Part shown: piece after piece, positions 1 to 64,000 of the stretch
How positions within the stretch are numbered: position 1 is the stretch's first letter
Layout: every line of letters starts with the position of its first letter
Virus record (IMG/VR): IMGVR_UViG_3300015615_000196
Coordinates: 160,001 to 224,000 of that record
DNA length: 64,000 nt
Source: a virus
Taxonomy: Duplodnaviria; Caudoviricetes
Strand: one strand, 5' to 3'
Made by a program: the position numbers and the translations under genes
Notes under the pieces: model-generated
Told to the model about the DNA's origin: nothing
Seen by the model: the letters and a program-made list of their open reading frames with translations, nothing else
Databases searched by the model: none

Positions 1-731
1 ACATTGATAATCGGGTTACGACAGTTCTCGTCATTTTCATCCATCGATACACATCCAATGTCCGGTGTCTCTTTGAAAATCTTCAATAACACTTCCAATG
101 AACTCTCGGCTTTGTTTCGTAAATCAATTTGATTGGTATCACCAAGACAAATGATTTTCGAGTTTTCTCCGATACGTGTCATCAAAGTTCTTGCGTTATC
201 AACACTTACGTTTTGAGTTTCGTCAAGAATGATAATGCTGTTGTCGAGATTTGTACCTCTGATGTATGCCAACGGTAAAAAATGAATGATGCTGCTTTCG
301 AACAATCCATCAACATTGGTGATTGAGAAGAGTTTCTTTGCATTGCTCTTAAAACTTTCCATGAACGGATCAACCTTTTCTCTAAGATCGCCTTTCAAAA
401 AACCAAGTTCTTCATTTTTAAGTACGGTGACTGATTTTACCAACAGAATTTTCTGGTACATATTTCCACGTTCACGGAGTAACGATAGTGCCATGTAAAT
501 TGAACATAAGGTTTTTCCTGTTCCTGCTCTACCATTACAGATCGTGATCTGGTTTTCTTTTATCGACTTCAACAACTTTTTTTGACTCTCGTTCTTCGCA
601 CTCAAGTTTACCTTCTCAACAACCATGCTGCTGATAAGGTCTTTTTGTCGTGTGTTAATTTCCTCCTTATTTATTTCAAAGGATTCAATATTCTTCTTTT
701 TCTTCGTAGTACTCTTTGAGTTTTTACCCAT
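1..731 (-). CDS. phoH: PhoH-family ATPase (3' end runs off the window)
   Basis: Not in the ORF track; translated by hand from ATG at 731: MGKNSK...NGRAGTGKT (Walker A)...LGFLKGDLREKVDPF...LAYIRG...IILDETQN...TRIGENSKIICLGDTNQIDL...RNPII, which are PhoH motifs. Confidence 0.95.
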   Translation of the reverse strand, partial: MGKNSKSTTKKKKNIESFEINKEEINTRQKDLISSMVVEKVNLSAKNESQKKLLKSIKENQITICNGRAGTGKTLCSIYMALSLLRERGNMYQKILLVKSVTVLKNEELGFLKGDLREKVDPFMESFKSNAKKLFSITNVDGLFESSIIHFLPLAYIRGTNLDNSIIILDETQNVSVDNARTLMTRIGENSKIICLGDTNQIDLRNKAESSLEVLLKIFKETPDIGCVSMDENDENCRNPIIN

Positions 732-944
732 TGTTGTGACAACTAATTTTATTTTTTATTAGTATTAGCGAGTGTCCAAACATTCACCACAATAGCGAAT
801 AATTATCCTATGGCCTGAACCTCACCTTTGCGTTTCATCCCATAGCGGGAGTGTTTAACACAACTAACACTTATAATATTATTTCCTCTTTAGTATATTA
901 TACGGAAAACTTAATTAAATCTTGAAAAATTATTTAAGATTTAC

Positions 945-951
945 TATTTAT
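945..951 (+). promoter_or_regulatory. TATTTAT putative late-promoter motif (one of ~10 intergenic copies)
   Basis: Same heptamer at 2118, 5089, 18598, 19726, 27102, 30655, 34545, 44137 and 49364, mostly shortly upstream of virion gene starts. Confidence 0.65.
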
Positions 952-970
952 TATAAAAAAGTATAACACT

Positions 971-1876
971 ATGGATGACAATAAAGATGTGAAGAAGTCC
1001 TTGGACAACTTCTACAACAACAGAAAAGAAGAGAAAACGGCAGCTACTGCAACCGTACCCCTTCAAAACGACAAACCTGCAATGCCTAAGTATGAATCGG
1101 CAGAGTATGATCAAAAGATCAATCAAATGATGAAAGATTCAGACCTTGAGGTAGGGTTCGATACTGTTAAATTACCCTCAAAAGGTATATTTTACCGTAG
1201 TAAGATCGGTGAACTCGTAGTCGAATATCTTACATCAAAGGACGAAGACATCCTTACAACTCCTGCACTTATCGAGAACAATACACTCGTTGACGTTCTC
1301 TTGAGAAAGAAAATCAAGTCAAAAGGGTTAGAGGTTGAGGAAATGCTTGCCGGGGACAAGAACGCCATACTGGTGTTTTTAAGAGCATCCTCATACGGTA
1401 AGAACTACGATGTCAATGTAACCGATCCATTTACCCAAAACGTATTCAAGTCGTCTGTAGACCTCACCAAACTCAAATACAAGGACATTCAGACTCTACC
1501 TGATGAAAATCTCTTGTTCTCGGTGGAACTTCCTATGCGTAAGAAATGGGTGAAGTTCAGATTGATCACGGATAATGAACTCAAGAAAATCATCAAGCAA
1601 GCCGAAACCAAAAAAGATGCTACTGGTGAACCGTTTCTTGAATTGCTCACCATGAGACTTAAAGCTGCAATCGTAAGTATCGAAGGCAACAAAGACCGTG
1701 CATACATCAGCAAGTTTGTTGATGCAATGCCAGCACTTGACTCGTTGACCTTGAGACGTAAGATTGATGAAGTAACTCCTGACGTAGACTTTAGCTACGA
1801 ATTCGTATCACCTGCTGGTTACACATTTGAAGCTGGCATTTCTGTAGGAGCAGATTTCTTCTTCCCAAAAACTTAG
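971..1876 (+). CDS. Tail assembly chaperone / baseplate hub assembly protein (T4 gp26-like)
   Basis: LPSKGIFY, YLTSKDEDIL and C-terminal FFFP motifs; lies just upstream of the tape measure gene. Confidence 0.7.
   Translation: MDDNKDVKKSLDNFYNNRKEEKTAATATVPLQNDKPAMPKYESAEYDQKINQMMKDSDLEVGFDTVKLPSKGIFYRSKIGELVVEYLTSKDEDILTTPALIENNTLVDVLLRKKIKSKGLEVEEMLAGDKNAILVFLRASSYGKNYDVNVTDPFTQNVFKSSVDLTKLKYKDIQTLPDENLLFSVELPMRKKWVKFRLITDNELKKIIKQAETKKDATGEPFLELLTMRLKAAIVSIEGNKDRAYISKFVDAMPALDSLTLRRKIDEVTPDVDFSYEFVSPAGYTFEAGISVGADFFFPKT
1864..1870 (+). other. -1 programmed ribosomal frameshift slippery heptamer C CCA AAA
   Basis: X XXY YYZ heptamer ending one codon before the TAG stop; the -1 frame is open (NLAGKYKE) into ORF 1894-2076. 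Confidence 0.7.
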
Positions 1877-1893
1877 CGGGAAAGTATAAAGAG

Positions 1894-2076
1894 ATGGTGA
1901 TGCAGGAAATCTATATACTGCAAAAACACGCCAACTTTTCCGCGCAATATATAGAATCGATTCCTACTTGGAAGAGACGATACTTCATTAACCTGCTCGA
2001 ACAAGAGGTTGAAGAAACCAAACGTCAACAGGAGGCATCGGTGCGAAGAGCCAAATCCGCTACAAGACGCAAATAA
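1894..2076 (+). CDS. Tail chaperone 'T' segment (likely made as a frameshift fusion with 971-1876)
   Basis: 60 aa ORF in the -1 frame of the upstream gene, immediately before the tape measure gene. Confidence 0.65.
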   Translation: MVMQEIYILQKHANFSAQYIESIPTWKRRYFINLLEQEVEETKRQQEASVRRAKSATRRK

Positions 2077-2081
2077 CATTG

Positions 2082-2110
2082 AAAATCCAGTTTTTGACTG
2101 GATTTTTTGT
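2082..2110 (+). terminator. Rho-independent terminator
   Basis: AAAATCCAGT / ACTGGATTTT inverted repeat followed by a T-run. Confidence 0.7.
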
Positions 2111-2143
2111 TTCTACCTATTTATGAATATCCGATAAAGCAGC

Positions 2144-4651
2144 ATGGCAAAAAAGGTCAACAAAGGCGATTTCGACAAGAATGTAAACGACCAAATCAGG
2201 GGGTACAACACACTCATTGATCTTCAAAAAAGAGAATTGAGCGGGTTGAGTCATATCTTCGACCTTGAAGCACAACGTGTCAAGCAACAACTCTCCCTTC
2301 AACAAGCTGAGAACGAACGAAATGTCCGTATGCAAAACTATATGGACTTGCAGCAAAAAGCTGCACAAGGTCAAGCGACCATCAGCAAGGCTACGTTGAC
2401 TGCAATTGAAAAACAACTCAAGAAAGAAACTGATCGTATCAAAGTTTTGAAGACTCAAGAAAAAATCTTGAGCACAATCTCGAAGATGGGATTCGGTAAT
2501 CTCCAAAACTTTATCGCAGAATTAAACAAACTTAACGTATTCAACGACAAACCAATTCGTGAAGCAATTCAGGAAATGGGATTCGGTGCTGAGAAGGGCC
2601 AATTGATCCGTCAAGCATTTTACGAAGCTGCTCCGAAGGCTGCACAATTGGGTGCATCAATGAAAGAGTTGGCTGAGATTCAAAGATCGTATACGGAAGA
2701 ATCAGGTCGTGCACTCGCATTCACTGGTAAACAACTTACAGATGTGACTGAAATTGCAAAGGGAACAAGACTCGGTGTAACCGAAGCTGGTAAACTTGCA
2801 GCACAGTTTGAACTTCTCGGTGTGAACACGGCAACTGCAAAAGATGCAATTCAAGGAATCGTAGACTCTTCTGAAAGAATGGGAGTAAACGTAAATAAGG
2901 TTTTGAAAGTCGTTAGCGGTAACTTCAAGCAACTCAACACGTTCGCCTTCAAAGAAGGTGTGAAGGGTATGGCGAAGATGGCACAATACGCTGAGAAATT
3001 CAAAGTTGATTTCAACGACTCAATCAATAGTGCTGGTCAAGCAAGAACACTTGAAGGTGCAATCGAAATGGCTGCACAACTTCAAACATTGGGAGGTGAA
3101 TTTACAAAGTCCGATCCATTCGAACTTTTCCATCTTTCACGTAACGACCCGGCTAAGTTCACACAGAAGTTGAACGAAATGACGAAGGGCATGGCCCAAC
3201 TTGTTAAGACCGCAGACGGATTCCAATTCCAAGTTTCACCTATGGATTTGGATAGACTTCGTGTTGCTGCTGAGGCAACTGGTCAGAGTTTCGATAATCT
3301 TGTTCAGCAAGCCCAAAGAATGGGTGAGATTCAAGCAATGAACCGTCAAATGGCAGGAACTGCTTTCAGCAAACAAGATCGTGAACTCATTCAGTCAATG
3401 GCAAAACTTGATACCAAGTCAGGTATCTACAAAGTATTAGGTAAAGACATCAATAAACTTTCTCAACAAGAAATTGAATCGTTGAAGATTCAACAGAACA
3501 CGTTGAAACAAAGAGCGGAAGCATCGCAAACTTTCGATGAAAAATTCCAAAACACAATTGAGTCGATGAAGTTAACACTTCTTCCGATTCTTGATGGGAT
3601 CAATGCCGTGTTCGATACAATCCATCCATACTTGAAAGGTATTGCTGATTGGATGGGATCAATGCCGAAGTGGATGAAGAGCGGACTTGGTTTCGCTGGA
3701 TTACTTGTTGGTGGTGGCGTACTTCTTGGTAAAGCTGCTGCTGCATTCAAAGCAATTCCATTCCTCGGAAACTTAATCGGAGGTGGTGCTGGTAAAGTTG
3801 CGACATCTGCTGGCGGTGGTGTTGCCTCTGCTTTAGGTGGAGGTGGCGGGGCTGCTGGTGGTGGTAGTTTCGGGGCTGGTGCAGGTAAGGGTGCAGGGGT
3901 CGGTCTGGCTGCTGCCGGAATAGGGGCAGGTATTGGTGTCGCGGCTGTAGGAATTGCGAAATTGGCCGATTCTATGGCAAAATTGAACGATAAACAGGTA
4001 GATGCCCTTAAAACCATAGGCATGACTTTGGCCATTACATTCCCTCTTGCAGCAATCGGAATTGGTATCGTAGCTGCTGTGGCTGCTCCTGCAACTCCGG
4101 TATTGCTGGCTCTCGGTGCTGCCGTATTTTTGGTTGGTGCTGCTGTGGGTATTGCTGCTGCCGGAATTGGTTATATGGCTCAAGGATTTTCAACATTGTT
4201 GACATCTGCTGAACCTGAAAAAGTATTCGCACTTGCTGCTGGAATTTATGCACTCGGTGGAGCAATGATGGCTCTCGGTGCAGGTAGCATTGTCTCGTTG
4301 TTTACTGGTGGAGGTGTTCTTGCTGAACTTGCAATTGTTGCAGCACTCGCACCTCAATTGAACAAAGTCGGAGAATCATTCAAAAATATTGGTGCAGTAC
4401 TCAATGCAAATCCTGAGTCAATGCAGAGATTCAAAGAAACATTGGATTCAATCTCCAACTTCAAAGCCAACAGTGGTATCTCTGAGTTGAAAGGATTGTT
4501 TGAGAAGCCATTGAAGGTTGAATTTGCTGATAAGAACGTTTCAATGAATATCGATATTTCACTTGAAGTAGATTCTGATGTTCTTGCTAAGAAGACAGCT
4601 AAGAAGATTGTTGTTCTACACAATGATCAACAACAGGGTAGAGCAAGTTAA
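2144..4651 (+). CDS. Tape measure protein
   Basis: 835 aa, helical Ala/Gln/Lys-rich N-terminal half, Gly/Ala-rich hydrophobic segments in the C-terminal half; between tail chaperone and baseplate genes. Confidence 0.85.
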   Translation: MAKKVNKGDFDKNVNDQIRGYNTLIDLQKRELSGLSHIFDLEAQRVKQQLSLQQAENERNVRMQNYMDLQQKAAQGQATISKATLTAIEKQLKKETDRIKVLKTQEKILSTISKMGFGNLQNFIAELNKLNVFNDKPIREAIQEMGFGAEKGQLIRQAFYEAAPKAAQLGASMKELAEIQRSYTEESGRALAFTGKQLTDVTEIAKGTRLGVTEAGKLAAQFELLGVNTATAKDAIQGIVDSSERMGVNVNKVLKVVSGNFKQLNTFAFKEGVKGMAKMAQYAEKFKVDFNDSINSAGQARTLEGAIEMAAQLQTLGGEFTKSDPFELFHLSRNDPAKFTQKLNEMTKGMAQLVKTADGFQFQVSPMDLDRLRVAAEATGQSFDNLVQQAQRMGEIQAMNRQMAGTAFSKQDRELIQSMAKLDTKSGIYKVLGKDINKLSQQEIESLKIQQNTLKQRAEASQTFDEKFQNTIESMKLTLLPILDGINAVFDTIHPYLKGIADWMGSMPKWMKSGLGFAGLLVGGGVLLGKAAAAFKAIPFLGNLIGGGAGKVATSAGGGVASALGGGGGAAGGGSFGAGAGKGAGVGLAAAGIGAGIGVAAVGIAKLADSMAKLNDKQVDALKTIGMTLAITFPLAAIGIGIVAAVAAPATPVLLALGAAVFLVGAAVGIAAAGIGYMAQGFSTLLTSAEPEKVFALAAGIYALGGAMMALGAGSIVSLFTGGGVLAELAIVAALAPQLNKVGESFKNIGAVLNANPESMQRFKETLDSISNFKANSGISELKGLFEKPLKVEFADKNVSMNIDISLEVDSDVLAKKTAKKIVVLHNDQQQGRAS

Positions 4652-5101
4652 TGGCATTAACATTGGCCCCCTTAATATGAAATAATTAAGGTTAAAAAAA
4701 TAACCTTGAAACTCAATTTACTTCGTTAGGAACGGTGTAAGGATGGACTCTCCCCTACCCATAAACCTATAGATTTTGAGGTGAGTCCTTCACATGATAC
4801 TTCGTTGAGGTATCGGTGTAATACAACCGTAGGTGGTGTACTATCTCTCGCTACTTGTGATAATTTCCTACTTACCAGTTAAGAACCCTTCGAGATTTAG
4901 GAGTGGGTGTATGCAAATCTTAACTCCCCTTTGGCAGCATACTTTAGGGATTGCCTACATGCCAAAGGTGTTTACCCAACCATGTAGGAAACGCAATCAT
5001 AGCCAGAAAATACCAGAAATAAAAATCGGGGTTCAAAATTGGCCCGTAACACGCTGAGGAATAGCAAGAAAACTATTCAAAAAATGCGTATTTATGGTAG
5101 A

Positions 5102-8020
5102 ATGGCAAACATCCGTACAAATTCAGAATATGATCAAATTCGTAACGCTTTAACAGCAAGAAACCTGTTTACGCCCACGAATCCGTATCAAATCGACAGT
5201 CCAAGACTTGTTACTGCAATCAATAGCATTGCAGGTTTGATACCGGGAAAGTCATTTGACATCACGAACACGGTCATCGGGAGACTTGCGGGGCCAAATA
5301 CACCAATTGCACAGATTGGTCTTCAACAGTACAGTAAGCACTTGGCGCAGAGCGTTACAAGCTATGCAATCTCTGATGCACTTCCTGCTGTAAATTTAAG
5401 AAATCTTTTCGATGGTGATCCGACAACGAGATTGCTTACCAAGAAAGAAGACTATCGAATCACAAGAGACGAAACGAAGACATCGATTGGTAGAATCATT
5501 GAAGACATCACCAATCAAAGTCCGAAGTTATCGAACAGTGTTTTCACTGGCGTAGGTAACTTAGCACCGTTTGATAAAACCCCGAATCAGTTTGATTACA
5601 TTCGAAACACAGGTAAGGGACAATTGAATCAATACTATGGTTCAATCGGCAAGAATTTATACATTCAGACGAGCGAAGATTTTATTGCTGTTGCTTCTGA
5701 TCAGGGTTATAAAATCAACAAGGTTACAAAGACATTGTTGAACAAGACATTCTTCCCTACTAATGATCCAGATAATTTTCCGTTCGGTCAAGATGCGAGT
5801 GATGACGTGCGTTCTGAAATCGTATTGTTCAGAGAAACAAGTCCTGAGCAAAGAATTTCTGAATACGGTAGCAATGCAACGACTACGGCAATGGGTAAGG
5901 CCAAGAAGACGCAGTTGCCGAACAAAGCACAGAACTTACCTAATCAGGAACGCGATGATGATTTTGAATTCGAGACAACTGGTTTCGGATTTGTTGAAGA
6001 CACGAGCAACCAAATTATTTGGGGTCGTGATGAAGATTTTGCAAACAAGTACGGTGTACGTGCCGGAGCATTGCTTTACACCAAAGGTTTATTGCAAGCA
6101 AGAGGTGCAAGAGCGTATTTTGATCAAACCAAAAAGAAATATACTGCCCGTGATGGTAGTTTGATGTACAATGGTTCTCCGTTGACCAGAGAAATCGATG
6201 GAACGGTTAATCGTAGCAGACAGCATACAGTGCTTGATCCGTACAACAACTATGCGAAGGCAATTCGATTCACGGGTAACAGCGTTTACAACGCACCGTC
6301 TGAATCAGTAATCAATAAGACAGTAATTCCAAAATTCCATCCGATAGTTAAGTCGAACAAGGAAGTTGACAATACAAACATGATGTTCTCGATTGAGAAC
6401 TTGGCGTATGTGTTGAATGACAAAGGTTATCTCGGTGATCACAAGGGTACAAAAGTACCGATTAGTGAAGTCGGCCCAAGCAAAGGACGTTTGATGTGGT
6501 TTGCACCTTACAATGTTGAGGTGAATGAAACTGCAATGGCAAAATATGAAACAACACAGTTCATTGGACGAAGCGAACCGTTGTATACGTATCAATCATC
6601 GGAAAGAACAGCAAGACTTTCTTTCAAGTTGATTGTTGACTACCCGCCACAAGTTGACGGACAGTCGCATGGTGACATTTCAAAGTTCTTTGCATTCGGT
6701 GGTAAGTTCAACGCAAGTGATTTGAATAACGTTGACATTGACAAAGAACAAGCTAAGTTGAAAGACTTAGAAGCACAGCACGATGCAATCAAGGAAACAG
6801 AAACGTTGACACCGCCTCAAGATTTGAAAGTTGGTGATCCAGTTAAATTCTATTTCCACAATGACGGTCGTGATGTAAAGTTTGATGTTGACAATGGATA
6901 CGAGAATGGAAATCCTTCATCGAGTGGGGATAGTACCAACTATGGATTGAACCAACCTTTCCTTAATGACGTAAACACTCTTATCACGCAAATCTTAAAT
7001 CCAACAACCGCGAAATACTATTCATTAAGTTTTCTTGGTAGTGCAAGTAGATTGTATTACGATAAAACATTGCAAGCTGGTTACAACAAGCAATTAGGTT
7101 TGGATCGTGCAAAGAGTCTTCAACAATACATCGAAAAAATATTTGCAACTGCCAACAACGGATTGACTTTCGCAAAGGCAGGAGTAAAAGTAGCAATCAA
7201 CACGATTGGTTCTGACACAGGATCAACGGCAGGTGCACTCACAGCAAACATTTCAAAGAAACCAGTAAAGGAAGAAAGATATGCTGTGGTACGTGTTTCT
7301 GCAAGTGGTGTTCAAGAGAAGAAGACAATTCCGCTCACACCAAGTCAAGTAGCACAGAAGGCAGTTCTTGAAGATCAGATCAACAAAACAAAGGAACTTA
7401 TCAATCAAGCATCGAAAGTTCAGAGTGACGAAAGATTTTTCAATCCGATTAAGAGAAGCGATAGAGCATTGAGAGGTTTTGAGGCAATGAAAAAAATCAT
7501 CTTCTCACCTGCCTTTCACTCACAGACACCGGAAGACTTCCATAGACGATTAACGTTCTTACATCAGTGTACAAGACAAGGTAACTCTGTCATCAACACG
7601 TCAACTACACAGTCAGGAATTGCTGCACCAATAAATTCAGTATTTGGTCGTCCACCAATTTGTATCTTGAGACTTGGTGATATGTTTCACAGTAAAGTGG
7701 TAATTGAAACAGTCGATTTCGATTTCTCGGAATCAGTATGGGATGTGAATCCAGAAGGTATGGGTATGCAGTTTATGATTGCAGACGTTACGCTTTCAAT
7801 GAAGATCATTGGTGGTCAGTCGTTGAAGAGTGCAATTGATGTCATCCAGAACGCAGAGAGTTTCAACTACTATGCAAATTCAACTTACTTCGTCAACGAT
7901 GTTTATCGTTATGCACGTAAAGTGGAAGAAGCACAGACCCAAGCAAATGAAACATTGTTGAATGCAAAACAGAAGGCACGTTTCGGAAATAACACGAATG
8001 GAAGCGGAGACAACATTTAA
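5102..8020 (+). CDS. Baseplate / tail-tube-initiator-like protein with an inserted OmpA-like domain
   Basis: ATG 5102 follows TATTTAT (the track's 5039 start is less likely). IGRSEPLYTYQSSER and PPICILRLGDMF..WD resemble contractile-tail tube-initiator motifs; GSAS...NKQLGLDRAKSL resembles the OmpA peptidoglycan-binding motif. Confidence 0.6.
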   Translation: MANIRTNSEYDQIRNALTARNLFTPTNPYQIDSPRLVTAINSIAGLIPGKSFDITNTVIGRLAGPNTPIAQIGLQQYSKHLAQSVTSYAISDALPAVNLRNLFDGDPTTRLLTKKEDYRITRDETKTSIGRIIEDITNQSPKLSNSVFTGVGNLAPFDKTPNQFDYIRNTGKGQLNQYYGSIGKNLYIQTSEDFIAVASDQGYKINKVTKTLLNKTFFPTNDPDNFPFGQDASDDVRSEIVLFRETSPEQRISEYGSNATTTAMGKAKKTQLPNKAQNLPNQERDDDFEFETTGFGFVEDTSNQIIWGRDEDFANKYGVRAGALLYTKGLLQARGARAYFDQTKKKYTARDGSLMYNGSPLTREIDGTVNRSRQHTVLDPYNNYAKAIRFTGNSVYNAPSESVINKTVIPKFHPIVKSNKEVDNTNMMFSIENLAYVLNDKGYLGDHKGTKVPISEVGPSKGRLMWFAPYNVEVNETAMAKYETTQFIGRSEPLYTYQSSERTARLSFKLIVDYPPQVDGQSHGDISKFFAFGGKFNASDLNNVDIDKEQAKLKDLEAQHDAIKETETLTPPQDLKVGDPVKFYFHNDGRDVKFDVDNGYENGNPSSSGDSTNYGLNQPFLNDVNTLITQILNPTTAKYYSLSFLGSASRLYYDKTLQAGYNKQLGLDRAKSLQQYIEKIFATANNGLTFAKAGVKVAINTIGSDTGSTAGALTANISKKPVKEERYAVVRVSASGVQEKKTIPLTPSQVAQKAVLEDQINKTKELINQASKVQSDERFFNPIKRSDRALRGFEAMKKIIFSPAFHSQTPEDFHRRLTFLHQCTRQGNSVINTSTTQSGIAAPINSVFGRPPICILRLGDMFHSKVVIETVDFDFSESVWDVNPEGMGMQFMIADVTLSMKIIGGQSLKSAIDVIQNAESFNYYANSTYFVNDVYRYARKVEEAQTQANETLLNAKQKARFGNNTNGSGDNI

Positions 8021-8022
8021 GT

Positions 8023-8337
8023 ATGGCACGTAAAGACTACGATAGATACGAAATCATGAAAAACACCGATGGAACCATTGATTGGTTGCCATTCGTGCCG
8101 ATTTCAAAGAATGATTCTGACTTGAGCGAATTATGGGTTCAAGGTAGAAGCCGATTGGACAAATTGGCATTAAAATACTACAATAACCCATTTTATGATT
8201 TCTTGATCCTTTATGCCAACCCTCAGTATATCGATCAGTTTGACATCCCGGACGGTACGTTGATTCGTATACCTTTTCCACTCAACAGAGTAAAACTCGA
8301 ATACGAAACATTTTTGAGAACGTACAAGGAAAGTTAA
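8023..8337 (+). CDS. Baseplate wedge protein, LysM/gp53/tail-X-like
   Basis: RLDKLALKYY...ILYANP...IPDGTLIRIP pattern. Confidence 0.75.
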   Translation: MARKDYDRYEIMKNTDGTIDWLPFVPISKNDSDLSELWVQGRSRLDKLALKYYNNPFYDFLILYANPQYIDQFDIPDGTLIRIPFPLNRVKLEYETFLRTYKES

Positions 8338-8348
8338 TCTTTTTTTGT

Positions 8349-8356
8349 TATGTTTG
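8349..8356 (+). promoter_or_regulatory. Bacteroidota-type -7 promoter element TATGTTTG ahead of the glycosylation cluster
   Basis: Matches TAnnTTTG, just upstream of ATG 8363. Confidence 0.45.
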
Positions 8357-8362
8357 CTCACT

Positions 8363-9073
8363 ATGAAAAAACTGTCCGTAGTATTCAGTAGTCACCACTC
8401 TGACGAAGACAATCAAAAATTTATAGATCATCTGAAAACCACTGTTGGTACGGGGGTTGACTTTCATGTTGAATGCGTGAAGAACATGAATGAGTTCTCG
8501 TTGACGCAAGCCTACAACATTGGATGGAAACGCTTGGATGATTTGGATAGAGGAAAAGACATCATTGTTTTTTGTCACAACGACATTACGATTTTAACGA
8601 AGGGTTGGGGAAAGAAATTGTTGTTCTTTTTTAGCAATTTTTCAGACTACGATATTCTCGGAATTGCTGGAACTACGGAATTGAATGAACATGGGTGCTG
8701 GTGGTTGGGTAAAGATCAAAAGATGAATGCAACCAAGATGTTCGGCAGGGTGTGGCACACAAATGGAATCAGAAATTGGGAGAGTGTTTACTCTCCAAGT
8801 ATCTCAGGAGTAAAGGAAGCGGTGATTGTTGACGGTTTATTTATTGCAGTCAATGGTGAAACGGTCTTGAAACGCTTCAATGAGACGTTCACAAACTTCC
8901 ACTTTTACGACATCACCTTTTGTTTCGACAATTATTTGGAAGGATGTAATATCGGGGTCATTGATAAAATATCGGTACTCCATCAGTCAGTTGGACAAAC
9001 CAACGATAAGTGGGAAGCCAACAGACAGCAATTCGCGGAGACATACCGTGAAGAATTACCAGTATCAATATGA
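8363..9073 (+). CDS. Glycosyltransferase, GT2-like
   Basis: SLTQAYNIG, VFCHNDI, GIAG, VDGLFIA, FHFYD motifs; start at ATG 8363 (MKKLSVV). Confidence 0.85.
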   Translation: MKKLSVVFSSHHSDEDNQKFIDHLKTTVGTGVDFHVECVKNMNEFSLTQAYNIGWKRLDDLDRGKDIIVFCHNDITILTKGWGKKLLFFFSNFSDYDILGIAGTTELNEHGCWWLGKDQKMNATKMFGRVWHTNGIRNWESVYSPSISGVKEAVIVDGLFIAVNGETVLKRFNETFTNFHFYDITFCFDNYLEGCNIGVIDKISVLHQSVGQTNDKWEANRQQFAETYREELPVSI

Positions 9074-9279
9074 TGTTAGAATTTCAAAATCCAATACCAG
9101 TCATCGTTGAAGGCAACAAAGAAGGTTATGCAATATACGTGACGAACGGTGGTGCTTTTGAAAATGATTTTTGGTGTGTGACTCTTTGTGATGGCGGTAT
9201 GGTTAGACATTACCGTAGTGATCAGATCAAGATTCACCATAACGCGACTTTAGATTTAAAAAAACATGATAACAGTTGA
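9070..9279 (+). CDS. Hypothetical protein
   Basis: 69 aa ORF translationally coupled to both neighbours. Confidence 0.7.
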   Translation: MMLEFQNPIPVIVEGNKEGYAIYVTNGGAFENDFWCVTLCDGGMVRHYRSDQIKIHHNATLDLKKHDNS

Positions 9280-9925
9280 TAAACTACACGAAGACTTTGA
9301 CGATACATTGCCGATCTCTGTGATCGTACCAATGAGCGAGAAGCGCAAGCACTTCTTCTACAACTTTGTGTACCCCCTGTTGGAAGCCAACAGACCAGCC
9401 GAAATTATCGTCAACAGTAACTTTGGTGGAGCACCGAAGAAAAGAAATGATGGGTTCGACAAATCAACCCAACCCTACGTATTTTTCTGCGATGATGACA
9501 TCTTGCTTGCAGCAGACTACTTCAAGAAATTGTATGATCTGTTACAGAAGAATCCGAACAAAGCATACGCTTACACCGGGTACTACGGGATTGTGATGCA
9601 TCCAGAAACGCATCCGTTGAAGAATAATTTTCAGATACCATCAATACCTTTCAATGCTGAAAGATTGAGACAAGGAAATTTTATTTCAACAATGTCTCTT
9701 GTTCGTAGAGAGGCTTTTCCGCGATTTGATGAATCTCTCAAGAGACTTCAAGATTGGGACTTATGGTTAACAATGCTTGAAAATGGACATGAAGGAGTTC
9801 TTTTGGAAGGTAAAGAGAATATGTATCATGCATATTACCTTGATGAAGGAATTACTTCCAACAGCAACAATGAACAAGCAGGACTCATGGCTGTTGTGAC
9901 TAAACATAATTTATTAGGCCGTTGA
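9266..9925 (+). CDS. Glycosyltransferase family 2
   Basis: ISVIVP, RNDGF, FFCDDD (DxD), QDWDLWL. Confidence 0.9.
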   Translation: MITVDKLHEDFDDTLPISVIVPMSEKRKHFFYNFVYPLLEANRPAEIIVNSNFGGAPKKRNDGFDKSTQPYVFFCDDDILLAADYFKKLYDLLQKNPNKAYAYTGYYGIVMHPETHPLKNNFQIPSIPFNAERLRQGNFISTMSLVRREAFPRFDESLKRLQDWDLWLTMLENGHEGVLLEGKENMYHAYYLDEGITSNSNNEQAGLMAVVTKHNLLGR

Positions 9926-10920
9926 AAGTAATAAAGCCAAAACTGAACATAAAGAAAGTCATTAAGGCTAAGTTAGAATTAGCACAGAAACCGAACCAAA
10001 CAAAACCAATTCTCAATAAAAAAGCAGAGAAGAAAGTTACGGTAGAAAGGTATAAATCGGTTTACAATCAATTCACTAAGTCGAAAAAAGACTATAACGA
10101 ATACACACCAAGTGATCGTCTTGTGTTGATTGAAAATTATCGAGCACTTTATGAGTCGATAAAGAAACCCGGACAAAAGAGATTGATGGATGTTGATTAC
10201 GATGTGATCGTATGTATCTCGTCATATAATCGCTTTGAAAAAATCGATAAATTACTCTCGATGTTCTATGAGCAGAAATCGAAATATTCATTTAAAATTA
10301 TTTTAATGAATGATGGCTCTGATGATGTACGATATGAGACGTTAAAGAAAAAATATCCGTTGCTGGACTACCAGAAGAACGCCAAAAATAATGGAAGAAG
10401 GTTATACTGGTATACTGTAACTCAATTATGGCAACGAGCAAAAATAAACACATCAAATACACTGTTAATGATTGATGATGATTTTCTTCTTTGTTCTGGC
10501 TTTCTTGATACGATTTGTGATTTTTATTTTTGGATAAAGGAAGAGAATGATAATGTGGCAGGTATTGCGCCACATCTACATTCGTATTTGATGGGAGTGG
10601 AATTCATGTCTTGGTGGTATAACGCACATTCTGTTGATGGAATATGTTTGTTTGATAGAAAATTCATTGAATCCTTTGACCACAAACTTGAACCAGTAAG
10701 TGAAGCAGAATTACATGCAGTAGCACATGCACATGGCTGGTCGCAATTGCAAAATAAAATTTTACGTGAAAATAGAATGGCATACAAAACGAGATATAGC
10801 CTTGTATACCATGATGGGAACGATGAATCAAAAATGGGTGCATCAAATGCCAGAAAAACAAAAGCTTTCACGTATTACTTCAAAAAAGACGGAGTAAATT
10901 TCAAAGATTTGAAAGTATGA
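9922..10920 (+). CDS. Glycosyltransferase family 2 with Lys-rich N-terminal extension
   Basis: VCISSYNR, MNDGSDD, MIDDDF motifs. Confidence 0.8.
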   Translation: MKVIKPKLNIKKVIKAKLELAQKPNQTKPILNKKAEKKVTVERYKSVYNQFTKSKKDYNEYTPSDRLVLIENYRALYESIKKPGQKRLMDVDYDVIVCISSYNRFEKIDKLLSMFYEQKSKYSFKIILMNDGSDDVRYETLKKKYPLLDYQKNAKNNGRRLYWYTVTQLWQRAKINTSNTLLMIDDDFLLCSGFLDTICDFYFWIKEENDNVAGIAPHLHSYLMGVEFMSWWYNAHSVDGICLFDRKFIESFDHKLEPVSEAELHAVAHAHGWSQLQNKILRENRMAYKTRYSLVYHDGNDESKMGASNARKTKAFTYYFKKDGVNFKDLKV

Positions 10921-11573
10921 AAATAGTTTTCGCACATAACGTATATACACGATTTCAAACTCTTTATGAAAATATTCAGATGGAGAAGAAATTGTTTCCA
11001 GATTCGCAATCTGTTATTGGATATAACGTTGATAGTCCAGCAAATGCATTAAAGGAATTTCCAAATGTTGAGTGTTTTAAGTTTCACGGTACTGCACATA
11101 AAATTGGGTGCACAAATGGATGTATTACAACAATACAAGCAGCATTAAAATATGAGCCTGATGTGATAATTTTCTCGCATGACGATGTGAGAATCAATCC
11201 AAGTTTTAAAAATGTTGTGCTCTCAAATATTGAAAAAATTACCAGTGGTAAATTTGATGCTATTTGTCGGAAACCACTTCCTGCTGATGTATATGGTGAA
11301 GAATATTATATGATGGAAGTTTTCTTTTTGTCTAAAAGGGCAGCAGTTGTTGCTTTCAAAGATAGACCAACATTTGTCACAGAAGTAACGATTCCGAAAG
11401 ATGTCAGAGGATCAATTTCACCAGAGGTGTTTTTATATCAAGCATTACAGGGTAAAGGATTAAAAATAGAAGAATCGGGGTACATTCACACGATTCAAAA
11501 TTACAATGAAACACTTTCTACTTTATTTGGATTTGTGCATAAAAATGCAGGACAAAGAGGTTGGGAAGATTAA
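10917..11573 (+). CDS. Putative GT-A fold glycosyltransferase-like protein
   Basis: IIFSHDDV motif; sits inside the GT cluster. Confidence 0.5.
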   Translation: MKIVFAHNVYTRFQTLYENIQMEKKLFPDSQSVIGYNVDSPANALKEFPNVECFKFHGTAHKIGCTNGCITTIQAALKYEPDVIIFSHDDVRINPSFKNVVLSNIEKITSGKFDAICRKPLPADVYGEEYYMMEVFFLSKRAAVVAFKDRPTFVTEVTIPKDVRGSISPEVFLYQALQGKGLKIEESGYIHTIQNYNETLSTLFGFVHKNAGQRGWED

Positions 11574-11584
11574 ACACTTAAACT

Positions 11585-12223
11585 ATGGAACAAGAACAAA
11601 TCAAATTCATCGAAGCATATGGGAAATTTTTCTCAGATCAATTTAATGCAACAAATGAAGACCTGTTGAGTCTTATAGAAGCATCGAACTACAAAGGATT
11701 TCCTCAAGAACCCGGTGGTAGTGTTTGGACAAGTGAAGGTCAGTCAATATACGTTCTGATACGCTTGTTGAAGCCAAAAAGAATTTTGGAAATTGGAAAT
11801 TTTTTGGGACGTAGTTCTAATTTTATTTTGAAGGCCGTTCAAGACAATGGATTGGGTGATGTTACACTTCTTGATATTGAAGAACGTATTCAATATGATA
11901 AACTACATCCGGGAGTAAAGTATGAACGTGTTCTTGAAGATTCATTGAAATACGTTGCTCGACCAATGAATTTTGATTTATATGTAGTAGACGGATGTCA
12001 TGAATATTTGCATGTAAAAAAAGAAATGGAGTTGATCATAAAGAACACATCAAATCCATTTTGGGTTTGGTCACACGATTATTTTACTGTACGTCCACCA
12101 CAATGTGAAGTAGGTAGAGCACTTGATGAAGTTGTTGCTGCAAACAAAGACAAAGTAAAACTTTTTGCACCAATGATTGATAGTGGTAGTAATTGTGGAC
12201 TTGTAATTGCCAGATACGAATAA
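11585..12223 (+). CDS. Class I SAM-dependent methyltransferase (Methyltransf_24-like)
   Basis: ILEIGNFLGRS, VDGCHEY and HD motifs. Confidence 0.85.
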   Translation: MEQEQIKFIEAYGKFFSDQFNATNEDLLSLIEASNYKGFPQEPGGSVWTSEGQSIYVLIRLLKPKRILEIGNFLGRSSNFILKAVQDNGLGDVTLLDIEERIQYDKLHPGVKYERVLEDSLKYVARPMNFDLYVVDGCHEYLHVKKEMELIIKNTSNPFWVWSHDYFTVRPPQCEVGRALDEVVAANKDKVKLFAPMIDSGSNCGLVIARYE

Positions 12224-12224
12224 T

Positions 12225-12962
12225 ATGAAAGACATCACAGTCATTTTAAACGTCTATAATAGAGGCTACACGCTTGAGCAACAGCTTGCAGCAGTAAAAG
12301 CACAGACGTACAGGATTCAAGACGAGAATATTTGGATTTGGTACAACAAAGGCACAAATCCACAAGCAATGCCACAGAATCCGAAGCACAGGACTTTTGT
12401 GTGTAATCAAAATACAAAATTTCACGGACGATTTGCAGCAGCATTGCTTGCAAAAACAGAATATGTTGCGTTGCTTGATGATGACATTATTCCCGGCACT
12501 CGTTGGTTCGAAAATTGTGTTGATTCAATTGAGAAATGCAATGGAATTTTGGGTGGTAGCGGAGTAACGATCAAAGCGAAGGGTTATCAGCAGCATGTAA
12601 AGCACGGATGGAATGGAAATATTAAACCGCTTCAAATTACTCGTGTGGATTTGGTGGGTCATGCGTGGTTTATGAAAACAGAATGGTTGAAATACATGTG
12701 GTATGAAAAACCATTCTCATGGGACAACGGGGAAGACATTATGTTCTCGTATTTATGTCAGAAGTACGGAGGGATCAACACATTTGTACCGCCTCACCCC
12801 CATAACGATCTGACTCTATGGAGCAATGTGGACGGAAATCGGTATGGAAGCGATAAAAACGCTTCTTTCATAAACAATCCGAATCACTACGCTGAAAGGG
12901 ATTTTGTTTGTGCCAAGTGCATTGATAACGGCTGGAAAACCGTACTCAATGTACCAAAATGA
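12225..12962 (+). CDS. Glycosyltransferase family 2
   Basis: ITVILNVYNR, ALLDDDIIPG, GEDI; ATG 12225. Confidence 0.85.
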   Translation: MKDITVILNVYNRGYTLEQQLAAVKAQTYRIQDENIWIWYNKGTNPQAMPQNPKHRTFVCNQNTKFHGRFAAALLAKTEYVALLDDDIIPGTRWFENCVDSIEKCNGILGGSGVTIKAKGYQQHVKHGWNGNIKPLQITRVDLVGHAWFMKTEWLKYMWYEKPFSWDNGEDIMFSYLCQKYGGINTFVPPHPHNDLTLWSNVDGNRYGSDKNASFINNPNHYAERDFVCAKCIDNGWKTVLNVPK

Positions 12963-13159
12963 AGAAATTTTTAGTAGTTTTGTTGTTGCTCACTTCATGT
13001 GCGTCACAACACAAAGGTCACTACACGAATAAAGAAGGTAGAACCAAGCAAAAGTATTACGATGCGATTCAGTATGGTGACAAAGGTTCAGTTTCGAGCA
13101 GTGGCAAGAAAATGGACAAGGTCATGAAGAAGAAAAGAGAAAAAACAAAGAGGAAATGA
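12959..13159 (+). CDS. Small basic lipoprotein
   Basis: MKKFLVVLLLLTSC signal peptide II with lipobox. Confidence 0.6.
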   Translation: MKKFLVVLLLLTSCASQHKGHYTNKEGRTKQKYYDAIQYGDKGSVSSSGKKMDKVMKKKREKTKRK

Positions 13160-13884
13160 AAACGTTCAAGGGTGATTTCGATATGTTCGTCAACAAAGTG
13201 AAAAATGGTGAGCATTTTTCATTGTCTCGTTGGGGCGATGGCGAATTAATGATCCTTGAAAACAAAACGCTGGACTTGACCAGCAAAGGGGACGGTGAAT
13301 TTAAGCACGATCCGAATAGTCCACTACACGCTAAGATGCGTCAGGTGTTACTCAACTCCTACAAACACAAAGACAAAAATTACTACATCGGTGTTGCTTG
13401 TCAATGCTGTGTAGGAAAGGAAAAGTTTGAATACATGAAAAAGTTGTCTGAGCAACCAGAAGAGAACTTGACATGGGCGAACATATTTGTCAATTCAAAC
13501 TATCCTTTTTTCATATCAGAATTTCTTCCCGTTCTAAAGGACAAGAAAATTATTCTCGTAGCAAATAAGAACGGAGCAGGAAATGTAAATGACCTTCCGT
13601 TTAAACCAGCAACCTATTATTCCATTGGAACGGATGCTTGGACTGCCAATTATCCATTGTCGCAACATCTTCAACAGGAAATCGGAGAGTTCAACATCAG
13701 AGATCACGTATTTCTTTTTGCTGCTGGCCCATTTGCAAATGTTCTCACGTATGAACTTTGGAAGTACAATAAAAACAATACGTACATCGACATCGGTTCA
13801 ACTCTTGACAAATACTTGGGGTTAACCATTACCAGAGGCTACCTTCAAGGTGCTGCCACTCTTAAAAAAACCTGTATATGGTAA
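13156..13884 (+). CDS. GT-D fold (DUF1792-like) glycosyltransferase
   Basis: FSLSRWGDGE near the N-terminus; FAAGP and IDIGS near the C-terminus. Confidence 0.7.
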   Translation: MKTFKGDFDMFVNKVKNGEHFSLSRWGDGELMILENKTLDLTSKGDGEFKHDPNSPLHAKMRQVLLNSYKHKDKNYYIGVACQCCVGKEKFEYMKKLSEQPEENLTWANIFVNSNYPFFISEFLPVLKDKKIILVANKNGAGNVNDLPFKPATYYSIGTDAWTANYPLSQHLQQEIGEFNIRDHVFLFAAGPFANVLTYELWKYNKNNTYIDIGSTLDKYLGLTITRGYLQGAATLKKTCIW

Positions 13885-14507
13885 TAACAAAATACAAAAA
13901 CGATGGATGGGGTCTCTCTGCAAAAGAGTTTGAATTGCTATATCAATTTTTGAAGTCCAATTCCAAACCACTAAATGTGGTGGAGTTTGGTTCTGGACGC
14001 TCTACTGAATTTTTGGTAGATGTAATGACAGAAACAGGAAACCAGTTAAACATTTATTCGTTCGATGATTCGAAGGAATACGCCTTCTCTGGAACACATC
14101 CAAATTTGAAACTTAATATTGTTCCTCTTGTTGAATGCAGCGACACTAACTTTGAATTGATGTTTAACGATAAGAAATATCAAGAGGGAAATTTTACACT
14201 AAAAACAACACCAGTGCATACTCGTCAGCGAAACACTTTCTATAAGATTGATGATGAAATGTTGCCAGAGAAAATTGATTTGATGATTTTAGACGGCCCT
14301 CACGGGAATGGACGAAGCATAGGTTTTTTAAGATGTGTAGATCGTCTGAAAGAAGGATCGGTTGTTTTGATTGATGATGCATCACACTATCCGTTTTTTG
14401 AAAATTTAAAAAGGCTCAAAAATGTTGAGATTCAGTATGAGCAACACAACAGAGATAATAAATGGTATGGTGGAGGTGATTTTGTGCTGTGTAAAATTTT
14501 AAAGTGA
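13878..14507 (+). CDS. Class I SAM-dependent methyltransferase
   Basis: VVEFGSGRST, LMILDGP, VLIDD. Confidence 0.85.
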   Translation: MVITKYKNDGWGLSAKEFELLYQFLKSNSKPLNVVEFGSGRSTEFLVDVMTETGNQLNIYSFDDSKEYAFSGTHPNLKLNIVPLVECSDTNFELMFNDKKYQEGNFTLKTTPVHTRQRNTFYKIDDEMLPEKIDLMILDGPHGNGRSIGFLRCVDRLKEGSVVLIDDASHYPFFENLKRLKNVEIQYEQHNRDNKWYGGGDFVLCKILK

Positions 14508-14509
14508 TT

Positions 14510-15121
14510 ATGTACAACCCGGAACAATATTGGAAATTAGAAAAAGGTAACGAGCAAGCATGGAAGAATGATGCTGATACCAATCAAAGCATAGTGAAAT
14601 CAATTGAGCGTGTAAAAACATTGATCATTCCTGAAATGAAGAAACGCCTCACGACAGTGGAAGGTGTGCTTGACGCAGGATGTGGGTCTGGTTATGCAAT
14701 CAACGCTTTTAAAGAAAGTGGTCTTTGGAACAAATGTTACGGTGTGGATTTCCAGCAACATCGTATTGACTACAGCAAGGCAAAGTATCCAGAGGGAATT
14801 GAGTTTTCGTGTGGAAATTTAAATACACTTCCCATCACTGACAAGTCACTTTCAACGATCTACACAGGAGCAGTGCTCATGCACATTCCAATAGAAAACA
14901 AGATCAAAGTTATTCAGGAGTTCAAGCGTGTCCTTTCCGACAACGGATTTTATTTCGGACATGAAATCGTAGAAGACATACATGAAATAAATGACACGGG
15001 TGCTCACGTCATAAATACCAATTTGAATTGGTTGCAAAAACAATTTGCACCGTTCAAAGTTGAGGTCTTGAAGTACCATTACGACACTTACGATTTTCAA
15101 ATCATTTACGCTCACAAATGA
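14510..15121 (+). CDS. Class I SAM-dependent methyltransferase (type 11/25-like)
   Basis: VLDAGCGSG, GVD, VLMHI, RVL motifs; ATG 14510. Confidence 0.9.
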   Translation: MYNPEQYWKLEKGNEQAWKNDADTNQSIVKSIERVKTLIIPEMKKRLTTVEGVLDAGCGSGYAINAFKESGLWNKCYGVDFQQHRIDYSKAKYPEGIEFSCGNLNTLPITDKSLSTIYTGAVLMHIPIENKIKVIQEFKRVLSDNGFYFGHEIVEDIHEINDTGAHVINTNLNWLQKQFAPFKVEVLKYHYDTYDFQIIYAHK

Positions 15122-16080
15122 AGATAGCATTTCATTGTAACCAACTTTCAATAAGAGGCACAGAGGTTGCGATGTATGATTACGCTCACTACAATGAAAA
15201 ATTGTTGGGAAATGAAAGTATCGTACTTGCGAGAAACCCTTCGTGGTGGAAGTATTCCGATCCAGAAGCAATAGAAAAATTCAAGAAAAGATTTCCTGTT
15301 TACTTCTATGACAAGATAGAAGACATAGAAAAAATTCTTGACGATAATAGAGTTGATCTTTTCTATGCACAGAAGTCAGGACACAATGACGGAGTGATTT
15401 CAAAGAACAGAAAGACTGTGGTACATGCTGTGTTTCAGGATTACGATCCGCATGGTGACGTGTACGCTTTCATTTCAGAATGGCTTTCAAAAATTTACAG
15501 CAATGTAAAACCATTTGTACCATACATGGTGGATTTGCCAGATCACGACAAGGATATGAGAGAAGAATTGGGGATACCAAAACACGCTTTGGTTTTTGGT
15601 CGTCACGGTGGAATTGAAACATTCGATATTCCTTGGGTCAAGACCCATATTGTTGAATTGGTGAATACTCGAAAGGATTTGTACTTCGTGTTTTTAAACA
15701 CACAAAAATTTGCAGATCATCCGCAGATAATCTTTCTTGATCCGATTGCTGATTTGATTAGAAAGACTGAATTTATAAACACCTGCAACGCAATGATTCA
15801 TGCACGGTTCAAGGGTGAAACATTTGGACTTGCAGTAGCGGAATTTTCGATTCGCAACAAACCAGTGATCACCTACGGTGCTTCACCGGACATGGCACAT
15901 GGAATGATTCTTGGTCTTGATGCTTTTTATTACAAGACTCTCACTGATTTGCAGTTGATATTTTATTGCTTTGAGGCACACATGAAAAACAATCCCGATA
16001 AGCAATGGAACAAATACAAAGATTTCTCACCAGAGAAAGTAATGGCAAAGTTTAAACAGGTTTTCATTGATGGGAAATAA
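15118..16080 (+). CDS. Glycosyltransferase GT-B (GT4-like)
   Basis: RGTE N-terminal loop and GETFGLAVAE (ExFG-x4-E) motif. Confidence 0.85.
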   Translation: MKIAFHCNQLSIRGTEVAMYDYAHYNEKLLGNESIVLARNPSWWKYSDPEAIEKFKKRFPVYFYDKIEDIEKILDDNRVDLFYAQKSGHNDGVISKNRKTVVHAVFQDYDPHGDVYAFISEWLSKIYSNVKPFVPYMVDLPDHDKDMREELGIPKHALVFGRHGGIETFDIPWVKTHIVELVNTRKDLYFVFLNTQKFADHPQIIFLDPIADLIRKTEFINTCNAMIHARFKGETFGLAVAEFSIRNKPVITYGASPDMAHGMILGLDAFYYKTLTDLQLIFYCFEAHMKNNPDKQWNKYKDFSPEKVMAKFKQVFIDGK

Positions 16081-16849
16081 AATAGCAACACACGTTGTTC
16101 TTTTTGGACAAGACAAATGGATAATGAGGAACATTGAAAATGCGTATCCTCACGTAGAGAAAATTTATGTTGCATACAGCGACAAGCCTTGGGCATACAA
16201 TCCAAATGCAAGATCACAGTACACGAATAGTTTCGATTTGAACGTTCTTCGTAATTCAAAGTATACAGATAAAATTCATATCATTGAAGGAGTATGGGAC
16301 ACAGAAGAACAACAACGAAATGCCTGTGCTGAACAAGCACAAAAGGATGGTATGGAATTCATGCTTATTCATGATGCGGACGAATTTTATCATCATACTG
16401 ACTTCGGAAATCTTTTGAAGTACATCCAGCAAAATCAAAATTATGACTACTATAAAGTGGCATGGTATTGCTTTTGGAAAAACTTTAATTATGTTTTGCT
16501 CGGCTCGGATAGAGATAAAATTGTTGGGTATCCAGAGTTTGCAATCAATCTGAAAAGAGGTGTGCGATTTAGTTCAAAAAGAAAACCAGTTCAAACCATT
16601 TTCAAAATTATCCCACCAGAATTTGGCATTTGTTATCACGGTTCATATGTGTTAACCAATGACGAATTACTTCAAAAAATCAATACTTGGGGTCACACAA
16701 ATGACTTTAACAAAGAACGTTGGTATACCGACAAATGGTTGAAGTGGAAAGAGGGAGACCGTGATCTTCACTTAGTTACACCGAGTGCGTGGTCGGAAGC
16801 CGTCTGGTTCGATGGTAATTTACCAGAGGTGATTGCGGATATGCGATAA
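16067..16849 (+). CDS. Glycosyltransferase family 2-like
   Basis: EEQQRN and LIHDADEF (DxD) motifs. Confidence 0.75.
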   Translation: MMGNKIATHVVLFGQDKWIMRNIENAYPHVEKIYVAYSDKPWAYNPNARSQYTNSFDLNVLRNSKYTDKIHIIEGVWDTEEQQRNACAEQAQKDGMEFMLIHDADEFYHHTDFGNLLKYIQQNQNYDYYKVAWYCFWKNFNYVLLGSDRDKIVGYPEFAINLKRGVRFSSKRKPVQTIFKIIPPEFGICYHGSYVLTNDELLQKINTWGHTNDFNKERWYTDKWLKWKEGDRDLHLVTPSAWSEAVWFDGNLPEVIADMR

Positions 16850-16868
16850 AATTCTTAACATTGCAAGA

Positions 16869-17894
16869 ATGATCTTAGTTGTTTTCGGTACTCGCCCTGA
16901 GTTTTTAAAAGTAAAACCACTTCTTGAAGAACTTACAAGAAGAGGACTGGAATTTTATACCCTGTTCACTTCTCAGCATAAGGACATCGTTCCAAAAGAA
17001 ATACCCATTAGCCTTACACTTCCTGAGCCAATAGAAGCGGGGAATAGATTGCTTTCTGTATTGTCACATACACTATACAACATCGGAGTTGTGTTGGAGG
17101 CAAATCCACAAATCAAATATGTACTTGTGCAGGGTGATACCACATCAGCATTAGGTGGTGCACTTGCAGCAGTAAATTGCAAAGTAAAGGTGATTCATCT
17201 TGAAGCTGGTTTAAGAACTTATGATCCAGAGAATCCATATCCAGAAGAGTACAACCGTCAACTCATTTCAAGAATAACCGACATTCACCTTTGTCCTACC
17301 ACACAAAACAAAGCCAATCTCGAAAGCGAAAAGGCTCCGGGTAAATTTTATGTTGTGGGTAATACCATCCTTGATACGTTGGTTAATCTACAAGGTTCAG
17401 TAGAATACAGCAATAAAATATTGGTTACTCTACATCGCAGAGAAAACCATGACAAAATTGACCGTTGGTTCAAAGAGATAAATCGTTTGGCGAGAATCAA
17501 TAACGACTACGAATTCATATTGCCTCTTCATCCGAATCCAAACGTTCAAAAGCACAAAGGGATTTTAACCGATGTGAAGGTTGTTGATCCTTTGTCGCAC
17601 GAAGAATTTTTAAAGTTACTGGTCAAGTGTAGAATGGTAATCAGTGATAGCGGTGGCGTTCAAGAAGAATGTGCATTCTTTAGAAAGAAGGTAATCGTCT
17701 GCCGAAAGATTACGGAAAGACCGGAGTCTGTTGGTACAACCAGTATCATGTGTGCAGAGCCGGAAAAACTCGTATCTTTGTTCTCGTTACATGACTACGA
17801 CATTACTGTTAAAGAAGGCGTTTGTCCATTTGGAGACGGTACTTCGAGTCAGCAGATAGTTGATATTTTTGTAGACGAAATCTACGGTGGGTGA
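16869..17894 (+). CDS. wecB: UDP-N-acetylglucosamine 2-epimerase (non-hydrolysing)
   Basis: VVFGTRPE, VQGDT, HLEAGLRT, PEEYNR, TLHRREN, SDSGGVQEE, TERPE, PFGDG; ATG 16869. Confidence 0.95.
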   Translation: MILVVFGTRPEFLKVKPLLEELTRRGLEFYTLFTSQHKDIVPKEIPISLTLPEPIEAGNRLLSVLSHTLYNIGVVLEANPQIKYVLVQGDTTSALGGALAAVNCKVKVIHLEAGLRTYDPENPYPEEYNRQLISRITDIHLCPTTQNKANLESEKAPGKFYVVGNTILDTLVNLQGSVEYSNKILVTLHRRENHDKIDRWFKEINRLARINNDYEFILPLHPNPNVQKHKGILTDVKVVDPLSHEEFLKLLVKCRMVISDSGGVQEECAFFRKKVIVCRKITERPESVGTTSIMCAEPEKLVSLFSLHDYDITVKEGVCPFGDGTSSQQIVDIFVDEIYGG

Positions 17895-18592
17895 TACAAA
17901 AGATTGCATATATTGTTTCCGACAAGGAACTATCCAACCATAAAAAATTGGACTGGATCAACTATGTAATTTTGAATGGCGAACCATTTCATAGTTTCAC
18001 AACAACTCAAGACGGTAAAGTGCAGTTCGATGCACCACGATACAACTCGTACTATCCAACATTGATAATCGGATGGGAATTATTCAATACAACACATAAA
18101 GAATTTAACCCGGACATTCTCGAAAAAACAAAATCAAGACCGTATAATGTAGAATGGGAATTTTCCGTTGACGAAAGAATTGTAGATCACTTTGAAGGTG
18201 TTGCCAATTTCATAAAGACAGCACCAAGAAAATACGTGGAGCAATTTCGTTACAAGAACATCGATCCAATCATAGATAAAATTGAGAAGGAAGAAGACGT
18301 GTTGGAGTTGGTAAAGAAGTATCAATACTTGGATCACATCAGAACTTACCAATACAAAGACGAAGTCATTTATCTTTTTGATCGGGGTTCAAGCACTCCG
18401 ATGCTCGGCATTTATCTCACTGCATTCAAGTATTTCAAGTACGATGTGGAGAAGATAAAATCGCTGATTTACTCGGCAATTAAGCCGGAGCATATTTTTC
18501 TCGACCCGGACGGGCAGAATTACGGTACATATTACAAACAATTCCCCGATTTTGACCAATTGAAGCGTTCAATGGTGCTTTTTTTAGCGTAG
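17891..18592 (+). CDS. Hypothetical protein
   Basis: 233 aa ORF overlapping the wecB stop; no recognisable motif. Confidence 0.75.
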   Translation: MIQKIAYIVSDKELSNHKKLDWINYVILNGEPFHSFTTTQDGKVQFDAPRYNSYYPTLIIGWELFNTTHKEFNPDILEKTKSRPYNVEWEFSVDERIVDHFEGVANFIKTAPRKYVEQFRYKNIDPIIDKIEKEEDVLELVKKYQYLDHIRTYQYKDEVIYLFDRGSSTPMLGIYLTAFKYFKYDVEKIKSLIYSAIKPEHIFLDPDGQNYGTYYKQFPDFDQLKRSMVLFLA

Positions 18593-18622
18593 TTCCGTAT
18601 TTATAGGAAACTGTACGGAAGT

Positions 18623-18799
18623 ATGAGTAACACGAAGAAAAAGCAAACTGCTATTGATCGTTTTCTTAATTCTGGTCAACCTGTAAAGGTAAGAGAATCT
18701 AAGAAAGCTATTTTGGACGAAAGAGAAGGCTTGATTGAAAGAATCGACCGTATCATCGTCACTAAAGATGGCAAACAATTACTTAGAGAACAATACTAA
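18623..18799 (+). CDS. Small hypothetical late protein (58 aa)
   Basis: Below the track cut-off: MSNTKKKQTAIDRFL...KDGKQLLREQY*, directly after TATTTAT at 18598. Confidence 0.7.
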   Translation: MSNTKKKQTAIDRFLNSGQPVKVRESKKAILDEREGLIERIDRIIVTKDGKQLLREQY

Positions 18800-18810
18800 G
18801 TCGTAAAGAC

Positions 18811-19566
18811 ATGGGTAAAAAACAATCGCTTCAAGAGTCTCTTGAACGCATGAAGTACGTCTCAAAATACGTCATCAATGAATCTCCTGTTTACAAGAGT
18901 TTGGTTGGTAACGGTGGGATGGATGCACTTCCAGAGTATCTTATGAAGGAAGCAGATTCAGGTGCAACTGCAAATCAGCCAGCACCAGAACTTCCTCCAT
19001 TGCCAGCAACCCCGGATGCCGGAGCACCTGCTCCCGCACCAGCAGCAGGTGGCGCAGCCCCTGCACCTACGGCAGCAGCACCCGCTCCTGCTCCTGCACC
19101 AGAAGGTGGCGCAGACAATGTTGAGTTAAACAAGAACGTTGATATTACCACAAGTGCCCCGGCAGGAGAACCAGCAATGGAAGCACCGCCAATGGGTGGT
19201 GAACCAATGGAGTCACCTGAGAAGAAAGTAATGGAACTTCAACTGGATGCACTCAAGAAAATGAGTTACAAGATTGAAGACCTCGGCAGTGCCGTTGACA
19301 GTTTGAACGACAGAATGCGTTTGTATTCTGATGAAGTTGAGAAAGTAAGAGAACCATCCGACATGGAGAAGTTCGAAAATAGAAAAAATGACAGCAGTCC
19401 GTATTATTTCAATTTGAATGACCTTTGGAAGGACGACAATTTCAAATCAAGAATGGATCAGTTCGGAAAAGGATACGTAAAAACAGAAGACGGATATGTT
19501 GCAGATTTCGATGATCTTCCTAAATTAGCCCCTCATGAAGTGAAGGCGAGTTTTGACGATTACTAA
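18811..19566 (+). CDS. Hypothetical protein with Pro/Ala-rich linker and coiled coil (possible head/scaffold-associated)
   Basis: PAPAPAAGG tract followed by an acidic coiled coil; late-operon context. Confidence 0.7.
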   Translation: MGKKQSLQESLERMKYVSKYVINESPVYKSLVGNGGMDALPEYLMKEADSGATANQPAPELPPLPATPDAGAPAPAPAAGGAAPAPTAAAPAPAPAPEGGADNVELNKNVDITTSAPAGEPAMEAPPMGGEPMESPEKKVMELQLDALKKMSYKIEDLGSAVDSLNDRMRLYSDEVEKVREPSDMEKFENRKNDSSPYYFNLNDLWKDDNFKSRMDQFGKGYVKTEDGYVADFDDLPKLAPHEVKASFDDY

Positions 19567-19619
19567 GATAGCATCACCCAAAGGGTGAAGGCACTGGTCA
19601 GGGGATGCCGAAATCCCAC

Positions 19620-19644
19620 AATGCATCTACGGGATGCATTTTTT
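19620..19644 (+). terminator. Rho-independent terminator
   Basis: AATGCATC-tacgg-GATGCATT followed by a T-run. Confidence 0.7.
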
Positions 19645-19743
19645 ATTGCACATGCTACCATTTGGAGATATGTGTTTCGAGGCACGGTACGACAAGATTT
19701 GTATCGTGCCTTGCGTTTTTTAGAGTATTTATAAAAAAACTCC

Positions 19744-21147
19744 ATGAGCGTATACCGTAGCTACTTTGCTAAGAATAATACTCTGATTCAGAACAACGAA
19801 TTAAACGTATCACAGAACCCCGTAGGTGAGATTTCATACGGGACTATGCAGCATACGGTAAGCCGCATTATCTTCAAACCTGACCTCTCTTTACTCGCTC
19901 AAAAACTCACTGACGAAGGCATTGACGTAACCAAAATTAAATCACATAGATTGGGCATGTCAAACACCATTGGATTGAGTGGAGACATCGGAGGTTTCTC
20001 GTACTCACGTATCATTGAAAGAGCAACCAGTTTTCAATTGGACTTGTTCACCGTAGTCGAAGATTGGGATGAAGGTGGAGGATATACCTTCCAGTACGAT
20101 GACGACAATTTGGTCAATCTTCCAGCAAGCGCAAGCAACTGGTATTTCAGAAAAACCAACGTACCTTGGTCAGTAGCCGGAGCCTATGTTTCAGGTGCTA
20201 CAGGAACCACTGGTATGACGGGAACTTCCGTGATCATTGGTAGTCAGGTATTCGAAAAGGGTAATGAAGCATTAAGCATTGACGTAACAGATTACGTTAA
20301 CCAGATACTTTACAGTGGTCTTACCGACAACGGTCTTGGACTTAAAATGATCGATGGTCTTGAGGCACTTGATACAATCAGACGCAGAGCCGTTGCCTTC
20401 CATTTGAAGAACACGAACACGGCATTTGATCCGTACATTGAGACAATCATTGATGACGGTATTGCTGATGATCGTAACTACTTCTTCATGGACAAGGACA
20501 ACGATCTTTACCTTTACTCGAATAAAGGAGACGTGATGATTTCAGGTGTCACCATCTACGACTATGAAGGTGAGGTATTTGAGGTTATCCCGGCAAGTGG
20601 AGTGACCAGAGTACGTAAGGGGGTCTATAAGATCACGGTAAACATCCCATCGGATACATACCCTGATGCCGTGTTGTTCAAGGACGTTTGGACGCTGTTC
20701 CAGAACGGAAAAGAAAAGGATATTTCTTTTGATTTTTATTTGGTAAGTTCGGATAATTTTTATAGTTTTGGTTTGTCTAACAGATTAAACCCCGACAACT
20801 ACCATTTTTCTTACTTCGGTGTCAACTCAGGAGAATACGTAAAGAGAGGTGACAAGAGAAGAATATCAATCAGTGTCAAGCAGTTATACAAGAACCAAGA
20901 TAGTAACTTACCGTTAAGTCTTGAGTATCGCTTGTTTACCAAGCAAAGTAGCGATGTTGAAATAGACATCATTCCTTACACAGCAGTAGATCGTACCTCA
21001 AGTGGATACGAGTTTACGTTGGATACCTCATGGTTAATTCCACAAGATTACTTCATTGACTTGAAAATTTCTGACGGGTCAGTATTTATAAGAAGAACGC
21101 CAGTCGGATTCACTATTGTATCTGATGAAGCATTCCCAAGTAGTTAA
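19744..21147 (+). CDS. Putative virion structural protein
   Basis: 467 aa, beta-rich, WDEG and W..AG motifs, preceded by TATTTAT. Confidence 0.55.
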   Translation: MSVYRSYFAKNNTLIQNNELNVSQNPVGEISYGTMQHTVSRIIFKPDLSLLAQKLTDEGIDVTKIKSHRLGMSNTIGLSGDIGGFSYSRIIERATSFQLDLFTVVEDWDEGGGYTFQYDDDNLVNLPASASNWYFRKTNVPWSVAGAYVSGATGTTGMTGTSVIIGSQVFEKGNEALSIDVTDYVNQILYSGLTDNGLGLKMIDGLEALDTIRRRAVAFHLKNTNTAFDPYIETIIDDGIADDRNYFFMDKDNDLYLYSNKGDVMISGVTIYDYEGEVFEVIPASGVTRVRKGVYKITVNIPSDTYPDAVLFKDVWTLFQNGKEKDISFDFYLVSSDNFYSFGLSNRLNPDNYHFSYFGVNSGEYVKRGDKRRISISVKQLYKNQDSNLPLSLEYRLFTKQSSDVEIDIIPYTAVDRTSSGYEFTLDTSWLIPQDYFIDLKISDGSVFIRRTPVGFTIVSDEAFPSS

Positions 21148-21267
21148 GAAAATTTGTTGAAAAAATATTTTTGTTGAATAGTTTGTAGTTGTTGAGTTTT
21201 GATTTGTAAGTTTGTTTTGTAAGTAAATTTTGTTGTTATAATTTAATTTAAACTGTTGATTCATTTT

Positions 21268-22494
21268 ATGGAGCAATTAGAAAACTCCGTAGTCGGACAA
21301 GGTTCCGAAGCGGAAGCACTTGAGGGTCTCTTCGCCAAGTATAAAGAGAGAGACGAAAAAAAGAAGAAATTTCTGAGCAAAGAAGAAATTCTTGCACGTT
21401 ACTTCAACCCAAGAAAGGACACAGAAATTTTCCGAGCACTTCCTAAACGCGAAGGCGAAGAAGTAATTGAGGAAGGCTGGTTCCACAAAGTTCAAGCGGG
21501 GAAATTCATTTCCAATACCACTGCGGTATACTGCCCTGCGAACAATAACCCCAAAGTACAAGCAAAGGACAAAGATGGAAATCTTGTTTCTGACCAAGCA
21601 GGAAACCCTGTGATGGTGAAGCAGTATTGCCCTTTGTGTGCTAAGGCAGCTTCTATCAAAGCAAAGCAAGACAAGAGCATTGCTGGAAAGAAAGAAAAGG
21701 ACATCACTGATCCGAACGAGAAGGCAATCTTCGAAAAGAACAAAGCGATCTTCAAAAGATCAAGTGCGTTCGAAGCGAAGCAATACTACATTGTTCGTGG
21801 TATCGACAGAGGTGCAGAGAAAGACGGCATCAAATTCTGGCGATTCAAGCACAACTTCAAGAACCAAGGTGTTCATGACAAGTTGATGCCGATCATTAAG
21901 GACTACTACAAGCAGACTGGCAAAGTCTATTCGAATTCCGAACAAGGAATCGACTTGATGATCAGCGTGGTTGACAACGAATTCATGGGAAGAAAATTCC
22001 GTGATGTGTCGGCAATCATCCCACGTATGCCATCAAAACTTCACTCTGATCCTGTGATCATGAAGCAATTACTCGATGACAAGACGACTTGGAAAGAAGT
22101 TTTCAAGCCGAAGAAAGCACCGGGTATTGACGAAGTCACTTACCTCAAACTCGCAGCAGAGGAACGCGAACTTGGTCAGAAGACCGACATGCGTAACACT
22201 CCGTTCTACGATGAAGAAGTGAAGAAGTGGGTATTCCCGAATCACCCCGATCTTGAAGAAGCAGCGAATACGAAGAATCGTAATCTCGATGCTGATCAAG
22301 GCGACCAATACGATGCTCCCGATGAAGACGGGTACGTAGCAGCAGCAACGTCAGTTGTTAGTCAAAAGAACACACCAGACATCACTGAAATGAGTACGTC
22401 TGCTGCCCCAACTGCAACCAATAACAATCTTGGTTCAGTAAACGTAGGTGCACCTGCAAATGCTGGTGGAGCCTATGATGATCTTCCGTTCTAA
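21268..22494 (+). CDS. Single-stranded DNA-binding protein (T4 gp32-like)
   Basis: FRALP, WFH...C...CPLC putative Zn site, KFWRF, acidic tail ending DDLPF; ATG 21268. Confidence 0.8.
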   Translation: MEQLENSVVGQGSEAEALEGLFAKYKERDEKKKKFLSKEEILARYFNPRKDTEIFRALPKREGEEVIEEGWFHKVQAGKFISNTTAVYCPANNNPKVQAKDKDGNLVSDQAGNPVMVKQYCPLCAKAASIKAKQDKSIAGKKEKDITDPNEKAIFEKNKAIFKRSSAFEAKQYYIVRGIDRGAEKDGIKFWRFKHNFKNQGVHDKLMPIIKDYYKQTGKVYSNSEQGIDLMISVVDNEFMGRKFRDVSAIIPRMPSKLHSDPVIMKQLLDDKTTWKEVFKPKKAPGIDEVTYLKLAAEERELGQKTDMRNTPFYDEEVKKWVFPNHPDLEEAANTKNRNLDADQGDQYDAPDEDGYVAAATSVVSQKNTPDITEMSTSAAPTATNNNLGSVNVGAPANAGGAYDDLPF

Positions 22495-22520
22495 AAGCAG
22501 AAGCCAGATCATAAATTTTG

Positions 22521-22550
22521 ACGAGAAGCGAGTAACATCGCTTCTCGTTT
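22521..22550 (+). terminator. Stem-loop / terminator
   Basis: ACGAGAAGCGA / TCGCTTCTCGT inverted repeat. Confidence 0.6.
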
Positions 22551-22578
22551 AAATAACCTTATCCATAAAGTTTATGGA

Positions 22579-23667
22579 ATGGAACCGCAAAAGAGACCAA
22601 TACCAAAAAAGACTTTTTCTTTAGAAGATTTCAAAAAGAAAACGGGTGGTGCAGATGTACCGGATAAAGCAACAGAATTTATTCCACTTTCACCAGCGTT
22701 TCAAAAAGCAACCGGACTTCCCGGTATACCAAAAGGATATACGACTTTGTTCAGAGGTTTTTCAAACACTGGCAAGTCAACTGCACTTTGTGAAACTCTT
22801 GTAGCATATCAAAAGGCAGGAGTTCTCCCGATTATCATTGATACTGAAAACAACCTCGGAAGAGAGCGTTTGAAGGCAATGGGATTCAATTGGGATGATG
22901 GATTTTATATCGACATCGATAACGAATTCTTACTTGAAACATTCGGCAAGAAAAAAGAACCGAATAAGTTGGAGGCAACAATTGAGGACTTGGGTGATGC
23001 AATTCACTTCTACCTTGACAAGCAAGCCTCTGGCGAACTACCATACGAATTGATTTTCGCAATCGACTCGTTGGGTACGTTGGATTGTGATTTGACAGTA
23101 AGAGCGAAAGCAAACGACACGTCAAATAACAACATGTGGAATGCCGGAGCATTCGAAAGAACATTCAAATCAATTTTGAACTATCGTATTCCGGGTTCAC
23201 GTAAGACCAACAAACAATACACCAACACTTTAGTTGCTGTTCAAAAAATTTGGTTGGAAGCACAACCAGTTGGACAGCCTGTGGTAAGACACAAAGGTGG
23301 TGATGCATTTTTGTTCGGTGCACGTTTGATTGTACATCATGGTGGAAAGAAAACACAGGGTGTAAAATACATCAGTGCAACGTCAAAGGGAACTGAAATA
23401 TCATTCGGTATTCAAACTGCAATTGAAGCAGTGAAGAACCAGATTGATGGCCCTTACGGTGGTATCTCGATCCAAGGAGATATAATCTCAACACCACATG
23501 GATTCATTGGAACATCACCAGAAGACATTACGGCATACAAGAAGAAGAACCTCTCGTACTTCCGTGATAAATTGGGATCGGACTTGAAGGAATCAGACAT
23601 CGATACAAAATTCGATGTATCCAACATGGACGATAACGATGTGAAATCATTGTTGAACGAAATGTAA
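22579..23667 (+). CDS. RecA/UvsX-like recombinase
   Basis: GIPKG, GFSNTGKST (Walker A), IIDTE, AIDSLG (Walker B), KGG..F, AVKN. Confidence 0.9.
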   Translation: MEPQKRPIPKKTFSLEDFKKKTGGADVPDKATEFIPLSPAFQKATGLPGIPKGYTTLFRGFSNTGKSTALCETLVAYQKAGVLPIIIDTENNLGRERLKAMGFNWDDGFYIDIDNEFLLETFGKKKEPNKLEATIEDLGDAIHFYLDKQASGELPYELIFAIDSLGTLDCDLTVRAKANDTSNNNMWNAGAFERTFKSILNYRIPGSRKTNKQYTNTLVAVQKIWLEAQPVGQPVVRHKGGDAFLFGARLIVHHGGKKTQGVKYISATSKGTEISFGIQTAIEAVKNQIDGPYGGISIQGDIISTPHGFIGTSPEDITAYKKKNLSYFRDKLGSDLKESDIDTKFDVSNMDDNDVKSLLNEM

Positions 23668-23673
23668 ATTATG

Positions 23674-23703
23674 TCCGGGACTCATTTCTGAGTCCCGGAT
23701 TTT
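23674..23703 (+). terminator. Rho-independent terminator
   Basis: TCCGGGACTCA-tttc-TGAGTCCCGGA followed by TTTT. Confidence 0.8.
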
Positions 23704-23708
23704 ACCTT

Positions 23709-24752
23709 ATGGATGCTAAAACACTACTCGTAGATGCTTCGTACTTATTCAAACGCTCCCTTCACGGTGTCAAGAACAGTTACGATAAACAAGGTCATCA
23801 CATCGGAGCCGTATATGGTTTCTTAACCAAGATACGTAAGCTGATCAAAGACTATACAATCAATAAAGTGGTGTTGGCATGGGATGGGGAGAACGGTGGT
23901 ATTCATCGTCACCAGATTGACTACATGTACAAGTCCAATAGAAAGGACAAGTCGTGGTATACACCAATCGAATTGACGGACGAAGAAATCAGAGCCGAGA
24001 AAGAGAAAAAAGAATCGGTTCTTCTTCAACGTAAGAGAGTACAACTGTATGCGGAGGAATTGTTTTTCCGTCAACTGGAAGTGAATGATATTGAGGCAGA
24101 TGATTTGATCGCAGCATATTGCGTGAAGCATCACAAGACCGAAGACATCTTGTTGTATACCAACGATAAAGACTTCCTTCAACTGTTGACGCTGGACATC
24201 AAGATTTATCTTGAAAGCGTGGGCAAGATTGTAGAGGCCGGGAATTTCTTTGAATTCTTTCCGTACTTCTACAAGAATGCACTAACCCTCAAAATCCTTT
24301 GTGGTGACGATAGTGATATGATCGAAGGTGTGAAAGGCATCAAAGAGACTACGCTATTGAAGCATTTTCCAGAACTCATTGATAGTGAGGTGAGTGTTCG
24401 TCACATCTGCAAACGTTCGGTAGAAATTAATGAACAAAGAAAATTAGAAAAAAAGAAGCCGTTGGCAGCTATTGCCAACATAACCAGCAACATAGATCGA
24501 TTGAGGATGAATCACCAACTGATGAATCTCTTCGAACCGTTTCTTAATGAGGCTGCTTATCAGGCACTTGAAGATTTGAGCATACCGTTGTCGGCAGATG
24601 ACCGGGGAGGTAACAACCTCTACAAGATTGTACAGGAAGACGACTTGCTGGCATCGTACTCCAACTACGGTAACTACTCAAGCTACATGCAACCATTTTA
24701 TCAAGTCATATCGAGAGAAAAAGATTTGTTGAAAAAGTTTTGCCAACAATAA
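23709..24752 (+). CDS. 5'-3' exonuclease / flap endonuclease (T4 RNase H-like)
   Basis: LLVDAS, AWDG, YKSNR, EADDLIA, TNDKDFLQL, GDDSDMIEGVKGI. Confidence 0.95.
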   Translation: MDAKTLLVDASYLFKRSLHGVKNSYDKQGHHIGAVYGFLTKIRKLIKDYTINKVVLAWDGENGGIHRHQIDYMYKSNRKDKSWYTPIELTDEEIRAEKEKKESVLLQRKRVQLYAEELFFRQLEVNDIEADDLIAAYCVKHHKTEDILLYTNDKDFLQLLTLDIKIYLESVGKIVEAGNFFEFFPYFYKNALTLKILCGDDSDMIEGVKGIKETTLLKHFPELIDSEVSVRHICKRSVEINEQRKLEKKKPLAAIANITSNIDRLRMNHQLMNLFEPFLNEAAYQALEDLSIPLSADDRGGNNLYKIVQEDDLLASYSNYGNYSSYMQPFYQVISREKDLLKKFCQQ

Positions 24753-24800
24753 ATCATTTTAGTAAAATTGCTTTGTGCAACCCTTTAAAGAAAGACATTT

Positions 24801-25472
24801 ATGTCAGAAGAAAAAAAACAGGAAAACTTTTTTAAGTTTGGACTTTATCTCAGAGGCGAAAAGATATTCGAAAGAATATTCAGTGCTGATCTGTATAATC
24901 CTGTTGTTCGTTACTCAGTAGATATTCGTGACAAGAGTCCGAATATCATTGCAAACATTCAAAACGTACTCCAATCAACAGAATTGACCTTCGAAGATTT
25001 CTTGGGACAAAACACCAAGAACTACTACAAGCATATCTGTAAGATAAACAGAATGGCTCCGATCAAGTTGTTTGTGCCAACAAACTACAGAGACAAGGAT
25101 CGTGATGCTCAACAGAAATCCAAGTTTCAAGGTAAGGGAACGGAATTCAAGTTCGGATTGTATATCAACAACAACCCAATTGTCGAGCGTAATTTCTACG
25201 TAGACAATTACAATCCAGATGCAAGATTCTCGAATGAACTCTACACCTTGCTCAATGAGATCGTAGACTTTCTCGTCTCGTACCTCAAAACTCGCGATGT
25301 AAATCACATGTGGAACGATTACGATTTGATCACTGCCTACGAGTTGAACATTCAACAAGTAAGGGAACTGTCAAAGGAAAAGCGTGAAGAATTCTTACGT
25401 AGAAAGGGCGATCTTGCTTTCATCGAGAAGGTGAGAACCGACTACAACAAGAACTCTGAATACGCAGCGTAA
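24801..25472 (+). CDS. Hypothetical protein with an internally duplicated domain
   Basis: FKFGLY...ER.F..D.YNP..R.S occurs twice. Confidence 0.8.
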   Translation: MSEEKKQENFFKFGLYLRGEKIFERIFSADLYNPVVRYSVDIRDKSPNIIANIQNVLQSTELTFEDFLGQNTKNYYKHICKINRMAPIKLFVPTNYRDKDRDAQQKSKFQGKGTEFKFGLYINNNPIVERNFYVDNYNPDARFSNELYTLLNEIVDFLVSYLKTRDVNHMWNDYDLITAYELNIQQVRELSKEKREEFLRRKGDLAFIEKVRTDYNKNSEYAA

Positions 25473-25484
25473 TCACTACATAAC

Positions 25485-27086
25485 ATGAGCGAAGAGAGCA
25501 AAGATAATAAAGATGTTCTTGGATACTTAGGTCAATCGTTTCAGGAAAAGGTCTTGTGGCAACTACTGGTTCATCCAGAGTTTGCTGAAATGGCTATCCC
25601 AAGTCTGAGTACGACTTACTTCGATAATCAGCAGCATAAGTTCATTATGAGCATGATTAAGAAGTATTTCGAGCAGAACAATATTCCCGCAACACTCAGA
25701 AACAGATCAATCTACGAATTCATCAATGCAACCAACAAATCATTGGTTGACAAGGAAACTGCGTTCGGTGTTTTAAATCGTATGATGAATTACGATGTGA
25801 ACATTGCGAACGGAGTGATCCTTAATGATGGAGAAAGTGTGCAGAAGACCGTCTGGTTCTTCATCAAACAGCAGGAGTCAAAGATACTTGCCAACGACAT
25901 TTTTGATAAAATCAAAACCGGATCGTTGGAAGATAACGTTCATTTCTTTGAAGATAAATTCAAAGAGATTATGAAATTGGGCGAGAAGCATGACTTTGGT
26001 GAAGATGTATTCCACAACATCGAAGATGCTCTTAAAGAAGACTACCGTCAACCAATTCCCACTGGCATCAAAGCGATTGATGAAGCAATGGCAGGTGGTT
26101 TGGGTAAGGGTGAAATGGGTATTGCACTTATGGCATATGGCGTTGGTAAGACAACGTTCTTGACCAAGTGTGCAAATACCGCTTACAACATGGGTAAGAA
26201 CGTTCTTCAAATATTCTTTGAAGATAACGAAAGCGACATCAAGAGAAAGCATTATACATTGTGGTCAAAGATTCCGTTGTCGGAGTTGAAGGAAAAACGT
26301 GAGACTGCAATTGAGTTGGTGAAGAAGTTTTACGATGACCGTAAGGCGGGGAACGTGGGTGGTAGATTGATCTTGAAGAAGATGGATCAAGAGAACACAA
26401 CGATTCCGATGATCAAGAACTGGATTCTAAACTACGAGAAGTTGAACGGTATCAAGTTTGATTTGATTCTTCTTGACTATCTCGATTGCGTTGAACCACA
26501 TAAGCCAACACAGGGAGATCAGAACAAAGGCGAATTGATTGTAGTCAAAGCGTTTGAAGCATTGATTGCAGAACTCGATATTCCGGGATGGACAGCCGTA
26601 CAGGGTAACCGTAGTGCTGTACGTTCAGAATTCGTGCATGGTGATCAAATGGGTGGTAACATCAAGAGAGCGCAAAAAACACACTTCCTGTTTTCTGTAG
26701 CTAAATCACAGGAGCAGAAGCAGGATAATCTTGCAAACGTTCAAATCATCAAGTCGCGTATGACCAAAGACGGTCAAGTGTACGAGAATGCGATCTATAA
26801 TAACGATACGCTTGAAATCAGATGTATTGAAGGAATCCGTCCAAGCGAAACATCAAGTGCAAAAAAAGCAAATGCTCGTAAGGACAAACAGTTAGATGTT
26901 GCAGGAACATTATTTTCAAGTGCTGAGATTGTGCAAATGAGTGAGGACGAGATACGACAAAGAAAAGAGGCGTATATTAGAAAGCAACAACAAGAACAAG
27001 AGAAAAACAACGAAGTAAAAAACGATTCTTCTGATAATCAATCAGATAAAATTGTCGAAAATATTTCTGTTGAATTGAAAGAATAA
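25485..27086 (+). CDS. Replicative DnaB-like helicase (T4 gp41-like)
   Basis: IPTG..IDE...GGLGKGE, YGVGKT, FFED, LLDYLD, WTAVQGNR, IKSR. Confidence 0.93.
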   Translation: MSEESKDNKDVLGYLGQSFQEKVLWQLLVHPEFAEMAIPSLSTTYFDNQQHKFIMSMIKKYFEQNNIPATLRNRSIYEFINATNKSLVDKETAFGVLNRMMNYDVNIANGVILNDGESVQKTVWFFIKQQESKILANDIFDKIKTGSLEDNVHFFEDKFKEIMKLGEKHDFGEDVFHNIEDALKEDYRQPIPTGIKAIDEAMAGGLGKGEMGIALMAYGVGKTTFLTKCANTAYNMGKNVLQIFFEDNESDIKRKHYTLWSKIPLSELKEKRETAIELVKKFYDDRKAGNVGGRLILKKMDQENTTIPMIKNWILNYEKLNGIKFDLILLDYLDCVEPHKPTQGDQNKGELIVVKAFEALIAELDIPGWTAVQGNRSAVRSEFVHGDQMGGNIKRAQKTHFLFSVAKSQEQKQDNLANVQIIKSRMTKDGQVYENAIYNNDTLEIRCIEGIRPSETSSAKKANARKDKQLDVAGTLFSSAEIVQMSEDEIRQRKEAYIRKQQQEQEKNNEVKNDSSDNQSDKIVENISVELKE

Positions 27087-27181
27087 TGTAAGTTGCATCG
27101 CTATTTATGTTGACACTTCGCTACGTAGAATAGCACCAAAAAATTTATTTTATTTTATAAAAATTCATAAGAAATAATCGT

Positions 27182-29509
27182 ATGAGTAGCACCGTTTTCG
27201 TCATAAAAAGAAATGGCACAAGAGAAGAACTCAATTTTGACAAGATAAACAACGTTTTAATGTGGGCATGTGAAGGCATCAAGAATGTAAGTGCCTCCGA
27301 CATTGCGATGAACGCAAAACTTCAAATGGTAGATGGTGTAAAGACCATCGACATTCACAACATCCTGATTCAATCCGCATGTGATTTGATTTCAGAGGAC
27401 ACTCCGAACTATCAGTATGTTGCATCAAACCTTCTGAACTACTTGTTGAGAAAACAAGTGTTTGAAGCGAAAGACGCTCTCCCCTCTCTCTACGATGTAA
27501 TCAAGAAAAATGTAGAATGGGAAATTTACGATTCCCTTCTGCTTGAAAAATATTCAAAGGAAGAAATCAATCAAATCGACAAGTGGATAAAGCACAGTCG
27601 TGATTTCAACCTTACCTACGCTGGTATTCAGCAATTGGTGGACAAGTACCTGTTGAAAGATCGTTTCACTGGTAAGTTGTATGAGACCCCTCAATTCATG
27701 TATATGCTTATCGCCATGACTATTTTCATGGACTATAAGACCGATAGATTGAAGTGGGTGAAGAAGTTCTACGATCATATTTCTCTCTTTAAATTAAGCC
27801 TTCCTACGCCCATTATGGCAGGTGTACGCACACCAAATCGCCAGTGGTCTTCATGTACCCTGATTGATGTTGGTGATGATCTTGACTCTATATTTACGTC
27901 AAACAGTGCCATTGGGTATTACAGTGCGAAACGAGCAGGTATTGGGTTAAATTTTGGCCGTATTCGCGCTCTCGGAGATAAAATTCGTGGTGGGGAGGTT
28001 GTACACACGGGCGTAATCCCGTATTTGAAGATGTTTGAATCAACCGTGAAGTCCGTTACACAAAACGGAATTCGCGGGGGTTCAGCAACTGCGTACTTCC
28101 CTTGGTGGCATAAAGAAACGATGGACATTCTTGTGTTGAAGAACAACAAGGGTACGGATGATAACCGTGTTCGTAAATTAGACTACGCAATTCAGTTCAA
28201 TCGTTTATTCTATCAACGTGTAATTGAAGATGGTACAGTAACCCTCTTCTCACCCAATGACATTCCCAATCTTTATGAATCATTCTTTGAATCAAATGAA
28301 AAGTTCGAAGAGATTTACTTGAAGTACGAGAACAACAAGAATTTCAAGACCAAGAAAGTAAAGGCAAGAGAACTCTTCAATTCATTTTTACAGGAACGCA
28401 TTTCAACAGGTAGAATCTACTTGATGAATGTAGACCATGCAAACTCACACAGTTCATTCATCGACAAAATATACACATCGAATTTGTGCACGGAAGTAAC
28501 ACTCCCAACGACTCCGATGAAGCACATTGATGACGATGATTCAACTGCTGCTGAAATTGCTCTCTGTGTTCTTGCTGCTGTAAACTTGGGTGAGATCAAA
28601 GACATTGCAGAAATTGAAGAGATCATGGAGTCTGCTGTTCGTGCACTTGACTTTGTGATTGAACACCAAGACTATCCGGTGAAAGCAGCACTCAAGATGC
28701 TCAAGAGAAGATCATTGGGTATCGGTATCACCAACCTTGCATACTATCTTGCAAAGAATGATGTTGGATACGAAGACAAAGGTGCATTGAAGTTGGTAGA
28801 TCAAACAATGGAAGCTATTCAATTCTTTGGCATCAAAGCCAGTGTAAAACTTGCGAAAGAATTTGGCAAGTGTGAATGGTTCGACAAAACGAAATACTCA
28901 TTGGGTATTCTCCCAATTGACACATACAAAAAGGAAGTTGATGGTTTGACTAATCGTAAACACACATACGATTGGGAAGAACTTCGTGCAGAAGTTCAAG
29001 AGCATGGGATGCGTAATTCATGCATCACTGCTGAAATGCCATGTGAGTCATCTTCATTGGTAACAAATTCAACGAATGGTATGGAACCAGTTCGTGCATT
29101 GATCACCAGTAAGAAGTCAAAGCAGGGAATCATCAAAGTTGTAGTTCCAGATTTCAACAAACTCAAAAACAAATACACACTCGCCTTCGATATGAAGGAC
29201 AACAAGAGCATCACCAACATTCAGGCGGTAATGCAGAAGTGGATCGATCAGGCAATTTCTTCAAACCACTACTACGATTTCACGAAGTCGGATGATGGAG
29301 AAATTTCGTTGTCGGAGTTGGGTATGGACATTCTTTACGCCTACAAAATGGGTGCGAAGACCCTGTACTACGCAAATTCGAATGATGGGAAGTCAGATGA
29401 CCATGAAAAACAGCTAAAACGACTTGACATTAACGAACCAAAAGACGTATCTTTGGCTGTGGCTCAGACCGATGAAGCAGGATGCGAGTCGGGTGCATGT
29501 AGCGTGTAA
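27182..29509 (+). CDS. nrdA: Ribonucleotide reductase class Ia alpha subunit with N-terminal ATP cone
   Basis: VIKRNG ATP cone, PTPIMAG, SSC, SNLCTE, TLYY, C-terminal CESGAC. Confidence 0.97.
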   Translation: MSSTVFVIKRNGTREELNFDKINNVLMWACEGIKNVSASDIAMNAKLQMVDGVKTIDIHNILIQSACDLISEDTPNYQYVASNLLNYLLRKQVFEAKDALPSLYDVIKKNVEWEIYDSLLLEKYSKEEINQIDKWIKHSRDFNLTYAGIQQLVDKYLLKDRFTGKLYETPQFMYMLIAMTIFMDYKTDRLKWVKKFYDHISLFKLSLPTPIMAGVRTPNRQWSSCTLIDVGDDLDSIFTSNSAIGYYSAKRAGIGLNFGRIRALGDKIRGGEVVHTGVIPYLKMFESTVKSVTQNGIRGGSATAYFPWWHKETMDILVLKNNKGTDDNRVRKLDYAIQFNRLFYQRVIEDGTVTLFSPNDIPNLYESFFESNEKFEEIYLKYENNKNFKTKKVKARELFNSFLQERISTGRIYLMNVDHANSHSSFIDKIYTSNLCTEVTLPTTPMKHIDDDDSTAAEIALCVLAAVNLGEIKDIAEIEEIMESAVRALDFVIEHQDYPVKAALKMLKRRSLGIGITNLAYYLAKNDVGYEDKGALKLVDQTMEAIQFFGIKASVKLAKEFGKCEWFDKTKYSLGILPIDTYKKEVDGLTNRKHTYDWEELRAEVQEHGMRNSCITAEMPCESSSLVTNSTNGMEPVRALITSKKSKQGIIKVVVPDFNKLKNKYTLAFDMKDNKSITNIQAVMQKWIDQAISSNHYYDFTKSDDGEISLSELGMDILYAYKMGAKTLYYANSNDGKSDDHEKQLKRLDINEPKDVSLAVAQTDEAGCESGACSV

Positions 29510-29523
29510 CTAAAACTCAGGAA

Positions 29524-30609
29524 ATGAGCGAAAAATCAATTATCAACGTAAAGCAAGTTGACTTTACGAAGGAACCTATTTTCTTTGGAGAAAAATTGAA
29601 TCTCCAACGGTATGATCGTTTCAAATACGAGAATATCTTCGGCATGTTCAAAAAACAAATGGGATTCTTTTGGAGACCAGAAGAAATTGCATTGGGCGGG
29701 AAGGAACGTGGCGACTACAATTCGTTGACTGATCACCAGAAGTTCATCTTCACAAAAAATTTGGGCTACCAGATTTTATTGGACAGTGTTCAGAGCCGGG
29801 GTATCTCGAATCTGTTGGAAAATTGTTCAAATCCAGAAGTTGAGGCATTCGCCAAGATATGGGAATTCTATGAAACCCTGCACTCCTACTCCTACACATA
29901 TATTATAAAGAATGTGTACTCAAATCCGAGTGAGGTGTTTGATCAAATTCTGGTAGATGAAGAAATTATCAAGCGCACAACGTCCGTGACCAAGTACTAC
30001 GATGCGTTGATCAATTCCATTTCAAATGGGAACGCCACCGAATACAGCCAGAAGAAAGCATTGTACCTGACTTTGATGTCGATCAATATTCTTGAGGGCA
30101 TTCGATTCTATGTAAGTTTCGCTTGCTCGTTCTCATTTGCAGAAAACAAGAAAATGGAAGGTAATGCCAAAATTATTAGTTTCATCGCCCGTGACGAAAA
30201 CTTGCATTTGGGCTTTACTCAGTTCTTGATCAAATTACTCCGTACCGATCCATCGGAAGGCTTCACTCAAGTAGCGAAAGACTGTGAAAAAATCGTCTAC
30301 GGTATGTTTGAGGATGCTGCAAAAGAAGAGATCGAATGGGCAGAATATCTTTTCAAAGATGGCTCATTATTAGGACTTAACGCTGAAATCTTAACGCAAT
30401 ACATGAAGTGGTTGACCAACCAAAGAATGAAGGCAATAGGATTGAAGCCAATGTTCGACCAAGCAAACAATCCGATCAACTGGATGCGCAATTGGATTGA
30501 TTCTAAAGCAGTTCAGAATGCACCACAAGAAACGGAGATCGAATCGTATGTTGTTGGTTCAGTGAAAAACGACTTGGATAGTGCCGATTTCTCGGACTTC
30601 AAACTTTAA
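29524..30609 (+). CDS. nrdB: Ribonucleotide reductase class Ia beta subunit
   Basis: FFWRPEE, LDSVQ, ETLHSYSY, LEGIRFYVSF, RDENLH, APQETE. Confidence 0.97.
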   Translation: MSEKSIINVKQVDFTKEPIFFGEKLNLQRYDRFKYENIFGMFKKQMGFFWRPEEIALGGKERGDYNSLTDHQKFIFTKNLGYQILLDSVQSRGISNLLENCSNPEVEAFAKIWEFYETLHSYSYTYIIKNVYSNPSEVFDQILVDEEIIKRTTSVTKYYDALINSISNGNATEYSQKKALYLTLMSINILEGIRFYVSFACSFSFAENKKMEGNAKIISFIARDENLHLGFTQFLIKLLRTDPSEGFTQVAKDCEKIVYGMFEDAAKEEIEWAEYLFKDGSLLGLNAEILTQYMKWLTNQRMKAIGLKPMFDQANNPINWMRNWIDSKAVQNAPQETEIESYVVGSVKNDLDSADFSDFKL

Positions 30610-30702
30610 GTGAAATTTTTTACTGTTTTTTATAACCTTTTATAGAAAACTTCGTATTTATCTTTACCCTCAAAAAAAAGTTGAAAAATTTTTGATGGGG
30701 GC

Positions 30703-30732
30703 TTGACAAAGAGAAAAGTATTAGTACCTTTG
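30703..30732 (+). promoter_or_regulatory. Bacteroidota sigma-A-type promoter for the ncRNA island
   Basis: TTG at 30703, 19 nt spacer, TACCTTTG at 30725-30732 (TAnnTTTG). Confidence 0.65.
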
Positions 30733-30739
30733 TCCTCCC

Positions 30740-30777
30740 GTCCCGATCAAAAGGGACAAACAAAACGTTCTTTAAAA
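30740..30777 (+). promoter_or_regulatory. boxB-like hairpin plus boxA-like antitermination element
   Basis: GTCCC/GGGAC hairpin then CGTTCTTTAAAA (30766-30777); second copy CGTTCTTTAAAG at 31957. Confidence 0.5.
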
Positions 30778-30783
30778 TCTTAA

Positions 30784-31598
30784 AAATATGGGCTGCTTGA
30801 AGTCCATAAGATAAATCCAGCAATGGATATAAAGGGGGTGTGGTAGTAACGCCATACTTTCGATCCCTGACCGCAAGGAAAGGGATACAGTCAAGCAAGC
30901 ACACCGTTTGGTGTTTCTTTGGATCAGTCGCAAGGCTGGTTCTCCTGTGTTGGAGGTAAACTCCATCATGGGTCTGAAAGGGCAACTGCCAGTAGGGAGA
31001 GACATTAAGCCTGACTACGGAAGTCAGGATAAATCCAGAAATGGAAGATCAGGAATGTGTAGATCAATCGGTCTGAACTCCGCAAGAGCGTAGGGCTGGT
31101 GTCATTTAGTGTTGGTCAGATGGTCAGAGTAAAATCCCCGTCCCGGTGCTAAACGTAAGCCGCAAGCCACAGAAGGTTGTTTGGTATTGGCTACTCAAAA
31201 GGTAGTTAGCCGAAGTCTCAGCCACATCCTTCAAAGTCCGTACACAATCACACATGGTCTTAGAAACCATTTGCCATTTAAGCAAACTTGTAACAAAAGA
31301 ACAAGTGCTGAGACGTTAGAGCAGAAAGTCGCATACCACTGATGCAACATACAGTGGTGGTTGATCCTCAAGATTGGCCATATGATACGACTTGTTGTTG
31401 GAAGGCATCTTCCTTAGCTTGCTATGAAAGGAGTAGGGCAGTGATGGGCGTAATTGAAAATGCTTTAACGAGAACGATTGGTCTCCGAAAGAGACTTGCG
31501 ATTGTAGCAGACGTTCCGCAAGGGGCGTGGATACGAAGCGAACCGAAAGGATAATGCTTCTAAGGTGCTACTGTTATGCTGTAATCTCAAGCATATTT
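30784..31598 (+). ncRNA. Large structured ncRNA, GOLLD-like (~810 nt)
   Basis: No credible ORF; many GCAA/GAAA-capped hairpins; long-range pairs GTCTCAGC(31215)/GCTGAGAC(31307) and AAATATG(30784)/CATATTT(31592); CTCAAAAGG, TAATTGAAAA and GTAATCTCA segments recalled from GOLLD-class RNAs; next to a tRNA-like gene. Confidence 0.7.
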
Positions 31599-31734
31599 CG
31601 AACATAAATCACGGGAGTGATTATGATTCGAAAACAAAAAATCAGTACATCGATTTATCGGTGTATCTCTGGACAGAAATCATGAGAATGATGTATGCCC
31701 GGAACAAATCCTCGGTTTGAAACCGGGGTAAACT

Positions 31735-31806
31735 GGATTTGTAGCTTAATTATTAGAGCGGTTCCCGTTGAGGGAATAGATAGGGGTGTGAATCCCTTCG
31801 AGTCCA
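31735..31806 (+). tRNA. Atypical tRNA / tRNA-like RNA, apparent anticodon TTG (Gln)
   Basis: Acceptor GGATTTG/CGAGTCC, D-arm GCTT/GAGC, anticodon arm GTTCC-CGTTGAG-GGAAT, T-arm AGGGG-TGTGAAT-CCCTT; G33 and non-canonical T-loop; no encoded CCA. Confidence 0.6.
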
Positions 31807-31884
31807 CACAAGATTTTGTCGTCCAAACTACAGGACACCACCCTACAGGTGGAAATTTGGGAGTGTACCCCTTCAAAGTCTCAC

Positions 31885-31955
31885 AACTGGCTATTAACTG
31901 AGTTACTTCAACTTTGTTCTATAAACAAAACAACCACTTGGTTTGCTTTCCAGTT
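31885..31955 (+). ncRNA. Structured RNA repeat, unit 1
   Basis: AACTGG-CTAT-t-AACTGAGT-TACTTC-[TTTGTT/AACAAA hairpin]-ACAACC-ACTTGGTT-tgc-TTT-CCAGTT. Confidence 0.7.
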
Positions 31956-32013
31956 TCGTTCTTTAAAGTATGTTTTGGTCAAGCCTCTTCCCCTTGTGGG
32001 AACGTAACCAAAA

Positions 32014-32095
32014 TTTGTGGCTATGGTGTAAGTTACTTCCGCTCGAAAGAGCACCTGATGGTTAATCAAGAACTACTGACACTGATTTCCACAAA
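32014..32095 (+). ncRNA. Structured RNA repeat, unit 2
   Basis: TTTGTGG-CTAT-GGTGTAAGT-TACTTC-[GCTC-GAAA-GAGC and TGAT/ATCA hairpins]-AGAACT-ACTGACACT-ga-TTT-CCACAAA. Confidence 0.7.
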
Positions 32096-32100
32096 CCCAT

Positions 32101-32167
32101 ATTCTGGCTATTGATCCGGTTACTTCAACTACAATTGGTAACAACTACCGTTTCGCCTTTCCAGAAT
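32101..32167 (+). ncRNA. Structured RNA repeat, unit 3
   Basis: ATTCTGG-CTAT-TGATCCGGT-TACTTC-[short hairpin]-ACAACT-ACCGTTTCG-cc-TTT-CCAGAAT. Confidence 0.7.
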
Positions 32168-32209
32168 TATTATTTTGATGTGATTTAAAATCTGTAAAGA
32201 CCAAATACC

Positions 32210-34387
32210 ATGAACACTATCAAAGAAAAAACCGCAAAGACCTCAGTCGCAACTGCTACGGCAATGACGAAGGCACAAATCGCTCTTCAAAGAGGATTTT
32301 TAGTACCTACAGGTGGACTTGTTGCTCCGGTGAGCAAGCAAGAACGATTCACCATGCAAGCTGAATTGATGCAGTTCGGATACATGTTGTCCGAAGATGC
32401 ACTTGGCGTTGTAACCATCGAATGGTTCAACGAAGTAATGCCGTTCTTAAAAAGAACGTTGGGCGTAGGTGCGTACATGGGTGCGTACATGCCATTCTAC
32501 AAGAACTTCCCGACTCAGGTAATGGAGTTGAGTCACGTTGAGTTGTATCTCAATGCGGTCATGCATTACTGGTCATTGGGTACGTGGGAACCTGCCTACG
32601 AACTCCGTGAAAGAGGCTTCGCGTTTGAAAACACGAAGTTCACAACTATCAAGTTGGGAACAGAAGATCAGTTCAATGCGATCTTCACGACATTGGTGTC
32701 GATCAACCAGTCTATTACTGAAAACGACAAGAAAGTTGTTGAGTGGTTCATCCAGAACTATTCACACAGCTTGATATTCCCGAAGACCATCCCGTTCAAG
32801 GAAACTCTTTGTATGCTTGCCGGACACGGCTTGAATGTTCCAATTACGTCTGCAACGGACGTATTGAGAATTGCCGTATACCTTTCAGGTGGTGACATTT
32901 CATTGCCAGCCGTACCACGAATAACGGTGAAGGAAGTACGTCCGGGAAGAAAGGAAGTGTTCTTCCGTAACCTTTTGAACTCGCAGACAGAAGCGAGAGA
33001 AAAGTTCAAGTTCAAGAACTTGAGCCGTGCAAAGAGAAAGTATTTGCTTTCATTGCTTGAAGGAACCAAGATCGACTTGGGCGAAATGAAATTGCGTCTT
33101 GAAAGATGGATTCGTCTTGGCGAAGTTCTTCACGTAGGTGAATTCAAGAACCGTTTCCCGAAAGCATACGAAGCGTTCTACGCTATCCGTAATGCTGCGG
33201 ACGAAATCCGTACATTCGAGTCTACGCTTGAAGAAGCGTTTACCAATGCTTACATCACTGGTGGTGAAGCAGAACTTAACACGGCCTTGAATCTCTTGTC
33301 AAAGAGACCGGGTATGTTTGCAAGAAGACTTGACTGGTTGTTGAGAACGTTCGACCCGAACGTTGTTCTTCCAGCCTTCAAGAAGATTGCCATGAAGGTA
33401 AGCAAGAAAGTATTGTGGGAACTCTACAATCACTTCATCAAGCGTGATACTGTGTCACCGAGAATGGTGATGATCAAGGGTAAGAAAGCAACCAAAGTTA
33501 CTTTGGATGCATTGCCAGCAATGAGCAAAATCTTGATCACCAAGATTCAGGGTATGATCTTGGAATGTTTGGGACAACACTTCGCACAACTTGATAAGTT
33601 GGGTAAGGTGTATGTTGACGAACGTTTGAAGAAGATTCCGTTGCCTACGGCAATGAGAAGTGTGAACACTTCGGTGAAGACCTACATGAGAGGTACGAGA
33701 GTACCATTCAATGACAATGCAAAGGTTATCAGACCTTATATTCACTGGTTCGACCAGTATGGTCACGAAGACCTTGACTTGAGCGTTGCATTCTACGATG
33801 CACACTTGAGAGGTAAGGATCATATCTCGTACACGAATTTGAAGATTCAACATCTTAACTCATGCCACTCAGGTGACGTGAGACACAGACAAGGTGCGTG
33901 TGCAGAATACGTGGACATTGATATTGCTGCTTGCTTACAGCACGGCATCAGATATGCAATGGTACAGGTGCATAACTTCCAGAACAGACCAATGCACACG
34001 ATGAAAGACTGCGTGTTCGGTTTGATGGAAAGAGAATTCCCGGAATCAAATCCGATCTTCGTCCCGAAGACTATCACCAATGCAGTAGCAGTGGCGAACG
34101 AAAGTTCAACTGTGTGTATTGCAGTGTTGGATTTGAAGGAAAAGGAATACATCTGGCTTGACCTTGAGTTACAATCAAGAGGTTTGGCTAACCTTGAAAG
34201 CACTTCAAGCATGGCTCACAAGCTGATCAAAGGTGCAATCGACAGTGCAATTCTGTCAGTGTACGACTTGTTGTCAATCCATGCTGACGCAAGAGGTGTT
34301 GCAATCCTGAACAAGGAAGCTGCGGATACCGTATTCGAATACGAAGACTTTGTAACAAGCTATGACAAAGTGGCGACTTACATGTAA
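32210..34387 (+). CDS. ROT/TROVE-like helical repeat protein with C-terminal TerD-like domain (Prok-RING_4-associated architecture, RING finger absent)
   Basis: N-terminal GY.LS, PFYKNFP.QV, IPFKET, TDVLR, RPG.FARRLD.LLR; C-terminal TerD-like W...DLDLS, HSGD, GACAEYVDID, LDL...E..WLD. Confidence 0.75.
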   Translation: MNTIKEKTAKTSVATATAMTKAQIALQRGFLVPTGGLVAPVSKQERFTMQAELMQFGYMLSEDALGVVTIEWFNEVMPFLKRTLGVGAYMGAYMPFYKNFPTQVMELSHVELYLNAVMHYWSLGTWEPAYELRERGFAFENTKFTTIKLGTEDQFNAIFTTLVSINQSITENDKKVVEWFIQNYSHSLIFPKTIPFKETLCMLAGHGLNVPITSATDVLRIAVYLSGGDISLPAVPRITVKEVRPGRKEVFFRNLLNSQTEAREKFKFKNLSRAKRKYLLSLLEGTKIDLGEMKLRLERWIRLGEVLHVGEFKNRFPKAYEAFYAIRNAADEIRTFESTLEEAFTNAYITGGEAELNTALNLLSKRPGMFARRLDWLLRTFDPNVVLPAFKKIAMKVSKKVLWELYNHFIKRDTVSPRMVMIKGKKATKVTLDALPAMSKILITKIQGMILECLGQHFAQLDKLGKVYVDERLKKIPLPTAMRSVNTSVKTYMRGTRVPFNDNAKVIRPYIHWFDQYGHEDLDLSVAFYDAHLRGKDHISYTNLKIQHLNSCHSGDVRHRQGACAEYVDIDIAACLQHGIRYAMVQVHNFQNRPMHTMKDCVFGLMEREFPESNPIFVPKTITNAVAVANESSTVCIAVLDLKEKEYIWLDLELQSRGLANLESTSSMAHKLIKGAIDSAILSVYDLLSIHADARGVAILNKEAADTVFEYEDFVTSYDKVATYM

Positions 34388-34463
34388 CATCAAACTTCCT
34401 TGATGGCTGGTGCATCAGACCATTCTTAGTGGCTAAGTAAGAATCCAAGAAGTCCCTGATATA

Positions 34464-34495
34464 ATGCCTCACAGATTTTCTGTGGGGCATTTTTA
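34464..34495 (+). terminator. Rho-independent terminator closing the ncRNA-TerD unit
   Basis: ATGCCTCACAG / CTGTGGGGCAT stem followed by TTTT. Confidence 0.8.
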
Positions 34496-34632
34496 TGTTC
34501 AAAATTCTCTGAAAAATTTAAATAAGTTTCGTACCCCATCACTGTATTTATTTGTAATAGTACTGTCCAATAATTTAGGGATTCATGTAACTCATTGGAC
34601 GGTCATCAACTTACGAAAAAAGATACAGGTAG

Positions 34633-35574
34633 ATGCCATTTTTCACCAGACCCGACCTATCGGATACACAGTTCAAACAATTGACTGGATCGACATTGAC
34701 TATGTCGGGTTCAACCAATTATATTGGAGTATTGAAGTCCAAAGGTACTGAAATTGATGCTACGTTAACTGGCGCAACTTCGGCAACTACCGGACACGTT
34801 CTCACATACCTTGCAGGAAAGATAAGATTGGCTCCTTCATCAGGAGGTAACTCAGCATTCAATAGTAGCAGATCAACAACCAGAGCAGGGATTCCATCAG
34901 TAAACGTTGGTGGATCAAATGTCAATCAATTTTTGGAAGGATACTTCTTTCCATCAGTACCACCCGATGCGGTGATAAGTGGTGGAGGAACCCGACAATT
35001 TGGCAATAATGCTGGCCTGACTTTAAACTGGACTGCAACCAGAAGAACACAACCAATTACATCGATCACGGTTAATGGTCTTTCGGTTCCATCAGGATTC
35101 TTCTCGGCTCTTCCACAAAATGGAAGTGTATCGAGTGCTACAACAGCAACGATTGCGACACCAAATACAAACCAAACTTATCCGATGAACGTAACAACCG
35201 CATCAGAAAGTGTAAATGCAAGTACATCAATTGTGTTTAGCCACAAGAGATATTTTTATGGTGATAACCAAGATGTGATTGCATTCACTGATCCGAACAC
35301 AAGTTCGAACGTAAACTTACACGATCCAGCAAATGCAGAATTTGCTGGATCAAGAGTAAAAGGAACATTTGCTATCACTTTGAGTGGTCAGTTCTTTTAC
35401 TACGTGTATCCAACATCATTTGGTGCTGCATCATTCACGATTAACGGTTTGTCGAACACTGACTTTACTTTCAAGGACTTTACGTTCACAAACCCATTTG
35501 GATTTGCAACAACGTTCAGAATGTATAGAAGCAATAACATATTAAATGGCACATTCAACATAGCTGTGTCTTAA
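34633..35574 (+). CDS. Virion structural protein
   Basis: Thr/Ser/Gly-rich beta protein after TATTTAT at 34545; N-terminus similar to that of 44160. Confidence 0.65.
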   Translation: MPFFTRPDLSDTQFKQLTGSTLTMSGSTNYIGVLKSKGTEIDATLTGATSATTGHVLTYLAGKIRLAPSSGGNSAFNSSRSTTRAGIPSVNVGGSNVNQFLEGYFFPSVPPDAVISGGGTRQFGNNAGLTLNWTATRRTQPITSITVNGLSVPSGFFSALPQNGSVSSATTATIATPNTNQTYPMNVTTASESVNASTSIVFSHKRYFYGDNQDVIAFTDPNTSSNVNLHDPANAEFAGSRVKGTFAITLSGQFFYYVYPTSFGAASFTINGLSNTDFTFKDFTFTNPFGFATTFRMYRSNNILNGTFNIAVS

Positions 35575-35587
35575 AAGATAAAGAAGG

Positions 35588-38131
35588 ATGTCAAATTTAT
35601 TAGGAACCGTAGTAGCCTCACCGATAGTACAAGGAGCAAGTACAATTGACTCTTACGGTACTCACTATGCCTTTCTTGGTGTGGGTGGTTACCAAGAGTA
35701 CTTAACCCTTGCGGAAAGAGACGCGATCTTGATTGACCCGCTTAACAGATTGGGTGATGATGGTCTTTCTTCTGGCCGTAGAAGATTGGGTATGCTCGTG
35801 TATGTCTCTGAGACAAACATCGTATATCAATTAAACATTGCCTACAACTCATGGACTGGTATGACCAGTGCAGCGAAAGTTGCAGCACTTGCAAACAATT
35901 CAAACTGGATTGAATATGCATCTGGCAGTGGCGGTGACGCGATAAAGAAAAGATATAACCAGACTCTTCACGGTTTCAGTGTGGGTCAGGTAATTTCATA
36001 CAACGGAACTTCGTTCCAACTTAAACTTGCAGGGCCAAGCGATACCAACGAAACAATTGGTATGGTCAGCAAGATTGATGATGCAAACAATTTCACTGTA
36101 ACCTATGCTGGTTTCATTGATACGACCGCAATCAGTGGTTTGAGTGCAAACACAGTGTACTATGTATCCCCTGCAATTGCAGGAGCAATTACGCCAGTTG
36201 CACCTTTAAATCTTGGAGAAGAAAATAGACCTATCTTGATCACACAAACAATAACCACAGGTATTGTGGTAATGTATCGTGGTCAGATAATCACAGAAAA
36301 TGTAATTAGTGGTAGTAGTGGTGCAACATATGTTGCCGGGGTTATTGGCCCTGCCGAAGATGGCACATATACTGACGGATTGTTCACGGACTTTGTTCCA
36401 TCAACTCCAACAGGTACGGCAATTGACAGATTCAATGAATTGTTTAAAGTTCTGTCACCACCACCTGCACCAGCGTTGTCAAGTATCTTGAATTCTCCAA
36501 CGTTGAATTCAGCCAAGTTATCATTCGGTGTAAGCCGAAACGATATTGGGTACAGCAATGTAACAACGGCAGCAGGTAACACAGCAGTCGATATTAATGG
36601 TTCATACGTAGTAGGTGGAACCAGAATTGGTGTAACAAATGCATTGGTTAGTGGCCCACTTAATTCTTCTGTTCCAGCAACTTCTGCATATGCAGCAGGT
36701 GCTTTTGATAAAGGAGACGAAGGTAAACTTGAAATGTTTGTAAACGGTGCGTTGATAGGTTCAATAATTCTTAGTGGATCAACAGGAGCAAGTTCAAACT
36801 TCTTCTTCACCTTGAGTGCAGTCTCAGCAGTAACATTTACAAATGGTCAACCGTTGAACGTATTCAAATACAGAACAGGTATTTTCAAAGTAAGAACTGT
36901 TGATATGGTCAATGGTTTTAACTATGTAAGAGTACAACATACAAAACCAAGTGGGAACTTACTTACAAACTATTTGGAGTGGGTATATGATCCAAATGCA
37001 ACAACATTATCTGCTACGGGATCAGGACTTAGCGGTCTTACCTTGACAGGCAGTAGATTTATTTCAGGTGTAAGATACAATACAGGTGGTACTGTGGTCT
37101 ACACTACAACAATTAACAACGCATATAAGAACGTATATCCGAACGGAAGCGTAATTACGTATCCTTCAAGAACGAACTTGAGTGATGCTGGTATTATAAC
37201 ACAATCAGGAACAGGATTGACAACAACAATTTCTGCTGTTCGAACATTAACCTCGTTATTGACAGGATCGGTAAGTCCGCAACTTAGTGCGTTGAAACTG
37301 AAATCGAACCACACGTTGTCTAACAATATTTTGGGTAGTGTAGGTTCACTTGGAAAAATTGAAAGCAATATTTCCCTCACCCATCCTCTCAAAGCAACTT
37401 TGACTGGTGGTGTTGCAAGCACAACAGGATTTTTACAATACAACACCATTCAAGCTGCAAACTTGAAGATGGAGAATTTTACTGGTGAAGGAAAAAGACT
37501 TCAAGATAGAGACTACACCTCTTTAACATATGCTAACATCAATGGTGGAACCTATGCATGGGATTCAACTCAAATTTTGACTGGTGGTAACCCACAACAC
37601 AACACAGGTTTACTTGTGTTCAATGGTGAATTGGTTTATCCAAGTGCAGCATATTTAACAACACAGTATGGAATTACGACAGGTAATTTTGCAGCCGTAA
37701 CAAATATTTTGGTTGGCAATCCAAACTATTCAACTGCCAGTGGCGTGAGAGTTTACGATAGATTGTTTACCTCAGCAAATGCTGTTACGCAAGCAACATT
37801 GACAATTGAATTCTTACATACCGGAACAAACAGTAGCTTCTTAACCAATGGTGGAACTGGTGGTACAGCAAGCGGTAACTTCGTTAAAGTTGAAGTTATG
37901 ATTAAAAGATCGGGAGGTCAGACACACGGATGGTTTAATCCATTCGCACCATCTGGCAACCCGGAAGGTGTTGCAAATACGGCAGTCTCAACAATTGCTG
38001 GCGGTACTTCGGTAACGTGTACATTATCAACTGTACCGAGAATTGGTAACGGTGATCTTGTCATTGTGAGAGTTTATGCGGCAGGTGCATGGACAAATAG
38101 AATAAGTAACATTAACGTAGTTAACATATAA
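35588..38131 (+). CDS. Virion structural / fibre-associated protein
   Basis: RRLGMLVYV motif; the C-terminal ~600 aa module starting IGPAEDG.Y.DGLFTDF is paralogous to that of 38133. Confidence 0.7.
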   Translation: MSNLLGTVVASPIVQGASTIDSYGTHYAFLGVGGYQEYLTLAERDAILIDPLNRLGDDGLSSGRRRLGMLVYVSETNIVYQLNIAYNSWTGMTSAAKVAALANNSNWIEYASGSGGDAIKKRYNQTLHGFSVGQVISYNGTSFQLKLAGPSDTNETIGMVSKIDDANNFTVTYAGFIDTTAISGLSANTVYYVSPAIAGAITPVAPLNLGEENRPILITQTITTGIVVMYRGQIITENVISGSSGATYVAGVIGPAEDGTYTDGLFTDFVPSTPTGTAIDRFNELFKVLSPPPAPALSSILNSPTLNSAKLSFGVSRNDIGYSNVTTAAGNTAVDINGSYVVGGTRIGVTNALVSGPLNSSVPATSAYAAGAFDKGDEGKLEMFVNGALIGSIILSGSTGASSNFFFTLSAVSAVTFTNGQPLNVFKYRTGIFKVRTVDMVNGFNYVRVQHTKPSGNLLTNYLEWVYDPNATTLSATGSGLSGLTLTGSRFISGVRYNTGGTVVYTTTINNAYKNVYPNGSVITYPSRTNLSDAGIITQSGTGLTTTISAVRTLTSLLTGSVSPQLSALKLKSNHTLSNNILGSVGSLGKIESNISLTHPLKATLTGGVASTTGFLQYNTIQAANLKMENFTGEGKRLQDRDYTSLTYANINGGTYAWDSTQILTGGNPQHNTGLLVFNGELVYPSAAYLTTQYGITTGNFAAVTNILVGNPNYSTASGVRVYDRLFTSANAVTQATLTIEFLHTGTNSSFLTNGGTGGTASGNFVKVEVMIKRSGGQTHGWFNPFAPSGNPEGVANTAVSTIAGGTSVTCTLSTVPRIGNGDLVIVRVYAAGAWTNRISNINVVNI

Positions 38132-38132
38132 G

Positions 38133-41100
38133 ATGGGCTTAAACACATTAAATACAGGTGCGATCTCTTTCAAGAGACTAAGCGGTAAAGCACATACCCA
38201 ACAGAACTTTGCTGTCACAGAAGAAAGCATTGGCTCAAACGTTAGTTTGTCATTTGCAACTGTGTTCGGTAAGGCAATTCAACCTAAACCACTTACGGTA
38301 GGTGGATTGACTGCGTTGTATGCAACTGATAATAAAGTTGAACGAGTAAGATTTGACGTAGAAATAATTCCAGATACATTGATTGGTACTAACCAGTCTC
38401 AGGGTTACAGATTGAAATTACCTATCGGTTACACTGGTAGTGGTAAATTGGGTTCACACTATAGTGGTGGTACAAAATTATACACTGCTCTTGGTAAACT
38501 TCAAATCGTCCCATCATTATATGGCACAGTAAAGCCAGATGGTTCAACTGAGTACGATCCGATTTTGTATCAAACAAACGGCACAACAGTAATTCCTAAG
38601 TTCGATCCCATCAATTGGATTATCGACAATTATAGTGGGATTTTGTTCGTACAAGACCCGCCAGCAGGATTTGACATCAGTGCTGCAAGACCGGGATACG
38701 TTGAAGCATTCTTATACGTAGGAGATTATCTTGATCAAGTAATTGCGAGTGGTGTTACTGGAAGTTCAGTGGATTGGAGCAACATCGCTAACAAGCCATT
38801 GGTATTCCCACCAGCACCACACACACATCCGATCTCTGGTGTAACTGGATTGCAGGGTGCATTGAATTCAAAAATAGATATTGCGAATATTGGAATGAGT
38901 GGTGGATCGCCAACAACACATGTTGCACCATTGGATGGTAATAACATCATACCACCGATATACATTCCTTCAATATTCAAAGAAGTATATGTTGTGCCAA
39001 CAATTGCTGCAAGAACTGCACGATTTGTTGCATCTGGTAGTACACCGGGGCCGGGACAAGTTGAATCATTTGAAGGTTTAAGAGTTTATGTACTTGATTG
39101 TACTGGTGCACCAGAATTACCTACTGGAACAACTGGTAGCTGTGAGTCGATTGATACAACTGGTTTCTTAAACTGGTCAGCAATCACGTCATCACAATTC
39201 GTGAATACCGATTGGACATCAATATCAGGTAAGCCACCACTCGTAAATCAAATTATTCCGGGTGCGGGTATTAGTGTCTTGCCTCTCGGTGGAACAGGAT
39301 ATACTACGGTCGATGTTAAAACTGATAGTTCATACATTACTACATTAGTGCCATCTGGAAAATTGACAATCAAAGATTTGTCAATCGATCCACGTAAGAT
39401 GAAATTCCAAGGAGGACTTACGGGTACGACTGGTCAATATATTATCAGAGGATCGGGAGATACATTCCAAGCTGTTAATTTACCATTTACCGGAGTGAGT
39501 ACAGTAACAGCCGCGAGTGGTATAACAAATATTGGAACAGCACCAAATCCTATTTTGGTTGCTCAAGTTGATACTGCGGACGGTAGTATCGAAAAGACAT
39601 CATTAGGTATCCGTGTTACAAATAACACGATTGGCACGACCAAATTGAATTTGGGTTCAGGCCCGACACAATTCAATGCCGACTTGTTACCACTAAACAC
39701 AGGTACAACTTACATGGGTGCAACCGATGTTGGAACTGCAATTGAAAAACTCGCAACGGGTATTACTGCATTGAATACTGTCGCTCTTACTGGTGCAACA
39801 AACATCGGTACTGGTGAAGGACACATATTCACTTCGGTGACTGCACATAAGACACAATTGAAAGGAATCAAACACGGTAATCACATTGCAGTAAGTGAAA
39901 ACGGTACTGATATTACGATTGCGGTAACTGGTATTAGTGCAACAACTGGTAGCACAATTGGCCCTGCCGAAGACGGAAGTTATTTGGATGGTTTGTTTAC
40001 AGACTTTATCCCGGCAACTCCTACTGGTACAGCCGTTGACAGATTCAACGTAGTGTTGAAAGCATTAGCACCGCCACCTGCACCTAACTTAACAGGGGCA
40101 ACAGGAAGCGGTACGTTTGTCGCGGGTAAGCTATCATTTGGTTCATCGAAACCAATTGTTGGCTTTACGAACGTTGGTACAAACGCAGGTAATCCTGCCG
40201 TTGACATTAACGGTAACTATGCAATTGGTGGAACCAGATTAGGTTTGACCAGCGTAGCGATTACTGGTGTATTAAACAGCAGCGTTGTCGGTGGAGGTGG
40301 TGGAATACCATACAATAACACGGCATTCGGTGATGGTGAAAAAGGTAAGTTGATTATGTACAAGAATGGTGTAGTGTTTAGCCAATTGGTTCTTTCAGCA
40401 ACAACAGCTTCAACAAGCAATGCACACATGTCAGTATCAGCAGTTGCAGCAGTGAAGTTTGCAAGTGGTCAACCATTGAACGTATTCAAATACAGAACAG
40501 GAACATTTAGCATTCCGCTTTCAGCAATGACAACGGGATATAATTATATCAGAATTGTGCACACAGGATCAACATTCAGCAGACAAACCAACTTCTTAGA
40601 GTGGGTTTACGATAACGATGCTTCAAACATCGGATTGATCGGCCCTACTGGTTTGACCAACGTAACTCTTGGTGGTACTAAATTTATCTCAGGTGTTAAG
40701 TTCAATACAGGAGGTACAGTACAATATCAAGCAACGTTCTCGAATGCATACAAGAACGTATATAGCAATTCGGCAACGGCAATCGACTTCATTGCAAAAG
40801 ACAATCTTGGTGCAATGACTTTGATGGATGTAACGGGTGGCGGTATTGTTGCCAGATTGACAAGTCCGTTGCAGACACTTCCAAATTTGGATACTGCTGC
40901 ATCGAACCCACAGAACACGAACATTACGATCCTTGGTACGTTACCGATCAACGTATCACAGATTTTGGGTAACGTTGGATTGTTAGGTAGAGTGAGATCA
41001 AGCGTAAGTGTATTGCATCCATTCACTGCACAGCAATTCTCAGGAGCACAATCAACATTGACTGGATTCTTGGTTAACAACGTAACACAATCATCGAACT

Positions 41101-41771
41101 TGAACAATGAAACATTCGATGGTGAAATTGATAGATTGGAAGCAAGAGATTACTCAGTCCTCACATATGCAAACGTAAACGGTGGAACATATGCATGGAC
41201 AAGTTCTCAGAATTTGATAACTGGTAACGCACAACATAACACAGGCTTGCTTGTGTTTAATGGTGAGTTGATGTATCCAAATGCAGCGTACTTAACAACG
41301 CAGTACGGTATTACTACTGGTAACTTCGCAGGTGTGACATTCGCACCAGTGGGTAACCCGAACTATACCACTGCCTCTTTGTCGAGAGACTACTACAGAA
41401 AGTTCAAGTCTGCAAACGGCACGACACAATCAACGTTGACATTTACCATCACACATAGTGGTGCAGCAGGTGATTTCTTGACGAACGGTGGAACGGGTGG
41501 TGTACCGCCAACTGCAAATAATATTAAGGTTGAATTCTTAATCATGAGAAGTGGTGGTGCAATTCACGGATGGGCAAACCCATTCGCCCCTTCTGGTAAC
41601 CCGGAAGGTATTGCAAACACATCAACTTCACAGGTTGGTAACTTGATGACTGTATCATGCACGTTGGCTACAACTCCAAGAGTTGCAATCAATGACATCG
41701 TGGTTGTGAGAATATTCACATCAAGCAGCTACTCAAATAGAATTTTGAACTTGGCAGTAACTAACATATAA
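38133..41771 (+). CDS. Large virion structural / fibre protein (mosaic)
   Basis: N-terminus shared with 41794, C-terminal module shared with 35588, central WSNI.NKP..FPP..HTH fibre motif. Confidence 0.7.
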   Translation: MGLNTLNTGAISFKRLSGKAHTQQNFAVTEESIGSNVSLSFATVFGKAIQPKPLTVGGLTALYATDNKVERVRFDVEIIPDTLIGTNQSQGYRLKLPIGYTGSGKLGSHYSGGTKLYTALGKLQIVPSLYGTVKPDGSTEYDPILYQTNGTTVIPKFDPINWIIDNYSGILFVQDPPAGFDISAARPGYVEAFLYVGDYLDQVIASGVTGSSVDWSNIANKPLVFPPAPHTHPISGVTGLQGALNSKIDIANIGMSGGSPTTHVAPLDGNNIIPPIYIPSIFKEVYVVPTIAARTARFVASGSTPGPGQVESFEGLRVYVLDCTGAPELPTGTTGSCESIDTTGFLNWSAITSSQFVNTDWTSISGKPPLVNQIIPGAGISVLPLGGTGYTTVDVKTDSSYITTLVPSGKLTIKDLSIDPRKMKFQGGLTGTTGQYIIRGSGDTFQAVNLPFTGVSTVTAASGITNIGTAPNPILVAQVDTADGSIEKTSLGIRVTNNTIGTTKLNLGSGPTQFNADLLPLNTGTTYMGATDVGTAIEKLATGITALNTVALTGATNIGTGEGHIFTSVTAHKTQLKGIKHGNHIAVSENGTDITIAVTGISATTGSTIGPAEDGSYLDGLFTDFIPATPTGTAVDRFNVVLKALAPPPAPNLTGATGSGTFVAGKLSFGSSKPIVGFTNVGTNAGNPAVDINGNYAIGGTRLGLTSVAITGVLNSSVVGGGGGIPYNNTAFGDGEKGKLIMYKNGVVFSQLVLSATTASTSNAHMSVSAVAAVKFASGQPLNVFKYRTGTFSIPLSAMTTGYNYIRIVHTGSTFSRQTNFLEWVYDNDASNIGLIGPTGLTNVTLGGTKFISGVKFNTGGTVQYQATFSNAYKNVYSNSATAIDFIAKDNLGAMTLMDVTGGGIVARLTSPLQTLPNLDTAASNPQNTNITILGTLPINVSQILGNVGLLGRVRSSVSVLHPFTAQQFSGAQSTLTGFLVNNVTQSSNLNNETFDGEIDRLEARDYSVLTYANVNGGTYAWTSSQNLITGNAQHNTGLLVFNGELMYPNAAYLTTQYGITTGNFAGVTFAPVGNPNYTTASLSRDYYRKFKSANGTTQSTLTFTITHSGAAGDFLTNGGTGGVPPTANNIKVEFLIMRSGGAIHGWANPFAPSGNPEGIANTSTSQVGNLMTVSCTLATTPRVAINDIVVVRIFTSSSYSNRILNLAVTNI

Positions 41772-41793
41772 GATAAAAATTGACGATAAGTAA

Positions 41794-44127
41794 ATGGCAC
41801 TAAATCCCACAAATACAGGAGCAATCTCATTCAAGAAATTGAGTGGAAAGGCACATACACAACAGAATTTTGCTGTGACGGAAGAAGGCATTGCAACAAA
41901 CGTGCAAATGTCGTATGCAACCGTATTTGCTAATCCAATCGAACCACTTCCAGTGACCAACTCTGGTTTGACTACATTGTATTCAACCAACGGTATTGTC
42001 GAGAGAGTTAAATTCCAAATTGATCTTATTCCAGATACGCAAATTGCTGTCGGTAAGTCTCAAGGTTATAAATTAAAATTACCTTCTGACTATAACACCT
42101 TTGGTGAACTTTATCCTCAATTTTCAGCAGGTACATATTTGTACACAGCACTCGGTAAACTTCAAATCGTACCTGCACTTTATGGTAAATTGAAACCAGA
42201 TGGCTCGACAGAATACGATCCAATTTTGTATCAAACAAACGGTTCAACTGTAATTCCGAAATTTGATCCGATCAACTGGTATATTGATCCATATGATGGT
42301 ATCTTGTTTGTACAAGACCCACCAGCAGGATATGATACAAGTGCAAGTAGACCCGGCTATCTCGAAGCCTTTTTGTATGTAGGTGACTATGTTGATGACT
42401 TGTTGAATATTATGACAACAGGTAGTACTGGTACTACTGGTCTTAATGTGGGTGGTGGTGCAGGTGTGTTCAAAGATAAAGTTGGAAACAATTTAAGATT
42501 TAAATCTCTTGTTGGAAGTGGTGGTATTGCTGTGAGTGCACTAACAAATACAATTGCGCTTTCATTTACTGGTTCAACTGGCGGTGGAACAATTACTGGT
42601 GCAACTAATGGTTTACATGTAACTGGTGCAGGTAAAAAAATTGCATTAGGTGGATCATTAACTGGCGATACACAGATCAACGGAGCAGACACACACTTAT
42701 TATTGTTGGGTGGTAATGGCGTACCGGGAAATTTATTAGGTGGATTCTCGGTTTTCACCACAGGAACAACATCAAACGCACCAATTTATTTTGATTGGCA
42801 AGATGGAAATGATCACATCGCACAATATTTTAGTACCTCTGGTTTTAAAACAATTTCATTTGTAACTGAAAATTTATTATCGGGCGATGCTGCACTTCAA
42901 AATTTTCAAACTAATTCAGTACTTACACAAGTATCGAATCCATCAAACTCTGGACAAACAACGGCAACGTTGTACTATGCGTATAACCAAATTCTTTCTC
43001 AAAATAATTTTTCAAATGAAGAATTTGAATTAACTGTTGGATTTGGCACAAGTCAAAGATTCACAAAGAGCGACAACACAAATAATTTACAGAGTGGTTT
43101 GTTCTTCGACAATGGATTATATGGTGTCTATTTAATGGATGCTAACAATAATACGAATGAAGTCGTTAAAATCAATGCCAAACTTAACAATTTCACTATT
43201 GATGATAGTAGAACTGGTGATACACAGACAGGTATTCAATATGCGTCTGATTACTCAGCAAACTATACTGCAAGATCGTTAGTTGATGCTGCTTTTGTAA
43301 CTGGAATGACTTCTGGTAGTTCGGTTAATGCTGCAAACGGTTTAACGAAAATTGGTAGCACCGTTGTACTTGGTGGTTCATTGACTGGTACAACGATAAT
43401 TGCCAGTGATGGTAGTGCAACTGGACAAGAGATCAAGTTTGGTTATTTTGGCCCCGGTCAAAGATTGGGAAGATATAGTGTCTTCACAACTGGTTCAACT
43501 GGAACACAAGAATGGGACTGGACAAATGGTGATGACAACATCAATTTCACATTATTTGCAGATAGTAAATTCATATCAATGCAATCGTCAGACAATGCAA
43601 ATAGCACGTCAAGTAGTATGTTATTGTCTCAGACATATATTACTGCGGGTGCAAGTAATGCAACTGACTCAACGAGTTTCAGTATGTTACCGAATGCATT
43701 TATTATTCAAGGTACAAATACTGCAACATTCCCCGGTGCTCAATACAATGATGACTACACTGCAAACTTCACTGAGAGATCACTTGTCGATAAAGGATAT
43801 GTTGATTCAGCAATTAGCACAGCATTTGCTGTTGAAAGCATAGACAGCGATTCAGGTGTTGATGTTGACACAAGTAACAAATTAATTCTTGTTGATACAA
43901 GTAGCGGCCCTGTGAATATTACTCTAAGTGAAGGTGCGCCAAGTGGAAGAATTGTAAAAATAAAAGACAAGTATGGGGCGGCAAGCACAAATAATATTGT
44001 GGTTGATGGCGATTCGTTTGGAATTGACAATAACACAACGGCAACAATCAACAGTAATTTGGGTGCATTGGAATTAACTTTTAGTTCTGATGATGCAACT
44101 TGGTATGTAACTGGATTTGTGAACTAA
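41794..44127 (+). CDS. Virion fibre protein
   Basis: N-terminal ~200 aa paralogous to 38133; NGL...LGGSLTG modules. Confidence 0.7.
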   Translation: MALNPTNTGAISFKKLSGKAHTQQNFAVTEEGIATNVQMSYATVFANPIEPLPVTNSGLTTLYSTNGIVERVKFQIDLIPDTQIAVGKSQGYKLKLPSDYNTFGELYPQFSAGTYLYTALGKLQIVPALYGKLKPDGSTEYDPILYQTNGSTVIPKFDPINWYIDPYDGILFVQDPPAGYDTSASRPGYLEAFLYVGDYVDDLLNIMTTGSTGTTGLNVGGGAGVFKDKVGNNLRFKSLVGSGGIAVSALTNTIALSFTGSTGGGTITGATNGLHVTGAGKKIALGGSLTGDTQINGADTHLLLLGGNGVPGNLLGGFSVFTTGTTSNAPIYFDWQDGNDHIAQYFSTSGFKTISFVTENLLSGDAALQNFQTNSVLTQVSNPSNSGQTTATLYYAYNQILSQNNFSNEEFELTVGFGTSQRFTKSDNTNNLQSGLFFDNGLYGVYLMDANNNTNEVVKINAKLNNFTIDDSRTGDTQTGIQYASDYSANYTARSLVDAAFVTGMTSGSSVNAANGLTKIGSTVVLGGSLTGTTIIASDGSATGQEIKFGYFGPGQRLGRYSVFTTGSTGTQEWDWTNGDDNINFTLFADSKFISMQSSDNANSTSSSMLLSQTYITAGASNATDSTSFSMLPNAFIIQGTNTATFPGAQYNDDYTANFTERSLVDKGYVDSAISTAFAVESIDSDSGVDVDTSNKLILVDTSSGPVNITLSEGAPSGRIVKIKDKYGAASTNNIVVDGDSFGIDNNTTATINSNLGALELTFSSDDATWYVTGFVN

Positions 44128-44159
44128 TTTTCAGCGTATTTATAAGAAAAACATAGGAA

Positions 44160-47100
44160 ATGGGTTTCGATACCAAAATAAACCTCAATAATGGAAAATT
44201 TGAACAAGCACCGAGTGACACATTAGCATTTTCGGGTACTAATTACTTTGCCGGAAATATTGATTCAAAAGACGGTTATAAGGTTTCTGGAACCACGCTT
44301 TTTAGTGGAGGTCATGTAATCAGTGCATTTAAAATTGGACAAGATGCTGTTTCCGCAGGTGCAAATAGTATAGCAATTGGTAGATTAGCCACTGCAACTG
44401 GTGATAGTACTATCGCAATAGGTGTTGGTGCATTGGCAATTTCAAGCGATAGCATGAGTATTGGCGATGGTGCAAAATCAAGTGCAAATGGTGGAATTTC
44501 TATTGGAGCCGCAGCCGGAAGTACAACTGGTGTACAGGGAAATCAATCAATATCAATTGGACAAGCAGCGAATAGCGGAAGTGATGATATTGGCACTGCT
44601 TCCATTTCAATGGGTTACTTGTCAAAAGCAGTAAGTCAAGAAGCGATTTCCATTGGTTTTGGTTCATATATAAGTGGAGGTACTGGTGCAGTTGCAATTG
44701 GCAGTGGTGCACAAGCGAGAGCACAATATTCAGTAGCAGTTGGTTATCAAGCAGGTACAGTAACAGGTACTGATGGTGGTGCATCTGTTTCAGTTGGTCG
44801 ATTAGCCAACTATGGTGCATTTAATATTGGTACATGGAGTGTTGCTGTTGGTAATGCAAGTCAGAGCGTTGGAGATAATTCTGTAGCAGTCGGTGTTACA
44901 TCGATTGCAACTGGAACTTCTTCAATAGCAATCGGTAATAATCCACTTGCTGGTGGATTGGAATCAATTGCAGTAGGCCGACAAGTTGTTGCCAAAGGTA
45001 ATAACAGTGTGGCGATGGTCGTATTCAGTAATGTAAGTGCATCAGCCCCTAATTCTGTTGCCATTGGTATTTCATCATCAATCACAGGTAACTCAGTTAG
45101 TTCAATTGCAATTGGTGATACGGCCAGAGTGTTTAATGCAACTGGTGGTATTGCGATTGGTTTGAATTCTAAGATTTCAAATAATGACGGTATCGGAATT
45201 GGTAGAGAAGCAGGTAGTACAACAGGTAATACTGGAACTCAGGCAGTTCACATTGGTTATCGATCAGGTGGTGCTGGTTTAAATAGAGCAATTGGTTCGA
45301 CAACGGTTGCCATTGGTACTGACACAGTAACAGTAGGTGATAACTCTATATCAATTGGTAATAATGCAGGTAACATAACTGGTGTTTTTGGTGAGAGATA
45401 TATCTCTATGGGTCATCAAGCCAACCAAGGAACACAAGTTCAAATTGGTAATGATACAGTTGCCATTGGTACAAATTCTCAAGCAGTAGGTGCTAACACG
45501 ATTACAATTGGTAATTCAGCAGGTGTAACCAGTGGATCAGACTTTGGAAATGCAATCTCAATTGGTTTAAATGCCAATCAAGGTACAGCAGATATTGGTC
45601 AAGATTCAATTGCCATTGGTCGTCAAACTGAGGCAAGCACTACTGAATCAATTGCTATCGGTTCAAATGCAGTTTCAAAAGCAGCAACTGCGGTATCAAT
45701 TGGACGTTATGCAGGTAACAATAGTGGTACGGTAAATATCTCTCATGTTTCTATTGGTGAAAATGCGAATACTGGTACAGCAGGTATTGGTATTGCGGGT
45801 GTTGGTATAGGCAGCAGTGCATTGTCCGTAGGAAATCATTCAATTGCAATTGGATATTTGAGCAAGTCAACTGGTGCAACATCAATTGCAATCGGTAAAC
45901 AAGCATTAGCATACGGACAACAATCAGTATCGATAGGTAACGATGCATCGGCAAATGGTACGTTCGGCATTGCAATGGGTATCACTGCTAATGCAAGTGC
46001 ATCAAGTTCAATAGCAATTGGTAATAGTGCATCGGCAACTGCAAATAATTCAACAGCAGTTGGTGTTGGGGCAGACGTATCAGGTGTTGATTCTGTTGCT
46101 CTCGGTAAAGCAAATGTCTCAGGTTTAAGATCAATTGCAATTGGTACTGGTTCACTTGGTGTAACAACAACATCTGATTTTTCAGTTGTTATTGGTTCAG
46201 ACATTACTTCTCACATTGCAACTAACGGTGTTGCAATCGGTGGTAGCATAATACAGGGCGGTAATAATAGTGTTACAATTGGTATTGGAGCACAAACAAA
46301 TGGAACAAACAGCATTGCAATGGGTAATGGCCCAATTGCAGATGGTGATTACAGCATATCACTTGGTTTCACAAGTTCGGCTACGGGTACAACATCAATA
46401 GCAATTGGAAGACAAGCAATGGCTTTCGGTTTACAATCTGTGGCAGTCGGTAATGATGCCAGAGCAAATGGAACTAATAGTGTTGCAATTGGTATTACAG
46501 CATACGCAAAATCAAACGAATCAGTTGCAATTGGTAGCACGGCTGGTTCCGCTACAGGTACGGTTGGCGTTAATTTTGTCAGCATTGGAAGAAATTCAAA
46601 TTCAGGTACAGGAAATATTGGTCTTGCTTCAATTGCTATTGGTGATACAGCAAGATCAGCAGCAGACAATACGATTGCAATTGGTAATGGCGCAGGATAC
46701 CAATATTCATCATACGGAAGTGGTGCGATTTCAATTGGTTTAGTATCAAATGGTACTAACGCACCAATCGGTGCAAACTCAATTGCTATTGGAACATCAA
46801 CAAATGCAACGACAACATCAAGCATTGCAATTGGCCCTAATGCGATTGCGACTGGTGGTACATCATCATTGGCAATAGGAAATGCAGCCATTGCAAATGC
46901 GGCCAGTGTAATTTCTATCGGTACTGGTGCAGGTAATACTACGGGCACTACGGGTCAATATGCGATTTCAATTGGTCTTTCAAGTAATTCAGTTGATGAC
47001 ATTGGACAAGATTCAATTGCGATTGGTCGTGGTAATAGAACATCGGCATTATCATCAATTGCAATCGGTAGATTCTTATATTCTACAGCAACAGGTGCAA

Positions 47101-47534
47101 TTACGATGGGTAGAACAAACACCCAAGTTATCAACAATCAAGCAGACAGTTTCCAATTGTCATGGGATGGTGATGATGACTTTAAGTTATCAAAAGGAGC
47201 AATTCAAACAACAAACGCAACGACAGCAACATTGCTTTCATATACACTTGCATCTACATCGGTTTACAGTGTTAAAGCAACAGTTGTGGCGAGAGAATCA
47301 ACTGGTGCAGACAGAGCGATGTATGTTATAAAGGCATTGGCGTATAGAGAAGGTGGGGGTGCTGTTATCGAAGGTGGTGCACCATATGTGATAGACAATA
47401 TTGAATCAAGTGGTGCAGGATCGTGGTCTGCAACAGTGGATGCTGGTGGTAATACCATCAGAGTTAGAGTTACAGGTGCAGCATCGACAACAATTAATTG
47501 GCATGTCATTTTAGAATTGACGAAAGTAAGTTAA
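44160..47534 (+). CDS. Tail fibre / adhesin with YadA-head-like beta-roll repeats
   Basis: Dozens of ~14 aa A.G..SIAIG..A repeats; no signal peptide and no autotransporter barrel. Confidence 0.8.
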   Translation: MGFDTKINLNNGKFEQAPSDTLAFSGTNYFAGNIDSKDGYKVSGTTLFSGGHVISAFKIGQDAVSAGANSIAIGRLATATGDSTIAIGVGALAISSDSMSIGDGAKSSANGGISIGAAAGSTTGVQGNQSISIGQAANSGSDDIGTASISMGYLSKAVSQEAISIGFGSYISGGTGAVAIGSGAQARAQYSVAVGYQAGTVTGTDGGASVSVGRLANYGAFNIGTWSVAVGNASQSVGDNSVAVGVTSIATGTSSIAIGNNPLAGGLESIAVGRQVVAKGNNSVAMVVFSNVSASAPNSVAIGISSSITGNSVSSIAIGDTARVFNATGGIAIGLNSKISNNDGIGIGREAGSTTGNTGTQAVHIGYRSGGAGLNRAIGSTTVAIGTDTVTVGDNSISIGNNAGNITGVFGERYISMGHQANQGTQVQIGNDTVAIGTNSQAVGANTITIGNSAGVTSGSDFGNAISIGLNANQGTADIGQDSIAIGRQTEASTTESIAIGSNAVSKAATAVSIGRYAGNNSGTVNISHVSIGENANTGTAGIGIAGVGIGSSALSVGNHSIAIGYLSKSTGATSIAIGKQALAYGQQSVSIGNDASANGTFGIAMGITANASASSSIAIGNSASATANNSTAVGVGADVSGVDSVALGKANVSGLRSIAIGTGSLGVTTTSDFSVVIGSDITSHIATNGVAIGGSIIQGGNNSVTIGIGAQTNGTNSIAMGNGPIADGDYSISLGFTSSATGTTSIAIGRQAMAFGLQSVAVGNDARANGTNSVAIGITAYAKSNESVAIGSTAGSATGTVGVNFVSIGRNSNSGTGNIGLASIAIGDTARSAADNTIAIGNGAGYQYSSYGSGAISIGLVSNGTNAPIGANSIAIGTSTNATTTSSIAIGPNAIATGGTSSLAIGNAAIANAASVISIGTGAGNTTGTTGQYAISIGLSSNSVDDIGQDSIAIGRGNRTSALSSIAIGRFLYSTATGAITMGRTNTQVINNQADSFQLSWDGDDDFKLSKGAIQTTNATTATLLSYTLASTSVYSVKATVVARESTGADRAMYVIKALAYREGGGAVIEGGAPYVIDNIESSGAGSWSATVDAGGNTIRVRVTGAASTTINWHVILELTKVS

Positions 47535-47538
47535 GAAT

Positions 47539-48984
47539 ATGAGTTTAATACAATTTAACGTACCAACAAATATATCTGGTGGTTCAGGTGGGACAGAAAC
47601 TTTTGCAAGTAATGGTCTTACTAAAATAGGTGACTATGTAACTCTTGGTGGAACCCTAACAGGGGATACCACGATTGATGGCGCAGGTTCAAACAAATTG
47701 AATTTCACTTCAATAAATGGACTTCATATCACGACAACATCAACAGATGGATTTTCTGTGCTTACTCCGGCAGAACAAAGTTTGTTTAGTGGAGGAACAT
47801 TCAAAGTAAATTCGAATGTTAACGGGGTTAGAGCAATTGAAATAATTGCTAAAGGTTCAAGTACTGAAACATTTATCGGTGCAGAAAATGGTCAAGTAAC
47901 ATTTTCATCAACAGGTGGAAGCGTTAATTTAATTGGTTCTGTAGTCAGTGCAAATGCATCAGGACAATTATCAATGAGTGGTGGTGCTGATGGTGTTGTT
48001 ATACAAGGTGGTACTGGTGCACTTGCATTAAGACAAGATGGAAACTATCCAATGGGATTATATAGTTTCAGCAATGGTGCAATGGAAATTTTGGCGACTG
48101 GTGATACGAACATCACAAGTAACAATATGATCATTAACGCCCTAACTGATCTTTTAGTTGAGTCAGAAAATAGCATGACTATCAATGGTTATGGAAATGG
48201 TGGAATAATTGTTAACACCTCAGATGGTGGAATTACAGTACAAACAAATCAACATGATATTTCGGTCAATACTGGTAGTGCATTTATAAATTTATCGTCA
48301 CAAAATCTTGTGAGTTCTGAAACGAGTTTTGTTGTCACGTTAGGTGCATCATCGAATATTTCATTAGAATCGGATCAGGCTTCAATTAATTTCATAACAA
48401 ATACTATTCAGTGGGAGGTCACGAATGGTTCATCAACGTCACAATCAAACATATCACCAACTTCTACAAGTATTCAATGTGGTGATGCATCAATCACATC
48501 GCTTTTAACATTGAGCAACACTGGTTATGATCTTACGTTTGTTGATAATGGTAGTGGTTTTTATAACGCAGTTGAGGCTACAACATCTGATGCGATAAAC
48601 ATAATTGCAACTGATGCTTCATTCAAGGGCATTTTATACAACAATGATTATTCTGGAAATTTTGTTAACAGATCACTTGTTGATAAACAATACGTTGACA
48701 CTGCGGTTTCAGATGAAAGATTGAAACAAAACATTACGGGACTCACTAATTCTCTTAATCGTATCAATGCCCTCAAACCAGTTGAATTTGATTTCATAAA
48801 ATCAAAAGAGCATACTGCTGGTTTTATTGCACAAGACATGGATAAGGTTTTCCCTGAATTGGTAGTAAAAGATGGTGAGTTTTGGAGAATCAAAAATCAA
48901 TTGATCCCATACCTTGTAAAAGCCATTCAGGAATTGAGTGCTAAGGTAGACGATCTACAAAATAAATTGAATCAGACTAAGTAA
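47539..48984 (+). CDS. Tail fibre/spike with C-terminal peptidase S74 intramolecular chaperone
   Basis: SDERLKQNI, LKPVEF, GFIAQ, FPELV, LVKAIQEL coiled coil. Confidence 0.88.
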   Translation: MSLIQFNVPTNISGGSGGTETFASNGLTKIGDYVTLGGTLTGDTTIDGAGSNKLNFTSINGLHITTTSTDGFSVLTPAEQSLFSGGTFKVNSNVNGVRAIEIIAKGSSTETFIGAENGQVTFSSTGGSVNLIGSVVSANASGQLSMSGGADGVVIQGGTGALALRQDGNYPMGLYSFSNGAMEILATGDTNITSNNMIINALTDLLVESENSMTINGYGNGGIIVNTSDGGITVQTNQHDISVNTGSAFINLSSQNLVSSETSFVVTLGASSNISLESDQASINFITNTIQWEVTNGSSTSQSNISPTSTSIQCGDASITSLLTLSNTGYDLTFVDNGSGFYNAVEATTSDAINIIATDASFKGILYNNDYSGNFVNRSLVDKQYVDTAVSDERLKQNITGLTNSLNRINALKPVEFDFIKSKEHTAGFIAQDMDKVFPELVVKDGEFWRIKNQLIPYLVKAIQELSAKVDDLQNKLNQTK

Positions 48985-48986
48985 AT

Positions 48987-49301
48987 ATGGCATTAAAAAT
49001 AAACAGAGAATTAACCACTAAAGATGGTGGTGTGGTAGCAAGCGGTTCATGTGCCGTATTCAGTACTCAATTTCCAGCAATAGGATACGACTATATTGCC
49101 CGTGTTCAGGTATATCGATCACAAGCAGCAAAAGAAGCAAATGCAACACCTTTGGACGTGGTTGAGTTAACCCAATTGAACTTTAGAAAATCGCTTACTC
49201 TAAGCGATTTTGCAGAATTGACTCCGATAGTGATTCACGACCATGTGAAGGCATTTTTGGAAGATCAACTTGGTTCTGGTACTGTCGAGGTTCTTCTTTA
49301 A
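48987..49301 (+). CDS. Hypothetical protein (possible fibre assembly factor)
   Basis: 104 aa ORF directly after the S74 fibre gene. Confidence 0.65.
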   Translation: MALKINRELTTKDGGVVASGSCAVFSTQFPAIGYDYIARVQVYRSQAAKEANATPLDVVELTQLNFRKSLTLSDFAELTPIVIHDHVKAFLEDQLGSGTVEVLL

Positions 49302-49405
49302 ATTTTAGTGGATAGTTGAGGTAAAATCCCGCTTATTATCGGTGAATAAGTGGGAGAAAAAACTATTTATAAATAGAATAACCTCAAAATCGCTGAAATT
49401 TTCAC

Positions 49406-49666
49406 ATGCCAGAAAACGACTTCAATAACAACCAAACGAGAGAATACAATCTTCGACTTGGGGATTACCCCCAAAAAATAGACGAAGCCACAGATACTTT
49501 GGTCTATGTGGGCTTTGCTCAAGTTCAGGGTCAAGACCCATCATTAGCACTCTGGAAAATCAAAAAAATCGAAAAAATCGGTAGTGTGTGGGAAATTACT
49601 TATGCCGATGGTGACGAACAGTACGACAACATTTGGAATAACCGTGCATCATTAAACTATAAGTAA
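49406..49666 (+). CDS. Small virion-associated protein, paralog of 57611-57871
   Basis: Ends YADGDEQYDNIWNNRASLNYK; follows the palindrome CTATTTATAAATAG. Confidence 0.75.
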   Translation: MPENDFNNNQTREYNLRLGDYPQKIDEATDTLVYVGFAQVQGQDPSLALWKIKKIEKIGSVWEITYADGDEQYDNIWNNRASLNYK

Positions 49667-49671
49667 GAGTA

Positions 49672-51552
49672 ATGAGTTTAGTAATTGATAAATTAACAGG
49701 ACAGATTTACCTTTTCGATATTTCTGGTGGGGGTGGAAGTGGTTCCACTGCAACCTACCCGGAGGTAAATCTATTTTCTCAATTACCGAGTGCTGCTGCA
49801 AATAACGGCAAAATCTACGTAGTCCGTCAACCATCGGGTACGTTCATGATCAACCGTAAAGAAGCGGGTCTCTATTATTCTAATGGAGTAGTCTGGACAC
49901 GTTTAGGCGATATTCCTTCATTCTTCAACGATGACAATTTCCAGATTTACGATGGTACTGACAACACCAAACAAGTAAGGTTTCAATTATCTGGTGTTAC
50001 CAGTGGTCAACAACGAGTAGTTACTGTCCGTGATAGTAACGGTACAATGGCATACTTGACTGACTTGAATGCTAAAGTAGACACGTCAGTTTTCGCATTG
50101 TACACGGGCACAACTGCACCGGGACAATTCCTTGGCATTTCCAATTTCAATGTATATAGTGCTGCTACGAACACACGCATCACAAATCTTGAACATGCAA
50201 TTACAGGAGTTACGGGAAGTGATATACATTTTGAGAATGTCGTTTACGTAATGAATAGTGGTAATGATACCACTGGAAATGGTACGATAAACAAACCATA
50301 TGCAACGGTGACGAAAGCAATGACTTCGATCACGGGTGCATCAAATACGAATCGATATGTAATTCAACTTCCAGCAGGAAATCATACCGAAGCATCAATT
50401 GCTTTAAAGCCTTGGGTGTTTATTCGAGGTTTGGGAAATCAACAAACTCGACTTGCCGTATCGACAAATAAAATTGTTCCAGATGCGTCATTTGGTACGA
50501 TGAACGGTAGAAGTGGACTGATTGATCTTTCGTTGAATGGTTCAACAGGAATCAATTTTGATTTACGAACATTGGGCAATTTTAGTTGCGTATTGGACGT
50601 AAATAGATGTTGGGTCAACGGTGAATTTAATTTTTTGGGTAGAATTAGTGGTGCAGATTTTTTGCAGGTTTTCAACACGTTCATGTTTTCAAACCTGAAT
50701 AACATCAATACGAAAGTTGCAGTTGGGAACTCATATGTTGCTGGTGACTTCAATGTAAATCTTTCAGGTTCAACAAGCAATGTTGATGTCGATGTTAATG
50801 CCACAGAATTGTACAGCAATGTCAACATCAAAAGTGATGGAAGTAATACGACCACAGTAAAGTGGAGTGCTTGTTACATTGGGGGCAATCATGTTTACAG
50901 TGGTAACAATATGACCATCACATCTGATGCGGTGTCATTATCACAAACGGATAGTAATATAACAATTGCCGGAGGTGCTGTGTTAAGCCGAATCACTGGT
51001 GCACATGCTGTCTCAGCAGGATACACACCGTCAAATTACACTGCTGCAATTGACACAGTAAAATCTCACTTGACTGGAATTGACGCAAAATTAGGATCGA
51101 TTTCGGTAAGTGGAGGCACAACATATCATGCAATTCAAGTTGTTGATTTAGTTGGTGGAATTGATGTGAATACTATTGCACCTACATCGGTGCAGTGGAC
51201 AAATGTTGAATTTACGGGTAGTTCACTCAATTATACGGGTGCAAGTCGTATTTATATTCAGGCGACCGGGAATTATGAAATAACCTACAATTTGGTGCTT
51301 AAAAACGGGAATAATACCTCGAAAACCATTGGTAGTGTTATCAAAATGAACGGTACGACAAACGTAACTCCTTTGAGCGTTGCCACTTATATCGATAGTG
51401 GAACTTCGATCACGGGAAGTAATAACATTGCAAATTACAAGAAAACATTTAATGCTGGTGATTACATAGAATTACAAGCATTTAGAATTGGTGGTACTGG
51501 TTCAGCAGAAACTATTCCAGAAGCATCATTCATAAGAGTAGTAAGGATTTAA
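49672..51552 (+). CDS. Tail fibre/spike protein
   Basis: GND..GNGT..KPYATV..A beta-helix cap, and a C-terminal C1q/BclA-like domain (G.YEITY...AGDYIEL). Confidence 0.7.
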   Translation: MSLVIDKLTGQIYLFDISGGGGSGSTATYPEVNLFSQLPSAAANNGKIYVVRQPSGTFMINRKEAGLYYSNGVVWTRLGDIPSFFNDDNFQIYDGTDNTKQVRFQLSGVTSGQQRVVTVRDSNGTMAYLTDLNAKVDTSVFALYTGTTAPGQFLGISNFNVYSAATNTRITNLEHAITGVTGSDIHFENVVYVMNSGNDTTGNGTINKPYATVTKAMTSITGASNTNRYVIQLPAGNHTEASIALKPWVFIRGLGNQQTRLAVSTNKIVPDASFGTMNGRSGLIDLSLNGSTGINFDLRTLGNFSCVLDVNRCWVNGEFNFLGRISGADFLQVFNTFMFSNLNNINTKVAVGNSYVAGDFNVNLSGSTSNVDVDVNATELYSNVNIKSDGSNTTTVKWSACYIGGNHVYSGNNMTITSDAVSLSQTDSNITIAGGAVLSRITGAHAVSAGYTPSNYTAAIDTVKSHLTGIDAKLGSISVSGGTTYHAIQVVDLVGGIDVNTIAPTSVQWTNVEFTGSSLNYTGASRIYIQATGNYEITYNLVLKNGNNTSKTIGSVIKMNGTTNVTPLSVATYIDSGTSITGSNNIANYKKTFNAGDYIELQAFRIGGTGSAETIPEASFIRVVRI

Positions 51553-51565
51553 ACAAAACACGCAC

Positions 51566-53863
51566 ATGGCATTTCGTTATTTAAAGTATCTCACGGATTA
51601 TGGCAATACAATTGTTGCCGAAAGCCCTACCCCATTTATATTGGGGCCGGGTGAAGGTCAAATCTTCACTAATTTTGAAATCCCTGCGATTCAACCACTT
51701 TACCTTTATGCGGAAAGTGGGGGCAACGTAATCGTCAATAGCGATCCACAGATCAATGCATATCTTGCATCGATTGGTGAGGAACCTTTTGATAGTGTCT
51801 TCACTGGTTATACTGCAACCACTGAGCAAAGATTAAGTGGCATTGAAAGTAACGTTATTTATCTTTCAGGTGAAACTGCACTTCGTCTCAGAATATCAGA
51901 CTTCAATGTTTATTCTGGTGCAACACTTTCAAACATCAATAGCAGACTAAAAATAACTGACTTTAATGTTTACTCTGCTGCAACATTAACGAACATCAAC
52001 AGTAGATTACTAACAAGTAATTTCAATACATATTCAGCAAACACACAGACACAGATCAATGGTAAGTTGAATATTACAGATTTCAACGTCTATTCTGCTG
52101 CAACTCTTTCATTAATTCAGTCTTCACAATCAGGTCTCGATCCAAAACAATCTGTATTCGTAGCAACCACTGCACCTTTAGGTGGTGGTGCAACTTATAG
52201 TGCAACAGGCGGTACAGCAGGAACTGGTTCGTTTACATCGGCCCCGACAACCATTGACGGTCGAACACTTTCAAACGGAAAAAGAGTTTTGGTTAAGAAC
52301 CAAGTAGATGCAAGACAAAATGGTATCTATGTTGTAATCTCTTCTGGTGTATGGCATCGTGCTCCTGATCAAAACGGTGTACCTGCAACAAATATCAGTG
52401 CTGGTAACTATACCTTTATTGAAACTGGCACAACAAATATTGGTTCAGGATGGGTGGTTATTGGCAATGGTCAGTTGACCGTTAACGTTGATAACATTGT
52501 CTGGACACAATTTAATGCTTCAACCGGATATGTTCAGGGTGTAGGTATTCTTATTACTGGAAACACAATTTCATTTAACGGTTCTGCGGTAGCAGGTAAC
52601 AGTTTAACATGGAATGGTACACAATTAAATGTTGATCCTACTACTGGAACACTGGCAACGGCTCTTGCAGCAAAACTTGACAAGACAGTGTTCAATACAT
52701 TCACAGGTACAACAGCACCTGCAACGTATTTGTCAATTGCAAACTTCAATTCATATTCAGCAGCAACTCAGACTCAGATCAACAACAAGTTGAATACGTC
52801 TGACTTCAACACATACAGTGCGAACACAGCAAACATTCTTAACACAAAGGTTGATTCGGCAAATAACGGTTTAACTAAGGTAGGAAGAAATATACACCTT
52901 GGTGGTACGTTAACAGGTACAACCAACATTGGTCTTGGATCATTCAATTTGATATTGACTGGTGGAACTGGTACACTTCGTTATGGTTCAGACCTTTCAG
53001 CACAATACAATGTAAGATCATTGGTTGACAAAGGATACGTAACTGGTATTACCAGTACGTTACTTACTATCTCAGCATTCAATGTATATTCAGCAGCAAC
53101 GCTTACAAATATCAACAGCAGATTGTTGACCAGTGCGTTCAACACGTATTCAGGTAACACTGCCAACTTGATTAACACCAAAATTGGTTCAGCAAACAAT
53201 GGTTTAACTAAATCAGGTACTAACGTACATCTTGGCGGTACATTAACAGGTGCAACAACTATTGGACTTGGTACTGTCAATTTAACTTTGACAGGTACTA
53301 CTGGTACACTTCGTTACGGTTCTGACTTGTCAGCACAGTATAATGTTCGTTCCGTTGTCGATAAAGGTTATGTCACTGGTATCACCAGTACATTACTTAC
53401 GAAATCATCGTTCAATTCATACACTGCAAGTACAGCAACTCAACAAATATTGTTGATCAGTACTGGTACTACAGATTTAAATCAGGTAACACCAACAACA
53501 ATCACATGGCATATTCAAAGAAGATATGACACTACATATTTCTTGTTCACTGGTGGTACAAATATTAGAATCTTGTCGGCAGGAAATTATGACATATCAT
53601 ATCAGATAAATTTGGCGAGTGCAAATGCAGCCGCTAAATCATTAAGTAGTAATGTCTATGTAAACGGATCGGCAGCAAGCGACACATTGGCATCAACATA
53701 TACACAAAGTAACAATGCAGTATGTTCGTTGGTTTTAGGTCGAATTCAGAAATCATTTGCAGCAAACGATTTAATTACGTTGCGTGGATATAGAATTTTG
53801 AATGCAGGTGCGGCAAATACAGTACCAAATTCAGTCTTCATATCGATCACTAAAAAGGTTTAA
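51566..53863 (+). CDS. Tail fibre protein with repeats
   Basis: FNVYSAAT repeats, RVLVKNQ...QNGIY..W.RA domain, two LGGTLTG modules, C1q-like C-terminus. Confidence 0.8.
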   Translation: MAFRYLKYLTDYGNTIVAESPTPFILGPGEGQIFTNFEIPAIQPLYLYAESGGNVIVNSDPQINAYLASIGEEPFDSVFTGYTATTEQRLSGIESNVIYLSGETALRLRISDFNVYSGATLSNINSRLKITDFNVYSAATLTNINSRLLTSNFNTYSANTQTQINGKLNITDFNVYSAATLSLIQSSQSGLDPKQSVFVATTAPLGGGATYSATGGTAGTGSFTSAPTTIDGRTLSNGKRVLVKNQVDARQNGIYVVISSGVWHRAPDQNGVPATNISAGNYTFIETGTTNIGSGWVVIGNGQLTVNVDNIVWTQFNASTGYVQGVGILITGNTISFNGSAVAGNSLTWNGTQLNVDPTTGTLATALAAKLDKTVFNTFTGTTAPATYLSIANFNSYSAATQTQINNKLNTSDFNTYSANTANILNTKVDSANNGLTKVGRNIHLGGTLTGTTNIGLGSFNLILTGGTGTLRYGSDLSAQYNVRSLVDKGYVTGITSTLLTISAFNVYSAATLTNINSRLLTSAFNTYSGNTANLINTKIGSANNGLTKSGTNVHLGGTLTGATTIGLGTVNLTLTGTTGTLRYGSDLSAQYNVRSVVDKGYVTGITSTLLTKSSFNSYTASTATQQILLISTGTTDLNQVTPTTITWHIQRRYDTTYFLFTGGTNIRILSAGNYDISYQINLASANAAAKSLSSNVYVNGSAASDTLASTYTQSNNAVCSLVLGRIQKSFAANDLITLRGYRILNAGAANTVPNSVFISITKKV

Positions 53864-53870
53864 TGGTTAA

Positions 53871-56684
53871 ATGGCATTACTATATTTCAAATACCGTACA
53901 GACTATGGCAATACGATAATAGCAAGTTCTGTAAATTCATTTTCTTTAGGGCCAAATGAAGCACAGATACAACTTGACTATACGATTCCATCAGTGCAAC
54001 CACTCTATCTATACAGAGTGCAAGCAGGAAATATTGTTGAAAATCTTGATGTAAACGTTAACGGATACAACCAAAGTATTGGTAACGATGTGAGTAATCC
54101 GTTGTCATCAAATGTTTTTACCGGATACACTGGTACAACAGCCCCTGCAACATTTGCACTAAAAGTAAGATTTAACACGTATACTGGTACAACTGCTCCG
54201 GCAACGTATCAAAGTAAATCAAGTATCGTTACATTGACTGGTACTACTTTACCAGCAACCTATGTTGCAAAAAGTGTTTTCAATTCATACACAGGTGGTA
54301 CAACAAACGTGACTACTGCAAGTAATGGTGTTCGTAAAAATGGATCGAACATAAGACTTGGAGGTTCGTTGACAGGTTCGACAAACATTGGACTTGGGAC
54401 GTTTAATCTTGTGTTCACTGGTTCATCAGGCACATTAAGATATGGTTCTGATTTATCAGCAAGTTACAATGTTCGTTCTTTTGTAGATAAAGGATATGTG
54501 ACGGGTATCACAAGTACCTTGCTCACGGTATCAGCATTCAATACATACTCAGGCAATACTGCTAACTTAATCAATACAAAGTTGGCAACTTCTGCGTTTA
54601 ATACGTATTCAGGAAACACTGCCAACTTGATCAACACTAAAGTTGGTTCAGCCAATAATGGTGTTAGAAAGACTGGTACTAATGTTTATCTTGGTGGTTC
54701 ATTAACAGGATCAACCAATCTTGGTCTTGGCGCATTGAATTTGATATTCACTGCAACTACAGGAACAGTCAGATATGGTGCTGATTATTCTGCCAATTTT
54801 AATGTGCGTTCACTTGTTGATAAAGGTTATGTGACTGGTATTACCAGTACACTTGTTACACAAGCAAAAATAAACACATACACGGGTACAACAGCCCCAA
54901 ATACATTTGTGGCTAAAAGCGTATTTTCAACGTACACTGGCGGTACAACAAATGTAACAAGTGCAAGCAATGGGGTTCGTAAAAACGGTAATAATGTTCG
55001 TCTTGGTGGTTCATTGACAGGTTCAACAAATATTGGTCTTGGAACTTTCAATTTAGTATTCACTGGTTCAAGTGGAACATTACGTTATGGGTCTGATCTT
55101 TCTGCAAGTTATAATGTGAGATCATTAGTAGATAGGGGCTATGTGACAGGTATAACCAGCACATTGCTTACGGTATCTGCATTTAATACTTATTCAGGTA
55201 ATACGGCTAACTTAATCAACACAAAGTTGGCAACATCAGCATTCAATACTTACTCAGGCAATACTGCTAACTTGATCAATACAAAAGTAGGATCAGCCAA
55301 TAATGGTGTAAGAAAAACAGGCACTAATGTCTATTTGGGAGGATCATTGACGGGTTCTACCAATATTGGACTCGGTACGTTTAATATTGTATTTACTGGT
55401 TCGTCAGGAACTTTAAGATATGGTTCAGACTTGTCTGCTTCTTACAATGTAAGATCATTAGTGGATAGGGGTTATGTGACAGGTATCACCAGCACACTAC
55501 TTTCAACATCAGCATTCAATACCTACTCAGGCAATACTGCTAATTTGATCAACACAAAGTTGGCAACATCTGCATTTAACACCTACTCTGGTAACACGGC
55601 TAACTTGATCAACACAAAAGTCGGATCAGCCAATAATGGTTTAACTAAGGTTGGTACAAATGTTAGATTGGGTGGATCGCTGACAGGTGCAACTACAATT
55701 GATGCAACAACAAGCACGTTATTATTTACAGGTACAACTGGTCAATTCAACGTTGATAGAACAACTGCATCAATAAATCTCAGTACCAGAAATGCTTTAA
55801 CACTGGTAGGTAAAAACACTGGTGGTGCAACCAGAGTGACTTTTAAAATTTCTGCAACTGGTACAACATATAGTGATGCAACTGCAACAGGCATTGTGTA
55901 TGGTGCAGATTATTCTTCTGGTTTTGTTCCTCGTACACTTGTTGACAAAGGATACGTTACAGGTATCACAAGTACATTGGTGGCAACTGCTGGTAATGGC
56001 ATAAGAAAGAATGGACAAAATGTGCGTCTTGGCGGCTCATTAACAGGTTCAACAAATCTTGGTCTTGGCACATTCAATCTTATCTTCACGGGCACAACCG
56101 GAACGCTTCGTTATGGTTCTGACTTGTCGGCACAATACAACGTTCGTTCTTTAGTCGATAAAGGGTACGTTACTGGAACAACACAGGCAGCAATTACGGT
56201 GAGAAATAGTGGTACAACATTAAATACCGTACCAGTTGAATTCACAACATGGAATTTCTCAAGTGGATTGACAGCAATCGATAAAGGATCAAATGTTCTT
56301 GAAATTCAAGCAGTGTATGGTGGTGAAGTTTATTCAACAGGTCGTACAAGTACTGCAACAAATTCGGGAGCACTTGCTGATTATCTTGCAAGGAGTTTTT
56401 CTTTGGCAGGTGGTGTCTATAAAATAGAATTTGCATATAAGGGTGGTATTGCAACAGCAAACGTAAATTTCACTGTTACATTGTTAGTTGATGGTGTGGC
56501 ATTGGTTAGCGGAAATAATACGGCATATAGAAACGTTGCATCCGGTAATAGGACGATGGTTTATGCGTTTGGAGTACAAACGCTATCTCGTGGTTCTCAC
56601 TCATTTAGATTGCAACACGCACCTACAGCAGGTGGTACTTTGACCGGAGATTATGGACAAATATTGATAACAAGAATTGGATAA
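53871..56684 (+). CDS. Long repeat tail fibre protein
   Basis: Six NG..K.G.N..LGGSLTG...YG.D.S...RSLVD.GYVTG modules; N-terminus paralogous to 51566. Confidence 0.8.
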   Translation: MALLYFKYRTDYGNTIIASSVNSFSLGPNEAQIQLDYTIPSVQPLYLYRVQAGNIVENLDVNVNGYNQSIGNDVSNPLSSNVFTGYTGTTAPATFALKVRFNTYTGTTAPATYQSKSSIVTLTGTTLPATYVAKSVFNSYTGGTTNVTTASNGVRKNGSNIRLGGSLTGSTNIGLGTFNLVFTGSSGTLRYGSDLSASYNVRSFVDKGYVTGITSTLLTVSAFNTYSGNTANLINTKLATSAFNTYSGNTANLINTKVGSANNGVRKTGTNVYLGGSLTGSTNLGLGALNLIFTATTGTVRYGADYSANFNVRSLVDKGYVTGITSTLVTQAKINTYTGTTAPNTFVAKSVFSTYTGGTTNVTSASNGVRKNGNNVRLGGSLTGSTNIGLGTFNLVFTGSSGTLRYGSDLSASYNVRSLVDRGYVTGITSTLLTVSAFNTYSGNTANLINTKLATSAFNTYSGNTANLINTKVGSANNGVRKTGTNVYLGGSLTGSTNIGLGTFNIVFTGSSGTLRYGSDLSASYNVRSLVDRGYVTGITSTLLSTSAFNTYSGNTANLINTKLATSAFNTYSGNTANLINTKVGSANNGLTKVGTNVRLGGSLTGATTIDATTSTLLFTGTTGQFNVDRTTASINLSTRNALTLVGKNTGGATRVTFKISATGTTYSDATATGIVYGADYSSGFVPRTLVDKGYVTGITSTLVATAGNGIRKNGQNVRLGGSLTGSTNLGLGTFNLIFTGTTGTLRYGSDLSAQYNVRSLVDKGYVTGTTQAAITVRNSGTTLNTVPVEFTTWNFSSGLTAIDKGSNVLEIQAVYGGEVYSTGRTSTATNSGALADYLARSFSLAGGVYKIEFAYKGGIATANVNFTVTLLVDGVALVSGNNTAYRNVASGNRTMVYAFGVQTLSRGSHSFRLQHAPTAGGTLTGDYGQILITRIG

Positions 56685-56685
56685 T

Positions 56686-57600
56686 ATGAAATTACTTGCA
56701 TATACATTGAATGGGCAAATTCTTGGAGTCGATAAAACCTCTTGGGATGATACGGATTTTATTGGATTTCCATTTACTGCATGTACCGACAATGCAATAA
56801 TTCCTTCTGGCTATACGGACATTAGTAGCATATTAAATTGGGGTAAGTTCGGTGAAGAATGCGGATTGAATTATGTGAAGGTAAGAAACGAAATCAAAAA
56901 ATATCTTTTAAATGAATCTTTCAGTGATGAAGAAATTGCAGTGTTAAAGAGATACAATCTTTACAAGTATTACAGAATATACGATCAGATAAACGATGCA
57001 AATGTCATAATAAGCGATCACCCGCCAATTGATCTTGACTACGATCTAATGGGTTTCAACAAGAAAAGATTTTTCAACAAAGGAGAATTGGAGCGTGTTG
57101 AATATTATGAGAACTATACGTTGTCGGCAACTACTTTCAGTGTGAAAACTGTAGAAGAGATTAGAACATACAACAGAATAAATCAGATGTTGAGTAGTAG
57201 AGTGATGTCAATTAATTGGATTCTTAGTGATGACACTACTGGATTTACAAAAAATACAGTGAAGTACTACACACCAATTGAAGCAATTCAAGCAGGTGAA
57301 ACAAGAAGATCGAATTTAATTTCAAATCTTAAAATAACGGTAATTGGTATACTTATGCAGTTTTCAGGAGCATCATCAATTATTGCACAGCAGGTCGGAA
57401 CGCCTTTTTTGGATAAGTATTCTATTGACATTGCAAAGTACATTCAGGGGTATGAACAACAGTTAAAGGACGCAATAGATGCTGACGATGAATTCAATTG
57501 GCTAAATTTGGTCATTCCAAATACAGGAGGAATAACGGTTCGTCAGTATTTAATATCAGAACTAACCATCGATTACACGATAAATAACACTCACGTATAA
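56686..57600 (+). CDS. Hypothetical protein (possible fibre chaperone)
   Basis: ORF from ATG 56686 directly after the fibre gene. Confidence 0.65.
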   Translation: MKLLAYTLNGQILGVDKTSWDDTDFIGFPFTACTDNAIIPSGYTDISSILNWGKFGEECGLNYVKVRNEIKKYLLNESFSDEEIAVLKRYNLYKYYRIYDQINDANVIISDHPPIDLDYDLMGFNKKRFFNKGELERVEYYENYTLSATTFSVKTVEEIRTYNRINQMLSSRVMSINWILSDDTTGFTKNTVKYYTPIEAIQAGETRRSNLISNLKITVIGILMQFSGASSIIAQQVGTPFLDKYSIDIAKYIQGYEQQLKDAIDADDEFNWLNLVIPNTGGITVRQYLISELTIDYTINNTHV

Positions 57601-57610
57601 CCCTAAAAAA

Positions 57611-57871
57611 ATGGAAATTGACGACAGAATCAACTATCCACCAGTAGGCGGGAATCTTTCACAAGACGCAAGCAATTGGTTAAGAAAAGATGCTGCTGCC
57701 GGAGCAACGTATTATGGATACGCTTTTTCTCTTGGTGCTGACCCTGCTGCTGCGGTATGGAGAATTCGTAAAGAAACAGTTACTGGTACGGTTACGGTTG
57801 TAACCTATGCTGATGGTGACGGAGAGTACGATAACATTTGGAATAACAGAGCGAGTTTAACCTACAAATAA
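57611..57871 (+). CDS. Small virion-associated protein, paralog of 49406-49666
   Basis: Ends YADGDGEYDNIWNNRASLTYK. Confidence 0.75.
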   Translation: MEIDDRINYPPVGGNLSQDASNWLRKDAAAGATYYGYAFSLGADPAAAVWRIRKETVTGTVTVVTYADGDGEYDNIWNNRASLTYK

Positions 57872-57872
57872 C

Positions 57873-58253
57873 ATGTACGGATGGTTAATCATATTCATGC
57901 TCGTACTTGCAATTGGAGTTTTGCTTTACATTCAAATATCTAAGTTGCAGTTACTTCATAAATTGGTAGCAAGTTTTGATAACTCGGCTGATGGGTTCAG
58001 TGCGAGAAAATTGTCTGCATTTATCGGTGTTTCAGTTTCTGTCATTGCAACATTTAGATTCGTAGACGATAAGACTGTTATTGAGGCGTTGATGGTATGG
58101 TTGGTCTTTGCACTTCTTTGCTTGGGTATTATTACAGCAGAACAACTTTTGAAGTTCTACAACAAGGATAAGAAAGATGCTCCTGCTGCACCTGTCGAAG
58201 AAAAAAAGGACGAGACACCGCCACCTGCTGATCCACCAGTCGATAAACTTTAA
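57873..58253 (+). CDS. Membrane protein, holin-like
   Basis: Three hydrophobic segments and a charged C-terminal tail. Confidence 0.5.
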   Translation: MYGWLIIFMLVLAIGVLLYIQISKLQLLHKLVASFDNSADGFSARKLSAFIGVSVSVIATFRFVDDKTVIEALMVWLVFALLCLGIITAEQLLKFYNKDKKDAPAAPVEEKKDETPPPADPPVDKL

Positions 58254-58255
58254 AA

Positions 58256-58432
58256 ATGAAACGAATTTTACTTAGACTGTTGGGTAGACAAATTGGTCAC
58301 TACAGTGTGATTGTCGGACTCGTAACATCATTGAGTTTCGTGACACCGGGAAATGTATTAGCATTCTTGATTATCACATTAGGGACAACAGCAGTAAATT
58401 TAGGATTGATGAACGTAGGAAACAATGTATAA
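58256..58432 (+). CDS. Small membrane protein (58 aa)
   Basis: Below the track cut-off: MKRILLRLLGRQ...VLAFLIITLG...NNV*; fills the gap between neighbours. Confidence 0.55.
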   Translation: MKRILLRLLGRQIGHYSVIVGLVTSLSFVTPGNVLAFLIITLGTTAVNLGLMNVGNNV

Positions 58433-58832
58433 TAGCAGACCAACATTTTTCATAAAGAAAAACAGCAACTTGCCGAAATTGAAATTTGCTCTTTCGGAAC
58501 AGTTGCTTTTACGTTATGATATTACGGAAGACATGCTCGGTAATTGTGCAGTTACTTTCTCAATGCAAAATTCAGAAGACGGCACGTATCGTATTGCCAA
58601 CAAAGCAGCAGACCTTCTTGTGAATACCGATTTTGAATCAAATCCAGATGACGACAAATACAATCTCGTATATAAGTTTTCATTGGCAGATACCACTAAG
58701 CCGGGTATTTTTTTAGGTGAGTTTAAAGTTGATTTCTTGGGTGAAGATCAGTGCGGGAAGATAACGTTCCCTGTAACTGATAAAATCACAATTGTAATAC
58801 AGGATTCTTCAACGAAAACCACCGTTATTTAA
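58425..58832 (+). CDS. Baseplate upper-protein (BppU N-terminal-like) domain protein
   Basis: FFIKKN...P.L, VTFSM, Y.F...DT..PG.F.GEF.V..KITFP. Confidence 0.55.
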   Translation: MYNSRPTFFIKKNSNLPKLKFALSEQLLLRYDITEDMLGNCAVTFSMQNSEDGTYRIANKAADLLVNTDFESNPDDDKYNLVYKFSLADTTKPGIFLGEFKVDFLGEDQCGKITFPVTDKITIVIQDSSTKTTVI

Positions 58833-58878
58833 TCTGTGACCGTTTCTGGTTGCCGATTTTTTCCTATATTTACGTTCA

Positions 58879-60783
58879 ATGAGTGGTTTTGGACAAAGCG
58901 GAATTATGCGTGGTGATAGGTCACAATTTACTGTGCAGTGTGAAAGCACTGGTAGTAAAGGGACTTGGTACAAGCTATTTTTCCCACCCAACAATCAGAT
59001 CAATGACAGAATAAAAATGAGTGCCAAGAACCACCATCGGTGGTCACTTGAAGATCATTGTTGGCATGTTCATGTCAAAGCACTCTACGACTTAATCAAG
59101 ATGTATCGCAAGTCTGATAAGATTAGATTTGAATTTGGTGAAAAGGGTCGTGTTCACTTCCTCGAACAGATCAAGAAGATAGATCAGTTGCTTGAAATTA
59201 AGCAAGACAAAATCGAACGTCTCAAGAAAAAGAATGCAGAGGCACTTGCATGGAAGAAAGAACTTGAAGAGAACTATCAACAATATGAACCGGAGGTAAT
59301 GAAGCACATCAAACAAGATGTGAAACTCTACCCCCATCAGGTTGTAGCAATCATGTTCTTGAAGAAAGTGATCAATGGACTTCTGTCTCTTGAAATGGGT
59401 TTGGGTAAAACACTCTGCTCAATTGGATACGCTGAAATGATGGGCTTTAAGAAAGTGTTGGTCATCACACCAAACTCATTGAAGTTCAACTACCATGATG
59501 AAGTGAAGAAATTCACACATAGTTCAAAACCGTATATCATCTACTCGAAGTCTCAATCAAAAAAGAACAAAAGCAAGAAGGAACAAGATGATGCGAACTA
59601 CATTATTGTTAACTACGACTATTTCAATAACAAAGATCACAAGAAGGTCAAGGAGAAATACGAAGCATTGAATCTTGGTTTTATCGAATGTGTTGTTCTG
59701 GATGAATCACACATGATCAAGAACACGCAGTCAAATACCTACAAGAACATAAAGAAGTTGATCAAGGACATTCCGAGTAAGGTCTTTTTGTCTGGCACAC
59801 CTGCACCGAATAGAACGAAAGAATTATACACTGTTCTTAACTTAATTTCACCACTTGACTTTCCAACGAAGACAGAATTCTACGAGCAATACTGTGGATT
59901 GACATACATTCCAAAACATGATGGTATCAATGATTCAGAAAACGATGAACGATACTATGGTGGATGGCAACAGAACGAAGGTGGTATGCGTCTTGAAGAA
60001 CTATATCACAAGATTGCACCATATACGTATCGTAAGCGTAAGTTTGAAGTATTGAAAGATTTGCCGGACAAAATCTATCAGAAGATCGTCATCGAAATGA
60101 ACGATGAAGAAAAGAAACAGTACGATAAGATTGAAGAGGGCGTAGCGAATGAAATTTTCAGCGATGAAGAAATGAGTTCGGTCAACATTCTGACGATCAT
60201 GTTGAGACTTCGTCAATATACGTCCATGCTCAAAATAAAACCTACTGTTGAACTTGCAACTCGTCTCCATGATGAAGGAGAGAAGTCGGTTATTGTGGAT
60301 ATGTTTAAGCCACCGATTGCTGAAATGAAAAAGATGCTTGGTGAGATCGCAGGTCTACACACAGGTGATGAAGACGAACAAGAACGAAATATTGTAAAAA
60401 ACGACTTTCAGAATCCAGAAGGTGAGACCAAAGTTTTCTTGGCATCTATCAGCACAACCAAGTATGGATTAACTCTAACTGCTGCAAGCAAACTATTTAT
60501 GACAACACTCCCTTGGTCTACCGGGGAGTATGATCAGGTTTCAGATCGACTGCACCGTATCGGTCAAAAGGACACGGTTTTCATCTACCCTGTGATTATC
60601 AAGGATACAATAGACGAGTACGTATTTTCGATGATCGAAAAGAAGAGGATTGAAATAACCAAAGTACTTGACAATGAGGATTACAAATCCAATGTTGAGG
60701 AATCGGTATTATCTGAGGTGCTTGAAATGCTCAGAAGAAAGTATGGAAAAAATAAGAACGGAGACGGAGCCAAAACTACATAA
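58879..60783 (+). CDS. SNF2-family helicase / ATPase
   Basis: LYPHQ, EMGLGKT, LDESH, LSGTP..N, GLTLTAA, QVSDRLHRIGQ. Confidence 0.93.
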   Translation: MSGFGQSGIMRGDRSQFTVQCESTGSKGTWYKLFFPPNNQINDRIKMSAKNHHRWSLEDHCWHVHVKALYDLIKMYRKSDKIRFEFGEKGRVHFLEQIKKIDQLLEIKQDKIERLKKKNAEALAWKKELEENYQQYEPEVMKHIKQDVKLYPHQVVAIMFLKKVINGLLSLEMGLGKTLCSIGYAEMMGFKKVLVITPNSLKFNYHDEVKKFTHSSKPYIIYSKSQSKKNKSKKEQDDANYIIVNYDYFNNKDHKKVKEKYEALNLGFIECVVLDESHMIKNTQSNTYKNIKKLIKDIPSKVFLSGTPAPNRTKELYTVLNLISPLDFPTKTEFYEQYCGLTYIPKHDGINDSENDERYYGGWQQNEGGMRLEELYHKIAPYTYRKRKFEVLKDLPDKIYQKIVIEMNDEEKKQYDKIEEGVANEIFSDEEMSSVNILTIMLRLRQYTSMLKIKPTVELATRLHDEGEKSVIVDMFKPPIAEMKKMLGEIAGLHTGDEDEQERNIVKNDFQNPEGETKVFLASISTTKYGLTLTAASKLFMTTLPWSTGEYDQVSDRLHRIGQKDTVFIYPVIIKDTIDEYVFSMIEKKRIEITKVLDNEDYKSNVEESVLSEVLEMLRRKYGKNKNGDGAKTT

Positions 60784-61171
60784 CGTATTTAAGAAGCGTG
60801 AGTATAATGCTATCACGGATATTTTTGAACAATATTTTCAGAACGAACTGACACAGGAACTTGCAAACGTAATTAGTTTTGAAGCCGGGAAATTTTTGGT
60901 ACAATCAAAAGGAATCAACCCTAAATTGATCGAGAGAGAATTCGGCATCCTGTTCAATTTCAACAAAGAAAAGGACTTTATTTTTGCACTTGGCAAAAAT
61001 TTGTTATCTTCGCTCTGGATTATCGGAGTGTACCCTGATCATCCTGAAAAATTGGCCAATAAAGACGTATACAGCAATAGTGATTTTGTTTACAAATTTT
61101 ACACTGAAAACAAAAATTTAGTCATCGAAAAAACCAATAACCATGACGGAAAACCTACAGATAATCAATGA
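60743..61171 (+). CDS. Hypothetical protein
   Basis: ORF from ATG 60743 (MEKIRTE) coupled between the helicase and polymerase genes. Confidence 0.65.
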   Translation: MEKIRTETEPKLHNVFKKREYNAITDIFEQYFQNELTQELANVISFEAGKFLVQSKGINPKLIEREFGILFNFNKEKDFIFALGKNLLSSLWIIGVYPDHPEKLANKDVYSNSDFVYKFYTENKNLVIEKTNNHDGKPTDNQ

Positions 61172-64000
61172 AATCAGTAAATTCCTCAACGGCTCAAACG
61201 ACAAAGTCAAATATGTAGTAAACGTAGAGGCTTTCCCTTTTAGCAACTACGCCAACTGCATCATTCATGAGCCGGGGAAAGACCCACTAATTCATCGACA
61301 AAAATTTACGTCCTTCCTATACATGAAGGACTTAAAGAGATACGGTAAGACTCTTTACGGTGGACAGAAAGAAGCACTGGAAAGTCAGATGGAGAAATAC
61401 GGGATCAAACTCGAAATTCTTCAAACCGGAAATCACCCTCGAATGGTTGAGGGATACACAACAAAAATTTCAAGTTCCATTTCCTACACTGCCATCCAGA
61501 ACTTTTTAAAGGCTGGTGGTCTTGACATGTGGGAGAAAGATAAAGACGGGTCGATGCCAAACAAGCATCTTTTCTACACCCTTGCACTTGACGAACAATT
61601 TTTCATATCAACAGGTATTCGCCTTTACAAAGGCATTGAACAATATGCAGGTGTACATCGACTGATCTTCGACATTGAGACTACTGGATTGAGACCGTTC
61701 AGTAGTCGTGTCTTTTTGATCGGTATGCGTGACAACAGAAATTTTGAGACGATCCTGAAAGTCGCCAAAGAGAATGATGACGATGAAGAACGTATTTTGA
61801 TTGAGAAGTTCTTTAACATCATTGACAAATTAAAGCCAGCAATCATTAGTGGTTACAACTCGGAAGAGTTCGACTTTTTCTTCATCTTGGAACGTGCAAA
61901 GATTCTCGGAATTCTAACCGAAGATAAGAAAAATAGATTTTCTGCATTCATTGGCGAATTCAAAACGACACTTGATGATAGTCGTGATGATAACGGCAAT
62001 TTTCGTCACAAGATTTCACGTAAGCCTCACACCTCAGTAAAATACGGCAACACGACAGACTACTACACTGCAACCCAAATGTGGGGATACAGTGTAACGG
62101 ATATTCTTCATGCTGTGAAGAGAACGGCAGCTTTGAACACTGAAATCAAGAGTACAAAGTTGAAGTACATTGCAAAGTATGAAGACATTGCAAAACCAGA
62201 TCGTATGTACATCAAAGGTGAAAACATCTTTAGTACATGGAAAGAAAATAAGTTGTATATCACCAATCCTGCAACCAATGACTATGAGTTGATCCCTGAC
62301 GAATTTCAGGAGCAAGCAGAGAAGTTTTGGTATCTTCAATCGCAAAAAGAAAAAATTAGTGTTGAAGAATATAAGCAATTAAGAACACAAACAGTATCTG
62401 GAATGACACCATCATTCTACGATTGGCAGATTTCTAAAAAAACGGTGTATGGGGATAAGTACAAATTTCTGAATGGTATTGAGGTCGTGGAACGTTACTT
62501 GTTTGATGACTTATGGGAAACTGAGAAAATTGATAACCTTTACAGCCAGAGTTCCTTCCTGCTCTCAAAGATGCTCCCAACTTCATATGTTCGCGTGTCA
62601 ACAATGGGCAATGCATCAGTGTGGAATTTGCTTATGACAACGTGGAGTTACGAAAGAGGTCTTGCAATCCCCATCTGTGATAAACAAGAAAAATTCAGTG
62701 GTGGTCTTGCAAGATGTTATCGTAAAGGACTAAACAAACGAATTATAAAACTCGACTTCGCATCGCTTTATCCGATGTTACAGTTGACGTATGGCATTTT
62801 CCCTAAGTTTGACATTACAGGTGTAATCCGTAAGATGTTGTTGTATATGTCAACGACTCGTAACATTTACAAGAACCTTGCAAACGGTAAGCCACTAAAG
62901 GGTGATCAAGTTGAGTTGTTGAAATTGATTGATGAAGAAAGTTATGTGAAGTATGTGTCCGGTGAACCATTCAGTGCGGATGAAAAGAACAGCTTCAAAG
63001 TAAAACAGCTTCCTATCAAAATCATCAACAACTCATTGTTCGGTGCGTTGGGTTCAGCAGAAGCCTTCAATTGGTCTGACAATACCTGTGCTGCTGAGAT
63101 TACTTGTAGAGGACGCTTGCACTTACGTAAGATGATTGCATGGTACAAGAACTATGGTATGATACCATTGCTTGCAGTAACTGACGGTGTGAATTTTTCA
63201 TATCCAGAAAAATCAAATCTTACTGTTGAGGGTGTTGAATTACCGGAAGCAATACCAATTAAGGAAGCATGGCAATATGTGGGTGCGGATGGAAAGACCT
63301 ACGATGGTGTGAAAGCATTAGTAGAAAAATTCAATACCGATGTAATGCCTAAACCTTTCATGGGTGTTGATATTGATGGTACTTGGGAAAGTTCACTTAA
63401 TCTTTCGCGTATCAACTATGCTAATTTAACAGAAAAATCCACAGATAAAAACGGTAAACCTGTTGATAAGAAAGTCAAGTTGACTGGTAACACCATCAAG
63501 TCAAAGGTAATGCCGGAGTACATTGAAGAATTCATTGATAGAGGACTTCGATTGATTCTGGAAGATGACGGGGTGGGATTTGTTGACTATTACAATGAAT
63601 ATCTGGCAAAGATTTTTTACAAGCAAATACCGCTCAAGAAGATTGCAACCAAAAAGAAATACAAGATCACGGTGAATCAATATCGCAATAGAGGTGTTGA
63701 TAAAAATGGCCGTAAGAAAGCGAAGATGGCTTTTATGGAAGCAGTAATGATTGATCGTGACCAAATGGTCATGAAGCAATACAAAGAAATGTACGGAGAA
63801 GGAACCAACGTTGAGATTGACGACATGTATGATGCAGTTGCTCACGTAATACCGAATGAACCAGAAATGGATAGCTACATCTACTTTGTGAACGTTGGAA
63901 AGAAGAGAGGCCACAAGGATAGTTCCATGATGGACGATGGCAACGGTAATCAGGTTCTTTGTTCAAAAATTATCAATACGATTGACCTTGAGAACAATCC
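61143..64000 (+). CDS. Family B DNA polymerase (3' end runs off the window)
   Basis: Not in the ORF track; frame from ATG 61143 contains FDIETTG (ExoI), GYNSEEFD (ExoII), YLFDD (ExoIII), LDFASLYP (motif A), KIINNSLFG (motif B), AVTDG (motif C). Confidence 0.95.
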   Translation, partial: MTENLQIINEISKFLNGSNDKVKYVVNVEAFPFSNYANCIIHEPGKDPLIHRQKFTSFLYMKDLKRYGKTLYGGQKEALESQMEKYGIKLEILQTGNHPRMVEGYTTKISSSISYTAIQNFLKAGGLDMWEKDKDGSMPNKHLFYTLALDEQFFISTGIRLYKGIEQYAGVHRLIFDIETTGLRPFSSRVFLIGMRDNRNFETILKVAKENDDDEERILIEKFFNIIDKLKPAIISGYNSEEFDFFFILERAKILGILTEDKKNRFSAFIGEFKTTLDDSRDDNGNFRHKISRKPHTSVKYGNTTDYYTATQMWGYSVTDILHAVKRTAALNTEIKSTKLKYIAKYEDIAKPDRMYIKGENIFSTWKENKLYITNPATNDYELIPDEFQEQAEKFWYLQSQKEKISVEEYKQLRTQTVSGMTPSFYDWQISKKTVYGDKYKFLNGIEVVERYLFDDLWETEKIDNLYSQSSFLLSKMLPTSYVRVSTMGNASVWNLLMTTWSYERGLAIPICDKQEKFSGGLARCYRKGLNKRIIKLDFASLYPMLQLTYGIFPKFDITGVIRKMLLYMSTTRNIYKNLANGKPLKGDQVELLKLIDEESYVKYVSGEPFSADEKNSFKVKQLPIKIINNSLFGALGSAEAFNWSDNTCAAEITCRGRLHLRKMIAWYKNYGMIPLLAVTDGVNFSYPEKSNLTVEGVELPEAIPIKEAWQYVGADGKTYDGVKALVEKFNTDVMPKPFMGVDIDGTWESSLNLSRINYANLTEKSTDKNGKPVDKKVKLTGNTIKSKVMPEYIEEFIDRGLRLILEDDGVGFVDYYNEYLAKIFYKQIPLKKIATKKKYKITVNQYRNRGVDKNGRKKAKMAFMEAVMIDRDQMVMKQYKEMYGEGTNVEIDDMYDAVAHVIPNEPEMDSYIYFVNVGKKRGHKDSSMMDDGNGNQVLCSKIINTIDLENN

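Follow-up and report, generated by a model that had tools for sequence, protein, structure and literature searches.

A divergent GOLLD RNA in a 362.6-kb jumbo phage and the likeness of its leader to the start of a Bacteroidota rRNA operon

The stretch of DNA analysed here (64,000 nucleotides, hereafter the window) corresponds to bases 160,001-224,000 of a virus record that is complete, with direct terminal repeats, at 362,603 bp, and belongs to an uncultured jumbo phage. All the large genes around the region of interest are on the + strand, and the products of those upstream are the two subunits of ribonucleotide reductase (RNR), preceded in the list by a RecA-like protein, a 5'-3' exonuclease and a helicase of the DnaB-like kind. 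The gene for the second RNR subunit ends at 30609 and the next gene, encoding a protein designated P0001, starts at 32210. Between them are found, in this order and on the same strand, a leader in which a hairpin stands between a candidate promoter and a boxA-like element, a long structured RNA of the GOLLD family, a tRNA-Gln(UUG)-like gene and three small repeated units. The GOLLD RNA is reported to have been described by Weinberg and colleagues and to have been a known family since 2009. The structure of the GOLLD cage was published in 2024-25; the leading idea in the literature is that the cage may act during the lytic phase, in some relation to tRNAs or ribosomes.

A preliminary description of the region had proposed a GOLLD RNA and had named ROOL as the alternative. 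The former assignment was upheld by a covariance-model scan of the whole window against Rfam (Infernal cmscan), in which GOLLD (RF02032) was matched at 31172-31593 on the + strand with 159.8 bits, above the gathering score of 150 (E 6e-43), and along the model from end to end (positions 1-416 of 416). Only one other match in the window was over threshold, namely a tRNA at 31735-31806. ROOL had to be abandoned, since a permissive cmscan rescan of 30550-32300 gave no match to it, nor to any additional Rfam family, at E <= 1. ROOL (RF03087) is similarly a phage RNA of large size and ornate structure that occurs close to tRNAs, and it also forms cages, but its sequence and its secondary structure are different. 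The stretch matched by RF02032 is the 3' domain of the RNA (31172-31593, +), which retains the A-rich UCAAAAG loop (31196-31202), the GUGGAUA motif and the 3'-terminal GUAAUCUCA (31582-31590). RF02032 models the conserved 3' half of GOLLD only, so that the approximately 380 nt upstream needed to be judged separately.

The start of the RNA is marked by the motif GGGCYG...TCCATA, which stands at 30790 in the window and, in 50 other GOLLDs, 796-834 nt before the 3' end; this shared 5' motif gives the RNA a length of 804-809 nt. Among the loci of the same type as that of the window, conservation begins about 25 nt before GGGC and ends a few bases past GUAAUCUCARGC; in 7 related loci it sets in and breaks off sharply. 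The limits first proposed, 30784-31598, are thus modified in part: conservation shifts the start to about 30790 (GGGC), and the 3' end, at about 31593-31598, is more or less kept. The 5' domain (30790-31171, +) is of the divergent subfamily type, and it is recognised by its GGGCYG...TCCATA start, by helix P1 and by covariation. Its first 100 nt or so are common to an alignment of 51 sequences (the window and 50 other full-length GOLLDs) and contain the GGGC/P1-P3 core found at the start of the RNA; in them lie helix P1 and three hairpins, of which the first and the third have GNRA loops. From about nt 100 onward, the window and the mainstream clade can no longer be aligned in the 5' domain, which in the window is about 59 nt longer than in the nearest and shortest relatives.

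For the 5' domain, RNAalifold predicted 88 pairs in an alignment of 7 sequences, with 96.9% of the cells paired. In 30 of these 88 both partners vary and the pairing is preserved, while column shuffles gave 12.5 +/- 2.4 and none of 500 was as high, a control that overstates the significance because the tested structure came from the same 7 related sequences; when the partner columns were slid by 1-3 positions, the pairs changed on both sides were 2-6. Individual hairpins are fully rewritten with their loops kept, as in the case of CCTGACT/AGTCAGG in the window versus TTCCATC/GGTGGAA in the relative L133. The minimum free energy has a z-score of -3.0, and 0 of 20 shuffles were as stable. No conserved open reading frame was found, since all 8 short ORFs run into stops or frame breaks in at least one of five relatives; none stays open and unsplit in all five. 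The shared core, the conservation in six relatives, the covariation and the lack of a conserved ORF indicate that the 5' half, 30790-31171, is a real RNA.

The five hairpins initially listed are all present in the sequence of the + strand, i.e., TCCA-GCAA-TGGA at 30816-30827, CAGTC-GCAA-GGCTG at 30926-30939, TCCA-GAAA-TGGA at 31035-31046, GTCTC-CGAAA-GAGAC at 31482-31496 and CGTTCC-GCAA-GGGGCG at 31512-31527. As to 31215/31307, the pairing noted there turned out to be a pseudoknot common to the whole family, formed in the window (+ strand) by the 5' strand GTCTCAG (31215-31221) and the 3' strand CTGAGAC (31308-31314), and supported by covariation across 51 GOLLDs, where other letters are found at the same places (TGACGGAC/GTCCGTCA, TGACAGAC/GTCTGTCA, TGTTGGAC/GTCCATCA and GAGATAAC/GTTATCTA). 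This pseudoknot crosses helix P13 and hence cannot appear in the nested structure line of Rfam. As for TGCTTGA at 30794, two partners had been suggested, near 30891 and at 31587. The covariation of P1, which reads GCTTGA/TCAAGC here and GTGTA/TACAC or GTATA/TATAC in other GOLLDs, settles the choice for the former, so that helix P1 consists of 30794-30800 paired with 30891-30897 (+) and the partner at 31587 is discarded.

A further contact between the two domains can be proposed. In the mainstream clade a hairpin loop of the 5' domain, GUGGG/GUAGA, is complementary in 48 of 48 sequences to UCCAC/UCUAC, the junction behind the first hairpin of the 3' domain, and this pairing, found by covariation, joins the 5' and the 3' domain. 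The window has on the + strand a conserved loop, ACGGA (31017-31021), carried by the hairpin with the covarying stem CCTGACT/AGTCAGG, and a candidate partner for it in the junction UCCGU (31237-31241), located after the first hairpin of the 3' domain; GUCCG at this junction is conserved in 7 of 7 window-type sequences. By analogy with the mainstream clade, the loop at 31017-31021 could pair with 31237-31241, and the two contacts would then be equivalent.

GOLLD loci were collected from IMG/VR by means of a pattern of three invariant 3'-domain motifs, and this pattern-selected sample amounts to at least 120 loci, a dozen of which are on contigs of 200-385 kb; a tRNA lies nearby or inside in 40 of the 120. 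Six further loci of the window type were obtained by motif searches and by look-ups of neighbouring genes: L131 (the same as L130), L133, L048 (on the same contig as L125), L123, L124 and L126, the last one being cut by the end of its contig. In other phages the RNA precedes unrelated genes. A metagenome scan with the 21-nt 5' motif also yielded three loci, L127-L129, in which the motif is present and a GOLLD 3' domain was not detectable. A blastn search of 30700-31900 against 50,697 phage records gave no match, as GOLLDs are too diverged for DNA similarity searches; nhmmer with the single sequence found only the closest relative, L048, and a hidden Markov model of the mainstream 3' domain missed most of the diverged GOLLDs in prokaryote assemblies. 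The matches of a 21-base GOLLD pattern over 596 Gb of genome contigs are mostly due to chance (about 160 were expected) and the host range cannot be read from them; the matches tested in Paenibacillus, Alistipes and others were rejected, there being no GOLLD at these places.

The tRNA-Gln(UUG)-like gene lies 141 nt past the GOLLD RNA (31735-31807, +) and was detected both by ARAGORN and by the Rfam tRNA model (46.8 bits). It is non-canonical: in the Rfam alignment, position 33 is occupied by G in place of U and the T loop is atypical. The phage genome encodes 61 tRNAs, nearly all of them in islands 90-140 kb from the GOLLD RNA, and the tRNA-Gln(UUG) stands alone, far from these islands. The phage origin and the adjoining tRNA, which the first description had given as traits of GOLLD RNAs, are borne out by the complete virus record and by this gene. 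In the relatives the tRNA is even closer, since it starts about 5 nt after the end of the GOLLD RNA in L048 and L124 and after 73-77 nt in L123, L131 and L133. No terminator-like site was found on the + strand between the GOLLD RNA and the next gene. The closeness of these tRNAs on the 3' side and the lack of such a site make co-transcription with tRNA-type processing the simplest model. Further downstream, outside the GOLLD RNA, there are three repeated small-RNA-like units, TGGCTA-N8-GTTACTTC (31885-32167, +; 3 matches versus 0.01 expected), and within this stretch, at 31958, a second boxA-like element, GTTCTTTAAAG. Two copies of the small repeat are found at the same place in L002, a locus without GOLLD.

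Upstream of the RNA, the leader shows a recurrent organization. It comprises a candidate promoter of the Bacteroidota housekeeping type, TTG, 19 nt and TACCTTTG (30703-30732, +), which is conserved in L131, L133 and L002; a hairpin, GTCCC-GATCAAAA-GGGAC (30740-30757, +), in a boxB-like position between the promoter and the boxA-like element; and the boxA-like element itself, GTTCTTTAAAA (30767-30777, +), located 12 nt upstream of the point where the conserved RNA begins. The BoxA consensus is GYTCTTTAANA (PMC5725501), and GTTCTTTAAAA matches it exactly. The order is thus promoter, hairpin, consensus boxA match and then a long untranslated RNA. The boxA-like element is conserved in 7 of 7 window-type loci, and at the place of the hairpin other sequences able to form hairpins are found in L131, L133 and the mainstream loci (ATCGGA-AACG-TCCGAT). 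The promoter, the hairpin and the boxA-like element are also present in L002, in which the boxA-like element stands directly before a tRNA-like gene. Two other kinds of start were considered and rejected: a scan with the sigma-70 consensus gave nothing convincing upstream, the conserved element fitting the Bacteroidota type instead, and a 'TATG' start in the style of T4-late or phiKZ-late promoters, at 30787-30790, is replaced by other letters in mainstream GOLLDs.

The same leader is widespread in the family. Among 92 distinct GOLLD loci with 300 nt of upstream sequence, which are related and do not represent independent lineages, GTTCTTT[AG]A[AC] is found upstream in 68, with 0.011 expected per upstream window as estimated from the rest of the same loci. 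The promoter pattern TTG-N17-21-TAnnTTTG precedes 66 of the 92, and both elements are present in the right order in 63. Mainstream leaders consist of promoter, hairpin, ACGTTCTTTGAAA and then 60-100 nt of rather variable sequence. The boxA-like element is also found in the divergent GOLLDs L056, L065 and L077 and in L213 and L247, from prokaryote assemblies; no boxA-like motif was seen within 300 nt of GOLLDs lying in tRNA arrays (L239, L184). Over the whole phage genome the boxA-like 10-mer is only mildly enriched, with 16 occurrences versus 7 expected and a simulation maximum of 15.

With regard to bacterial genes, the same type of promoter precedes the 16S rRNA gene in 4 Bacteroidota genomes, where a related boxA-like element, GTTCTTTAAGA, GTTCATTGAAA (in two genomes) or GATCTTTGAAA, is found 112-165 nt before 16S; Bacteroidota are the presumed host group of the phage. 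In Sphingobacterium the rRNA promoter is followed by a similar TCCC...GGGA hairpin, and the promoter-hairpin stretch resembles that of the window. In the rRNA operon leader, too, a housekeeping promoter, a hairpin and an exact consensus boxA come before a long, untranslated and structured RNA, and in rRNA operons a long RNA is co-transcribed with tRNA, as proposed here. The GOLLD leader therefore looks like the start of a Bacteroidota rRNA operon, having apparently the same build, with the difference that it heads a phage RNA; NusB/NusE would be its putative binding partners. No paper in the searchable literature was found to treat GOLLD together with boxA, antitermination or Nus, and a search with the motif string returned nothing relevant.

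The gene downstream encodes P0001, a protein of 725 amino acids (32210-34387, +) with a helical N-terminal part and a C-terminal part with the TerD fold. It had no Pfam match at E <= 0.01; it belongs to phrog_33734, annotated as of unknown function, and has at least 1637 relatives, many of them on jumbo-sized contigs; neither a PDB sequence search nor the protein atlas assigned it to a family. In the AlphaFold model (pLDDT 82.5), residues 503-673 align with TerD structures (VIA-align: 2qz7_B, Z 14.7, rmsd 2.8, 150 residues aligned; 2kxt, Z 13.8) and Foldseek gives TerD a probability of 1.0, so that the assignment of the predicted C-terminal domain to the TerD beta-sandwich fold is solid, as had been supposed for this neighbour from the beginning. 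The N-terminal part, which was also folded alone for the structure search, gave nothing in Foldseek at E <= 0.001. With VIA-align, the only matches spanning the helical domain are three Ro60 structures, with Z-scores of 5.3-6.7 over 191-247 residues, values in the noise range for helical repeats; the best of them, over residues 154-486 of P0001, are 9l5y_B (Z 6.7, 247 residues) and 2nvo_A (Z 6.3, 240 residues), equally within that range. The resemblance of the modelled P0001 to Ro60/TROVE is weak.

From this neighbourhood came the suggestion that a TROVE-TerD protein could be a clue to the function of the RNA. On a rival reading, GOLLD would serve the Ro60-like/TerD protein encoded downstream as its RNA partner or client, in a phage ribonucleoprotein similar to that of Ro60 with Y RNA. 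P0001 is reminiscent of Ro60 (Rsr) and its Y RNA (PMC4201824, PMC12135203; PDB 2nvo, 9l5y) in being helical, possibly ring-forming, and encoded beside tRNA-like or small structured RNAs, in this case in a phage. The two genes share a strand and no terminator separates them, L131 and L133 retain the same gene order (RNR genes, GOLLD, tRNA and P0001 homologue), and Ro60 structures are the only ones to span the whole helical domain. However, that order is retained in these two closest relatives only, which is what shared descent would give, and a P0001 homologue is found in the flanks of 0 of 120 GOLLD loci, so that the survey proposed at first, of GOLLD loci adjoining TROVE-TerD genes, came out negative. 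Furthermore, the protein is kept without the RNA: G001, whose P0001 homologue is 59% identical, keeps the RNR genes, the tRNA-like elements and the protein but lacks GOLLD throughout its 371.5 kb, and L132, with a homologue 68% identical, has no GOLLD at the locus. Where GOLLD is missing, the small repeat units and the tRNA-like elements stay by the P0001 gene and are likelier partners. The family of P0001 numbers at least 1637 proteins. The Ro60 Z-scores do not exceed the noise expected of helical repeats, TROVE is found by neither Pfam nor Foldseek, and P0001 carries TerD where Ro60 carries vWA; for their part, GOLLD RNAs are about eight times longer than Y RNA and are absent from most loci with a P0001-type protein. 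A partnership of this kind is improbable, and P0001 is no general partner of GOLLD, which removes a tempting false lead.

Two other readings concern the RNA itself. The region might be the remnant of a decaying GOLLD, recognisable as such and no longer functional, considering that its score exceeds the Rfam cut-off by only 10 bits, that its 5' domain is unlike that of the main clade and has about 59 extra nt when compared with the nearest relatives, and that the adjoining tRNA is non-canonical. Against decay stand seven loci of this subtype, which come from a variety of phages and samples and keep the structure by compensatory changes; the complete ones all score 156-174 bits against RF02032, and a score near the cut-off is therefore typical of the subfamily and not a sign of degeneration. 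The universal motifs are intact as well (the UCAAAAG loop, GUGGAUA, the 3' GUAAUCUCA and the pseudoknot), and we regard decay as very unlikely. An even smaller chance, close to nil, is left for the region being some other large structured RNA, either ROOL, named early as an alternative, or a member of an undescribed class, or else a long cis-acting 5' leader of the gene downstream, for which its position ahead of a gene on the same strand would speak. The full GOLLD model is matched while ROOL and the rest of Rfam give nothing at E <= 1 in 30550-32300; between the GOLLD RNA and the P0001 gene stand the tRNA and a further 400 nt of RNA elements; and the same RNA is found before unrelated genes in other phages, just as the P0001 gene occurs without GOLLD.

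The region 30790-31593 (+) is almost certainly a GOLLD RNA of a divergent subfamily. All the GOLLD-defining features that are visible in a sequence are found there, and the locus contains a further GOLLD of a known family and no new kind of element. The RNA shares with GOLLD env-38 and with the family a length of about 800 nt, two domains, GGGC/P1-P3, the pseudoknot, the UCAAAAG loop and the GUAAUCUCA 3' end, and, as other GOLLDs, it is encoded by a phage and adjoins a tRNA. It differs from the main lake clade in that it belongs to a small subfamily (7 loci found) with a 5' domain unalignable past about nt 100, and from the rest of the family in that its only companion is a single odd tRNA, at a distance from the tRNA islands. 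The observed basis comprises the family membership, the extent, the conserved structure, the setting in a phage and beside a tRNA, and the leader motif, which is enriched before GOLLD genes; the explanation as a whole, namely a phage GOLLD gene driven by its leader, processed and cage-forming, is given a probability of about 0.9.

In this explanation of the locus as a GOLLD gene, the RNA polymerase of the presumed host would start at the Bacteroidota-type promoter (30703-30732), and the boxA-like leader (30767-30777) would recruit host Nus factors as it occurs in rRNA operons, allowing the escape from Rho termination and the folding of the RNA during its synthesis. A dependence of the leader on Nus, argued by analogy, has about even odds. 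The transcript would run on into the tRNA-Gln-like gene, and probably further, and the ends of the GOLLD RNA would be cut out by tRNA-type processing, a step that we consider somewhat favoured. The mature RNA would have two domains, of which the 5' one is variable and the 3' one universal. In GOLLD env-38, the one member whose cage is known, cryo-EM has revealed a hollow cage made only of RNA, composed of 14 chains, with the 5' domain as its cap and with L20 with J13/15, L21a and L21b as inter-chain contacts (doi 10.1101/2024.12.08.627333). By analogy with env-38, 14 chains of the RNA of the window would self-assemble to form a closed cage without protein, and RNA-only self-assembly by this divergent member is likely; the same 14-chain cage is not assured, as the 5' domain, which is the cap in env-38, is unalignable past about nt 100. 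GOLLD expression rises at lysis, and a ribosome pull-down has also been described (doi 10.1101/2024.12.08.627333).

From the point of view of the cage, the divergence of the cap-forming 5' domain offers a natural test of which parts of the cage design are essential. In addition, closely related jumbo phages with and without GOLLD at the same spot, i.e., the window phage, L131 and L133 on the one side and L132 and G001, otherwise syntenic, on the other, represent natural 'knock-outs'. The one observation at this locus that might repay experiment is the rRNA-like leader, whose presence in about three quarters of the sampled GOLLD genes suggests a route past Rho termination and a tie to the Nus machinery. 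We tentatively propose, at somewhat less than even odds, that GOLLD genes in general may be expressed from leaders that copy those of rRNA operons, borrowing the antitermination and RNA-chaperone complex of the host Nus factors to make, fold and perhaps assemble the cage RNA. If this is true, the phage leader might also divert the Nus machinery from ribosome synthesis, and GOLLD would acquire its first link to a defined host pathway, one that is directly testable.

The spacer between tRNA-Gln(UUG) and the gene of the 725-aa TerD protein contains three copies of the motif TGGCTA-N8-GTTACTTC, found by motif matching on the plus strand of the window (31888-31909, 32018-32039 and 32105-32126), against 0.01 expected. 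The same location in L002, the locus of a related phage without GOLLD, holds two copies, at about 5801 and 5874, and its spacer is taken up by two tRNA-like elements (5622-5691 and 5721-5792), of which ARAGORN missed the former and detected only the latter, with an anticodon that could not be named. The motif is the mark of repeated small RNA-like units, and it is these units, not GOLLD, that persist beside the TerD gene. The tRNA-Gln(UUG) itself (31735-31807, plus strand) carries a G at position 33, where U is universal, and its T loop reads GUGUGAAUC. Instead of a tRNA used in decoding, this gene may encode a tRNA-like RNA.

As for the 725-aa protein (32210-34387, plus strand), its C-terminal domain has a clear TerD fold, and the sole full-length structural matches of its helical N-terminal part are Ro60 proteins, and these are weak. 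In comparison with Ro60, TerD occupies the C-terminal position of the vWA domain. The family, in which no Pfam domain was found, counts at least 1637 members, mostly on contigs of jumbo-phage size.

Immediately 3' of the GOLLD end lies a long imperfect hairpin, TTCGAACATAAATCAC-GGGA-GTGATTATGATTCGAA (31597-31633, plus strand), which is absent from relatives and could be a processing site. Mainstream GOLLDs (for example those of loci L099 and L094) have a possible pairing between columns 236-241 and 586-591 of the alignment with mainstream loci: in 48 of 48 sequences the loop of a 5'-domain hairpin, GUGGGU or GUAGAU, can base-pair with AUCCAC or AUCUAC in the junction that follows the first hairpin of the 3' domain, and one of the changes is compensatory. 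This pairing could not be matched to any contact described in the cryo-EM study. On L213, a contig from a prokaryote assembly, about 650 nt separate two GOLLD genes (2318-2764 and 3423-3902), and the variable linker of the second contains a tRNA. On L184, another such contig, the GOLLD (5817-6278) has a tRNA within it, and about 15 tRNAs lie in an array behind it. An exact 21-nt 5' motif of the window-type GOLLD was also found on three metagenome contigs (L127, 9909-9929; L128, 3294-3314; L129, 2185-2205), none with a detectable match to the 3' domain; these sites may be chance matches or elements consisting of the 5' domain only.

The whole genome of the phage contains 61 tRNA genes in four islands, located outside the window at 53.8-61.5, 80.9-82.9, 94.6-97.8 and 101.4-103.1 kb. 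Also outside the window, a tRNA with a CUA anticodon (299220-299292, minus strand; "Pyl" in ARAGORN) is, judging by its anticodon, an amber suppressor. Although the window's large ORFs are open under table 11, TAG may therefore be read as sense in some phage genes.
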